A stretch of DNA of 33,289 nt. Origin: a virus. Lineage: Duplodnaviria; Caudoviricetes. Below, one piece after another: positions 1 to 33,289 of this stretch; positions within the stretch are counted from its first letter, which is position 1; each line of letters begins with the position of its first letter. Where the stretch lies: positions 1 through 33,289 of the IMG/VR virus record IMGVR_UViG_3300042431_000197, one strand, 5' to 3'. Under the pieces are notes generated by a model, which did not search any database, was not told the origin of the DNA, and was given only the letters and a program-made list of their open reading frames with translations. A program made the translations under genes and the position numbers.

Positions 1-171
1 TCTTTTCAGCTTTCTGAATATCTTTTACTTTATCAATTGGTATTGGTAATCCGTTATACCATTCAAAAAACTCTTTTAAGAATTTAGTTTCTTGCTTTGT
101 AAGTTCAAAAGGTTTACTGAAAGGAAATAATCTATTTAAAGCTTCTTTTCTTTCGTTACATTTTGCACAAG
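1..171. repeat. Terminal direct repeat, copy 1 (likely circular-assembly overlap)
   Basis: 1-171 is identical to 33119-33289 except T128/C33246. Confidence 0.95.
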
Positions 172-229
172 GTTTAATTCCTACTGCGGTTGTAATATCT
201 GCTATTACATCTCCAAGTCCTTTAGCCAT
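1..229 (-). CDS. 5' part of a 112-aa hypothetical protein with two CxxC motifs that spans the circular junction (continues 33118->33009)
   Basis: ATG at 229 reads MAKGLGDVIADITTAVGIKPCAKCNERKEALNRLFPFSKPF..., in frame with the 33009..33248 ORF across the terminal repeat. Confidence 0.85.
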   Translation of the reverse strand, partial: MAKGLGDVIADITTAVGIKPCAKCNERKEALNRLFPFSKPFELTKQETKFLKEFFEWYNGLPIPIDKVKDIQKAEK

Positions 230-690
230 ATTTTATGTTTTATTTTCTTTAAACCTCTATACAATACCGAGTATTCTATTCCTGTTTTCTTTGATAGGTT
301 TGCAATACTTGTGCCTTTAAAGTGTTTTACTATTTCGTTGTTTTCGTTTGTTATAACTCGACCGCATATAGCATCAACTAATAACTGCTCCCACTTTGTT
401 AAGTTCTTAATTTCGTAATTTATTAACGTGTTTTGCTCATCAATTATATTTGGGAACTCATCAACTAAAATAACTCTATTTTTTGTAAGACTTTTTTTCT
501 TACTATCTAACCAAACAGACTTAATCGTAAAATATAAGTAAGCATCATTTATTTCATCAAATTTCTTGCCACTATCATAAATCTTTAAGTAAGCATCTTG
601 TAAAATATCTTTTGCACTATCGTAATCGCCTGTAAAATTATAAGCAATTTTTAATAGTTGTGTTTGATGTTTAACAAGTTGGTCAAGCAT
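205..690 (-). CDS. Phage sigma-70/ECF-like RNA polymerase sigma factor
   Basis: Region-2-like LLKIAYNFTGDYDSAKDILQDAYLKIY and a C-terminal region-4 HTH SIANLSKKTGIEYSVLYRGLKKIK; 161 aa. Confidence 0.8.
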   Translation of the reverse strand: MLDQLVKHQTQLLKIAYNFTGDYDSAKDILQDAYLKIYDSGKKFDEINDAYLYFTIKSVWLDSKKKSLTKNRVILVDEFPNIIDEQNTLINYEIKNLTKWEQLLVDAICGRVITNENNEIVKHFKGTSIANLSKKTGIEYSVLYRGLKKIKHKIWLKDLEM

Positions 691-888
691 TTATTTTTTA
701 CGTTTTCGTGTTTGTTTTGGCTTTTGAACAATAACAATTTCTTTTTCTGATTCACTTTCAAGTGCAATAACAAAATCTTTATCGATTAATAATTTTGCTC
801 TTTCGTTTGATGTTTCAAACTCTGCTCCAACAAACATATTTTGGTTAAGTTCCTTGTCTGTATATGGTTTTATAACTTTTACTTTCAT
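691..888 (-). CDS. Hypothetical small phage protein
   Basis: 65-aa ORF with an A-rich start context that abuts the sigma gene; basic C-terminal tail. Confidence 0.75.
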   Translation of the reverse strand: MKVKVIKPYTDKELNQNMFVGAEFETSNERAKLLIDKDFVIALESESEKEIVIVQKPKQTRKRKK

Positions 889-909
889 TTTTTAATTATT
901 TGATTTAGA

Positions 910-917
910 CAAAATTA
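910..917 (-). promoter_or_regulatory. Putative Bacteroidota housekeeping -7 promoter element (TAATTTTG)
   Basis: Matches the TAnnTTTG consensus; intergenic, about 20 nt upstream of ATG 888 that leads into the sigma gene. Confidence 0.5.
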
Positions 918-941
918 GTAATTTATTTTTAATAAACAATA

Positions 942-1166
942 TTATTTTGTAAATATTTCATTATAATCAGCATCTTGACCACACCACCAAGTTTTTACAT
1001 TTTCTTTTGTTGTGTCTTCTAACCAACAGGAACGCCAATCTAAAGTCCATACGCTTCTTTTACCTATCATTTTACCATCTATAACTTTCCAAACGATATT
1101 ATTACCATCTATTGAAGAATATGTATTGTTTAAACTTAAAACTGATTTTATTATTGTATCTCTCAT
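942..1166 (-). CDS. Hypothetical protein
   Basis: 74-aa Trp-rich ORF, co-directional, A-rich leader. Confidence 0.65.
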   Translation of the reverse strand: MRDTIIKSVLSLNNTYSSIDGNNIVWKVIDGKMIGKRSVWTLDWRSCWLEDTTKENVKTWWCGQDADYNEIFTK

Positions 1167-1178
1167 TTTGTTATTTTT

Positions 1179-1448
1179 TTAATTACGAAGCATTGTAATA
1201 GGATTTATATTTTGATTCCAAAAATCTTTTTGTAATACTGGTGTTATTTCTTGTACTTTATTTTCAGTTTTTGTATTATACCCTCTTTTATTTCTAATAC
1301 TTTTAACCTGCGCTGGTGTTAAACTTAGATTGTTATCGCTTAAAAATTTGCGTATTGTTGCAAAAGAAATATTTAATTGATTTTTAATTTCTTTAATAGG
1401 CAAAGTTAATCTATTTTCTATTATAAATTCTTCTTGTTGTAGTGTCAT
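1179..1448 (-). CDS. Hypothetical protein with HTH-like N-terminus
   Basis: LPIKEIKNQLNISFATIRKFL resembles a helix-turn-helix. Confidence 0.6.
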   Translation of the reverse strand: MTLQQEEFIIENRLTLPIKEIKNQLNISFATIRKFLSDNNLSLTPAQVKSIRNKRGYNTKTENKVQEITPVLQKDFWNQNINPITMLRN

Positions 1449-1570
1449 ATTACTTTTTATTGTTATATAAACCCCAATTTTTAGGGTTTATCTTGTTGTT
1501 AAAAGTTAAATTATTTTTCTTGTTAGTGTTTTCATAATTTTGTAATACATTTTTTGTAACAATCAATTAG

Positions 1571-1777
1571 TTAGGCACAATTTATACCCAGTTCAATTAA
1601 ATCTTCTACTCTTGCTTTTCGCCAAACCTTTATATCTGGACTTTCATCTCCAACAAAGTCACAAACTGTTTTGTAAACTTCTACTTTTATTTGCCAACCA
1701 AATAAGGTTTTGCGAATACGGTATTTTCCTGTTAATCTTCTCATAATAAAACTGTGCCTAACAAAGTGTATAAGCAA
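1571..1777 (-). CDS. Hypothetical cassette-1 protein (start TTG 1777 inside attC1, or ATG 1744)
   Basis: The ORF fills the cassette exactly; its TAA stop is the TTA of the GTTAGGC core site at 1570-1576. Confidence 0.7.
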   Translation of the reverse strand: MLIHFVRHSFIMRRLTGKYRIRKTLFGWQIKVEVYKTVCDFVGDESPDIKVWRKARVEDLIELGINCA

Positions 1778-1879
1778 TAGCCGTTAGGTGTTTCAAACTA
1801 TTGCAGTTGTTAATATTAAATTTTATACCTCTAATCAAGTTTCGTGTTCGGCTACTGCTCATACACTTAGCCGTTAGCG
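1756..1879 (+). repeat. attC-like site 1
   Basis: GCCTAAC (1756-1762); arms AAGTGTATAAGCAATAGCCG (1764-1783) and CGGCTACTGCTCATACACTT (1849-1868) are 18/20 complementary; GTTAGCG (1873-1879). Confidence 0.8.
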
Positions 1880-1914
1880 ATAATGCTACAAGTAGGTTAA
1901 ATAAGAAAATATCT

Positions 1915-2775
1915 TTAAAATAATTCTGGTTGAGATATTCTAATATTAAGTCTTTTTTCTGCATATTTACATTGTTCTTCTGATATTTCACTTCCAATAT
2001 AATTTCTTTTTTCAATTATACAAGCATTTGCAGTTGTGCCGGTTCCCATAAAGCTATCATAAATCAAATCATTTTCTTTTGTATAAAGTAACAATAGCTT
2101 TCTAACTAATTCAGTTGAGTAGGTTGCCTTATTCAAATCATTGCTTCCATCATTGTTTGACGCTTCAATATAGTTATAAAAAACATCATAAAAATCTTGT
2201 CCCTTATTTGATGTAGTTGTTACCTTCTTGTTTGTGTTAAAAGTTAGGTATTCAGTTTTTCTAACAAACACAAATACAAATTCACAAATTCGTGTTAGTT
2301 TATTTTTACTTGTTGTGTTTGGTAAAGCGGTTGTTTTTTTCCAACTAATACAATCAGCAACAGTAAATTCAGTTCGTTTTATTATTTCAGCAATTAGCAA
2401 CCACATTGTTTCAACACTTTCGTTTCCGTATGAAATATTGTAAAGCACACAGCCATCTTTTTCTAAAATAGTATTATAGGCTTTAAATAATTCAATAGTC
2501 CAATCAATGTATTCATCACTTGATTTTGTGTCTAAATACTTATCGTATCGCTTATCTTGGCTATAAACACGAACACCTTTTACTATTTTGTTGCTCCAAT
2601 ATTCAATTCTACCACCAGTATTATAAGGCGGTGAAGTTATTACTGCATTTACTTTACCAGCTAATCTTTTCATAGTTAACAAGCAATCTTCATTATAAAT
2701 TTTGTTTATAAAATACGCACTATCGCTAACACTCGTTTGGCTCAATGCCTTATTTTCGTTTTTATCGTTTTTCAT
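1915..2775 (-). CDS. DNA amino-methyltransferase, beta-class N4-C/N6-A family (cassette 2)
   Basis: Catalytic motif IV TSPPY precedes SAM-binding motif I DSFMGTGTT..A and GSEIS; the first ~20 aa are encoded by attC2. ATG 2775 (GTG 2778). Confidence 0.92.
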   Translation of the reverse strand: MKNDKNENKALSQTSVSDSAYFINKIYNEDCLLTMKRLAGKVNAVITSPPYNTGGRIEYWSNKIVKGVRVYSQDKRYDKYLDTKSSDEYIDWTIELFKAYNTILEKDGCVLYNISYGNESVETMWLLIAEIIKRTEFTVADCISWKKTTALPNTTSKNKLTRICEFVFVFVRKTEYLTFNTNKKVTTTSNKGQDFYDVFYNYIEASNNDGSNDLNKATYSTELVRKLLLLYTKENDLIYDSFMGTGTTANACIIEKRNYIGSEISEEQCKYAEKRLNIRISQPELF

Positions 2776-2845
2776 CACGTTTATTTTTAATGATTAAATT
2801 TAGTTTTCATAACTCGGCACTAAGCCAAGCGAGGGGACGTTATGG
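2724..2845 (+). repeat. attC-like site 2
   Basis: CGCTAAC (2724-2730); arms CTCGTTTGGCTCAATGCC (2732-2749) and GGCACTAAGCCAAGCGAG (2816-2833) are 15/18 complementary; GTTATGG (2839-2845). Confidence 0.82.
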
Positions 2846-2851
2846 TTAATG

Positions 2852-3835
2852 CTACGTGAAGCATTCACAAGGAAATAAATCTTGTGTAGATTGTTTTAAA
2901 TAATGTTTTGCTGACTTCCAAAATTTATGACTTGATATGTGTTCATTTGCTGGAATACCTATTTCTTTCATTCTTTTAAAAGTCGGTTCAACTTCTTTTA
3001 AAAATCCAAAATTTCCAAATGAATGCCCTATTCTTTCCTCTGATAATTTAGCTCTTTCAAAAGTTTCATTATCTTCACAATATACAACGTACCAATGTTG
3101 TTGACCAGCTTTTAAACATCCTTTACAATTTGCGTGTTTCCAAACTTTATATGTTAAAGGTGGTTCAATACCAATTTCTTTAGTTGAGTTAATAGTTTTT
3201 TCTTTTCCGTCGTATTCTGTAATTTCTAAAAGATTGTGCTTTATAGCTTCTTCAATAACATCTAATGGTAATTTATGTAATTTAGATTTGTTAGCTTTGT
3301 TGTAGGTTTTTAAAAGTTCGTTAATTTTAAAATCATTATATTTTTTTATCAACTCAAAAGACCATAAAGCCAAAGGAAAATCTGTTTCAATTCCATCTTG
3401 AATAAGAATTGATTTTCTTCTTTCAACTCTATTTAATTCATCACTATCAAAACCATAATAACAGCAAACACTTTCTTTTTCTACTGATTTTAAATAATCA
3501 TAAAAAGGTTCTGTTTTTAAGGCATAAGTGCATAATATTTGTCTATTATGTGGGTTTACAAATGTTTTTCTTTCTTCACATACTTCAAATTGATTAGGAA
3601 TGTCATTTTCATTTTCAATTCCTTTTATGTTTGCAAAAGTTATCGGTAAACCTAAATAATCAGCAATTTCTTTTTTAAACCTTTTAATATCCGCATCTTC
3701 ATATCTTGGATTAATATTATGATTTAGTAAAATAACATTTTCTTTACCAAATAATTTAACCACTTCAATAGCAACTAAAGCAGATGAATGCCCTCCAGAG
3801 TAACAAACTATGTGTTTAGTATTTTTCATAAACAA
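2852..3835 (-). CDS. PP-loop (PAPS-reductase-like / adenine nucleotide alpha-hydrolase) protein with Cys cluster (cassette 3)
   Basis: N-terminal HIVCYSGGHSSA PP-loop; CTYALKTEP, YYGFDSDE..R, HANCKGCLKAG and a C-terminal CEC. Confidence 0.75.
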   Translation of the reverse strand: MFMKNTKHIVCYSGGHSSALVAIEVVKLFGKENVILLNHNINPRYEDADIKRFKKEIADYLGLPITFANIKGIENENDIPNQFEVCEERKTFVNPHNRQILCTYALKTEPFYDYLKSVEKESVCCYYGFDSDELNRVERRKSILIQDGIETDFPLALWSFELIKKYNDFKINELLKTYNKANKSKLHKLPLDVIEEAIKHNLLEITEYDGKEKTINSTKEIGIEPPLTYKVWKHANCKGCLKAGQQHWYVVYCEDNETFERAKLSEERIGHSFGNFGFLKEVEPTFKRMKEIGIPANEHISSHKFWKSAKHYLKQSTQDLFPCECFT

Positions 3836-4109
3836 CTTTTGTTTTAGGATTTAAACTTTCTAAATATTCAATAGCCCATTCTAATTTAGGATAAGACAAA
3901 TCGCATTCAGTTGAAAATGTATAAATACCATTTAAACATAATTCCTCATCTTTATAAAATTTCCATCCTTTAAATAATCCAAATATTCCATTATCAAAAT
4001 ATTGAGGATAAAATCTATTATCTTTTTCAATAATTCTGTTTTTGAAATCCGCACTAACCATAACACTCGTTTGGCTCAATGCCTTATTTTCGTTTTTATC
4101 GTTTTTCAT
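3816..4109 (-). CDS. Hypothetical protein (cassette 3), N-terminus encoded by attC3
   Basis: Starts MKNDKNENKALSQTSV, identical to the MTase N-terminus; overlaps the next gene. Confidence 0.75.
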   Translation of the reverse strand: MKNDKNENKALSQTSVMVSADFKNRIIEKDNRFYPQYFDNGIFGLFKGWKFYKDEELCLNGIYTFSTECDLSYPKLEWAIEYLESLNPKTKVVYEKY

Positions 4110-4179
4110 TACTTTTTATTTTAATGATTAAATTTAGTTTTCATAACTCGGCACTAAGCCAAGCGAGGGAACGTTATAT
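4058..4179 (+). repeat. attC-like site 3 (near-identical to site 2)
   Basis: 4061-4177 matches 2727-2843 with 5 differences in 117 bp; CCATAAC ... GTTATAT ends. Confidence 0.82.
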
Positions 4180-4180
4180 A

Positions 4181-4264
4181 AAATAAAACCCACATATCAA
4201 AAGGTCGTCGTCTTTATCAATGTGGGAATTTGTTAAAATTTTAAATGTAGCGACGACTCTACTG
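4181..4264 (-). ncRNA. Two-hairpin kissing-loop leader RNA, copy A
   Basis: Hairpin 1 GTAG-AGTCGTCG-CTAC (4262-4247); hairpin 2 CCCACAT..AAAG-ACGACGAC-CTTT..ATGTGGG (4226-4189), then a U-rich tract. Confidence 0.7.
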
Positions 4265-4267
4265 ATG

Positions 4268-4275
4268 CAAATATA
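4268..4275 (-). promoter_or_regulatory. Bacteroidota -7 promoter element TATATTTG
   Basis: TAnnTTTG consensus; the same TATATTTGCA precedes all three leader RNAs. Confidence 0.7.
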
Positions 4276-4280
4276 TAAAT

Positions 4281-4448
4281 TTATTTTAATTGTACCGCTT
4301 TATAATAATAATTTTTGTTTTTATTTAGTGTTTGGTATTCGTAAAATGTGATTTCTTTAATAAACTCTTTAGAAGTTTCTTTATGTATCGCAATTAGTTT
4401 TAATTTAGTGTTTGGGTCTAATGCGTAGGGTTGTTTATTTTTTACCAT
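4281..4448 (-). CDS. Hypothetical 55-aa protein (not in ORF track)
   Basis: MVKNKQPYALDPNTKLKLIAIHKETSKEF...; start overlaps the end of ninG and the ORF fills the gap. Confidence 0.55.
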   Translation of the reverse strand: MVKNKQPYALDPNTKLKLIAIHKETSKEFIKEITFYEYQTLNKNKNYYYKAVQLK

Positions 4449-5037
4449 ATTCTTTTATTTTAATATCATATTGTAATTTTTTAGCTATTAATTCTTCTTT
4501 AGTATATTTTTTCACTCGATTAATATCACAAATATTGTCTAAATTTGTGACATAATCTATTCCATAACGCTTAATTAAACCTTTTCGGAAATTTAATTCA
4601 TTACCATTCATAAATCTGTTACATTTTCTGCATTGTTTATGGCAATTATTTTCGTTAAATATCAATCCTGAATAAATTTCTGCTTTGTAGAAATGACCAC
4701 CATCAAATAAATCTGCGGTTGTAGTATCGCAACTTATACAAGGTTTATCGCTATCACGCAATCTTATCCACTTTTGAAACGATTTTCTTGCTTCTTGCTT
4801 ATATTCTCCTATTGTTTTAAGTTTTGCTCTTAAATCGCTTTTAAATGCTTTTGCTTTATCTGACTTAACTTTTAAGTTTATTTTATTAAAAACAACTTTT
4901 CCAGCATCTGAGTTAAATAAGAAATCAGATAAGCAGGAACTGCATAAACCAAACGTTCTATATAAAGTCATTTTTCCACAACCTTTAACCATTCGTGCCT
5001 TATTGATTCCTTTGCAGGGTTTTTCTTTTATATCCAT
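4435..5037 (-). CDS. ninG: NinG/Rap-like recombination endonuclease
   Basis: FQKWIRLRD..PCISC, DGGHF, FNENNCHKQCRKCN, and FRKGLIKRYG match the lambda NinG family pattern. Confidence 0.85.
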   Translation of the reverse strand: MDIKEKPCKGINKARMVKGCGKMTLYRTFGLCSSCLSDFLFNSDAGKVVFNKINLKVKSDKAKAFKSDLRAKLKTIGEYKQEARKSFQKWIRLRDSDKPCISCDTTTADLFDGGHFYKAEIYSGLIFNENNCHKQCRKCNRFMNGNELNFRKGLIKRYGIDYVTNLDNICDINRVKKYTKEELIAKKLQYDIKIKEYGKK

Positions 5038-5879
5038 TCTGTATTTATATTATTATTATCTGTTTCGTATGGCAACCAATCTTTGTTTACATCAAAATTA
5101 ATAGGCTCAAAAGGTATATTTCTTGAGTATTCACATTTTGCAGTTGTTATATTATCGTTTTTTTCTATAAATACAACAGTTTCAGCTTTCTTTAATACAC
5201 TACTTCCAACGTGTCCTACTGGTTTTGATGTTCCAAAATTCTTATGCAATATTCCTGTGCAGTGCATATTACCTTTTGCAGTCCATTGTAGCAATTTTTC
5301 AGTTAAACCAGTTGATTGTTCTAAACTATTAAAGTCTGTTACCAAATCTACATATCCATCAATCGACATTAAACCAATATTATTTTTAAACTCGCTTTCG
5401 TAAACTATCCAATCAATAAAATCAAATCGTTCTTTTGGTGTGTATTGTCTTAAGCAAAATGTTTTATAAAATTCATAGTTTCCACCTATCATTTCTAAAA
5501 CTCTTCTTTGAACTCTTTGCGTATGAAAAGATGATTGTTCTGTATCGAACGAAATTACAAATTTATTTTGAGTATTATGCCCTTTTATTGATGGATTTAA
5601 TATGTTTGATTTACCACCAATATAACCAGCTTCAATCATAGATTTAAAAAATGTTTTTCTTGACTTTGATGCTCCTACTATACAACTGAAATCTCCATAA
5701 CTTCCAAATGGTATTGGATACATTGTGTTTTTATATTCACTTTCACGAATTGAAATAGCTATTGGTTGTTGTTTAATTTCTTCGCTTGGGTCAATTAAAG
5801 CTTCTTTAAATATTTTACTAAAATCAATTTCATTTAAAACTATTTCAGTTGTTTCTGGTATTATAATTTTTTCAAACAT
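5028..5879 (-). CDS. RecA-like P-loop ATPase, putative replicative helicase domain
   Basis: Variant Walker A IVGASKSRKT, FDTEQ, Walker B-like MSIDG, ILHKN..GHVGS; located in the replication module. Confidence 0.7.
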   Translation of the reverse strand: MFEKIIIPETTEIVLNEIDFSKIFKEALIDPSEEIKQQPIAISIRESEYKNTMYPIPFGSYGDFSCIVGASKSRKTFFKSMIEAGYIGGKSNILNPSIKGHNTQNKFVISFDTEQSSFHTQRVQRRVLEMIGGNYEFYKTFCLRQYTPKERFDFIDWIVYESEFKNNIGLMSIDGYVDLVTDFNSLEQSTGLTEKLLQWTAKGNMHCTGILHKNFGTSKPVGHVGSSVLKKAETVVFIEKNDNITTAKCEYSRNIPFEPINFDVNKDWLPYETDNNNINTEWI

Positions 5880-6378
5880 TTTTATAAGTATTTAACGCAA
5901 GTGTTATTGTAGCGTTTAAGTTATTGTAAATATTATCTTCACTCCAAAGGTCGCAAACTTCTAAAAACTCATTTGCATCTATTTTATTGCAAATATCGGT
6001 ATTATATTTAAAATTTTCTTTTAAGTCAAATTTTGACATCATACTCCAAGTATCTTTTAAACCTTTGTTTTCAAAATAATTTTTTATCTCTAATACATTT
6101 GCCTCTTTTCTAAACTCGTTGTATAAACCATCTAAAGGCATTTTAAGTATTTTATTTACATTAGATTGTGCAAGGTCAAAATTTCTTACTATTCGCATTT
6201 GAGTAATAAAATTCATAATGTATAATTTTGCAAATAGTTTGTTTTCTTGTACTTCGGTTTTGTTTACGTTGTTTATAAATTCAATTATAGAATTTAAAGC
6301 ATCGGCATCAGTTCCGTTTGGTTTATTTTGTTTTGATATTGTAAAACCTAATCTTTTAATTGCATCTGATATTTTCAT
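5872..6378 (-). CDS. Hypothetical protein (replication module)
   Basis: 168-aa ORF overlapping both neighbours. Confidence 0.75.
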   Translation of the reverse strand: MKISDAIKRLGFTISKQNKPNGTDADALNSIIEFINNVNKTEVQENKLFAKLYIMNFITQMRIVRNFDLAQSNVNKILKMPLDGLYNEFRKEANVLEIKNYFENKGLKDTWSMMSKFDLKENFKYNTDICNKIDANEFLEVCDLWSEDNIYNNLNATITLALNTYKNV

Positions 6379-6638
6379 AACTTATCAATTTTAGGCTCTG
6401 TATAACATCTTATCCAATAACAAACTACTTGAGTTGTTAATTTATAATTAACTCCATATTTTCCAAGAGAACCAAGTCTAATAGCTTCAATTACTTCTTC
6501 TATTTTTCTTTTACCAAATTCATTTTTAATATCATTAAACATTTTTTCAACGTTTGGTATATCGCTTTCTAATCTTTCAGAAGCTATTAAAAGCATTGTT
6601 TTTAATTTAAAGCTCTGGGAATTGTTTTCGCATTTCAT
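6375..6638 (-). CDS. Hypothetical protein, possible helicase-loader/replisome accessory
   Basis: 87-aa ORF directly downstream of the initiator; function inferred from position only. Confidence 0.6.
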   Translation of the reverse strand: MKCENNSQSFKLKTMLLIASERLESDIPNVEKMFNDIKNEFGKRKIEEVIEAIRLGSLGKYGVNYKLTTQVVCYWIRCYTEPKIDKL

Positions 6639-7299
6639 CTATATCGTATTTTTTTGAGTTATTATTATTTTTAGTTTGTTGGTTTAACCATCTTACAAAG
6701 TGAGTTGTAAATTCTTTTTTTTGTTGTTTAATATCTAATTTTAGATTTAAGTCATTTTTAAATATTAGTAAATTATCTTTTATTTCTTCAATATTAAATT
6801 TTGGTTGGTTTTGCATAGCACAAGTTTCTAACCAAGATTCAGAATTTATTAATTCATTAAAATATAAATCATTATTATTTGTTATATTGTTTATTGGTAT
6901 TGTTGTATCTTGTTTATTTATACTATCAATGCTTTGTATAGTGCTTTCACTTTGCTTTGTACTATGCTTTATCAATGCTTTATCAAGTGCTTTGTCAAGT
7001 GCGTTATTAAAATTTGATATAGCAACTATGTTACTTGAGTATTGATTTTTTGACCTTTCAATTATATCTATTAATCCAAAATCAACTAAATCATTCAAAG
7101 TGGTTATGTATGTATTATAACTTCTAATACCAATAGCATCCTTTACCATTGTAGTAGGTAAACCAAATTTATATTTCCAACCTAAACGATTGCAATGTTC
7201 AACTATAAAAAGATATAATGCACAATGATTAGGTTTAATTTTTTCAGGGTTTTCAAAGGCGTAATCCCAAAATGCTCGTGTTAATTTAAAGTAATCCAT
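6607..7299 (-). CDS. Phage replication initiator (winged-helix N-terminus)
   Basis: MDYFKLTRAFWD...ALYLFIVEHCNRLGW...YITTLNDLVDFGLI, a low-complexity repeat-containing linker and C-terminal HFVRWL; ATG 7299 follows leader RNA B. Confidence 0.75.
   Translation of the reverse strand: MDYFKLTRAFWDYAFENPEKIKPNHCALYLFIVEHCNRLGWKYKFGLPTTMVKDAIGIRSYNTYITTLNDLVDFGLIDIIERSKNQYSSNIVAISNFNNALDKALDKALIKHSTKQSESTIQSIDSINKQDTTIPINNITNNNDLYFNELINSESWLETCAMQNQPKFNIEEIKDNLLIFKNDLNLKLDIKQQKKEFTTHFVRWLNQQTKNNNNSKKYDIDEMRKQFPEL
6930..7005. repeat. Iteron-like repeats (candidate replication origin)
   Basis: TGCTTT at 6930, 6942, 6953, 6965, 6976, 6988 and TGCGTT at 7000; 11-12 bp period, next to an AT-rich tract. 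Confidence 0.65.
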
Positions 7300-7306
7300 A
7301 GTGAGT

Positions 7307-7393
7307 AAAAAAATTAATGCCCTACTACAAGCGGTGGAAGTCGCAAGTAATAAGGCATTTGTAATATTTTTATAAGTAGCTTCCACTCTACAT
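7307..7393 (-). ncRNA. Two-hairpin kissing-loop leader RNA, copy B
   Basis: Hairpin 1 GTAG-AGTGGAAG-CTAC (7391-7376); hairpin 2 AATGCCTTATTACTTGCG-ACTTCCAC-CGCTTGTAGTAGGGCATT (7359-7316), then a U tract. Confidence 0.75.
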
Positions 7394-7396
7394 TTG

Positions 7397-7404
7397 CAAA
7401 TATA
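7397..7404 (-). promoter_or_regulatory. Bacteroidota -7 promoter element TATATTTG
   Basis: TAnnTTTG consensus, intergenic. Confidence 0.7.
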
Positions 7405-7430
7405 ATAATTATTTCAATATAAAAAACATT

Positions 7431-7871
7431 TTAATCAAAATTTAATAAATTTTCTTCATTCGGACTTGGAATATCTATTCCTAAAAATTCCGCTGCCCAT
7501 TTTTGTATTTCTAAAATATACTCACAAAATTGTGTAGTAGTCATTTCTGAACTCGTTAAACGCTCGTTTATACATTCGCCTGTGTCAATATTAATTATTT
7601 CATTTGTTGGCGCAAATAAAGGCAAAAGTATATTATAATGAATATTATCATTACTTCTTAATTCTCCTGTTGCATCTAATAAACCTTTTTGTATTAAAGG
7701 TAAAACCAATCCCCAATAATATCGATTTTGATTGTTAGAACGATTCTTTTTAGGCTTTGAAAAAGTAATTACAACGTCTTTATCATTAAACGATTTTATG
7801 GCGTTTAAAACAAGGTTTCTGTTTCTTTTAAATATTCCGTTAACGATTGACGTTGTAATTTCAATTTTCAT
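7431..7871 (-). CDS. NinB-like protein
   Basis: RSNNQNRYYWG and TSSEMTTTQFCEYILEIQKWAAE.LGI.IP motifs. Confidence 0.7.
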   Translation of the reverse strand: MKIEITTSIVNGIFKRNRNLVLNAIKSFNDKDVVITFSKPKKNRSNNQNRYYWGLVLPLIQKGLLDATGELRSNDNIHYNILLPLFAPTNEIINIDTGECINERLTSSEMTTTQFCEYILEIQKWAAEFLGIDIPSPNEENLLNFD

Positions 7872-7874
7872 AAT

Positions 7875-8168
7875 TTAGAAAGGTAGCGAATCAGTATCTG
7901 GAATATCCTCTGCTGTTACTTCTTCAACAATTTGCTCACTTTCTTTTAGATTACCAAAGTAAAATTTATCCTCTTTTTGTGCGCCTTTGAAATTAGATTG
8001 AAACGATGCTACGTTTCCGTATTTATCCAATTCATCATTTACCCAAACTCTAACGTTTAAATAAATTTTTCCATTCTCATTTTTGGTAAATGCTTTATTA
8101 CCTGTTTTCGCTTGTTCTAACAATTTGCTAAAATCAATGCTTCCGTAAAATGAAGTTTTAACTCCCAT
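7875..8168 (-). CDS. Putative single-stranded DNA-binding protein
   Basis: Small beta-rich protein with an acidic tail ending DSLPF, adjacent to ERF. Confidence 0.6.
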   Translation of the reverse strand: MGVKTSFYGSIDFSKLLEQAKTGNKAFTKNENGKIYLNVRVWVNDELDKYGNVASFQSNFKGAQKEDKFYFGNLKESEQIVEEVTAEDIPDTDSLPF

Positions 8169-8179
8169 AATAAATAAAA

Positions 8180-8674
8180 TTAAAGATTAATAAATTCTTG
8201 TTCTTGTTGTTTTGTAGTTGTGTATTTAGTTTTAATTTGTTCCAATGAAAAGCCTCCTTGTTTTGCTTTAATTAAAATTTCTGTGGTTGCATTTGGTTTT
8301 GATTGCACTGCTTTTTGCCCATCATCATCATCTGCTCCAACGCAAACAAATGATTGTAAAGAATATCGACGTGCATAACTTATTCCGCTTCCTTGAGCTT
8401 GTGCATCATTTACTTTGTTGTAGATAATTTCTGTTAATGATTCCATTAACTCGCCTGATTCGTGAAGTAAAATAGTTTTAACAAAGTTTTTATTATCTAC
8501 GTGAACTATTGGTTGTAATACGCTTATTCCGTTGGCGTTAAGAATTGGAATAACTGCTTCTCGAATTGAGTTTAAATCAGCATATTTTGACTTAAAGAAT
8601 GGATTTGTTGAGCCTTTTTTTGGATTGCTCATTTCTGATTGTGCTTTTAATAAAGCGGTTGCAATTTGTTTCAT
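8180..8674 (-). CDS. erf: ERF-family single-strand annealing recombinase
   Basis: NPFFKSKYADL and GSGISYARRYSL...GADDDDG signature motifs. Confidence 0.9.
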   Translation of the reverse strand: MKQIATALLKAQSEMSNPKKGSTNPFFKSKYADLNSIREAVIPILNANGISVLQPIVHVDNKNFVKTILLHESGELMESLTEIIYNKVNDAQAQGSGISYARRYSLQSFVCVGADDDDGQKAVQSKPNATTEILIKAKQGGFSLEQIKTKYTTTKQQEQEFINL

Positions 8675-8717
8675 AAGATAAGATATTTAATTGTTTAAGA
8701 TTTGTAAATATAATAAT

Positions 8718-9155
8718 TTAAAACGATATAGCCAAACTCGACTTTCTCGGTGTTGTTGAAACTTTAGGCACATCGTTTCCGTAAGCATCAATTACGTCTT
8801 GTTTAAGAGCAAGTTTTAATAATTCCGCCCTTGCATCTAAGTCAGCTTTTAATTGCGTGTAAATCGCATCATCTGAATAGTTAATAGTATCGCCTCCGCT
8901 TCTAAATGTTCCTTTCAATCCAAACTCTTCAAAGTTTTCTTGTGGTATTACTTTCATTAATTCTGAATTAATAACATCTAAAGCTTCGACCATTCTTTTG
9001 GCTTGTGCTAATAATTCGTATTTATTAACTTCTCCAGCTTCTAATAAATCAGTAATAAATTTTTTACTACTTAATTGAATTTCTTTTTTGTTAGGTAAGA
9101 AATTTTGCGTTTCTATTTCCTGTTGACGCATTAATTGAAATAAATCTTTACTCAT
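8718..9155 (-). CDS. Hypothetical protein (first gene of recombination module)
   Basis: 145-aa ORF; ATG 16 nt after leader RNA C. Confidence 0.8.
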   Translation of the reverse strand: MSKDLFQLMRQQEIETQNFLPNKKEIQLSSKKFITDLLEAGEVNKYELLAQAKRMVEALDVINSELMKVIPQENFEEFGLKGTFRSGGDTINYSDDAIYTQLKADLDARAELLKLALKQDVIDAYGNDVPKVSTTPRKSSLAISF

Positions 9156-9161
9156 AATTTT

Positions 9162-9256
9162 AAAAAATAAACCTCTTTTAAAAAACTTAATCGGTCAGAA
9201 TTAAGCATTAAAAGAGGCGTTATTAATTTTGTCAAAGTTCCTGACCGAACTTTTTA
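9162..9256 (-). ncRNA. Two-hairpin kissing-loop leader RNA, copy C
   Basis: Hairpin 1 AAAGTT-CGGTCAGG-AACTTT (9253-9234); hairpin 2 CCTCTTTTAA..CTTAAT-TCTGACCG-ATTAAG..TTAAAAGAGG (9217-9172), then a U tract. Confidence 0.72.
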
Positions 9257-9262
9257 TTTATG

Positions 9263-9270
9263 CAAATATA
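9263..9270 (-). promoter_or_regulatory. Bacteroidota -7 promoter element TATATTTG
   Basis: TAnnTTTG consensus, intergenic. Confidence 0.7.
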
Positions 9271-9309
9271 AATATAATTTTATTAAGAATTATTATAAAT
9301 TATTATTTA

Positions 9310-9474
9310 TTACGTTTTTTGGTAATAACAACTAATTTTGTGAACTCCATTTTGTAAACCGCAACTTTTACATTTAGTAATTATTTTACGATAAACCTCG
9401 TTTACAGATTCTTTGTTAACGCCTCTTTTGTAGTTAAATTGAAGTATTCTTTTTATTCGTTGTAGATTTGTCAT
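9310..9474 (-). CDS. Hypothetical 54-aa protein with CxxC...HxxxC motif (not in ORF track)
   Basis: MTNLQRIKRILQFNYKRG...KCKSCGLQNGVHKISC; ATGA overlap with the upstream gene. Confidence 0.6.
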   Translation of the reverse strand: MTNLQRIKRILQFNYKRGVNKESVNEVYRKIITKCKSCGLQNGVHKISCYYQKT

Positions 9475-9686
9475 CTTTCAATTTTTTTAAGTTCTTGTTT
9501 TCTAACATAATCAATTTCTCTTTGAATATAATCTAACGCTTTTTCAAGGTCTTTTAAATGCGTTCCTTTCTTTCTGCAACGTGTAACATACTTGACTACG
9601 TTTCCTTCGTTAAAATTAAGGTTATTGTCTTTTACGAAGTCTATAACATCGTAATTATTTTCATTTGAATAGTGTAATGGTATCAT
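9471..9686 (-). CDS. DUF3310-family protein
   Basis: HY....DVIDF....LNFNEGNVVKYVTR..KKG...DLEKA pattern. Confidence 0.8.
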   Translation of the reverse strand: MIPLHYSNENNYDVIDFVKDNNLNFNEGNVVKYVTRCRKKGTHLKDLEKALDYIQREIDYVRKQELKKIER

Positions 9687-9847
9687 ATATATTCTATTTC
9701 TTTAAATGCGTTAATAATTCCTTCTTTACCATAACCAGCACAGGTTAGTAAATTTGTAATTATTTCAGCTATTTCTTGTGTTGTTAAATTGTCGTGCTCA
9801 ACTTCTGTTGTATGTGTTTGTCCGTGTGATGTTATTGTTATTTTCAT
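9683..9847 (-). CDS. Hypothetical 54-aa protein (not in ORF track)
   Basis: MKITITSHGQTHTTEVEHDNL...; ATGA overlap with DUF3310 and fills the gap. Confidence 0.6.
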   Translation of the reverse strand: MKITITSHGQTHTTEVEHDNLTTQEIAEIITNLLTCAGYGKEGIINAFKEIEYI

Positions 9848-9849
9848 AG

Positions 9850-11058
9850 TTAAAAAATATAATGGTTAATAGTTTTTTGTTTATCGTAGTAGTTCATTGT
9901 TGTAAAACTGCTTTTGGTGTTCTTAAAGTTGGTCTTTACCCAGTCAGATGGTGGACTAAATGCACCGAAATTTTGATATTCAAATGCGGTTGAGCTTGTG
10001 TAATCAAAAAGCAACTGATGACTATCACCTTTGCCAAATTCTATTTCGTAATCGTGCAATTTATATTCATCAATGTAGTTTTTTACTTTTTCAATTTGTA
10101 CCGGGTCAAGTTTAGGTTTAAATCCAAATTTTAAACTTTTGTCGTCTTTTCCGTGAGTTAAAATAAAGCATCGGTTTTTAAAAAAGTAATGGTCAATAAA
10201 TTTACGTTGATTAACTACTACTACATTATCAGGATATTTCAACTCGATGTAAGTCTTAAAAGCAGAATTAACAATATAGCCAAAACTTCCAGCGTGATTG
10301 TCATTACAAATGTTTACAATGTGTATTTTATCATAATGTTGCACCAGAAAGTCAACCATAGTAATTTTAAAAGTTAAACCTACATCAAATGCTTTTTGAT
10401 TATCCATATTTTGTGGTAATTCGTGACCGCCTCTTGTAGTCATAGCATTATATCCATCCATAAAATCTCCCAATTCGTGAAGTAGTAACACATTTGATTT
10501 TTGGTTGTTTACTATTTCATTTACAAAAATATCAAGTCTTTTAAATAGTTCGGTTTCATTCCATAAACCATCATACAAAGAATAACCATCTGTTACTTTC
10601 ATACCTATATGAACATCAGTCAAAACCGCTCTGTCAAATAAGGCCTTACTTTTTAGCTTTTTAGCTTTTACTTCAATCGGTTTAATAACGTCTTTAAAGA
10701 TGTTTAAGAAGTCAATTTCATTCTCAACATCAACTTCACTAATCGGCTTTGTAATTATCCATTGCTGACCGCTTGAAACGTTTGTTGATACTCTTATAAT
10801 TTCGTGATTTGTTGGAATATCGATTAACTCCTTTTGATTGAGTTTTTCAATCTTAGAAATAACTTCACCATTTTTATTAAGAGTTCTTTTGACTTCGGTA
10901 AATTCCTTTTGATTAAATTCTCTGATTTTATCCAGTTCATCTATTTGACTTTCGGACAAATAAAATTTAGGATTACCTTCGCTTTTATAGTCTTTTCTTA
11001 ATTCAAAACCCAAAGCAATAGCTTCGTGCGGTTTTAATCTGATTCTTTGTTTACTCAT
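9850..11058 (-). CDS. Calcineurin-like metallophosphoesterase domain protein
   Basis: DVHIG, LGDFMDG, NDNH, THG and GDSH metal-binding motifs. Confidence 0.8.
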   Translation of the reverse strand: MSKQRIRLKPHEAIALGFELRKDYKSEGNPKFYLSESQIDELDKIREFNQKEFTEVKRTLNKNGEVISKIEKLNQKELIDIPTNHEIIRVSTNVSSGQQWIITKPISEVDVENEIDFLNIFKDVIKPIEVKAKKLKSKALFDRAVLTDVHIGMKVTDGYSLYDGLWNETELFKRLDIFVNEIVNNQKSNVLLLHELGDFMDGYNAMTTRGGHELPQNMDNQKAFDVGLTFKITMVDFLVQHYDKIHIVNICNDNHAGSFGYIVNSAFKTYIELKYPDNVVVVNQRKFIDHYFFKNRCFILTHGKDDKSLKFGFKPKLDPVQIEKVKNYIDEYKLHDYEIEFGKGDSHQLLFDYTSSTAFEYQNFGAFSPPSDWVKTNFKNTKSSFTTMNYYDKQKTINHYIF

Positions 11059-11215
11059 AATTCATAATGCTTTCTCTAATGATATAAGGTTCTTTTTTGT
11101 ACTCTTCAATCGTATCTATAACAAAGTCAATTTTAGTGTTAAAATAATCAGCTATTTCGCTATATTTTGCATCTGGATTCTTTTGCCAATAATGAATTAT
11201 TTTAGTCTTTAGCAT
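11051..11215 (-). CDS. Hypothetical 54-aa HTH-like protein (not in ORF track)
   Basis: MLKTKIIHYWQKNPDAKYSEIADYFNTKIDFVIDTI...; overlaps both neighbours. Confidence 0.55.
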   Translation of the reverse strand: MLKTKIIHYWQKNPDAKYSEIADYFNTKIDFVIDTIEEYKKEPYIIRESIMNYE

Positions 11216-11552
11216 TTTTTAGGATTTTATTAGTTATTCCATTCATACTTTTAGCGTCTTTATCGTAAGCGTCAATCATATAACATATATTTTCCATATC
11301 GTAAATAGGAATTTTTGATACACGTTTTATAAAGTTTTCAAACACTTGGTAAACTTGGTCGGTGCTATCGCTTAAACTTTCAAAAAACTTATCGTAATGC
11401 TTTTCTTCAGCTTTAATTAACAAAGGTAATACTAAATTTAACTTTTGCTTTAATTCTTTGTTATAATATCCAGTGTGTTTAATAGCCTCGAGTTGATTCA
11501 AGGCTATTTGAGTACTCATTACAGATGTAGTTATTTTATCGACTTCGCGCAT
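11202..11552 (-). CDS. Hypothetical protein
   Basis: 116-aa ORF in the packed minus-strand operon. Confidence 0.7.
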   Translation of the reverse strand: MREVDKITTSVMSTQIALNQLEAIKHTGYYNKELKQKLNLVLPLLIKAEEKHYDKFFESLSDSTDQVYQVFENFIKRVSKIPIYDMENICYMIDAYDKDAKSMNGITNKILKNAKD

Positions 11553-11782
11553 AACTTTTTAATTTTTAAAAATTCGTCATAAGTTACAACTGTTTTCGAT
11601 TCGTCAAAACAACGAACATAAAATTGGTCATCACTTTTAAATTTAGTATAAAAATTTTCAGAAGGTGTTATTTGCATTGCTGCAGTGTGATTCCAATTGC
11701 TCATTCCTTTTCTAATTTCTTGAAATTCCTCTGTAGTTAATTGATTGCAATCAATTTGAATGTTTGATAAATTTAATTCCAT
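11531..11782 (-). CDS. Hypothetical protein
   Basis: 83-aa ORF with an A-rich leader. Confidence 0.7.
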   Translation of the reverse strand: MELNLSNIQIDCNQLTTEEFQEIRKGMSNWNHTAAMQITPSENFYTKFKSDDQFYVRCFDESKTVVTYDEFLKIKKLCAKSIK

Positions 11783-11798
11783 TTTATTTATTTTTTAG

Positions 11799-11996
11799 TT
11801 ATGCTGAAAAATCTTTATAATCGTTTACTTCTATTTCTGATGCGTCATCTAAAATGCTGGTTAGAATTTCTTTTGCTTTGTCTATTTCAGCTTCTAAATA
11901 TTTAACTCTATTTTCTAACGCTTCAATTCTTAAAGCTTGAAACTTTTCCAAATCTGTTGATGGTGTTTTGTCTATTGTGTATAATTCGTTTGTCAT
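11799..11996 (-). CDS. Hypothetical coiled-coil protein
   Basis: LRIEALENRVKYLEAEIDKAKEIL heptad pattern. Confidence 0.7.
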   Translation of the reverse strand: MTNELYTIDKTPSTDLEKFQALRIEALENRVKYLEAEIDKAKEILTSILDDASEIEVNDYKDFSA

Positions 11997-11997
11997 T

Positions 11998-12210
11998 TTA
12001 ATAAGTGGTTTTTAATTGTTCAATTGCTTCTTCTTCAAATTCTTCAAAACAATCTGTTAATAAATCCATTGCATCGATTCCGTTTAATTCTACTTCCCAA
12101 AAATCAAATGTTGCTGGAGAACCTGGATATTCATAAGTCTGTTGTTCCATTGGTTCATAATCATATTGAACATCAAAATCGAACCCTCTAAAATTAATTG
12201 TTGCTTTCAT
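11998..12210 (-). CDS. Hypothetical acidic early protein
   Basis: 70-aa very acidic ORF. Confidence 0.7.
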   Translation of the reverse strand: MKATINFRGFDFDVQYDYEPMEQQTYEYPGSPATFDFWEVELNGIDAMDLLTDCFEEFEEEAIEQLKTTY

Positions 12211-12460
12211 ATATCTTTTTTAATTTAAGTGAAACTTCATTAAATGCTTGTTCAAAATCTTCTTTATTGCAAACTATTGCATCTGCATTAAATGCTAATT
12301 CAACGTGTTTAAGACCTATTTCGTAATGCTCATTCATATTAGTAACGCAAATACATTTTTTTTCTGAATAAATCTTAAAGTAGTGAATACTTGTTTTGTA
12401 ATAAGCTGGTAAATTAATTTCTACTTGTTCCTGTGTTATTTTTTTAATTGTAAGTTTCAT
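12194..12460 (-). CDS. Hypothetical early protein
   Basis: 88-aa ORF with an A-rich leader. Confidence 0.7.
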   Translation of the reverse strand: MKLTIKKITQEQVEINLPAYYKTSIHYFKIYSEKKCICVTNMNEHYEIGLKHVELAFNADAIVCNKEDFEQAFNEVSLKLKKIYESNN

Positions 12461-12488
12461 TTTCTAATTGTTTAATAAATTGGTTATT

Positions 12489-12629
12489 TTATAAATTCCT
12501 ATCATAATCTTTTGCAATTTTAGTTAATAATTTTTGAACTAACTCTTTAAATGTTGTTCGTTCTTTTGCAGCTTTAATTGTTAGTGTTTCAATTGTTTTT
12601 TCGTCTAAATGAATTAATTTTGATTTCAT
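12489..12629 (-). CDS. Ribbon-helix-helix-like transcription regulator, 46 aa (not in ORF track)
   Basis: MKSKLIHLDEKTIETLTIKAAKERTTFKELVQKLLTKIA: alternating beta-strand followed by two helices, as in RHH proteins. Confidence 0.65.
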   Translation of the reverse strand: MKSKLIHLDEKTIETLTIKAAKERTTFKELVQKLLTKIAKDYDRNL

Positions 12630-12715
12630 ACTCGTGCTATTTGTGTTATAATATAAATTAAAATGATAAATGCAAATGTTAATTGCGGTTTTTTGTTTTG
12701 TAGAAAGTATTTCAT
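12626..12715 (-). CDS. 29-aa single-TM peptide (not in ORF track)
   Basis: MKYFLQNKKPQLTFAFIILIYIITQIARV; first ORF after the promoter, ATGA-coupled to the RHH gene. Confidence 0.5.
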   Translation of the reverse strand: MKYFLQNKKPQLTFAFIILIYIITQIARV

Positions 12716-12741
12716 TTTTTAATTATTTAATTATTATGGTA

Positions 12742-12749
12742 CAAATATA
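12742..12749 (-). promoter_or_regulatory. Early-region -7 promoter element TATATTTG
   Basis: TAnnTTTG consensus in the AT-rich gap between the lysis terminator and the early genes. Confidence 0.65.
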
Positions 12750-12823
12750 TAATATATTTTATATATACAATCATTTTTAATAATTATTTTAATGTAATTA
12801 TGTTATTTATATTGATTATAAAT

Positions 12824-12857
12824 AAAAAAACACATTACAAATTAATGTAATGTGTTT
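12824..12857 (-). terminator. Intrinsic terminator after lysis module
   Basis: AAACACATTACA / TGTAATGTGTTT perfect 12-bp inverted repeat followed by a T run on the minus strand. Confidence 0.75.
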
Positions 12858-12893
12858 AAAAATAAGAGATTAATGCAGTTCTACGAGATGCCT

Positions 12894-13352
12894 TTAACCT
12901 ACGTTTGTAAATTTATGTTTATATTTTCGATATAATAAGTAAATAGGAATTAATAAAATTAACCACCAATAATTTGAATTTCTTTCAGTTTCTTTTTGTT
13001 TTACTTCTATACTTGCTTTACTTTTTATTTTAATAGCGTTTTGTTGCTTTTTAGCTACTTTCTCAACTTTGTTAGTAGTTACATTGTTTTTAGTTTTTTT
13101 ACTCTTTAAACGAACGTTTTTATAAGTTTTACCATTTACAACTATTTCCTTTGTGTTATCAATTGGAATTATTTCTATTTCGTCAGTTAAAGTGCAATCG
13201 ATAACTTTTGTATTAGTATCTGTTTTAGTTTCAATTACTGAATTATCAGTTGTTACCTCTTTAGTTGTTACATCGGTTTTCGTTTGTTGAGTTTTACGAG
13301 TTCCGCAACCAACTATTAAAATACTTAATAATAAGATTAATTTATTTCTCAT
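12894..13352 (-). CDS. Lipoprotein with C-terminal TM helix, unimolecular-spanin-like
   Basis: Signal peptide and lipobox LLSILIVG-C; C-terminal WWLILLIPIYLLY followed by basic residues; downstream of the endolysin. Confidence 0.7.
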   Translation of the reverse strand: MRNKLILLLSILIVGCGTRKTQQTKTDVTTKEVTTDNSVIETKTDTNTKVIDCTLTDEIEIIPIDNTKEIVVNGKTYKNVRLKSKKTKNNVTTNKVEKVAKKQQNAIKIKSKASIEVKQKETERNSNYWWLILLIPIYLLYRKYKHKFTNVG

Positions 13353-13533
13353 AATATTCAGTTCTAAAAATTTCTATTAATTCATTTATAGTATATATCT
13401 TACCATCTTTGAAAAAAATGTAATAATCATTTTTTAATGGTGTGGTCATATCATTTAACCACTTTGTAAATTCAATAGTAAATTTATAGGTTACCATAAA
13501 ATAAATCATTAAAATAAAATTTACAAGGCACAT
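13342..13533 (-). CDS. Hypothetical protein in lysis module (true start may be downstream)
   Basis: ORF between endolysin and spanin that overlaps the spanin start. Confidence 0.5.
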   Translation of the reverse strand: MCLVNFILMIYFMVTYKFTIEFTKWLNDMTTPLKNDYYIFFKDGKIYTINELIEIFRTEYYEK

Positions 13534-13541
13534 AAATTATT

Positions 13542-13988
13542 TTATAGAAAATACAAATCGCTTTCTTTTTTTCTACGTCTTGTTAAACCATTTACTACAA
13601 CTCTATTAGCTTTATTCCAACGCATAAACTCGGTTCTAATGGTTAAATCATTTGGATTAGCATTTACTTTTTTTAGTAATGTTGAAGTTGAAAATGCTCC
13701 AGTTCCTACATTGTAAGTAAAAGAAACTAAACTATTAAATTGATTTTGTGTTAATGGCTTTTTAACCATAGATGAAACTCTTTTGGCAAACTTATCAGCT
13801 ATCTCTTTGAATATTTCAAAAGCATATTCTTTAGTTATTGCTTTGTCAAGTAATGTAACACGAACTCCATTTGGATAGTAAGTATTACCATAGCCAATAG
13901 TTGGAATTTTTGCACTGCACAAATAAGGTTTAAGCATTAAACCCTCAAACTCACAAATTAACTGATATCCGTTTTCGTCTAATTTCAT
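13542..13988 (-). CDS. Endolysin, GH24 lysozyme
   Basis: EFEGLMLKPYLCSAKIPTIGYG, QNQFNSLVSFTYNVG and GLTRRRKKE motifs. Confidence 0.93.
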   Translation of the reverse strand: MKLDENGYQLICEFEGLMLKPYLCSAKIPTIGYGNTYYPNGVRVTLLDKAITKEYAFEIFKEIADKFAKRVSSMVKKPLTQNQFNSLVSFTYNVGTGAFSTSTLLKKVNANPNDLTIRTEFMRWNKANRVVVNGLTRRRKKESDLYFL

Positions 13989-13991
13989 AAT

Positions 13992-14435
13992 CTATTCTTT
14001 AAATTCATTAATATCTTTTTTTAAATCCTTTGCTTTTGCAATTATTGATTTTATAATAAAATAAAATGATTTATTACCTAACTTTTGCGAAGTTTCATCT
14101 ATACTTTTTACTTCAATATACAACCAAAAGACAGTAACTACTTTTGATATCAATAATGGCACTCCAAATAAAGTATTATTTTCAATTATATGTTTATCAA
14201 TAAAAAATCCTAAAATAATTGAGCCAAAATAAAAGAAAGTTTTAACTACAATATTAAATAGCTTAGTACTTCTAAAACTACTCCAGCCATTTAATTTAAT
14301 ACTAATATAAATAGCGAATAAAGTATCAAATAAAACCGCTAAACCTGTTAAAATTAAAAGTCCTTTAATCGGTGTTACAAAAGTAAGCAAACAAATTAAC
14401 ATAGTTTTAAAAAAAGTAAAAAGATATAGTTTCAT
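13992..14435 (-). CDS. Holin
   Basis: Several TM segments, EVKSIDE motif and a basic C-terminus; directly upstream of the endolysin. Confidence 0.8.
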   Translation of the reverse strand: MKLYLFTFFKTMLICLLTFVTPIKGLLILTGLAVLFDTLFAIYISIKLNGWSSFRSTKLFNIVVKTFFYFGSIILGFFIDKHIIENNTLFGVPLLISKVVTVFWLYIEVKSIDETSQKLGNKSFYFIIKSIIAKAKDLKKDINEFKE

Positions 14436-14454
14436 TTTAAAAATTATTTATTTT

Positions 14455-14700
14455 TCAATACCCTGCAAAGGTATGTTTAGGATTATTTACTTCAATTTTA
14501 TTTTCAAATTCAATTTCTTGCTCACTCATTACATCATAATGATAACCATCAATAACAACCTCATCGATTGTAATTAAACCTATTTCAACAACTGCTTGTG
14601 TTCCATTGATGTAATTCCCATCTTCATCAATTACATACTTTGTAATTAAATCAGCTATTGCAGTTTCTTTGTCTGTGTATTTAAGTTTGTAAATGTTCAT
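14455..14700 (-). CDS. Small acidic protein, possible fibre-associated chaperone
   Basis: 81 aa, TAATG-coupled to the fibre gene. Confidence 0.65.
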   Translation of the reverse strand: MNIYKLKYTDKETAIADLITKYVIDEDGNYINGTQAVVEIGLITIDEVVIDGYHYDVMSEQEIEFENKIEVNNPKHTFAGY

Positions 14701-17189
14701 TATAATGTTGTTAGGTTAATACATTCTGTGTCTGTTAATTGAGTTGGAAAAACTAAAACAGATTTAACATTACCTTCAAAAAAAGATGAAGAAGAACCTA
14801 AATCGAAACCTAATTTTGTAAATAAATTTGCAGTAGGCATTGTTACTGAAGTCAAACTTAATCTATTAACTCCATTTATAAATACTTTGAAATTACCTCC
14901 ACCCCATTTAAAAAGAACTTTATTATTAGATGTTTGGTTAAAAGGTGTTATATTATTGTTAACCCTTATTGTACCACCAAGATTCATAAAAGCTAAAAGT
15001 GTATTTGTAACTGTACTCCAACCTATTGTAATTCTATTGTTGCTTGTGCCATCTGACAAAGAAAATAGCCTAAAACTACCTCCATTTATAAGTGAACTTG
15101 CTTCTACAAAAAAACAACCCTCAACTGAATTAATCAATGTACTTGCATTTGTATTAGTAATTACATCAGCATTTCTTGTAACAGTACTTGCAACTGTTGG
15201 AATATAAGAAGTAGCGTTTGGACCTGCTTCTAATTGAGTTCCCCAAATAAAAATTCCTTTTGTATTATCTCCTGAACTAATAATTTGATTATTTTCTGCT
15301 GTTGCTATATAAAAACCACCATTTGTTTGTGTAGGAGTTATTGTTATTAAACATCTATACCATCCATTGTTTAACAAAGACATTGAAGCTGTAGCACTTC
15401 CTCCTATAACGCTAACAACTCCTGTAGTTGAATTAAAATACGCAGACCTTGCTATTGACCCTTCAAAAACAACTCTGACTTGATTTCTTTCTGCAGATTT
15501 TAAATAAAAAGATAATGTATAAGCAGTTCCAATAACTAAAGTAGGTATAGAAGTCACTCTAGGTGTATTTCCACCAGTTACTTCAACTATCTTGTCTGCA
15601 TTTTGAATACCACTTGGCGAAATTATAGAATTTTCAGTTATTGTTGTGTTTGTTTTTATCCAACTCGCATTATCAAACTCCTCACTTCTTAAAACTAAAT
15701 TAGTTCTCTGTGGTTCAACTAATATACTTGGACAACTTTCATTTGAGTAATCTATTCTTGGAATGTTAAATCTGTTGGTTGTTGGAAAGTAATCTTTTGC
15801 TTGATTACCATCTACCATTTGAAAACCCCATATATAAACACCATCTACACCATTAGCAATTGTTTTTGTTGTATCACCAAGAGCAACAGCAAGTCTCAGG
15901 TTAGTTGGTGATGCTGTTGTCATACTAAATCCAACTCTATACCAACCATTACCAACATTTTCAATAAATGGATTAGAAATAAAATCTGCTCCACCATTGT
16001 TTAATCTTGTTCCTGTTATCAAACCCGTTTGTAAATCAACTTCAACATATAAATTAAAGATTAATGCAGATGATACACCATATTGAAATCTTATTCTATC
16101 TAATCCATTATATTTAAGATAAACTGATGCAGTTCTTGTTCCTACAAATGTTGCAAAAGAAGTAAGATTCATAATATTCACACCAGAAGCCCCAATATAC
16201 TCATAAGTAACACCACTATTTGCAATTAGATTATCACCAGTTAATGTACCATTAGGAGCTAATATTACATTTTGTCCTATTGTAGTTCTTTGTTTAAGCC
16301 AAGAAACGTTTTCAAAGTTTTCACTTTGTGATAATAAATTATAAGGTACTTCTTCAATAAATCCATCAGCATTTACTCTTGTTGCAGTAGTTGCTCTTGT
16401 AACACTCATATCACCAATGGTTCCATTTATGATTATTACTGATGTTGTTGGGATATATTCATTAAGTGTAGAACCAGTATCTATTTGAGCTCCCCATACT
16501 TGCCAAACATCAGTTGCACCAACAGGTGCAGAAGTTGTTCTACCATAGTATATCAATAAGAAATCACCAATATTAATACCTGTTGTTCTCGTGAATGACA
16601 ACCTAAACCATCCATTTCCAACATTTTCACTAAACCATCCATTCCCTAAATTTCCTGTAGAAGAATAGTCAAAAATTAATACATCAAAATTAGTCGCTGT
16701 TGTACCGTTTCTTAGTAAAAACCTCCTAGTAGTTGAGTTTACATTTTTTGTATAAATTGAGTAAACAATATTTGTTGATGTTGCAATAATACTAGCTTGT
16801 ATAGTAGCACCTGGTGTACTTGAAGCACCAACATCACTTAATTCAGTACCTGTTGGTGTTCCATCTGGTGCTAATCTTGTTGAAGAAATAATAGTCGCAC
16901 CACCCTTATTCCAAACTGCTTGTGTAAAATCTTGACTATGTAGTAACAAGTTAGTTCCTACTTCATTTGGTTCAACAGCATATAACAAAGTTTCTTTATA
17001 ACCATTTGGTGTTACAACCAAAGAAGCATTGTCTAATAAATTTTGATTATCTAATTGAGTTAGTTGTGCTTCTAAACAAGCTTCTGCTTCAAATTGACCT
17101 TGAGTGTTAAGCACTCTTTCTTTGAATGCTTGTACTAAGTTCTTTATTTTTGCCCCCAATGTAAAGAGCATCATTCTTCTAATACTCAT
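14700..17189 (-). CDS. Fibre/spike protein with three repeated beta-sandwich (CBM-like) modules
   Basis: Three repeats NLLxxSxxFxxxxW...NGW[FY]R...[VI]WGxQ...Y[IF]PT; likely start ATG 17189, coupled to the upstream stop. Confidence 0.75.
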   Translation of the reverse strand: MSIRRMMLFTLGAKIKNLVQAFKERVLNTQGQFEAEACLEAQLTQLDNQNLLDNASLVVTPNGYKETLLYAVEPNEVGTNLLLHSQDFTQAVWNKGGATIISSTRLAPDGTPTGTELSDVGASSTPGATIQASIIATSTNIVYSIYTKNVNSTTRRFLLRNGTTATNFDVLIFDYSSTGNLGNGWFSENVGNGWFRLSFTRTTGINIGDFLLIYYGRTTSAPVGATDVWQVWGAQIDTGSTLNEYIPTTSVIIINGTIGDMSVTRATTATRVNADGFIEEVPYNLLSQSENFENVSWLKQRTTIGQNVILAPNGTLTGDNLIANSGVTYEYIGASGVNIMNLTSFATFVGTRTASVYLKYNGLDRIRFQYGVSSALIFNLYVEVDLQTGLITGTRLNNGGADFISNPFIENVGNGWYRVGFSMTTASPTNLRLAVALGDTTKTIANGVDGVYIWGFQMVDGNQAKDYFPTTNRFNIPRIDYSNESCPSILVEPQRTNLVLRSEEFDNASWIKTNTTITENSIISPSGIQNADKIVEVTGGNTPRVTSIPTLVIGTAYTLSFYLKSAERNQVRVVFEGSIARSAYFNSTTGVVSVIGGSATASMSLLNNGWYRCLITITPTQTNGGFYIATAENNQIISSGDNTKGIFIWGTQLEAGPNATSYIPTVASTVTRNADVITNTNASTLINSVEGCFFVEASSLINGGSFRLFSLSDGTSNNRITIGWSTVTNTLLAFMNLGGTIRVNNNITPFNQTSNNKVLFKWGGGNFKVFINGVNRLSLTSVTMPTANLFTKLGFDLGSSSSFFEGNVKSVLVFPTQLTDTECINLTTL

Positions 17190-18457
17190 TACGTTCTTTG
17201 ATTTATAGAATAGATTATTTCTGTTGATGTAATAAAAGTACAATAAATGTAATTCACAACACTAACAACATAATTACCACTGCCACTTAATTTTTTATAT
17301 TCAGAACTAAAAGTTGGTGCAGTTCCTGAATTATGTATGATTATATTTGTTACACCTAATTGTGCTCCTGTTACATCAGCAGTTATATTTCCTGTTACTG
17401 GTGAAGCAATTGTGCCATAAATTCTATCTGTTACAAAAGATAAAGTTGCTCCTGTTGCAGTACCTGCATTTGTTGGTAATGGTATATATCCTAAATTATT
17501 CTGCTTTAAATCCAAAGCATCAAATACCGCATTTTGACTTGGTGCAATTGTAGTAACTCCGTCAACTATTGCATTAGTTACTTTTGCATCTGCTATTGTT
17601 TGAACATCGGTCGGAGTTGTGAAATTTAACAATCCTTTTACCTGACTAACAGATAAATCGTTAATATCTGAACCGCCACCACTTAAACGACCAATTAACG
17701 TATTGTTTCCAATCCCTAAAGAAGTTGGCGAACCGCTACCCGATTGTTGAACTAAAATAGAGTGTGATGAGTAATCGGAGTTCATTACTGCTCCCGCAGC
17801 GTTTACATTTGTAGAATCTGTAACATCAGCATTAGCCTCTATTCCCGCTAATTTTGATATATCTGTTGCGGTAGTAAATTTATTTGTCGTACTTGTATCG
17901 TCAATATCATCTGCATCTAACACTACAACACCCGTTTTTCCGTTTACACTATCAACTGCACCGCCAATAACTTGCAATTCCCAAACTGCACTATCTTCTG
18001 TTGCATCAGTACAAACATAAACATCACCATTATCTAAAATCCAACGACTATCTATTGCAAATCCTTTAGTACTATCATCTGTTGCACTTGGCGTAATTGT
18101 AAAATTGTGAGATACTTCACGAATAGTAAAGCCATCTTGTTGCGTTACATATTGTCGACCTGCTTCCCACTTCAACTCATAATCTAAAGAGCAAACTAAA
18201 GCCACTCCTTTTGCTCCACCATTACCAGCATCTGTTAAACCCTTTCTAATTCTTGAACCATTATCAAAAGTAATCTCATCTCCATCACTAATAAATATAT
18301 TCTCACCATCGGTTTCATTACCCTCTGATAAAACATCATTTAAGTTTTGAGTACCTCCTCCGTTTTGAGTAGTAACAATAATTTGAGTAACGTTTGGTGT
18401 TGCGTTTATTGTAACATCCTGCTCAACTTTAGTAACATTTATATTAACTTGCTCCAT
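17189..18457 (-). CDS. Tail fibre-like structural protein
   Basis: G/T/S/D-rich with VDSVNGKTGVVVL and KLAGIEANADVTD fibre-type motifs. Confidence 0.65.
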   Translation of the reverse strand: MEQVNINVTKVEQDVTINATPNVTQIIVTTQNGGGTQNLNDVLSEGNETDGENIFISDGDEITFDNGSRIRKGLTDAGNGGAKGVALVCSLDYELKWEAGRQYVTQQDGFTIREVSHNFTITPSATDDSTKGFAIDSRWILDNGDVYVCTDATEDSAVWELQVIGGAVDSVNGKTGVVVLDADDIDDTSTTNKFTTATDISKLAGIEANADVTDSTNVNAAGAVMNSDYSSHSILVQQSGSGSPTSLGIGNNTLIGRLSGGGSDINDLSVSQVKGLLNFTTPTDVQTIADAKVTNAIVDGVTTIAPSQNAVFDALDLKQNNLGYIPLPTNAGTATGATLSFVTDRIYGTIASPVTGNITADVTGAQLGVTNIIIHNSGTAPTFSSEYKKLSGSGNYVVSVVNYIYCTFITSTEIIYSINQRT

Positions 18458-18798
18458 TAGTTTGTAATTGTTTTAACAACTTGAAATAAACCACCTACAT
18501 AATATTTAACATCGCCACTATCTAAAGTAATTTTAATATCATACTCATAGTTGCAAGTTGGAATAGTAATTATTTGCTCATTGATTTTAAATTTTCCATC
18601 AACTGCATCTGTTATTGTAATTCCATCATTTTCAACACTTGTTAGTGTTAAAACAGGACTTGAACAAGCATCTTTTTTAACTTGCATACGAATAACCGCA
18701 CCTGTTAAATCTAAAGGGTCGCCATCTATTAAAATTTCAAATGGTACTTGGTTAAAAGTTGCGTTTCTTTGCGCTTGTAGGTTTAATATTCCTATCAT
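18457..18798 (-). CDS. BppU-N-like virion adaptor protein
   Basis: PLDLTGAVIRMQVK...YEYDIKI...YYVGGLF pattern; precedes the fibre genes. Confidence 0.6.
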   Translation of the reverse strand: MIGILNLQAQRNATFNQVPFEILIDGDPLDLTGAVIRMQVKKDACSSPVLTLTSVENDGITITDAVDGKFKINEQIITIPTCNYEYDIKITLDSGDVKYYVGGLFQVVKTITN

Positions 18799-18880
18799 TT
18801 TGCTCTTGCTTTTTTAAAAATAACTCGATTTTCTCGATGTTAATTTCTTGTTTTACATTCGTTTTTTTAATTGATGCCAT
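18752..18880 (-). CDS. Possible 42-aa basic protein (not in ORF track)
   Basis: MASIKKTNVKQEINIEKIELFLKKQEQ...; bridges the gap between two genes. Confidence 0.35.
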   Translation of the reverse strand: MASIKKTNVKQEINIEKIELFLKKQEQNDRNIKPTSAKKRNF

Positions 18881-19398
18881 AATACATATTCATCTTCTGT
18901 TATTCTTTGTTTTGGAAAATACCAACCGCTATTACTCGATAATTGCGGATTTACAATTGCGTCTGAACTACTAACATATTCAGGTAATTGCTTTTTACAC
19001 AACCATTTTTTCATTCTTTCAGCGTACATATCAGCAACTAATCGCCTTTCATTTACTAATCTGGATAACGTTTGTTCAGTAACCGCTGTTGTATTTGCAG
19101 GTGTTGGAATTGTTATACCATTATTAGCAATACTAAAAGCACCGATTTTCAAATACTCTGTTGCGCTCTGCTGAATTAAAAAAGGTTTTATGTAATCATT
19201 ATACAAAGTTAAGTATAATCCACTTAAATCTTCATTTTCGAAGTCAGTTTCTATTTTTTCATATAAAACTTCTCCTAAAAGTTCTTCCAATCGTGTAGCT
19301 TGTGCATCTAAAATACATTGACGTAATTTATCAGTGTCGATGTTGCCACCTAAAGGAGTGTTTTTTGTTATGTCGTTATCTGTTAATAGTATTACCAT
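18853..19398 (-). CDS. Putative head-tail connector/adaptor
   Basis: Helical ~180-aa protein directly after the portal; likely start ATG 19398. Confidence 0.6.
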   Translation of the reverse strand: MVILLTDNDITKNTPLGGNIDTDKLRQCILDAQATRLEELLGEVLYEKIETDFENEDLSGLYLTLYNDYIKPFLIQQSATEYLKIGAFSIANNGITIPTPANTTAVTEQTLSRLVNERRLVADMYAERMKKWLCKKQLPEYVSSSDAIVNPQLSSNSGWYFPKQRITEDEYVLWHQLKKRM

Positions 19399-19399
19399 T

Positions 19400-21265
19400 T
19401 TACTCTGCTTTAAAAAAATTATTACTCGCTTGTGCAGGTTGTGCAACTAAAGGATTATTTTCTTCCCACATTGCATCTTTACGTTTATCAGGGTCTAAAT
19501 CTAAAATCATTTTACGTGCCTGATTAACAGAAATTGATTTATTATTTTTTCTTAAATATATTTTTCGAATCCAAAAATGCTTACAATTAACTCCGCCTTT
19601 GTATAACCAAATTGAATAAGTATCTGCTCCTTTTAAACCCAATCCAGGATTTACTACTTTACTACCTGCCAATTCAATATCCTCTTTGCGATATACTTTA
19701 TTAGCTGAAATCATTTTATTACAAAAATCTCGTTCGCCCTCTTTTGCTCCTGCATATTGATAACGAATTTTAAAAAGACTTGTATCTTGTTCACTTGTAA
19801 CGTTTGGAAAAGAACTCGGTACTTTTGCTAAATGTAAAGCGGTTTCAGTTAGTTGAGGTTCTCCACTTATTGCAGTTTCATCTACTAATTCCCACTCGTT
19901 TTCGTCTATTATTTCGCCTAACTCAATCAATGGTTCTGCAACTGGGTTTTTCAATTGAACTTTTGATAGTTTAGCTAATTGTTCAATCGGTGTTGTTCCA
20001 CTTGTAAAAAGTGTTTGCGCTATACTTGCATCGATATTTAAGAATTGAACTAAAAATACTATCGCTTGTTCTGTTGTTAAAATACCCTCTTTTACTTTTG
20101 CAAAAATATCAATAGCACTTGCAATTTGCGCTCCGTTGTAGCTAATTTTAGCATCGGATATAGCTTGTTCTTCAGGAGTTACAATTGTAGTTTCTTCACC
20201 GCTTTGTGCCTCATCTGTTTTAGCTTGTCTTAATGGAATAAACTCTAAAGTTTCTTGACCTCCTACTAAAGTAAAAACTTCTTGAAAAGCATCAAGTATA
20301 ATTTCTTGTTTTGGTTGTATAACATTTAACATCGTTTCATTAAATGCGGTTTCAATTTCTTCTGCATTACTTGAAAATCCTGCTGCGTTACTTATTCCTA
20401 AAATAGCACTCGATACAACCTTATGTGCAACCATTAACTTTTGTTGTGCCTCTCTACTTAAAAACTCATATTGTTGGTATGCGTCAACTATTTGAACTTG
20501 CTCTATCGTTGTTGCATTTTCTTTACTATCGTTAAAAGCTACAACTACAACTCCTGCGTTATTAGTTCCTGTTGTTCCACCTTTATATTCTCTTGAAATT
20601 TTATTACGCTCTTCTTCGCTTTCAGGAACTCCGTTATTTAAGTTTATGATAGTTGAAACCATAAATTTATTTTGAACGTGGTTTATAAAGAAATTAGATA
20701 TTTCTTCTTCAACCTTTGCGTATTGCAAAGCACTTACATAACTTGGATTTGAAAAATAAAACTGCCCTACTTGGTAATCTTTAATTACAAATATTTCACT
20801 TCTATCACCTCCTTTACCAAATCCATAAGCGTCAATTCTTTTAGGTGGGTATTTTCTTTGATTGCTCCAATCGTAACAATACCAATATCCTGTTATTTTG
20901 CCCTCTTCATTTGCCTTTTCAGGTGCAATTTTCTCTTTAGGTGTGTGAACTATTTTTAAAGGTTTACCGCCTTTATAGATAATTTCAAAAGATGCCTCTT
21001 CAAACATTTCAAAATCTTTTACAATTTTGCGAACTTCTTTTTTATTAAATAAAGGAATGTCTATATTTAAACCTAATCCGTAAATCATACGACTATACGA
21101 ATCAATAATAGCTGAATTTGTAGAGCTACCATTGTATCGGTCTATAATGTATTGGTAAAACTCATTATTTTCGCCATTTAAAACCCAATCATTGTTGTTT
21201 TTTTCAACGATTTGAGGTCTTACATAACTCGATAATTTAATAATTTCTATATTTGGCTTGCTCAT
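19400..21265 (-). CDS. Portal protein with C-terminal Cys/His-containing extension
   Basis: Portal-like core (HVQNKFMVSTIIN, GTNNAG, QKLMVAHKVVS..LGI, IQPKQ) plus C-terminal RDFC...KGGVNCKHFW. Confidence 0.75.
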   Translation of the reverse strand: MSKPNIEIIKLSSYVRPQIVEKNNNDWVLNGENNEFYQYIIDRYNGSSTNSAIIDSYSRMIYGLGLNIDIPLFNKKEVRKIVKDFEMFEEASFEIIYKGGKPLKIVHTPKEKIAPEKANEEGKITGYWYCYDWSNQRKYPPKRIDAYGFGKGGDRSEIFVIKDYQVGQFYFSNPSYVSALQYAKVEEEISNFFINHVQNKFMVSTIINLNNGVPESEEERNKISREYKGGTTGTNNAGVVVVAFNDSKENATTIEQVQIVDAYQQYEFLSREAQQKLMVAHKVVSSAILGISNAAGFSSNAEEIETAFNETMLNVIQPKQEIILDAFQEVFTLVGGQETLEFIPLRQAKTDEAQSGEETTIVTPEEQAISDAKISYNGAQIASAIDIFAKVKEGILTTEQAIVFLVQFLNIDASIAQTLFTSGTTPIEQLAKLSKVQLKNPVAEPLIELGEIIDENEWELVDETAISGEPQLTETALHLAKVPSSFPNVTSEQDTSLFKIRYQYAGAKEGERDFCNKMISANKVYRKEDIELAGSKVVNPGLGLKGADTYSIWLYKGGVNCKHFWIRKIYLRKNNKSISVNQARKMILDLDPDKRKDAMWEENNPLVAQPAQASNNFFKAE

Positions 21266-21549
21266 AATAGTTTATAATTTTCTAAATCGGTTTCGGTTGT
21301 TGCGTATGCTTTACCACGCCACACCAATTCGTTGTTATTTCTACATACAATTTCATAACTACCACCATCTTTAAATTCAAAATTAAAATCTAATCTTAAA
21401 TATCCATTATCTTTAAATGATGTTATATTTTCAATTGTAGTATTAGTGTCTGTTAACTCGTGTCGAATATCTAAAGTAATATTTTCAACGTATAAACGTG
21501 GAACTACTTTTAAAGTATGGTTTAAATTGTTTGAATTAAATACTTTCAT
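21262..21549 (-). CDS. Hypothetical structural protein
   Basis: 95 aa; preceded by the late motif and overlaps the portal start. Confidence 0.75.
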   Translation of the reverse strand: MKVFNSNNLNHTLKVVPRLYVENITLDIRHELTDTNTTIENITSFKDNGYLRLDFNFEFKDGGSYEIVCRNNNELVWRGKAYATTETDLENYKLL

Positions 21550-21581
21550 AATTATATAACGAAAAAGTTTGATTTTTTTGC
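21550..21581 (-). promoter_or_regulatory. Putative late promoter (GCAAAA...TTTCGTTATA) 12 nt before ATG
   Basis: Same motif and spacing at 24114-24146 and 31344-31375. Confidence 0.7.
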
Positions 21582-21614
21582 AAAAAAAAAGGTATGAATT
21601 TAATCATACCTTTT
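21582..21614 (-). terminator. Intrinsic terminator after tail tube gene
   Basis: AAAAGGTATGA / TCATACCTTTT inverted repeat with a T9 run on the minus strand. Confidence 0.8.
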
Positions 21615-21631
21615 AAAAAAATAAAATTTAA

Positions 21632-22165
21632 TTAAGCCTCTCCAATTATTTCAGTTGAAACTAATGCTAATAAAGCAGTTTTCATTGATGAATTTAAAAA
21701 TGGTGCGCCAAGTTTTTCAGTACCTGTTAACTCAACAGTGTATCCTGTTAAATCTCCACCTGCTCCACCTGATACGATAGTTCCAGCTGTCATTTCCATT
21801 CCGTTTTCAACACCACAAAGTAGTATATTTCCGTTGTAGTCCTCAACAAAAACTTGAGGTCTTCCGTACATCATTAGCGTTAACTCTTGTTGAGTTTCTG
21901 CATCTAATTTTGGAAAAGTAGCTGCAATAACTTGACTTAAAAAAGCAGTTCCGTTATCTCTTGAAACATTTGCAGTCTGTGTTAACGTGTTTGTTGTTCC
22001 TTTTAATTCCCATTTGAAAACCTCTGCTAAAGTTCCCAAAGCGGTAACTATTTGATTTGCTATTGTATATCCATAAGCGTCGAAATTAGCGAAGTATAAC
22101 GCTTTAATTCCACCCATTTGGTCTTTACATACAATCTTTTTTCCTTTACCTAAATCACAAGCCAT
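21632..22165 (-). CDS. Putative major tail tube protein
   Basis: MACDL....CKDQMGGIKALYF, beta-rich, GYTVELTGTE; follows the capsid gene. Confidence 0.65.
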   Translation of the reverse strand: MACDLGKGKKIVCKDQMGGIKALYFANFDAYGYTIANQIVTALGTLAEVFKWELKGTTNTLTQTANVSRDNGTAFLSQVIAATFPKLDAETQQELTLMMYGRPQVFVEDYNGNILLCGVENGMEMTAGTIVSGGAGGDLTGYTVELTGTEKLGAPFLNSSMKTALLALVSTEIIGEA

Positions 22166-22179
22166 ATTTGATATGTTTT

Positions 22180-22206
22180 AAAAACCGCCCGAATTAACGA
22201 GCGGTT
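22180..22206 (-). terminator. Hairpin/partial terminator after capsid gene
   Basis: Minus strand AACCGCTCG-TTAATT-CGGGCGGTT followed by TTT. Confidence 0.55.
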
Positions 22207-22216
22207 ATGTTAATAA

Positions 22217-23131
22217 TTATGCTATTGGTCTTGCCCAAACAATCTCTGAACCATAAGCGTATTGTACACCTGCATTGTAAACCATTGTACCTCTAACTTT
22301 TCCAGTTAGTAAACCAATTGAATCTTCATCTACAACTTCGATTAGGTTGTGGTCTGCTAAAGCACCAGTTCCAAAAGCCAAGTTTTTAGGGTCTGCAATT
22401 ACAATAGTTGAAGATGGTAAACCTGTATCAACTACTAAAGTGTAGTTTCCAAATACTAATGAAGTATTAGCGTTTCCACCTAATCCATTTGCAATTCCTT
22501 TAGATGCTAAAAAGAAGTTATAAAATTGAGCGATATCAGCAGAAACTGAAACTTTCAATGTATTTTTACCTCTCAATTGAACAGGTACTGCATTTAAAGC
22601 TAATTTAATTTGAGCTTCTACGTTTGCTTCTGTAATTGTATCTAAATCAACATCGATAACTGTTGCATCTGCTAAAAACAATTTTAAGAAACCATCAAAC
22701 TCATCTGCGTTTGAAGAATTACCATTCCAAATAATAGAACCAAAATCTTCTGCATTATCAGCTAATTTATTAGCAATAATAGCATCAAGAATTTCTTTGT
22801 TCATTGTATTGTTGTGTGCACTTGCACCCATTGACTCCTCGCCCCAAGTTGCTCTAAAATCTTCTTTACAGATATCAAAATCATCTTTGAATTTTTTAGG
22901 TTTCAAAAGTCTTTCAGACAAAGTAACAGAACCATCAGGAACGTGTCCACAAGTGTAAGCTCTACGCCCATTTGTAGTTTCTAATTTACGTAACCAAAGT
23001 TCATAGTTAACACCCTCGTAAGGAGTTACTGCTCCATTTTTCAAAGCATCAGCTTCTTTGAATGTTTTTAAAAATAAACCACCTGCGGCTTTACCTGCGT
23101 AGTTTGATGTAATTGTTGTTGTTGTTGCCAT
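22217..23131 (-). CDS. Major capsid protein
   Basis: 304 aa downstream of the protease/scaffold; IWNG....DEFDGFLK motif typical of HK97-fold capsids. Confidence 0.8.
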   Translation of the reverse strand: MATTTTITSNYAGKAAGGLFLKTFKEADALKNGAVTPYEGVNYELWLRKLETTNGRRAYTCGHVPDGSVTLSERLLKPKKFKDDFDICKEDFRATWGEESMGASAHNNTMNKEILDAIIANKLADNAEDFGSIIWNGNSSNADEFDGFLKLFLADATVIDVDLDTITEANVEAQIKLALNAVPVQLRGKNTLKVSVSADIAQFYNFFLASKGIANGLGGNANTSLVFGNYTLVVDTGLPSSTIVIADPKNLAFGTGALADHNLIEVVDEDSIGLLTGKVRGTMVYNAGVQYAYGSEIVWARPIA

Positions 23132-23135
23132 TTAA

Positions 23136-24113
23136 TTATTTGTTTAATTCGTTTAAAATTGCTTCTTTAAAGTTTTTAGGCTCTTTAACCTCTCTTGTTT
23201 CTGGTCTTGAAGTTGTTTGTGCGCTTAAAGAAATTTCAGTTGCTTTTAGAAATTCTGCTTTAAGGTTTACATTATTAGCTTCAATCATTTTACCAATTGC
23301 AACTAATGTTTCATTTTTAAAGGCGCTCAATTGCGTTTGCATATCAACTGATTCCTCTTCTACTTCTACTTCTACTTCTGATTCTGTTTTCATTACTTCC
23401 GTAACTTCACCAGCAACCACAACTAATGTAGTTCCATCTTCACCAACGTATTTTCCGTCTGGTGCATCAATCGCTAACTTTACATCCTCTTCTTTTGGTG
23501 TATCTGTTGGCGTTTCCTCTGTGCTTAACTCTACTTGAACATCATCTTTGATGCTAAGTAAGTCTTTTAACGCACTTAAAAAAGTGTTTTCTTTACTCAT
23601 TTTATAGTTATTTAATTTAAACTCTCCTTCAATAGAAATTCCTTTAATTTCTCCGCTTTTGATTTTTTCTCTTACCTCTTCATTTTCAACTTTCATAATT
23701 GCAAACCAAGTTCCAATAGGTAAATCAAATCCGTATTCATTAGATTTGTCTTGCTCAAACTCTTTAATCCAACTTTCAACAATTGTAACTCCGTTTAACT
23801 TTAAATCTGTATGCTCTGAATTACTATTACTTTGATGTCCGTTAATATGAAAATGTCTTTGTGCAAGTTCAATCGTTTCTTTAGGAAACATTATATTATA
23901 AGGCTCACCATTTGGCGTAACTCTTAATATTTTTTGATTAGGAATTAAAACCGGTGTCATTAACAAACCCTTTTCAATTTCTTTTAACATTACTATCTCT
24001 TCTTCTTTAGATAGGTATATTCCAACCTCTTCAATTGCAGGTTCTTTTACTAATGCGAAACCGAAAATCCCTCTTTTTTCTTCAGGATTAAAATCTACTA
24101 AATACGTTTCCAT
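23136..24113 (-). CDS. Prohead protease (XkdF-like) fused to acidic scaffold region
   Basis: ALVKEPAIE, PVLIPNQ.I.R and GTWF..MKV....IKSGEIKGISIEG, followed by an acidic C-terminal half. Confidence 0.78.
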   Translation of the reverse strand: METYLVDFNPEEKRGIFGFALVKEPAIEEVGIYLSKEEEIVMLKEIEKGLLMTPVLIPNQKILRVTPNGEPYNIMFPKETIELAQRHFHINGHQSNSNSEHTDLKLNGVTIVESWIKEFEQDKSNEYGFDLPIGTWFAIMKVENEEVREKIKSGEIKGISIEGEFKLNNYKMSKENTFLSALKDLLSIKDDVQVELSTEETPTDTPKEEDVKLAIDAPDGKYVGEDGTTLVVVAGEVTEVMKTESEVEVEVEEESVDMQTQLSAFKNETLVAIGKMIEANNVNLKAEFLKATEISLSAQTTSRPETREVKEPKNFKEAILNELNK

Positions 24114-24146
24114 AACTCTATAACGAAATTAAATTAAAATTTATGC
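24114..24146 (-). promoter_or_regulatory. Putative late promoter (GCATAA...TTTCGTTATA) 12 nt before ATG
   Basis: Minus strand TTTCGTTATAGAGTTATG. Confidence 0.65.
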
Positions 24147-24166
24147 TTTTTATTTGTAAGTTTTTT

Positions 24167-26227
24167 TTACAAGGTTGCATTTTTCACAATGTTTCTGTCC
24201 ATTTCTTGCTGATTTGTCATTTGTTTAGATACCACAAACGCTTGAACAGGTGGTTGCTCTTTTCCTAAAGTAGTTGCTATTTGATTAACTCCTGCATTTC
24301 CTACTACATTAAATGTTGGTGCTTGACTTGGTGCTCCACCACCGCCACCAGCTCCGCCTGTTGAACCTGAGCTTGAAGACGCACTACCACTAGCTCCACT
24401 ACCAGACAATAATTGTTTTGCTCTTGCTATATTTGAAACAACTGATAATCCTGTTGATGCATAAGATAAAACTCTTGCAACTGTACCAATTCCAGGAACT
24501 AAAGGAAAAGCTAATTGTGCCGCCACACCTTCCGCATTTGCTAAAGTACTTGCTTTTGATATTGCCACTGCTGAATCAATAGCAATTTGTGTTAAAGCTA
24601 TTCCTTTTGATATAACTTGACCTGCTTTAGTTTTTGCTAATCCACTTGCCTCTAATCCTTGAATTATATTATTAAGATTTTCTTTTGATTTTGCAATTAC
24701 ACTATCTTTATTTTTTTCAAATTCAATTTCTTCAGCTGCTACTTTCTCTCTTTTCTTCTTCGCTTCCTCATTCCTTGCAATAGATTTTTCAGCTTCTTTA
24801 GCCCAATAATCTAATTCTCTTTGTTCATCTTCTGCTTTAAACTTATCTTGTAATTCTTTTTCTTTTGTACGTTGCGCTTCTTTTAAAGCGGTTGTGTCTT
24901 GTCCGTATTTATTAGCTTCTTCAATTAATAATCTATATTGTTCTTGTACTTCTCTTATTTCCTCTGCTCTACGTTCCGCCTCTGTATTTATTTCGCCTAA
25001 TCTAATACGTTCTAATGCTTCGGCTTTTTGCTTTGCTAATTCTATTTCTTTGTCCGCTATTTCTTTTGCCTTTGCTTTGCTATCTTTAGCCTCTTGTAGA
25101 TTTATTTCATTAATAGCATTAACAGAACCTGCTCTATCATTTTTTAATTTTAATAATGCTTCTTGACTTTCTTTAATTGTTGCCTCTCCATCTGCTTTTA
25201 CTTGTTCAGGGTCAAATCCTAATTTAGCTAAATAATCGGCAGCTTTATCTCCTAATGTTTCGTCTAACTTACTTTTTATATTAATGCCAGGTATTTTATT
25301 TAATAAATCAATAATACCATTAATAGATTCTGCACCTGTTTTATATAAAAATCTTAAAGGAGTTGAAACAAAATCAATATAAGATTTAAGAAGTTCATAG
25401 TTTCTTTGCGCTCCTTGAACAGCTAACTTATTTGTTTGTATTTGATTTTTTTGATTTATTTCAGTAGCTAAAATAGCCTCGTCAGTTTGTTTTATTTTAA
25501 TAGCTAATATTTCTTTTTCACTTTTACCTTGAAGTTTTAAAATATTATCTTGAGCACCTATTGTTTTTAATTTTTCATTTTGTAAGTTTACATTTTTTTG
25601 ACTATCTGCATTAAGTTTCTTTTGCTCTTCACTAACTCCACTAACCGCTTCTTTAATATCATCCCAATAAGCATAAATAGTTCCTAATGCAATAACTAAT
25701 AAACCAATTCCTGTACTTCCAATAGCTGTTTTTATTCCTTTAAACGCATCAATAGCAACCGCTTTTAATTGTTTAAACGAACGCCCTGCATCTTCTAATC
25801 CTGCCAAACCATCAGCTAAAGCCATTGCGGATTGAACTTTTAAAAGTTGTTCTTGAACGTCTTCACTTTCAACTCCAATTAATCCCATCGCACCCTGCAC
25901 CGCTCCGAAACCACTTGCAACTGATGACAAAGCTTTTGATGTTGCTAAGAAAGTTCCCTCGCCTTTAAACGCTTGAACTGCATCGTTAGCATCTTCAATT
26001 TTATCTTTTAATTCTGCTGCACGTTTAGCAGCGTTAATAGCCTCTTTTGAAGTTTCGCCAAACTTCTCATTCATTTGCTGAACTTCTGTTATAGCTTCCC
26101 TTAATTGTGCTTTTAAAGATTTGGTATTTTTTTCTACGTCTTCAAATGTTTTACCCAAAGAGGCAATTCCACCTTGCGCATTTAATACGTCAACATCAAT
26201 TTCAATTACCTTTTTGATATTAGCCAT
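24167..26227 (-). CDS. Tail tape measure protein
   Basis: 686 aa, A/K/E-rich coiled coil with hydrophobic G/A segments and a G/S linker near the C-terminus. Confidence 0.8.
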   Translation of the reverse strand: MANIKKVIEIDVDVLNAQGGIASLGKTFEDVEKNTKSLKAQLREAITEVQQMNEKFGETSKEAINAAKRAAELKDKIEDANDAVQAFKGEGTFLATSKALSSVASGFGAVQGAMGLIGVESEDVQEQLLKVQSAMALADGLAGLEDAGRSFKQLKAVAIDAFKGIKTAIGSTGIGLLVIALGTIYAYWDDIKEAVSGVSEEQKKLNADSQKNVNLQNEKLKTIGAQDNILKLQGKSEKEILAIKIKQTDEAILATEINQKNQIQTNKLAVQGAQRNYELLKSYIDFVSTPLRFLYKTGAESINGIIDLLNKIPGINIKSKLDETLGDKAADYLAKLGFDPEQVKADGEATIKESQEALLKLKNDRAGSVNAINEINLQEAKDSKAKAKEIADKEIELAKQKAEALERIRLGEINTEAERRAEEIREVQEQYRLLIEEANKYGQDTTALKEAQRTKEKELQDKFKAEDEQRELDYWAKEAEKSIARNEEAKKKREKVAAEEIEFEKNKDSVIAKSKENLNNIIQGLEASGLAKTKAGQVISKGIALTQIAIDSAVAISKASTLANAEGVAAQLAFPLVPGIGTVARVLSYASTGLSVVSNIARAKQLLSGSGASGSASSSSGSTGGAGGGGGAPSQAPTFNVVGNAGVNQIATTLGKEQPPVQAFVVSKQMTNQQEMDRNIVKNATL

Positions 26228-26358
26228 TGTCTTTTTATTTTATTTTTTAAACCTTTAAAATCTTTTGGTAATTCATATTTACCTTTTGCTATTTCTACAT
26301 TTTTACTGACGTTTAAAAAGTCATCTTGTTGTAGTAATTTTATAATAATTCCTATCAT
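26206..26358 (-). CDS. Hypothetical 50-aa protein (not in ORF track)
   Basis: MIGIIIKLLQQDDFLNVSKNVEIAKGKYELPK...; TAATG-coupled and fills the gap. Confidence 0.6.
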   Translation of the reverse strand: MIGIIIKLLQQDDFLNVSKNVEIAKGKYELPKDFKGLKNKIKRQWLISKR

Positions 26359-28616
26359 TATGGTTCTTGTATTATATCAATGAATTTTTTTGATGTTGAT
26401 ACTCCGTTGTTAAAATAATTTATTTCTATTTGAGTTAATAAACCAGTACCTGTTGTGTTTGCAGGAACTTCAAATAAAATATTAGAATCTCCAATAAATG
26501 GACCATTAGTAATTGCATCAAATTTTGTTGTGAAATTATCATTGTCATTAATAAAAATAGATACTTCTATAATTTGTGGTTCTGCAGTTAAATTGTATAT
26601 AGGTTTTAATGTAAATGGTTGCTCAACAGGTCTAAAATCTGTTATTAATTCAAAATTAACCTCTCCATTTATTAGATTTGAAGTAAAATTATTGATAGTG
26701 TACTTCTTATCTTTGTAAACTATCCTATCATTTAGCTTGATATCGGTTAACATTGTTACAGGAATCTTTGTTTTTAAGTTCAAAATCCTGCATCTAATAT
26801 CATATAAACCACTAATATAATTACGATACCATAAAAAATATAGTGAATTTGTAGCAAATGCGCTTGGATTGTTTACGCTTTGCTCTTCACCCCAATTTAA
26901 CGATGCTATTGTACCGCTTGTTATTAACTCATTACTGAACTTTCTATAAACTCCAACGTTATTGTAGTTAGTACCATCAAAGAATTTAATCGGTGTTGGT
27001 AATACTACGCCCTCATTCATATACATAAGCATTGGTTTTGGCTTATATGCGTTTTGGTCTTTATTAATTAACGATGCAGTTACAAAATTATATCCTATTG
27101 TTTTCTCAAACATTACATTCTCAAAAGGACTTTTAATTTCATAACTCGAACTTTCGTTACTTAATAAATCGCTATATTCCAAATCTCCGTATTCACGATT
27201 GAATAAATTTCTAAAAGCATTGTTTAAAATGTTCTCGCTTTTCTCGTGCATAAACGCTAACTTTTTGAACAACTTAGGTCTATTTATGTCGATACTATCT
27301 GTAACAACATAAGGCGTTATATCTGTGTATTTTCCAGATGCGTAGAAAACATCAAGCGGTGCAAGTTCAAAATTATTAATACCTTTTGGAAGAATAGTTA
27401 AGTTGAACATTTTAACAATTCCCATAACAAAATCAACTACTTTTATTTTAGGTATATAAGTCTGTATATCTATAATGCTTGAAGTTGATTGTGATGTTGC
27501 GTATCCAATTTTTTGCGTTGTTGTTGTTCCAAATGAACCAATATTTGGTTGCACTTTAAAATTACGTAATTCACTTGTAAAGCTAAAAGGCGTTATACTT
27601 TCAACTTCAAAATAATAAGGAACTGGCACACCACTCGATTGGTCTAAAAATAACAACTCCTGATTTCCAAATAGATTTTCAAAAGTATGCGTAATAACTC
27701 CATTAGTAGTTCTTATTGTTACTTTGTATTGAATAGCTGGATTTGATGGAAATATTCTTATCCACGTTCTTTGAAATGTAGGAGGTAAAAGACCAGAAGA
27801 ACCGCTCCAATTAGAAGTGTAAACATCAGTAGTTAAATTCAAATCAGGGAAGTTACTATCTTTAGAAGTGAAATTAATTCTAACAGGTTCAGTATAAACA
27901 ACTAAGTCTTCATTTCTTTTACAATACAAATATAAATCTGTAAAATAAGTTGTACTTAAAAAGAAACCCTCAAAAGAAATTCCGTATCTATTACCGATAA
28001 ACTCAAATATTTTTGAAACAGGAATAGCAGGAAACAAATCTGAATATACAACCGAACGATTTAAAGTGCCTCCTATTGTAACATCGTTAGCAGTTCCTGT
28101 TAAATACTCATACCTACGATTTGAATTTATAATAGGGTATCTAACATCATCTAATATAGAACCATTTATACGCCCTACTACTTCACCATAATTATAAGTG
28201 TGATTTAAACTTGAGTAATCTAAAACAGTTAATTCCTCTTCTTTAAATAAGTCTTTTAATTGTTTGGTTTGTCCATAAAAAGTAATCGTAAAACTTTCTA
28301 TTTCGTTTTCTTTTTCGTTTGCCTTTTCAATTTGTATTTGACCATTACGAAATGGAATAGTATCGAGTTCAATCTTTGCATCGTATCTAATTCGATGGTC
28401 AAATGTATCGTTAACTATTCCGTTATCATTCCAATAGTTAAAAATAATATTATTGTTTGGACTTGCAGGAATAGTAAAAGACTGACTAAAATCTGTAAAT
28501 ACTTTTGAAAGGTCGTTAATATTTTGAATAGAACTATTTACCGATATATTTTCGTCTTTAAATAAATCTAATCGTTTATATTCGTCTTGTACTTTTATGT
28601 AAATTTCTACACTCAT
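26358..28616 (-). CDS. Tail tip/hub-like structural protein
   Basis: 752 aa; LDLFKDENIS....DFSQSFTIPAS N-terminus; next to the tape measure gene. Confidence 0.65.
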   Translation of the reverse strand: MSVEIYIKVQDEYKRLDLFKDENISVNSSIQNINDLSKVFTDFSQSFTIPASPNNNIIFNYWNDNGIVNDTFDHRIRYDAKIELDTIPFRNGQIQIEKANEKENEIESFTITFYGQTKQLKDLFKEEELTVLDYSSLNHTYNYGEVVGRINGSILDDVRYPIINSNRRYEYLTGTANDVTIGGTLNRSVVYSDLFPAIPVSKIFEFIGNRYGISFEGFFLSTTYFTDLYLYCKRNEDLVVYTEPVRINFTSKDSNFPDLNLTTDVYTSNWSGSSGLLPPTFQRTWIRIFPSNPAIQYKVTIRTTNGVITHTFENLFGNQELLFLDQSSGVPVPYYFEVESITPFSFTSELRNFKVQPNIGSFGTTTTQKIGYATSQSTSSIIDIQTYIPKIKVVDFVMGIVKMFNLTILPKGINNFELAPLDVFYASGKYTDITPYVVTDSIDINRPKLFKKLAFMHEKSENILNNAFRNLFNREYGDLEYSDLLSNESSSYEIKSPFENVMFEKTIGYNFVTASLINKDQNAYKPKPMLMYMNEGVVLPTPIKFFDGTNYNNVGVYRKFSNELITSGTIASLNWGEEQSVNNPSAFATNSLYFLWYRNYISGLYDIRCRILNLKTKIPVTMLTDIKLNDRIVYKDKKYTINNFTSNLINGEVNFELITDFRPVEQPFTLKPIYNLTAEPQIIEVSIFINDNDNFTTKFDAITNGPFIGDSNILFEVPANTTGTGLLTQIEINYFNNGVSTSKKFIDIIQEP

Positions 28617-29648
28617 TTAAACGTAATTTTGTATTAATGGAGTTGCACTTTCAAAGTCAAATTCATAATTAATTACTTTGTCGTTTAAATTTGTTTTTTC
28701 TATAAACGAACTATTTTTTAAAACTACTGAAGTTGATATTTCTGAGTCTGAAGAATTTAAAGCTAAATTTTCGCTCAACATCATTTGTCTAATTGCTCTA
28801 ACTACATCCTCACTAATCCAACCTGTGTTAAGTTTAAAACTTTGAACTCCGTTTTTATTAAATACTTGCTTACTACCTGCTAAGTTATATTCACTCGATT
28901 TGTATTCGTTGCTTATAGTTGACTTTTTAAATAAGTATAATTGTGATTGACCTCCTAAAATGTTTGTGTATGTCAATACGTAAGGATTAAATTTAGGCTC
29001 ACATTCTGTAGTAACTTCATCTATGTAAAATGTTAGCCAATCACCTTCAACATCAGCTTGCAATTCAAAAGAATTTCCTTGTGCAAAATTACCAGAATAA
29101 TAAGTAGATTTTGGAATGCTTAAATATTTAATTCCTGTATCTGTATAATCTACAACTTCATCGTATGTATCTGTAAAATATCTAACTCTTAAATTAGGAT
29201 AACTATCAAAATCAAAAATTATATCTATTTTCAAACCTGTTAAAGAATCATTTATAAAAGGGTCTGGAGTTAAATAATATCTTTTATCAACAAAACTTTC
29301 TAAAACATAATAACCTGAAAAAAGTGGATTGCTTTCATCATACCCTTTAGTACCAATTAATTCAAATGCATCTGCTGAAATCCAATCGGTGCTTATTTTA
29401 TAATATGATTTTACTTTAACAAACAATGCTCTATCAGTATTGTTTAATTTGTCATCAACAAATGGACTAATATTGTATTCACCTACATATTGAGTAGGTG
29501 AAAAAATTTCCTTTTCAATTACGTGAGTTGGTATTGATGGTTCTGTTTCATCAAAACCCCAAATAGTCAATTCTATTTTAGTTGATATTTGAGATGAATC
29601 TCCATCAACCTCAATTATATATGGTACTCTACTACAAAATAAAATCAT
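28617..29648 (-). CDS. Tail structural protein (distal-tail-like)
   Basis: 343 aa, beta-rich, C-terminal KLNTGWI....QMMLSE; position in the tail block. Confidence 0.55.
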   Translation of the reverse strand: MILFCSRVPYIIEVDGDSSQISTKIELTIWGFDETEPSIPTHVIEKEIFSPTQYVGEYNISPFVDDKLNNTDRALFVKVKSYYKISTDWISADAFELIGTKGYDESNPLFSGYYVLESFVDKRYYLTPDPFINDSLTGLKIDIIFDFDSYPNLRVRYFTDTYDEVVDYTDTGIKYLSIPKSTYYSGNFAQGNSFELQADVEGDWLTFYIDEVTTECEPKFNPYVLTYTNILGGQSQLYLFKKSTISNEYKSSEYNLAGSKQVFNKNGVQSFKLNTGWISEDVVRAIRQMMLSENLALNSSDSEISTSVVLKNSSFIEKTNLNDKVINYEFDFESATPLIQNYV

Positions 29649-30175
29649 ATCTTTAAACTTTGTTTCATTAATTTTTCTAAATCTAACCCGTAGGCTTCAA
29701 TAACTTCATCTGGTAATCTTTGAAATCCTGCCTCAAATGGTTTACTAAAAAATAAACTTGGCTTTATTCCTTTTTGATATATTGAACGTGTGATTAAAAA
29801 TGCGGTATTCTCATAACTCATAAACTTTCCGCTTTCTCTATCTTTAAATTGAAAACGTCTTGCTTTAACCCACTCTAAAATACCACTTGTTAAACCGCCT
29901 TTTTTACCTGTGCCACTTCCAAACTTAAAAGGACTATTTGGCGCTTTTGCCGAACTACTTTTACCTTTAACTCCTTTGTCTTGAAACTCTCCGTAATCTT
30001 CCATTTCAAAGTAAATACCTATTGAGTTTTTACCTACAAATGAATCACCTTTAATGGAATTATAAAGTTTCTTTTTTACATTTTTATCAGTTCGTGTTAA
30101 GTTGCTTTTACTTTGTTGAACTACATACTTTGTAAATTTAGAAAGTGTTTTATTTAATTCATTATTAGCATCCAT
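29645..30175 (-). CDS. Putative neck/tail-completion protein
   Basis: Basic protein with YGEFQDKG, ILEWVK and SIYQKGIKP..FF motifs; likely start at MDANNEL. Confidence 0.6.
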   Translation of the reverse strand: MDANNELNKTLSKFTKYVVQQSKSNLTRTDKNVKKKLYNSIKGDSFVGKNSIGIYFEMEDYGEFQDKGVKGKSSSAKAPNSPFKFGSGTGKKGGLTSGILEWVKARRFQFKDRESGKFMSYENTAFLITRSIYQKGIKPSLFFSKPFEAGFQRLPDEVIEAYGLDLEKLMKQSLKI

Positions 30176-30632
30176 CACAACAAACATTTGTATCGTTATC
30201 AGGATATTGTAAAACGATTTCAATTGTCATTCCATCCATTCCGTTAGTGTACGCCTTAAAAAATATCTGTGGCTCTGTTGCACTTATAAATTGAATATCG
30301 TAATTGTTGTTTAATAGTCTTAACTTCTTAAGCAAATTATTCATTACAGAGTGTGCAGTTTGAATATTATCTACTCGGTTGTCATTACCCTCTAACTTGT
30401 TTGTTATCGTTGTTTTAACGTCATCTCTTTGCGTAATAAACAACACCTCGAAACCTATTGTTTTACTTTCAAAGTTACTCGATACAATACCGATATTGAC
30501 TAAATTATAAATGTTCTTTTTATTAAAATCTATATCGTCATCAGTTTGAAATATAGTAATAGTATTTACATCGATGTCTTCTTGTAAATATCCTACTAAT
30601 AACTCTAAACAATTATTAACTGCGTTTCTCAT
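30165..30632 (-). CDS. Putative tail terminator-like protein
   Basis: 155-aa acidic alpha/beta protein in the tail block. Confidence 0.55.
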   Translation of the reverse strand: MRNAVNNCLELLVGYLQEDIDVNTITIFQTDDDIDFNKKNIYNLVNIGIVSSNFESKTIGFEVLFITQRDDVKTTITNKLEGNDNRVDNIQTAHSVMNNLLKKLRLLNNNYDIQFISATEPQIFFKAYTNGMDGMTIEIVLQYPDNDTNVCCDGC

Positions 30633-30870
30633 TTGCTTTTATTTGTCTTACTTCTTCTTGGTTTTTATCTTTTAAAAACTCTAAATGTGTAAGGAATTGA
30701 TATATTGTAAGTCCATAGACTTGTTCGTGTTTAAATCTATCTCCTCCAGCAACTGCGTCAATTGAGATATACCAACCCCATTTTTCTCCAAAATAATTTT
30801 CTCCTCCTCCGTTGTTACTTGTTCCAAATAACGAGGAATATAATTCTTTAAGTCCGTTCCTAAATTCCAA
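30616..30870 (-). CDS. -1 frameshift extension of tail assembly chaperone
   Basis: ORF opens exactly at the T9 slippery run (30877-30869) in the -1 frame and has no ATG. Confidence 0.7.
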   Translation of the reverse strand: MEFRNGLKELYSSLFGTSNNGGGENYFGEKWGWYISIDAVAGGDRFKHEQVYGLTIYQFLTHLEFLKDKNQEEVRQIKANEKRS

Positions 30871-31343
30871 AAAAAAACCTTTGCACCTAAAAATACAGAG
30901 GCAGGAGCATCATTCATAATTTCAAATCCATCAGTTCCATTGTACTCTTTGATGTTGTATAAATCTTTACCAAATGTTTGGTTAATCGGTCTATACATTA
31001 CCATCATAGCTTTTAAAACATCAGTATCAATGTATGTATCCAAGTCAACATATTCTGCTGTGCTTACATTGTCAAAATTTGGAATGAAACCATATTCAAC
31101 ACCATTCATTGTAAATCTTTGAACGTGTTTAGGTGTTTCTTCTAACGCTTTGCCTATTGTAAATATAATGTCTTCAAATTGTTTTAAAGGTATTTTAATA
31201 ACCTCGTTCAATTCAATATTACAAAAGATTGATATTAATTGAAAAGGTAAAAACTCCTCTGAACTATTCTCTGTTGCGTGTTTCCATTTAAGGAACTGCT
31301 TAATAGTAATATGCTCTAACGATGTTGGTACTTCTATTTTCAT
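30681..31343 (-). CDS. Putative tail assembly chaperone (0-frame product)
   Basis: 220 aa containing GTT TTT TTT TGG; preceded by the late motif. Confidence 0.7.
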   Translation of the reverse strand: MKIEVPTSLEHITIKQFLKWKHATENSSEEFLPFQLISIFCNIELNEVIKIPLKQFEDIIFTIGKALEETPKHVQRFTMNGVEYGFIPNFDNVSTAEYVDLDTYIDTDVLKAMMVMYRPINQTFGKDLYNIKEYNGTDGFEIMNDAPASVFLGAKVFFWNLGTDLKNYIPRYLEQVTTEEEKIILEKNGVGISQLTQLLEEIDLNTNKSMDLQYINSLHI

Positions 31344-31375
31344 ACTTATATAACGAAAAAAAAGGATAATTTTAC
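31344..31375 (-). promoter_or_regulatory. Putative late promoter (GTAAAA...TTTCGTTATA) 12 nt before ATG
   Basis: Minus strand TTTCGTTATATAAGTATG. Confidence 0.7.
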
Positions 31376-31377
31376 AA

Positions 31378-32580
31378 TTACCCTATATAATATTTTCCTT
31401 TGTTTGGTTTGCCTATTAAATCCCACAATACATAACCGATAGGATCGAGTGTATGGTTATAATCGTCAATTGGTGTGTTGCTTTTTTTATCGTGCCAAAT
31501 GTAGTTGTTTAACTCTTTTATAATGTTTTTACTTTCAGGTGTTACAATAATTTCCCAATCTTGTAGCAATGCAACCCTATCAATTATAAGTGGCTTTTGT
31601 ATTCCTTTAATATTACAACCTTGTTGCTTTAATTCTTCAATCAAACGAGGTTCTGCACTATCTGCAATAATTAAATTTCTATCTGCATAACGTTTATTTT
31701 CGGTTGATATTTGCGAGGTTTTTAAACCTGACTTATAAAGACACTCATTAACGTAAATTCTTTTATTAGGTTTATCAATTGAACACTCTATTAATGTTGT
31801 AGGGTCAACACTAAATCCAAAATCTTGTCCAAAGTATTTATAACCGGTATTTACGAAATCACCAATACGCCAATTATCAAACACAACACCTTCTGCTTTA
31901 TTTAACCAACCACCGAGTATTTGATGTTTGTATTTATTTGGATTTGTTTCTTTGATACGTTCAACCTCATTTATAAATGAAATATCTAAGTTATCATAGT
32001 TATCTAAATAGGTTGTGTGAATGTAGGTTACATCGTCTTTAATTCCATTGAATCCTTCTTGAACTCCTCTACTTTCAAAGAAACGTTTATAAATCCAATG
32101 CTCTTTTGTTGCAGGATTTAGTATAAGTATAACTCGGTTTTGTTTTCCTTTTTGACGAATAGATAGATTAATCTTATCGAATGTAATTTCGTCTGTTAGT
32201 TCTTCAGCTTCATCTAATATCCAAGTTGTAACACCTTGTAAAGATTTAAGGTTTGCAGTTTGGTCACCTGAACTCGTTTTAATTCCTCTAAAAATTATTT
32301 CGCTTTTAGATTGTAGATTTTTTATTTCTGACTTTGTAACATCAAACAAATTATTCATTTCCATCAAGTCAATTTTCTCTTGAAATTCTGGAATGATTGA
32401 TAGGTGTGCCGATGTCATTGTCTGACGTGTGAATAGTATTTTATGACCTTGCTCAAACGACAAAAGGTTAGTAAAAGTACCCACTCCAAAACTTTTAGAA
32501 CTTCCTCGACCTCCTGTTATAATAAAATAACGTGTGTCGTTTTCAAATAGCGGTTTATATTTATTGTTAAGAGTTATCAA
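31378..32580 (-). CDS. terL: Terminase large subunit, PBSX/SPP1-like
   Basis: Walker A GGRGSSKS, Walker B WILDEAEE, ILNP, and nuclease motifs GQDFGF.DP, ADSAEP, NHTLD. Confidence 0.93.
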   Translation of the reverse strand: MITLNNKYKPLFENDTRYFIITGGRGSSKSFGVGTFTNLLSFEQGHKILFTRQTMTSAHLSIIPEFQEKIDLMEMNNLFDVTKSEIKNLQSKSEIIFRGIKTSSGDQTANLKSLQGVTTWILDEAEELTDEITFDKINLSIRQKGKQNRVILILNPATKEHWIYKRFFESRGVQEGFNGIKDDVTYIHTTYLDNYDNLDISFINEVERIKETNPNKYKHQILGGWLNKAEGVVFDNWRIGDFVNTGYKYFGQDFGFSVDPTTLIECSIDKPNKRIYVNECLYKSGLKTSQISTENKRYADRNLIIADSAEPRLIEELKQQGCNIKGIQKPLIIDRVALLQDWEIIVTPESKNIIKELNNYIWHDKKSNTPIDDYNHTLDPIGYVLWDLIGKPNKGKYYIG

Positions 32581-32683
32581 CTAATTTATTATTTTTAGTA
32601 TAATAAATTTTACCATCTTTTACATAATATTTAGGTGGTAAAGGAATTAATCTACCTGTAAAACGTTTAGGAAAAATACACAT
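32567..32683 (-). CDS. Possible 38-aa protein between terS and terL (not in ORF track)
   Basis: TGATG-coupled ORF MCIFPKRFTGRLIPLPPKYYVKDGKIYY... Confidence 0.4.
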   Translation of the reverse strand: MCIFPKRFTGRLIPLPPKYYVKDGKIYYTKNNKLVDNS

Positions 32684-32979
32684 CACTCTTTAAATTTAAT
32701 TATATCTTTTAACTCAAAACTATTTATACTTACATTTTGGTCAATAGTTTCTTTTGGTTTACCGAATAAATGTTCAGCAATAAATATTTGTCCTCTTTGG
32801 TTGCTTAATAAATCCTTTGCAAATTCTATTTTTGCCTCTTCATCTGTTGAAACGTTTTTAAGACCTTTTAAGGCACTCAAAAATATTTCGTTTACCTTTT
32901 GTTCTTCGGCTACACTTTTGCGCCCTGCGTTAGGCCTTGCGCCTCCGTGTGTCTTTTTAACTTCTTTTTGCTCTTCCAT
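32683..32979 (-). CDS. Putative terminase small subunit
   Basis: HGGARPNAGRK motif and FGKPKE; upstream of terL. Confidence 0.65.
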   Translation of the reverse strand: MEEQKEVKKTHGGARPNAGRKSVAEEQKVNEIFLSALKGLKNVSTDEEAKIEFAKDLLSNQRGQIFIAEHLFGKPKETIDQNVSINSFELKDIIKFKE

Positions 32980-33008
32980 TTGAAATAAATATGTTTATTC
33001 AAAAAATT

Positions 33009-33289
33009 TTAAAGTGTGGAATCGTATAATTTTTTTAAATCTTTAATAAATGCGGTTTGATATTGTGAACCACAACTTTTGCAACCTCCTGTTTTAACAT
33101 TAAAAACTCTTAACCAAATCTTTTCAGCTTTCTGAATATCTTTTACTTTATCAATTGGTATTGGTAATCCGTTATACCATTCAAAAAACTCTTTTAAGAA
33201 TTTAGTTTCTTGCTTTGTAAGTTCAAAAGGTTTACTGAAAGGAAACAATCTATTTAAAGCTTCTTTTCTTTCGTTACATTTTGCACAAG
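33009..33289 (-). CDS. 3' part of junction-spanning CxxC protein
   Basis: Continues the ORF that starts at 229; ends GGCKSCGSQYQTAFIKDLKKLYDSTL. Confidence 0.8.
   Translation of the reverse strand, partial: CAKCNERKEALNRLFPFSKPFELTKQETKFLKEFFEWYNGLPIPIDKVKDIQKAEKIWLRVFNVKTGGCKSCGSQYQTAFIKDLKKLYDSTL
33119..33289. repeat. Terminal direct repeat, copy 2
   Basis: 170/171 identical to 1-171. Confidence 0.95.

Follow-up and report, generated by a model that had tools for sequence, protein, structure and literature searches.

Positions 1570-4176 of a lake phage genome form an array of three gene cassettes, each bounded by a hairpin, at a fixed dock where close relatives exchange cassettes at the same G/TT (the slash marks the crossover). 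We hold it probable that the cassettes are brought in and out by a short tyrosine recombinase of Xer type, taken from some other element present during infection. As the phage lacks a recombinase of its own, it would likely borrow one, namely a short enzyme outside the integron type that is encoded next to similar arrays in other flavobacterial phages and in hosts; the borrowing is what we infer from sequence comparison. The array works like an integron and falls outside the IntI/attC class. The window, i.e., the whole stretch of DNA analyzed, comprises the 33,289 nucleotides of IMG/VR record IMGVR_UViG_3300042431_000197. It has 171-nt terminal repeats with one mismatch and a CheckV completeness of 100%; its IMG/VR class is nevertheless 'linear'.

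Layout of the array and its hairpin sites

The docking site lies at 1551-1573 of the plus strand, with the crossover G/TT at 1570/1571, and no hairpin precedes it. It is followed on the same strand by cassettes of 303 bp (1571-1873), 966 bp (1874-2839) and 1334 bp (2840-4173), all delimited by flank pairing. Hairpin site 1 (1759-1876, plus strand) reads TAAC-arm-loop-arm-3 nt bulge-G/TTA, and its minus strand is the better fold. Sites 2 (2727-2842) and 3 (4061-4176), on the plus strand too, have a 4 nt bulge; the former is recognized by both the hairpin detector and the covariance model, and the last crossover G/TT falls at 4173/4174 in the latter. With three chained sites and no integrase nearby, the window falls under the definition of a CALIN (at least two tandem cassette sites, no integrase near). 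An earlier sequence-only reading had proposed these sites and cassettes, and its coordinates and sequences were all reproduced. Absent from it were the 89% identity of hairpin sites 2 and 3 over 158 nt and the presence of two genes in cassette 3.

The same reading had claimed that flanks pair across each cassette and not within a site. The claim stands: in every cassette, 13 of the 14 bases at the start agree with the reverse complement of the end of that cassette, while flanks compared inside one site agree at just 8, 10 and 6 of their first 14 bases. Among the 4075 GTTA..TAAC pairs found 100-3000 bp apart in the window, three match at 9 of the 10 next bases; these are the cassettes, and none does better. 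The hairpin detector found no site in five Markov-simulated 33-kb controls. The proposed check with a custom covariance model did find the three array sites (64-99 bits, next best in the window 16 bits), a recovery that is circular because those sites are in the training set. In P12002L, Freya, Danklef and Leef, the model overlooked sites that were short or long.

In all three window sites and all three predicted circle junctions, the minus strand gives the better fold, and 12 of 13 pairs covary; since sites were selected for self-pairing, both the strand bias and the covariation are partly circular. A bulge of 3-4 nt beside GTT is present in 227 of 230 phage sites, as recovered by a detector that admitted only 3-5.

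Hairpins of this kind admit another explanation, namely that they are RNA or translation-start elements, or substrates of HUH-type single-strand transposases, and that no tyrosine recombination is involved. By the longest-ORF rule, 76 of 183 phage cassettes have a gene that begins within the hairpin, and the arms code for recurring N-terminal peptides, as this explanation would have it. We consider it highly improbable, however, as flanks that pair from one site to another, and not inside a site, call for a crossover at the core, and other phages have a tyrosine recombinase at a set distance from their dock. An Rfam scan of 1400-4400 gave no family match, only one chance snoRNA hit under the cut-off.

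Cassette exchange among related phages

The array was compared with related phage loci (L numbers) and with sequencing runs kept as contigs (X numbers; 8 of 24 listed runs). Between the same flanks, the window carries cassettes of 303, 966 and 1334 bp, L012 of 322, 801 and 330, L011 of 557 and 1334, and L008/L009 of 402, all joined at G/TT. A cassette of 330 with a G/TT joint is also found in L001, next to a different left flank. The dock junction is common to L008, L011 and L012, each with another first cassette, and likewise to runs X7 and X8, which show one further first cassette. Genomes whose flanks are 95-98% identical change to unrelated cassettes exactly at the dock G/TT, with five different first cassettes, and the hairpin-free dock has only GTTA in common with the incoming DNA. 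The window and L012 have a truncated neighbor gene in common and no cassette. Different cassettes at this locus, for which the sequence-only reading had suggested a search among relatives, were thus found, joined at G/TT.

Individual cassettes behave in a similar manner. The cassette 1 gene starts at the same G/TT behind different hairpins in all four related loci; its far flank is mismatched in L249/L250. The end flanks of cassette 2 recur in L263 with a different hairpin. Cassette 3 is present in L011 (99.55% identical), there too in the last position, and starts at the same G/TT behind a different hairpin in L336. In both comparisons available, the cassette held in common is the last one, and the flank after site 3 is abutted by three different hairpins in relatives.

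Sequence comparison indicates that the array is also reshaped by ordinary homologous recombination. In run X3, exactly 1334 nt are missing. As the joint falls in the opening 49 nt of hairpins 2 and 3, an identical stretch of two near-identical hairpins, and not at G/TT, we rejected it as proof of site-specific excision: homologous recombination or assembly could explain it. The last hairpin of L011 is a blend of site 2 and site 3 variants, and L010 lacks the array together with its flanks, with a boundary at microhomology. Gain or loss off G/TT, which the sequence-only reading had named as evidence against cassette exchange, is therefore seen in X3, L010 and L249/L250.

These observations would suit an array that is a relic, made by ancestral site-specific recombination and diversified at present by homologous or microhomology recombination with other phages, using the phage's own Erf, NinB and NinG. 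An Erf-like gene, ninB and ninG are located near the array, the whole block has been gained or lost at microhomology in L010, hybrid cassettes exist, and the window dock fits the consensus poorly. Nevertheless, we find a relic unlikely: it hardly accounts for the change of near-identical genomes to unrelated cassettes precisely at a dock that offers GTTA as the only shared sequence, or for the identical truncated gene beside wholly different cassettes in the window and L012. Ongoing loading and unloading of cassettes remains our preferred reading.

Two predicted forms were not seen. No empty site was found among 11 left-flank and 6 right-flank pattern matches in IMG/VR (8 and 1 of which were unrelated contexts), and no junction of an excised 303, 966 or 1334 bp circle was detected in the eight runs, which consist of contigs from which rare forms are dropped and whose uncovered parts provide no evidence. 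Size differences between Freya/Danklef isolates were not traced to cassettes; Danklef_1 and Danklef_5 have the same array.

Source of the recombinase

The absence of a tyrosine recombinase, already claimed from the letters, was borne out: PHROGs assigned none to the 52 window ORFs, a six-frame search of the genome with PF00589 gave no match, and our own 99-sequence recombinase profile reached a best E of 1.6 in the window, so that the presence of a remnant was also rejected. Since the genome has no recombinase, the enzyme must come from elsewhere. Ten further contigs, most with window genes in common and four of them at least 90% complete, gave no PF00589 match either, and a whole cassette of the window lineage was found in none of 80 recombinase-bearing loci.

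Other phages encode an Xer-type recombinase of ~267 aa in close association with such hairpins. A hairpin is located at most 2.5 kb upstream, on the opposite strand, in 49 of the 54 loci with at least 1.5 kb of upstream sequence (the remaining 5 have no nearby site), and 224 of 234 phage sites are in this upstream/opposite-strand quadrant. Of 32 distinct phage docks, 31 are located 37-56 nt before the recombinase start codon. The own flank was recovered upstream for 189 of 230 phage sites, compared with 10.1 for shuffled flanks. Of five recombinase phages checked, four have a gene for a long integrase as well, and one is a provirus. Cellulophaga phage phi18:3 has a 428-aa recombinase next to its array; this protein belongs to another type and was discarded as the linked enzyme.

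A relative of ~347 aa is found in chromosomes of the genus Flavobacterium, with the same hairpins behind the gene in 15 of 20 host regions. Of 61 genomes sampled from the genus of a Flavobacterium MAG, 28 or more have its gene. The suggested search of Bacteroidota genomes for the same sites near an IntI-like gene thus yielded the hairpins and a recombinase; the enzyme, however, lacks the IntI insertion. Phage and host enzymes alike are without it: 31 residues stand against 79 in Vibrio cholerae IntI4 (PDB 2a3v), the gaps relative to the IntI of phage M16-3 are 28 and ~13 columns in the candidate enzymes, and TIGR02249 scores them at 146-219 bits (cut-off 265). The phage enzyme has a simple two-domain architecture and resembles archaeal XerA-type and XerC/D recombinases: its best profile match is NF040815 and its structure-sequence matches are PDB 5hxy and 4a8e. 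It differs from them in an NF040815 score of 185-187 bits, under the cut-off of 220, and in its linkage to cassette arrays. A quick tree with long branches places it together with the host cassette enzyme and separates the two from three XerC/D and one IntI.

The existence of a chromosomal enzyme suggests a variant of our reading, in which the working recombinase is the ~347-aa host protein and the window dock is a secondary site that it accepts. The host is present in every infection, the enzyme and its hairpins are frequent in the genomes sampled, host array L232 has a cassette with an antisense phage-type exoribonuclease, and two host hairpins out of 104 have 85% identity or more with a phage hairpin. 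We regard the variant as possible and rather doubtful. None of 90 host cargo proteins matches the 215 of phages, and orientations are opposite: 183 of 187 cassettes are antisense in recombinase phages (none sense, 4 without ORF), and 81 of 99 are sense in host arrays (10 antisense, 8 without ORF). In this small host sample, none of the 104 hairpins was a match for the three of the window, whereas hairpin site 1 shares 92% identity with one in the recombinase-bearing phage locus L172. Moreover, 8 of 49 hairpins from phages fetched by other genes are at least 85% identical to a hairpin of a recombinase phage. A temperate phage is about twice as likely a donor as the chromosomal copy of the host.

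The preferred mechanism can be outlined as follows. A resident or co-infecting temperate phage would supply both the enzyme and the cassettes. Each cassette would move as a circle, whose hairpin would have a stem longer by about 10 bp; the substrate would be the folded minus strand, as for attC, and new cassettes would enter at the left dock. On a matrix built from phage-recombinase docks, the window dock has a score of -0.1 (training docks, 11.5-24.6) and ranks 102nd among 1611 GTT, or 58th with one extra base, so that we rejected it as a standard phage attI. It keeps a few consensus positions, among them the invariant A eight bases before G. If a phage cassette platform is defined by the ~267-aa recombinase and its arrays, the window shares the bulged hairpin and the antisense cargo and departs from the dock consensus.

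Qi et al. 2023 (PMC9892861) reported that virulent phages have integrase-free cassette arrays (CALINs), often with DNA methyltransferases; they list 17 in 10,705 genomes, with sites treated as classical attC. One of these sites, attC1 of Polaribacter phage P12002L, has the core of the window sites, the bulge before GTT, an antisense methylase, and a start flank equal to that of cassette 1 over 13 bases. Qi et al. give two sites for P12002L, and our hairpin detector found six more. The window might consequently be viewed as ordinary attC cassettes moved by a classical integron integrase. The G/TT core and the folded-strand logic are the same, and IntI1 recombined five of six phage sites (PMC9892861). 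Yet the single failure, P12002L_attC1, is a hairpin of the window's family, the linked enzymes have no IntI insertion, and IntegronFinder 2.0 names a single complete integron in Bacteroidetes, that of Salinibacter. Furthermore, the covariance model gave no score to any classical site of phage M16-3, although the hairpin detector had one borderline match there. A classical integrase is, in our opinion, scarcely credible. As for the IntI/attC integron of the sequence-only reading, cassette exchange at G/TT and an external enzyme are retained; an IntI enzyme and classical attC sites are not, and the cargo is inverted with respect to integron cassettes.

Qi et al. describe no partner recombinase, fixed dock, inverted cargo or relative-to-relative exchange for their CALINs. 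Nor did we find a description of the window's hairpin-cassette family in a literature sample that included parts of PMC13616975, PMC8776804, PMC10100655 and PMC8464911 and was thin in subscription papers. Phage CALINs are therefore published, one of them from the window's family; the family itself is apparently undescribed.

Cargo genes and relation to integrons

All cargo genes of the window are on the strand opposite to the TAAC-hairpin-GTT reading (three of three cassettes), a feature that the sequence-only reading did not mention. Because the genes are antisense, unlike those of integron cassettes, each hairpin precedes its own gene, to which it may provide a start codon, and the predicted promoter is at the end far from the dock.

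On the minus strand, 19 nt from the dock, lies a truncated small gene (1506-1550) that, judging from sequence and relatives, consists of the first 14 codons of a ~65-aa gene. This gene is intact in L008/L011 and has only a weak match to DUF6290, below the Pfam cut-off; its product is possibly a DNA-binding protein of ribbon-helix-helix type. It occupies the place that the recombinase has beside the dock in other phages, and homologs are found at the head of arrays in L020, L025, L083, L263 and L336.

The cassette genes are likewise on the minus strand. Cassette 1 encodes a 57-aa protein without family (1571-1744), whose stop codon is provided by the TAA in the crossover core. Cassette 2 encodes a 286-aa N6/N4 DNA methyltransferase (1915-2775; PF01555, E 1e-36; phrog_67) with a frame that opens within hairpin 2. 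Unfused homologs begin MEINKIY, preceded in the window protein by a 23-residue leader encoded by the hairpin, and the start codon is likely in the hairpin loop. Across the loci compared, this methylase gene occurs outside any frame, in one frame where it keeps its own start, and fused to a hairpin in two forms, which offers a way into the study of cassette formation. Cassette 3 encodes a 325-aa PAPS-reductase-like protein (2852-3829; phrog_424, E 2e-23), for which a function in DNA modification is possible, and a 97-aa protein without family (3816-4109) that starts within hairpin 3 and whose gene overlaps the following one. A census of 89 cargo proteins detected 14 DNA methyltransferases, 3 PAPS-reductase-like proteins and 1 Mom-like protein. 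The likely benefit would be an exchangeable set of DNA-modification genes against host restriction.

In classical attC sites, single bases are extrahelical; the sites described here differ in their 3-4 nt bulge beside GTT and in a conserved T opposite G. Cassettes may also enter a site other than the enzyme's own attI, as in off-target insertion and at attG sites. The window is similar in that cassettes would enter a non-attI site with an enzyme acting from elsewhere; it differs in that the site is reused repeatedly and, in several phage lineages, keeps its position next to a small gene, more like a maintained dock than a one-off target. Off-target cassette insertion is treated under the origins of CALINs in the review PMC8618304. 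The likeness to integrons (same review) lies in tandem cassettes, G/TT crossover, a hairpin favored on one strand and a hairpin-free dock. In recombinase-bearing phages, a gene directed away from the dock is one more likeness. In contrast, integron integrases have an insertion in the catalytic domain (PMC8138268), absent from the array-linked enzyme, and integron cargo is on the attC strand with the promoter at attI, while cargo is antisense here, with start codons in hairpins.

If the link to the enzyme is true, integron-style gene shuffling is possible without the insertion held to be essential, and occurs in a phylum thought to be almost integron-free and within its viruses. Phages that have a reusable dock and no enzyme would then be evidence of cassette traffic between phages that share a cell. 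Many cultured flavobacterial phages are called temperate on account of an 'integrase' (PMC8776804), which may be a cassette enzyme instead. An attractive speculation, to which we give slightly less than an even chance, is that Bacteroidota phages run an integron-like gene economy of their own: temperate phages would carry a minimal recombinase and a dock, enzyme-free lytic phages would keep the dock and freeload, and phage genes would become cassettes by in-frame fusion to a hairpin that gives the start codon. Were this so, cassette birth, an open question for integrons, would be directly traceable. As one host array has Erm(F) as its first cassette, the system may also matter for resistance surveillance.

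The predicted promoter and leader (4180-4275, minus strand) are directed into the cargo genes; TATATTTG at 4268-4275 is taken here as a promoter motif of the Bacteroidetes -7 type. The leader has a terminator-like hairpin (4189-4226) and an alternative pairing (4247-4262), folds that are weak alone (z of -1.3 and -2.3). Related leaders show compensatory changes, as judged by eye, and several have an ATG immediately after; a second copy is located at 7376-7391. Promoters within the hairpins themselves were rejected, as TAnnTTTG was found on the gene strand in 11 of 207 hairpins versus 34 on the opposite strand.

Cassette boundaries and the site family

The sequence-only reading had described three hairpins with flanks that pair across each cassette, and this description was confirmed in full. 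The hairpins lie at 1759-1876, 2727-2842 and 4061-4176 and close cassettes of 303, 966 and 1334 bp; in each cassette, 13 of 14 bases at the start agree with the reverse complement of the end. Of the 4075 comparable pairs in the window, just three match at 9/10 beyond the core, and those pairs are the three cassettes. Read on the plus strand, the array is made of three whole units inserted at a single hairpin-free point, the dock (1551-1573, crossover G|TT at 1570|1571). This reading is preferred because the minus-strand reading leaves one unit truncated. All three sites fold better on the minus strand than on the plus strand, and circularising a cassette on paper lengthens the stem, with a gain of 8-10 kcal/mol on the minus strand.

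Alignment of 31 sites yielded a common design: TAACA, an interrupted 13-pair stem, a variable loop and a 3-4 nt bulge preceding CGTT. Twelve of the 13 pairs covary, a figure that is partly circular as the sites had been chosen for self-pairing. A flank test that does not depend on that self-pairing found a site's own flank upstream for 189 of 230 phage sites, versus 10.1 when the flanks were shuffled, and the previous detected site is the exact starting point of 123 of 190 cassettes. Rfam holds no family matching the hairpin sites.

It is very probable that the window array is genuine and functions as an integron cassette array does. That part of the IntI/attC assignment stands; membership of the family does not, as the array falls outside it on four tested features. 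Phage CALINs (tandem cassette sites with no integrase nearby) have been published (PMC9892861). Our literature search found no description of this site family, of the linked enzyme or of the inverted design reported below. The available text of the IntegronFinder 2.0 article names one complete Bacteroidetes integron. According to PMC9892861, P12002L_attC1 was the sole one of six sites not recombined by IntI1; we find it at position 30008 of the P12002L genome, where it forms the end of an antisense methylase cassette whose flanks pair.

Cassette exchange at the dock

Related phages were to be compared for different cassettes at this locus, and they do carry them. Among 80 loci fetched through the neighbouring NinG gene, the closest diverge from the window at 1573, 2837 and 4170-4172. 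Between the window's two flanks (the right one begins after 4173|4174), L012 holds three other cassettes (322, 801 and 330 bp), L011 a 557-bp cassette followed by cassette 3 (99.55% identical to that of the window), and L008/L009 a single 402-bp cassette. The last cassette of L012 is also found in L001, with a different left flank. A further cassette occupies the dock in sequencing runs X7 and X8, and other hairpins abut the right flank in X6 and X8. In both pairs of arrays that share a cassette (n = 2) the common one is the last, which fits addition of cassettes at the left.

Cargo of the window is found at further loci too. In four of four loci the cassette 1 gene follows other hairpins and begins at the same G|TT, as does cassette 3 in L336; the end flanks of cassette 2 are present in L263 with a different hairpin, and the 557-bp cassette of L011 sits at another dock in L253. 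No site was detected at three distant cassette 3 homologs, and the cassette 1 gene of L249 and L250 has a far flank that fails to pair with the gene's start. The predicted empty site was not seen among 11 left-flank and 6 right-flank pattern hits in IMG/VR, nor were junctions of the predicted excised circles in the contigs of eight runs.

One contig of run X3 lacks exactly 1334 nt. This was rejected as proof of site-specific excision: the joint falls in a 49-nt stretch at the beginning of hairpins 2 and 3 over which the two are identical, and fits homologous recombination or assembly. In L010 the array and its flanks are absent, with a junction at microhomology. Eight NinG loci that are more distant contain the intergenic stretch 1442-1520 at 84-94%, and L010 joins it straight to 4278; on these two observations, the entire cassette platform may have been gained or lost in one piece.

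A small gene starts 19 nt from the dock, whole in L008/L011 and cut short in the window. Its homologs head arrays in five other loci (L020, L025, L083, L263 and L336), so the position of the dock is conserved.

Recombinases linked to the arrays

The window record (33.3 kb, 171-nt terminal repeats, 29% G+C) encodes terminase, portal, tail, endolysin, Erf, NinB and NinG among other genes, essentially all on the minus strand. The claim that it lacks a tyrosine recombinase was borne out: none was found among 52 scanned ORFs or in a six-frame PF00589 search, and a profile built from 99 cassette-linked recombinases gave a best E of 1.6. Its host is probably Flavobacterium, since a Flavobacterium MAG carries the hairpin of sites 2 and 3 in a prophage-like contig and the region has matches among cultured phages of Flavobacterium and Cellulophaga. 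Twenty-four runs are listed as containing the stretch, and 22 of them are labelled lake water or are unspecified metagenomes from one study; all eight compared in detail are lake water.

In a prophage-like contig (L093) a 267-aa tyrosine recombinase adjoins a cassette. IMG/VR holds at least 90 relatives; the best 80 were fetched, 76 of them with a recognisable recombinase ORF and 54 with at least 1.5 kb upstream. Of these 54, 49 have an upstream hairpin on the opposite strand, no more than 2.5 kb away, and 224 of 234 sites fall in that upstream opposite-strand quadrant. The longest arrays have 12 detected sites in 6 kb. The 32 distinct hairpin-free docks share an AT-rich consensus, and 31 lie 37-56 nt before the start codon. 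On a matrix made from these docks the window dock scores poorly (rank 102 of 1611), which counts against a simple loss of the integrase.

Bacteroidota genomes were to be searched for same-type hairpins near an IntI-like gene. Such hairpins are found behind a relative of about 347 aa (two are longer), which at least 28 of the 61 genomes sampled from the MAG's genus encode (30 loci were taken) and which is followed by arrays in 15 of 20 fetched regions; the IntI insertion, however, is missing from phage and host enzymes alike. Neither reaches the integron-integrase cut-off, and for both the best-scoring model is an archaeal XerA-type one. In a quick tree they group (SH-aLRT 98) apart from three XerC/D and one IntI, with a thin outgroup and long branches. 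Distant relatives occur in the cultured phages Leef, Ingeline, Freya and Danklef, whose integrases are taken as signs of temperate life in PMC8776804; in the available text of that article the words "integron" and "cassette" do not occur. In L088 and L091 (G002:C49), recombinase matches in a MAG carry internal TGA stops, which suggests another genetic code.

We consider it likely that a short Xer-type enzyme, borrowed by the phage, runs the array and that homologous recombination contributes as well. The lender may be another phage, which is somewhat more likely, or the host. Another phage is favoured by the sites: among 49 hairpins of phages that had been fetched by other genes, 8 share at least 85% identity with a recombinase-phage hairpin, window site 1 reaches 92%, and this level of identity to any phage hairpin is seen in only 2 of 104 host hairpins. 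Likewise, none of 90 host cargo proteins matches the 215 phage cargo proteins. Four of five recombinase phages checked also carry a long integrase, and one is a provirus. In favour of the host, it is present at every infection, about half of the sampled genomes encode the enzyme, and one host array contains a phage-type antisense cassette. That cassette (L232:11022-11570, G022:C12) encodes a 3'-5' exoribonuclease (PF16473, phrog_2259). A complete cassette of the window's lineage was found in none of the 80 recombinase-bearing loci.

Other host cargo deserves mention. In L246 (1421-2505, G037:C21) the first cassette behind the recombinase is an antisense Erm(F) (NF012223, above cut-off) with paired flanks, and the next unit encodes an APH(3') phosphotransferase; the host cassette system can hold resistance genes. 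In L236 and L239, cassettes of 347-527 bp, many without an ORF, are repeated several times per array.

Arrays without an enzyme are not rare: sites are present and a PF00589 match is absent in complete records G067, G075, G077 and G078, and in P12002L. In this last cultured phage, seven family hairpins lie by methylase and Mom-like genes near NinG (L337, 29228-40050). Flavobacterium phage mumin6-1, of a cultured Baltic group, has a chained four-site array with antisense cargo (L081:8532-9805), its hairpins being detected separately from the match by which the locus was fetched. In Cellulophaga phage phi18:3 a 428-aa recombinase of a different type adjoins a three-site array (L082:3253-6764); the array's first site shares 76% identity with window site 1. 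One phage (L189) has two facing arrays on opposite strands (542-3366 and 3700-5948) with near-identical ends, possibly an inversion or an assembly effect.

Inverted cargo and its predicted expression

Cargo is antisense in 183 of 187 recombinase-phage cassettes (none sense, four without an ORF), in 16 of 16 from the NinG set and in 3 of 3 from the window, so that each phage hairpin precedes its gene. Host cassettes are sense in 81 of 99 cases (10 antisense, 8 without an ORF). The 89 cargo proteins scanned (at least 94 aa; 90 listed, one duplicate dropped) include 14 DNA methyltransferases, three PAPS-reductase-like proteins and one Mom-like protein.

Translation of the cassette 2 methylase (PF01555) likely starts inside the hairpin. 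There is no in-frame ATG from the hairpin loop to residue 36, the 23-residue leader is read through the hairpin arm at a point where close homologs begin MEINKIY, and L263 has the same core behind a different hairpin leader. In L253 a gene body 93% identical lies in a different cassette frame with its own start; most other close homologs have no detected cassette frame.

A promoter is predicted at the right end of the array. Together with its leader, which has a terminator-like hairpin plus an alternative pairing, it is directed into the array. Compensatory changes are visible by eye among related leaders, several of which have an ATG directly after; on this basis the array seems to occupy the place of a gene under a regulated promoter. 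The window has two copies of this promoter-leader on the minus strand (4247-4262 and 7376-7391), with compensatory changes between the copies and in related phages. Rfam gave no match for the first; the second precedes a 259-aa DUF7833 gene. We take both to resemble the premature-termination control by antisense RNA of P1/P4.

Follow-up and report, generated by a model that had tools for sequence, protein, structure and literature searches.

The lake (freshwater) phage IMGVR_UViG_3300042431_000197, whose genome is circularly complete at 33 kb (33,289 nucleotides, hereafter the window), probably carries a recombinase-less array of an integron-like system of Bacteroidota and phages. In this system a hairpin precedes a gene and travels with it, the hairpins C and D likely supply the start of their genes, and a tyrosine recombinase of Xer-like type, encoded outside the genome, is the likely agent of cassette movement.

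Array layout and insertion site

The array consists of one fixed insertion site (1570) and three cassettes of 303, 966, and 1334 bp, each with a hairpin at one end (B, C, and D, respectively; Table 1). The three cassettes hold four ORFs, all on the minus strand and pointing away from their hairpins, as the initial annotation had described. It had also placed the array start at a non-hairpin core at 1570, and this was borne out, as site A has no hairpin and the array ends with hairpin D.

The close relative L121 matches the window identically up to the GTTA of site A and continues with a different first cassette. Likewise, the sequencing runs X5, X7, and X11 depart from the window exactly after 1573, and in runs X6, X7, and X11 other sequences are joined to the fixed right flank at 4170-4172; all comparisons with runs refer to contigs only. 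These comparisons show a fixed site at 1570 that takes varying cassettes and would correspond functionally to attI. Beside it lies the remnant of a 65-aa gene, as read from a joint of 1449 to 1520 with 177 other letters; the gene lies beside the insertion site in relatives. The full-length protein has a sub-threshold match to DUF6290 and nothing better.

Table 1. Coordinates of the cassette array and adjoining features in the window.
Feature	Positions	Strand	Basis or remark
Remnant of 65-aa gene	1449..1550	-	Only first codons left; full gene beside insertion site in relatives
Site A, attI-like, without hairpin	1550..1576		Putative crossover between G and TT at 1570/1571
Cassette 1 (303 bp), ORF1 and hairpin B	1571..1873		Cassette-end complementarity
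ORF1, 57 aa, no family	1571..1744	-	Most likely start ATG 1744, outside hairpin; TAA in core of site A
Hairpin B, attC-like, 118 nt	1759..1876	-	Fold; gives no start codon
Cassette 2 (966 bp), DNA methyltransferase and hairpin C	1874..2839		
N6/N4 DNA methyltransferase, 286 aa, with putative hairpin-encoded 16-aa leader	1915..2775	-	PF01555 E 1e-36
Shared leader, 16 codons	2728..2775	-	Loop ATG, left arm, GTT of core
Hairpin C, attC-like, 116 nt	2727..2842	-	Fold; 5 positions differ from D
Cassette 3 (1334 bp), two genes and hairpin D	2840..4173		
325-aa protein, phosphoadenosine phosphosulfate reductase-like	2852..3829	-	phrog_424 E 4e-23
97-aa protein, no family, same leader as methylase	3816..4109	-	Alternative ATG 4061
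Hairpin D, attC-like, 116 nt	4061..4176	-	Fold; loop ATG 4109; last site of array
Possible promoter and terminator-like leader hairpin	4189..4275	-	Upstream of array

Fold and geometry of the hairpins

In shuffled DNA, the hairpin detector returned 0-5 matches per 128 kb. For hairpins B, C, and D, the fold of the minus strand (z-scores -2.8, -2.8, and -3.7) is better than that of the plus strand (-1.1, -2.0, and -2.9) through G-T pairs, and comparisons among relatives suggest exchange at the far (R') core. Hairpins C and D are 96% identical and have their first 49 nt in common. The cognate ends of each cassette are complementary at 9/10 positions beyond the core, compared with 3-6/10 in mismatched pairs. 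All three hairpins have AAC/GTT cores, to which the 7-nt consensus RYYYAAC/GTTRRRY fits loosely.

The identification of these sites as attC holds in part. The core, the G-T bias, and the end complementarity agree with it, but the geometry does not: B, C, and D have a one-sided bulge of 3-4 nt on the R' arm in place of the two-sided 5-6-nt spacer and the extrahelical bases on the R''-L'' arm of a classical attC. Such a bulge is common: 169/194 viral and 162/196 cellular sites have 2-4 extra nt beside the core, on the arm that is cleaved. The sites are accordingly termed attC-like. By the CALIN criterion (at least two clustered attC without an integrase), the genome has three clustered hairpins and no integrase, with a geometry that is not classical. 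The left arm of hairpin B recurs at 31 viral loci and at least 121 genome loci; a search with hairpin C among GenBank phages gave no match and hence no cultured carrier.

Linkage of hairpins to genes

Among pairs of sites with a common left-hand gene, the one that the hairpin precedes, 16/20 keep the hairpin (by group, 7 of 10 wholly, 2 not, and 1 mixed), compared with 0/11 pairs (9 groups) with a common right-hand neighbour; the loci were picked by hairpin patterns and the pairs are partly non-independent. All 11 right-neighbour pairs break at the 4-nt core. These patterns show, at the level of genome comparison, that each hairpin moves together with the gene behind it and that, of the two GTTA cores, the one more distant from the gene start is the exact point at which relatives exchange whole cassettes. 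Movement of the attC with the gene to its right, named at the outset as the result that would overturn the inverted reading, was not seen in any of these pairs. Homologues of ORF1 occur together with a B-type hairpin beside four different next neighbours in L136, L140, L147, and L153, and cassette 3 in L121 (99.6% identity over 1338 nt) keeps D while the hairpin to its left differs from that of the window, with the break at GTTA. The hairpins nevertheless appear to be swapped between genes sometimes, as different hairpins were found in 4/20 of the left-sharing pairs and between L037 and the window.

With polarity set by the G-T bias only, 155 of 191 viral hairpin sites are minus (gene reading away), 14 plus, and 22 uncalled, whereas the 183 sites on genome contigs comprise 122 plus, 31 minus, and 30 uncalled. 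The B family alone gives the same split (viral, 17/17 callable minus; chromosomal, 67/75 plus). The hairpin families are shared with Bacteroidota chromosomes, in which the genes point towards the hairpin (122/153 callable) as in classical integrons, whereas 155/169 read away from it in phages. This comparison shows opposite gene orientations in chromosomes and phages and supports the inverted orientation proposed for the window.

Start codons within hairpins

The shared N-terminal peptide of the methylase and the unrelated 97-aa protein was confirmed at the level of sequence, since the ATG at 2775 in the loop of C and the ATG at 4109 in the loop of D open identical stretches of 16 residues. 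In the C/D family the ATG is invariant and no indel falls between it and the core (22/22 sites), although indels occur just upstream, and the frame stays open for at least 65 aa in 20/22 sites. One C/D leader was found on about 17 different gene bodies. More widely, 40/96 viral long-hairpin families, compared with 8/68 cellular ones, have an ATG whose frame passes through the core without a stop and reads its GTT as Val, and 38/61 of such frames extend for at least 45 codons where about 10 would be expected. In 28 long viral sites the in-frame ATG lies solely inside the hairpin. Of the 160 viral sites with a callable gene, among which the B family is overrepresented, 103 have a hairpin that holds no in-frame ATG. 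Within the leader, 6/7 variable codons change the amino acid in the C/D alignment; the frame is kept, and the peptide sequence itself bears no sign of conservation. Both loop ATGs have G at -3, where A is favoured (PMC6847099).

Two methylase residues, I26 and N28, do not vary across an alignment of 26 proteins, and no ATG, GTG, or TTG lies between the core and these residues; there is accordingly no conventional start outside the hairpin and the methylase needs a start farther upstream. In L037 the same core-to-core methylase module lies under a different, unrelated hairpin, with the break at the core. The 97-aa ORF is less clear, as besides its loop ATG it has another ATG in the same frame, located on the core at 4061, which makes the start ambiguous; the homologue in L011/L024 has another hairpin, another leader, and no Met at the core. 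The 325-aa gene is second in cassette 3, its start (3829) overlapping the end of the 97-aa gene far from any hairpin site, and its relatives in L278-L280 have no such hairpin by eye.

In cassette 1, the ORF1 product matched nothing in Pfam, NCBIfam, or PHROG. A start at TTG 1777 in the hairpin arm, as first proposed, was rejected: homologous cassettes open at the ATG equivalent to 1744, and in B-type sites the TTG of the arm shares the frame of the following ATG no more often than by chance (10/27). The start is most likely ATG 1744, outside hairpin B, but the stop does lie in the core, with the TAA inside the 1570 core as had been noted.

Hairpins C and D therefore likely supply the start codon and first 16 aa of their genes, and as judged from these alignments such a start is a trait of particular hairpin families that hairpin B does not share. 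The initial claim that genes start inside their own attC probably stands for C and D but not for B or the 325-aa gene, and the recombination site as a portable start module is supported for the C/D family and is enriched across phage hairpin families.

Recombinase in related arrays

No recombinase or integrase gene was found in this circularly complete genome, which does encode ERF and NinG. In 10 viral contigs, a tyrosine recombinase of 266-268 aa is encoded left of the array, in 5 of them 43-52 nt from the insertion site. The one protein tested, to which the other nine are 45-57% identical where aligned, scored 139.5 against TIGR02249 (cut-off 265) and, compared with 2A3V, has no counterpart to about 48 residues of the VchIntIA insert. 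Its best matches were NF040815 and PDB 4a8e/5hxy, with scores below the curated cut-offs of all these families. Judged by these matches the neighbouring enzyme of the relatives is Xer-like, not IntI. A related recombinase lies beside a conventional array in L285. The recombinase was also detected in 1/5 array-bearing virus records (as a fragment at a contig end) and 3/5 array-bearing bacterial genomes (E 1e-40), and 1/3 of these bacterial loci has array-type hairpins beside the gene (3.8 kb examined); GenBank phages gave no match at E 1e-40. A Xer-like protein of this kind may act on these hairpins.

Proposed mechanism

By analogy with the bottom strand of integrons, the coding strand would fold, and its cleavage would fall at the AAC of the far core. 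A co-infecting phage or the host may supply the enzyme; alternatively, exchange with relatives may now be all that reshuffles the array. Since the cassette genes face the insertion site, a Pc-like promoter at the attI end could not transcribe them. Transcription would instead begin at the far end and proceed to the insertion site, which would put the newest cassette last in the transcript. A candidate promoter may lie at that far end, where TAnnTTTG (4275-4268), which we take to be a promoter motif, stands ahead of a terminator-like leader hairpin (4189-4226). Array ends do not clearly carry the motif more often than inner sites do (8/35 compared with 17/136), a sigma-70 promoter scan gave 23 matches against 18.8 expected with a model that is uninformative for Bacteroidota, and an Rfam search of positions 1-6000 gave no real match.

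Shine-Dalgarno sequences are not used in this phylum, and translation may initiate in the A-rich, mostly unpaired loop. The 16-aa leader is likely a tolerated by-product, given that conservation extends to its frame and not to its sequence. A rarer second exchange at the near core might swap hairpins, and hence leaders, between genes. On a more tentative reading, which we hold to be possible though somewhat doubtful, the hairpin is a mobile start module: as the GTT of the core is read as Val in most families, near-core exchange could snap any hairpin in frame onto any gene body. This reading draws on the roughly 17 bodies with one leader, the L037 methylase swap, four further pairs, and a variant in run X3. 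In the X3 contig cassette 3 is missing through a 1334-nt deletion whose joint falls within the first 49 nt common to C and D, and the methylase carries D instead of C, which far-core excision does not predict; the joint could be either a real deletion or an assembly collapse of the C/D repeat.

Alternative explanations

The X3 deletion, the near-identity of C and D, and the presence of ERF and NinG genes in a genome with no recombinase would also fit regulatory repeats shuffled by phage homologous recombination with no site-specific enzyme. We regard this as unlikely, because in all 11 pairs with exchange between unrelated hairpins (39-65% identity) the break lies at the 4-nt core, and because site A, with neither a hairpin nor homology to one, takes varied cassettes exactly after GTTA. 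Complementary cassette ends and the recombinase adjoining the site in relatives also argue against it, so the homologous route probably accounts for some events between near-identical hairpins and not for the system. A marginally less probable reading accepts the inversion of the cassettes but treats the loop ATG as incidental, with translation starting outside the hairpin, at Met 4061 for the 97-aa protein and at a non-standard ATA or ATT for the methylase. The in-frame ATG at 4061, the hairpin-less methylase relatives that start two or three residues ahead of the conserved INKIY stretch, the amino acid changes in the leader, and hairpin B, which functions with no internal start, are in line with it. 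The 22/22 conservation of ATG and frame beside upstream indels, the frame-specific surplus of open ATGs in phage but not cellular families, and the 28 sites whose only in-frame ATG is within the hairpin speak for a start in the loop.

Two further readings keep closer to known integrons. The sites could be classical attC worked by a host IntI, in an ordinary CALIN with some inverted genes, given that the core, bottom-strand G-T bias, and cassette-end complementarity are as in integrons (PMC5027507) and that phage CALINs have been published (PMC9892861). This is very improbable in view of the one-sided 2-4-nt bulge in most viral and cellular sites and the low TIGR02249 score and missing insert of the neighbouring enzyme; furthermore, P12002L_attC1, the one published test of this geometry, albeit a single short site, was the sole site of six that did not recombine with IntI1. 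Least probable of all, and largely refuted, is a canonical orientation on the minus strand, in which the hairpin belongs to the gene that ends at it. Stop codons can indeed fall in the core beside the following hairpin, and some genes have exchanged the hairpin in front of them. However, no pair of the 11 keeps the hairpin with that neighbour, cassette 3 of L121 retains D with its left hairpin changed, and the array starts at a non-hairpin site and ends with a hairpin.

Comparison with known systems

The preferred reading, an inverted integron-like array, has partial counterparts elsewhere. T4-type phages have promoter stem-loop cassettes, repeated leader elements with expression signals before small accessory genes, which are thought to shuffle by homologous recombination; here, in contrast, exchange occurs at a 4-nt core between unrelated hairpins. 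XerC/D recombines the folded site of the CTX phage. The recombinase of the relatives resembles XerC/D and archaeal XerA as a simple Xer-type enzyme, but it falls below curated cut-offs and adjoins a cassette array. XerCD can recombine single-stranded substrates (PMC5027507).

Integrons (PMC5027507, PMC9024848) share the fixed insertion site, tandem cassettes with one hairpin each, the AAC/GTT core, far-core crossover, better folding of the strand richer in G-T pairs, and homogeneous hairpin families on many genes. They differ in that here the genes read away from the hairpin and partly start inside it, the folding strand is the coding strand, a one-sided bulge replaces the spacer and extrahelical bases, the neighbouring recombinase is without the IntI insert, and in phages its gene is co-directional with the cassette genes. 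The phage CALINs (PMC9892861), especially Polaribacter phage P12002L, likewise form a recombinase-less attC-like cluster with methylase genes. In P12002L the detector finds hairpins of the same polarity and geometry, one of them identical to the published attC1, although the genes checked there start outside the hairpins. In the parts of that study consulted, Qi et al. 2023 (PMC9892861) treat the sites as ordinary attC and note just ‘divergent directions’, with no account of inverted genes, in-hairpin starts, an insertion site, or a different recombinase. In class 1 integrons, ORF-11, ORF-17, and ORF-18 of attI1 (PMC8876359) are also a case of a recombination site lending translation signals to cassette genes. 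That signal resides in the fixed attI and acts by coupling on the first cassette only, whereas here it resides in a mobile hairpin, moves with the gene, and is fused in frame.

Significance

The inverted layout is best regarded as a variant of the integron that is apparently undescribed in print, as the literature searched, which included few subscription journals, yielded no description of an inverted hairpin-cassette system. In the general view, an integron requires IntI and has its genes directed towards attC, and integrons are rare among Bacteroidota and phages. The cassette pool described here, which Bacteroidota chromosomes and their phages both use and whose cargo includes methylases and other accessory genes, appears to depend on a simpler recombinase and a different hairpin, in a reversed layout. 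A single stretch of 116 nt would serve as both recombination substrate and translation start, which would explain the recurring annotation puzzle of unrelated phage proteins with an identical N-terminal peptide. As a test case the window is compact: its insertion site is defined, and the variants that occur naturally differ by whole cassettes. If the hairpin is indeed a mobile start module, phages would be able to build new cassettes and alter the N-terminus and translation level of their genes with the enzyme that moves cassettes, and the question of how cassettes are assembled would become testable in this system.

Layout of the array and genome context

The window carries three cassettes with one hairpin each and a core without a hairpin, site A. 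Cognate cassette ends pair at 9 of 10 positions and other combinations of ends at 3–6 of 10, and this complementarity gives cassette sizes of 303, 966, and 1334 bp. Five of the 116 positions distinguish hairpin C from hairpin D. As the initial annotation had noted, the methylase and the 97-aa protein share the 16 residues read from the loop ATGs at 2775 (C) and 4109 (D), the last codon being the core GTT.

Recombination sites of the cassette array
Feature	Position	Cassette	Fold
Site A, core without hairpin	1570		
Hairpin B	1759–1876	1	better on minus strand
Hairpin C	2727–2842	2	better on minus strand
Hairpin D	4061–4176	3	better on minus strand

A leader at 4189–4275 (minus strand) contains a promoter-like motif and a terminator-like hairpin; an upstream stretch is complementary to the hairpin loop, which suggests alternative folds. 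The methylases of loci L040 and L041 are seemingly preceded by a similar layout.

The window is an entire virus record (33,289 bp), and a 171-nt overlap between its two ends (99.4% identity) shows it to be circularly complete. Among its products are terminase, lysozyme, holin, ERF, NinG, and NinB-like proteins, and the minus strand carries the long ORFs. The eight sequencing runs compared with it are lake-water metagenomes. The phage host is probably a member of the Bacteroidota, since, among the matches listed, genomes carrying the same hairpin arms are mostly of that phylum.

Ownership of the hairpins and the insertion site

Hairpin-pattern searches yielded 18, 16, and 31 viral loci as well as 4 and at least 121 genome-contig loci, and searches with cassette proteins yielded 2, 4, the best 80 of 518, and 5. 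A wobble-aware arm score served to detect hairpins, and G-T bias alone set the orientation of each locus; the set of 4 genome-contig pattern loci and that of 5 cassette-protein loci were read separately and are omitted from pooled counts. Among the 188 distinct viral sites having both flanks, pairs with a common left flank and different right flanks had the same hairpin in 16 of 20 cases (10 groups: 7 wholly, 2 not, 1 mixed), versus 0 of 11 (9 groups) when the right flank was common, with every break at the core. Cellular sites gave the same pattern among the matches listed (6/8 and 0/5). The hairpin therefore moves with the left-hand gene and not with the right-hand one, as the inverted arrangement proposed earlier had implied. 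Locus L121 carries cassette 3 with a D-type hairpin at 99.6% identity to the window, while the hairpin to its left differs; its site A is the same as that of the window through GTTA and is followed by another first cassette. Contigs from other lakes diverge from the window exactly after 1573 (runs X5, X7, and X11) or join it at 4170–4172 (X6, X7, and X11). Based on the flank-pair linkage, L121, and these breakpoints, comparison shows that site A is a fixed insertion site and that a hairpin belongs to the gene downstream of it.

Hairpins also switch genes, though less often, as three cases indicate. Locus L037 has the same methylase module from core to core but an unrelated hairpin and leader, L011 has a homolog of the 97-aa protein with a different leader, and a contig from run X3 skips exactly 1334 nt, with hairpin D staying on the methylase. 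The retention of D places the X3 joint within the first 49 nt common to C and D, and the joint could be a homologous deletion, an exchange at the near core (the hairpin end beside the gene start), or an assembly collapse. Breaks between unrelated hairpins fall at or adjoining the near core and thus hint at an exchange on the opposite strand; for look-alike hairpins homologous recombination would suffice.

At L025–L028, ORF1 of cassette 1 has the same 3′ end with a different leader and core, and the cassette ends are not complementary there; this cassette is apparently a hybrid. Other phages (L029–L035) carry methylases 77–96% identical to that at 1915–2775; these have no hairpin and a short start of the normal kind, so this methylase is found in ordinary as well as in cassette form.

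Reversed gene orientation

With polarity set by G-T bias and strand scored for the gene adjoining the near core, viral sites had 155 genes on the minus and 14 on the plus strand (22 uncalled), whereas genome-contig sites, among the matches listed, had 122 on the plus and 31 on the minus strand (30 uncalled). This agrees with the earlier description of the cassettes as inverted. Three contigs (L177, L193, and L203), suspected to be phage DNA, account for 21 of the 31 minus-strand sites, and L177 has a phage-type hairpin. For the B arm alone, callable sites were minus in 17/17 viral cases versus plus in 67/75 genome-contig cases among the matches listed. The C/D left arm is also present in a conventional array (L022). 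It is the genes, rather than the sites, that are reversed.

Probable translation start within the hairpin

The proposal that cassette genes start inside their own attC held in part: an internal start is well supported for the methylase and likely for the 97-aa gene, and it fails for cassette 1. Across 22 distinct sites resembling C and D, the ATG is invariant and the interval from ATG to core is free of indels, every gap in the alignment falling upstream of it; the sites are related, and the last 23 nt of this interval are the search pattern, so that only the loop part is a fair test. An open frame of at least 65 aa follows in 20 of the 22, with approximately 17 different bodies (counted by eye). 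Residues I26 and N28 of the methylase do not vary among 26 aligned proteins, and ATG, GTG, and TTG are all absent from the core to these residues, so the start must lie in the hairpin or be non-standard. For the 97-aa gene, the ATG at 4061 is an alternative possible start.

TTG 1777, suggested earlier as the start of cassette 1, was rejected. An ATG just outside hairpin B is the start in four homologous cassettes and is kept below different upstream sequence at four further loci, and of 27 B-type sites only 10 have the TTG of the arm in frame.

Among long-hairpin families (96 viral; 68 cellular, among the matches listed), an ATG that reads across the core without a stop in the Val frame occurred in 40 viral versus 8 cellular families, and in the other two frames in 14 and 17 viral and 11 and 3 cellular families. 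The reading frame runs on for at least 45 codons in 38 of the 61 viral families that have such an ATG, versus about 10 expected. In a sample enriched for the B family, 127 long viral sites had a callable gene, and the in-frame ATG lay only inside the hairpin at 28 of these, both inside and outside at 28, and only outside at 71; at 32 of 33 short viral sites it lay only outside. The design is therefore not universal.

Of seven variable leader codons in the C/D alignment (by eye), six are non-synonymous, and the leader peptide thus looks unconstrained. Folding predictions leave most of the RNA near the loop ATGs unpaired (0.70 and 0.67), which fits the initiation without Shine-Dalgarno sequences described for Bacteroidota in the available part of PMC6847099, despite G at position −3 instead of the favoured A.

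Recombinase and hairpin type

Ten viral contigs have a minus-strand gene for a tyrosine recombinase of 266–268 aa to the left of the array (one match is partial); in five of them it lies within 43–52 nt of the insertion site. One recombinase scored 139.5 against the integron integrase model cut-off of 265; it is closest to archaeal XerA, although it falls below the XerA cut-off as well. The same protein is about 48 residues short at the position of the VchIntIA insert, by which IntI is defined in the sections available of PMC9024848 and PMC8138268. A relative is found directly upstream of a conventional array (L285). From position only, we infer that the recombinase acts on these hairpins; enzyme, strand, and expression are putative assignments. 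Searches of the window with Pfam (41 ORFs), tblastn, and a six-frame profile (best E 0.29) detected no tyrosine recombinase.

The arm of the far core, at the other hairpin end, carries a 2–4-nt bulge in 169/194 viral and 162/196 cellular sites (the latter among the matches listed). Window-type hairpins with this one-sided bulge differ from attC, which has a two-sided spacer and extrahelical bases on the opposite arm (PMC5027507, in part).

Both in L235 and L285 and in L128, L149, and L152, the recombinase gene runs in the same direction as the cassette genes. In the two chromosomal loci (L235 and L285) the insertion site comes after the 3′ end of the recombinase gene, but in phages it comes before the 5′ end. 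A second phage integrase (415 aa) follows the cassette recombinase at L115:6223–7470, and a serine recombinase-like gene flanks the L011 array on the right. A 60–70-aa gene on the insertion-site side (window 1449–1550; L121, L002/L110, L037, L004/L112, and L123) occupies the place of the recombinase gene in other phages. Its product has a ribbon-helix-helix look by eye, with a sub-threshold sole match to DUF6290, and the window copy is broken, 177 nt being replaced by 70 nt.

Relation to known systems

Phage CALINs have been described, including that of Polaribacter phage P12002L (PMC9892861). Our detector found hairpins in P12002L that match those of the window in polarity and geometry, and the attC1 oligo, as given in the accessible text, corresponds by eye to the minus strand of site 30008–30056. 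According to that text, six sites were assayed, and IntI1 recombined all but attC1; inverted genes, internal starts, and another recombinase go undescribed in it. By eye, the last bases of the P12002L_attC2 oligo, as published there, seem different from 37194–37265 of L282 (NC_028924), and the oligo does not look like a hairpin of the window type. A known case of translation signals within an att site is attI1 (PMC8876359, as far as available). The literature search found no description of this cassette system. The array is real and integron-like but non-classical, with its genes reversed.

Follow-up and report, generated by a model that had tools for sequence, protein, structure and literature searches.

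Three leaders on the minus strand of a phage sequence (33,289 nucleotides, all of it analysed and hereafter called the window) belong to a covarying RNA family of phage middle-gene promoters, in which a short guide near the 5′ end is complementary to the loop of the following terminator-like hairpin. The design is kept with dozens of letter codes in related phages and has no match in the Rfam searches made. The leaders likely set how much transcription reaches recombination, replication and accessory genes, and the reading to which we give a probability of about 0.55 is that they are ligand-free transcription attenuators that operate as the guanidine-IV riboswitch does, the loop-loop kiss hindering closure of the terminator.

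Elements A, B and C all lie on the minus strand, each 3′ of a TATATTTG promoter, in the order and at the coordinates reported in an earlier note on this DNA (Table 1). The -7 box of Bacteroidota sigma-A promoters is placed at -12 to -5 in the available text of PMC9723704. Promoter, two hairpins (P1 and P2), exact loop complementarity and U-tract are all present in A and B, with a kiss of 7 bp in each. For C, the complementarity claimed (CGGTCAG/CTGACCG) is found, but not the full 7-bp kiss, as the folded loops are 6 nt long (GGTCAG/CTGACC) and the seventh pair is in competition with the pairs that close them; homologues of C keep 6-8 nt of kiss complementarity.

Table 1. Features of the three leaders and the genes behind them (window coordinates).
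Feature	Position	Strand	Remarks
Element A, -7 box TATATTTG	4268-4275	-	predicted +1 at 4263
Element A, P1 GTAG/CTAC, loop A-GTCGTCG	4247-4262	-	guide 4257-4251
Element A, P2 with symmetric UGAU/UGAU internal loop	4189-4226	-	loop A-CGACGAC 4210-4204; -11.5 kcal/mol
Element A, U-tract	4180-4188	-	attC-like palindrome (4176-4061) directly after
Element B, -7 box TATATTTG	7397-7404	-	predicted +1 at 7392
Element B, P1 GTAG/CTAC, loop A-GTGGAAG	7376-7391	-	guide 7386-7380
Element B, P2 with G-U pairs and 2x2 U loop	7319-7356	-	loop A-CTTCCAC 7340-7334; -21.1 kcal/mol
Element B, U-tract, set back from stem (weaker terminator form)	7307-7313	-	ATG at 7299
Element C, -7 box TATATTTG, Bacteroidota sigma-A	9263-9270	-	predicted +1 at 9258
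Element C, P1 AAAGTTC/GAACTTT	9234-9253	-	guide (C)GGTCAG 9247-9241
Element C, P2, long interrupted terminator-like hairpin	9172-9218	-	loop CTGACC(G) 9198-9192; -17.9 kcal/mol
Element C, U-tract	9162-9171	-	next gene ATG at 9155
Operon behind C	7431-9155	-	145-aa unknown, ERF ssDNA-annealing protein (8180-8674), 97-aa unknown, NinB-like (7431-7871)
Operon behind B	4435-7299	-	230-aa putative replication initiator, three unknowns, NinG
Genes behind A	1915-4109	-	97-aa unknown, PAPS-reductase-like protein, DNA methyltransferase

The family is carried by the loop complementarity, on whose persistence in homologues the earlier proposal had been made to depend. With a search pattern that fixed hairpin 1 only and not loop 2, which gives an unbiased test, an exact 7-nt complement was found 25-60 nt downstream in 54 of 55 promoter-adjacent matches, compared with 0/44 non-promoter look-alikes of the same hairpin-1 pattern and 0/2418 non-cognate guide/loop pairings. 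Among 465 promoter-linked strong hairpins from loci fetched by protein alone, 60 have a loop-leader complementarity of at least 7 nt, where about 9 are expected from swaps. Altogether, 135 distinct copies with 54 codes were collected, and the design is present in six of the seven cultured Bacteroidota phages examined. Phage hattifnatt9-1, which infects Flavobacterium sp. LMO9, carries three elements. In an alignment of 44 copies, which were selected for complementarity, all seven kiss pairs, all three inner P2 pairs and three of the four P1 pairs have changed on both sides, and 99.8% of the cells pair, compared with 25-63% when slid. The two-sided changes and the contrast of 54/55 with 0/44 show that the covarying family is real, and we infer the kiss pairing from this covariation. 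The kiss uses Watson-Crick pairs only, and the RNAalifold consensus consists of the kiss helix alone.

The first hairpin is not a defining part of the design, as the term "two-hairpin RNA" had implied, since a sub-class lacks it and has a guide starting at the predicted +1. The scaffolds fall into 35 clusters with little in common, and of 169 pairs whose downstream DNA is homologous, 43 have had the scaffold replaced, which argues for a generic device. That the first hairpin is dispensable and that unrelated scaffolds interchange before the same gene suggests that geometry matters rather than letters.

Over the whole window, the Rfam check proposed in the earlier note returned 0 matches at E<=1, and scans restricted to A, B and C and to 20 homologue loci yielded sub-threshold matches only. 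Among these, the DUF805 RNA (RF03081) scored 12.8 bits in Element B against a gathering threshold of 51.1, with a best score of 15.6 elsewhere in the genome and no match in the 20 homologue loci. DUF805 RNA is a Bacteroidota 5′ leader that opens with a 4-bp GUGG-AG..CCAC hairpin, followed by an A-rich linker, and in this closely resembles P1 of A and B; however, true DUF805 copies (n=22) have conserved CCGAAAA and GAGUAGG motifs, which are absent from A, B and C, and a short second hairpin, with no long U-tailed one. A loop match of at least 6 nt is found in 0/22 of them and an adjacent TAnnTTTG in 1/22, and this identity was rejected. A blastn search of B and C against cultured phages gave no match over most of the query. 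In host chromosomes, model R1 matched one of 150 genomes of one host family among the best 25 candidates per genome, the sole match being a contig already in the element set, while a pattern search of genome contigs returned seven stretches, with the element in two of them (L176 and L181). The literature searches made turned up no description of the element; large candidate-RNA catalogues of phages and microbiomes may list it.

In the attenuator reading, P2 and its U-tract would stop RNA polymerase, unless the guide, transcribed first from +1 or close to it, captures the P2 loop on its emergence from the polymerase, by analogy with guanidine-IV. The linker of ~20 nt would then have to span the kissed stack, straining the base of P2, and the race between kissing and zipping would fix the read-through fraction without ligand or strand exchange, so that strong host-type promoters would be throttled before genes for recombination, replication and nucleases. 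If anything shifts the race, candidates are elongation speed, Mg2+, temperature and an RNA in trans. For the guanidine-IV riboswitch (GGAM-1/mepA), the available texts describe a 5′ hairpin whose loop pairs, as predicted here, with that of the intrinsic terminator in the same leader (PMC7736828; PMC11611296), a proposed stretched-linker mechanism (PMC7736828) and a kissing loop that competes with P2 and raises read-through (PMC11611296). Common to both, as far as these texts describe guanidine-IV, are the cis position before genes and the lack of a strand-exchange antiterminator. In contrast to the highly conserved ligand pocket of guanidine-IV, the elements have no conserved pocket and vary in all seven kiss pairs across the 54 codes. 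In addition, the code is mirrored in L356 (CTTCCAC/GTGGAAG) and P1 can be absent, and the elements precede phage DNA-metabolism genes in Bacteroidota hosts, whereas guanidine-IV lies upstream of sugE/mepA-type exporters (PMC7736828; PMC11611296).

Several features of the leaders are consistent with attenuation. A stable hairpin with a U-tract, the general mark of an intrinsic-terminator attenuator, lies between promoter and first gene, and the 8 nt past P2 hold on average 5.8 T (n=80), whereas 23 A-rich leaders without the element have 2.3 at the matched positions. A guide of at least 6 nt is found in 92 of 97 distinct sites with promoter, terminator-like hairpin and ATG, many of these loci being pattern-selected. 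The first ATG of Element A (4109) lies ~80 nt beyond P2, and the lack of a closer start codon suits transcriptional control. A classical antiterminator is not indicated, as the duplex of leader and 3′ arm (-5.2 kcal/mol) equals that of swapped controls and no mutually exclusive pairing rose above them. Nor is a leader peptide, with leader ORFs depleted (14 of 135 copies, compared with 23 when shuffled); in B, the open frame from GTG 7386 is, by eye, not kept in L005 or L046. The zipper-type attenuator cATT of pLS20 is likewise a leader attenuator ahead of a mobile-element operon, but it works by strand exchange into an antiterminator within a 456-nt leader (available text of PMC13401043), while in the elements the complementarity between leader and arm does not exceed that of controls. 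In T4, expression of the homing-endonuclease gene mobE is limited by a weak terminator (30-50%) close to its 5′ end (PMC2790892), and many elements similarly precede HNH or GIY-YIG genes; unlike them, mobE is promoterless with the terminator inside the ORF, and no loop pairing is described in the accessible part of that paper.

Other observations count against attenuation or qualify it. A terminator with a constitutive antidote needs an input, and the same genes are found in other loci behind the promoter with a short element-free leader (L131, L149, L152, L157 and L159). Guanidine-IV supplies the assumed direction of the effect, which might instead run the opposite way. Owing to the interruptions in their stems, all three P2s are missed by a simple terminator scan, and a comparison of linker with stack gave no positive correlation (rho -0.35), a value that is partly an artefact of how the two were defined. 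Among the readings offered in the earlier note, the attenuator still fits best, while independent small RNAs are weakened by the ATG that follows P2 by 8-22 nt in 77 of 95 elements.

That same spacing would suit a post-transcriptional leader, in which the fold rarely terminates and instead shields the 5′ end from decay and/or P2 restricts the loading of ribosomes; P2 may act on ribosomes, as the U-tract and the translation initiation region overlap. We regard this as rather unlikely: it agrees with a pairing that in 80 of 135 copies starts at predicted +1 or +2, with the guide that begins at +1 in the class without P1 and with the weak U-tracts of B type (on average 4.5 T in 8 nt ahead of replication initiators, n=13), but the U-tract replaces the A-rich initiation region of control leaders, Element A and its relatives L045, L068 and L092 have no ATG near P2, leader ORFs are depleted, and scaffold swapping opposes a gene-specific translational operator.

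Promoter and terminator together delimit a discrete RNA, and it is conceivable, if unlikely, that the released RNA of ~80-90 nt is active, either as a stable small RNA or as a code-specific trans regulator that would shut off its own operon when its free loop binds the guide of newly made transcripts, a feedback resembling that of P4 CI. In P1 C4 and P4 CI immunity, a processed antisense RNA acts in trans on several separate target sites. These RNAs resemble the elements in having short loop codes in phage leaders; in contrast to their several targets, guide and loop occur here once each, ~45 nt apart. The C4/CI-like layout that had been suggested was not recovered, as there was no third copy of the target (the guide 6-mer recurs downstream in 9/135, the loop 6-mer in 2/135), no excess of antisense promoters (6/135 compared with 6.3%) and no Rfam match to C4, which is listed in Table 1 of PMC2864571. 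An active released RNA would gain from the weakening of the guanidine-IV kiss on completion of the terminator (available text of PMC11611296), since this would set the loop free, and from the lack of cross-pairing of at least 6 nt within loci (0/80 ordered pairs, compared with 7.3% between loci), a comparison confounded by descent. However, two copies on one contig carry an identical code (L007/L047), and of seven same-scaffold pairs whose members share a contig six differ and one is identical where ~2 identical ones are expected, which is not beyond chance. Codes diverge by 8.5%, compared with 6.6% for stems and 11.4% for the linker, in pairs chosen by downstream DNA, which indicates no clear diversifying selection; an apparently faster code evolution (6.9% compared with 3.0% for stems) was an artefact of pair choice and largely disappeared with such pairs. 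The orthogonality of the codes, put forward as a property of the family, thus did not hold up as a selected one, its within-locus signal being confounded by descent and its same-scaffold pairs near chance.

Attenuation and feedback might also be combined in a bar-coded, protein-free timer, which we consider distinctly doubtful: leaders made early in infection would each kiss their own terminator loop and read through, and later terminated leaders would shut the operon off. Equally doubtful is the step this would take, in which accumulated terminated leaders, their loops freed, capture the guide of new transcripts of the same code. If true, a 7-letter RNA code would let replication, recombination and nuclease genes gauge how many copies of themselves are present or detect a co-infecting relative.

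A two-hairpin fold that binds RNA polymerase and processively suppresses downstream terminators, as in HK022, is very improbable. The elements and putL/putR are alike as two-stem RNAs near a phage promoter, putL being ~70 nt long and just downstream of an early one, but put is a polymerase-binding RNA with an effect on distant terminators, no loop-loop code or own U-tract is described for it in the available text, and the two put RNAs share sequence (PMC9378689), whereas the elements form 35 dissimilar scaffold clusters, can lack P1 and carry a U-tract at P2, with only one weak minus-strand terminator called downstream of 9270. A DNA-level structure, such as a single-strand origin or recombination hairpin, is scarcely credible despite the adjoining replication genes and the purely Watson-Crick kiss, given the fixed spacing to promoter and start codon, the strand-specific U-tract and the better folding of P2 on the sense strand in 120 of 135 copies under RNA parameters.

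Under the preferred attenuator reading, the elements would be the first natural ligand-free case known of loop-on-terminator antitermination as suggested for guanidine-IV, and a widespread phage gene-control element matched by no family in the Rfam searches made. It could explain how middle genes behind host-type promoters are timed or throttled in Bacteroidota phages, and terminator switches programmable through 7 nt would follow from it. The kiss geometry can be probed with the dozens of sequence variants that nature provides, and the reading is directly testable because cultured phage-host pairs carry the element.

The genes behind homologous elements are mutually unrelated (NUMOD4-HNH, GIY-YIG, helicase, primase, methylase and DUF6291), and the 43 downstream proteins scanned comprise nucleases, helicases, primases, methylases and unknowns, with no exporter among them. 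The source phage is of Flavobacterium type. Element B does stand before the gene that had been called a replication initiator, a role that is putative for this 230-aa protein given its weak DUF7833 domain; the domain also occurs in DUF6291 proteins, and primosomal protein and replisome organizer are among the PHROG matches of these.

Elements A, B and C, three promoter-adjacent leaders on the minus strand, each open with a TATATTTG box, and their anatomy agrees with the earlier description (see table). PMC9723704 places the Bacteroidota sigma-A box TATATTTG at -12 to -5, which puts +1 at the start of the first hairpin (P1) or immediately ahead of it. The 7-bp match claimed between a guide and the loop of the second hairpin (P2) stands in A and B, whereas C folds with 6-nt loops, the seventh pair competing with the closing pairs.

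Features of the elements and their surroundings in the window
Feature	Position	Strand	Description
Element A	4275-4180	minus	before cassette genes
Element B	7404-7307	minus	before 230-aa putative replication initiator
Element C	9270-9162	minus	before recombination operon
P1 of A and B			4 bp; 8-nt loop, A plus 7-nt guide
Linker of A and B			AT-rich, ~20 nt
P2 of A and B			long, interrupted; 8-nt loop, A plus exact guide complement; then U-tract
Promoter B	7389-7404		close to a palindrome, hence a TACATTTG box overlapping it on the plus strand, which would drive transcription antisense to ninB
Open frame in B	7386-7299	minus	runs from the GTG in guide B across P2; same reading frame as the 230-aa gene
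Palindrome 1	4176-4061	minus	long, imperfect, TAAC...GTTA ends
Palindrome 2	2842-2727	minus	long, imperfect, TAAC...GTTA ends
Palindrome 3	1876-1759	minus	long, imperfect, TAAC...GTTA ends
Element-free TATATTTG promoter	12749	minus	most upstream of four such sites; short A-rich plain leader
Canonical terminator	12857-12828	minus	ends lysis operon, just above element-free promoter
Sigma-70 region 2 protein	205-690	minus	ends middle block; candidate late-gene sigma factor

The guide-loop pairing, or kiss, exceeds chance. A scan that fixed only the promoter tail and P1, leaving five loop positions free, returned 121 loci, and complementarity was counted in 99 distinct matches with sufficient flank. 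An exact 7-nt complement lies 25-60 nt downstream in 54 of 55 promoter-adjacent matches, covering nine codes (kiss sequences), the sole miss (L036) lacking P2, and in none of 44 non-promoter matches or 2418 non-cognate pairings. A P2 detector blind to the guide gave complementarity of at least 7 nt in 106 of 453 hairpins (about 7 after swapping), and in 60 of 465 (about 9) at loci fetched by protein only. The proposed covariation of loops and hairpin-2 stems is likewise seen, with two-sided changes at every kiss pair and every inner P2 pair, in an alignment of 44 A/B-type copies that had been selected for complementarity.

The element is genuine and common among Bacteroidota phages, and none of the sources searched lists it. 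From 196 detector calls, 139 distinct elements were obtained, four of which were dropped for a weak tail or long linker; the 135 kept comprise 54 codes and 35 clusters of scaffold (the remaining sequence), and the detector overlooks some copies (L219, L220, L244, L247, L257 and L263, found by eye). The design occurs in six of seven cultured phages looked at, five examined only in part: hattifnatt9-1 has three copies, Danklef_1, Harreka_1 and 11b also carry it, it was recognised by eye in phi19:1 and elemoA, and the 21 kb of phi46:1 examined hold no element. In 34 records, cultured Flavobacterium phages match element A at 84% identity. The two-hairpin form holds for A, B and C but not as a general trait, as P1 is absent from a 13-member cluster in which a single-stranded 7-9-nt guide begins at or beside +1. 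What the family conserves is geometry: the guide comes first, at the 5' end, the base of P2 follows after 21-31 nt, the P2 arms measure ~14-21 nt and the U-tract comes last. Elements are interchangeable before the same gene: the scaffold differs in 43 of 169 pairs sharing homologous downstream DNA (e.g., B and L160), and the gene behind C elsewhere follows a bare promoter. Genes downstream of the family encode varied DNA-acting proteins.

Whether Rfam held the motif had been left open; the whole window gave no match at E<=1. DUF805 RNA, the nearest model, was rejected, since its likeness is limited to P1 and linker (12.8 bits against 51.1) and the kiss is absent in 22 true copies, 21 of which also lack an adjacent promoter. 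In one host family, 21 of 121 genomes carry DUF805 RNAs at or above the cut-off (L275-L305), and the first hairpin of these RNAs (GTGGAG...CCAC) looks like P1 of A and B. No published description was found in the literature searched, which took in passages of PMC5737381 and PMC2864571, and a candidate catalogue may list the element.

The 8 nt past P2 contain on average 5.8 T (n=80), compared with 2.3 at the corresponding positions of 23 leaders that lack the element; the T-run turns to A after ~11 nt, and an ATG follows P2 by 8-22 nt in 77 of 95 elements. A guide is present in 92 of 97 distinct sites combining promoter, terminator-like hairpin and ATG, many of these loci being pattern-selected. 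Against a terminator, a strict scan called none of the three window P2s, and U-tracts are weaker before replication initiators (4.5 T of 8, n=13) than before nucleases (6.4, n=23), a difference confounded by descent. Neither a classical antiterminator helix in the leaders nor a leader ORF in the family was found, and the GTG-initiated frame of B is not general.

For the guanidine-IV riboswitch, PMC7736828 proposes that kissing hairpins put the linker under tension and thereby keep the outer pairs of the terminator from forming, and PMC11611296 reports competition between the kiss and P2 growth, with higher read-through as the outcome. The phage elements share this topology but lack the conserved pocket, and therefore a ligand-free attenuator is favoured (probability roughly 0.55), in which the kiss would oppose terminator formation. 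The anatomy and the covariation are demonstrated; that the leaders terminate, which way the kiss acts and whether a signal feeds in are inferred. The element would act like a guanidine-IV-type attenuator and lies outside that family. A 5'-shielding or translational leader, with which the start of pairing at +1 or +2 (80 of 135 elements) is consistent, seems rather unlikely. A released RNA acting in trans is unlikely, and its bar-coded version is unsupported. As to the orthogonal loop codes suggested by the earlier note, cross-pairing of at least 6 nt is found in 0 of 80 ordered pairs within loci against 7.3% between loci, a comparison confounded by the mostly different scaffolds of co-resident elements. 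Among same-scaffold pairs on one contig (50 virus loci searched whole), six differ in code (G165, G179, G183, L227, L199 and L219) and one (L007/L047) is identical, about two identical being expected from the code frequencies of the largest cluster; code divergence shows no clear acceleration. T4 mobE (PMC2790892), pLS20 cATT (PMC13401043) and HK022 put (PMC9378689), as far as the accessible parts of these papers go, are alike in purpose or position and differ in design, and a put-like RNA is highly improbable. DNA structure deserves hardly any credence.

The record (33,289 bases; 29% G+C) carries its genes on the minus strand, from terminase, portal, tail and lysis to an ERF/NinB/NinG/methyltransferase/sigma-factor-like block, with no integrase among 52 window proteins scanned. 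Elements stand at three of four intergenic minus-strand TATATTTG sites of the early/middle arm, and the element-free one is probably the early promoter. The plus-strand box overlapping promoter B is absent from most homologues. Elsewhere, L356 (G166:C1:160-330) mirrors code B, with guide CTTCCAC and loop GTGGAAG; a further TAnnTTTG box ~26-29 nt upstream of the element promoter in L011, L149, L175, L192 and L205 possibly marks tandem promoters; and inverted repeats (CATAGCAAACAT or GTGGAC/GTCCAC types) with C/G runs upstream of a primase match in L225, L227, L230, L231, L235 and L237 are presumably origin-like. The window palindromes, which we take to be attC-like, include two near-identical copies (1 and 2), each containing the next gene's start (MKNDKNENKALSQTSV). 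Palindrome 1 directly follows the U-tract of A, a place taken by an HNH gene in many relatives, and a palindrome-type cassette occupies the same position in L045, L068 and L092.
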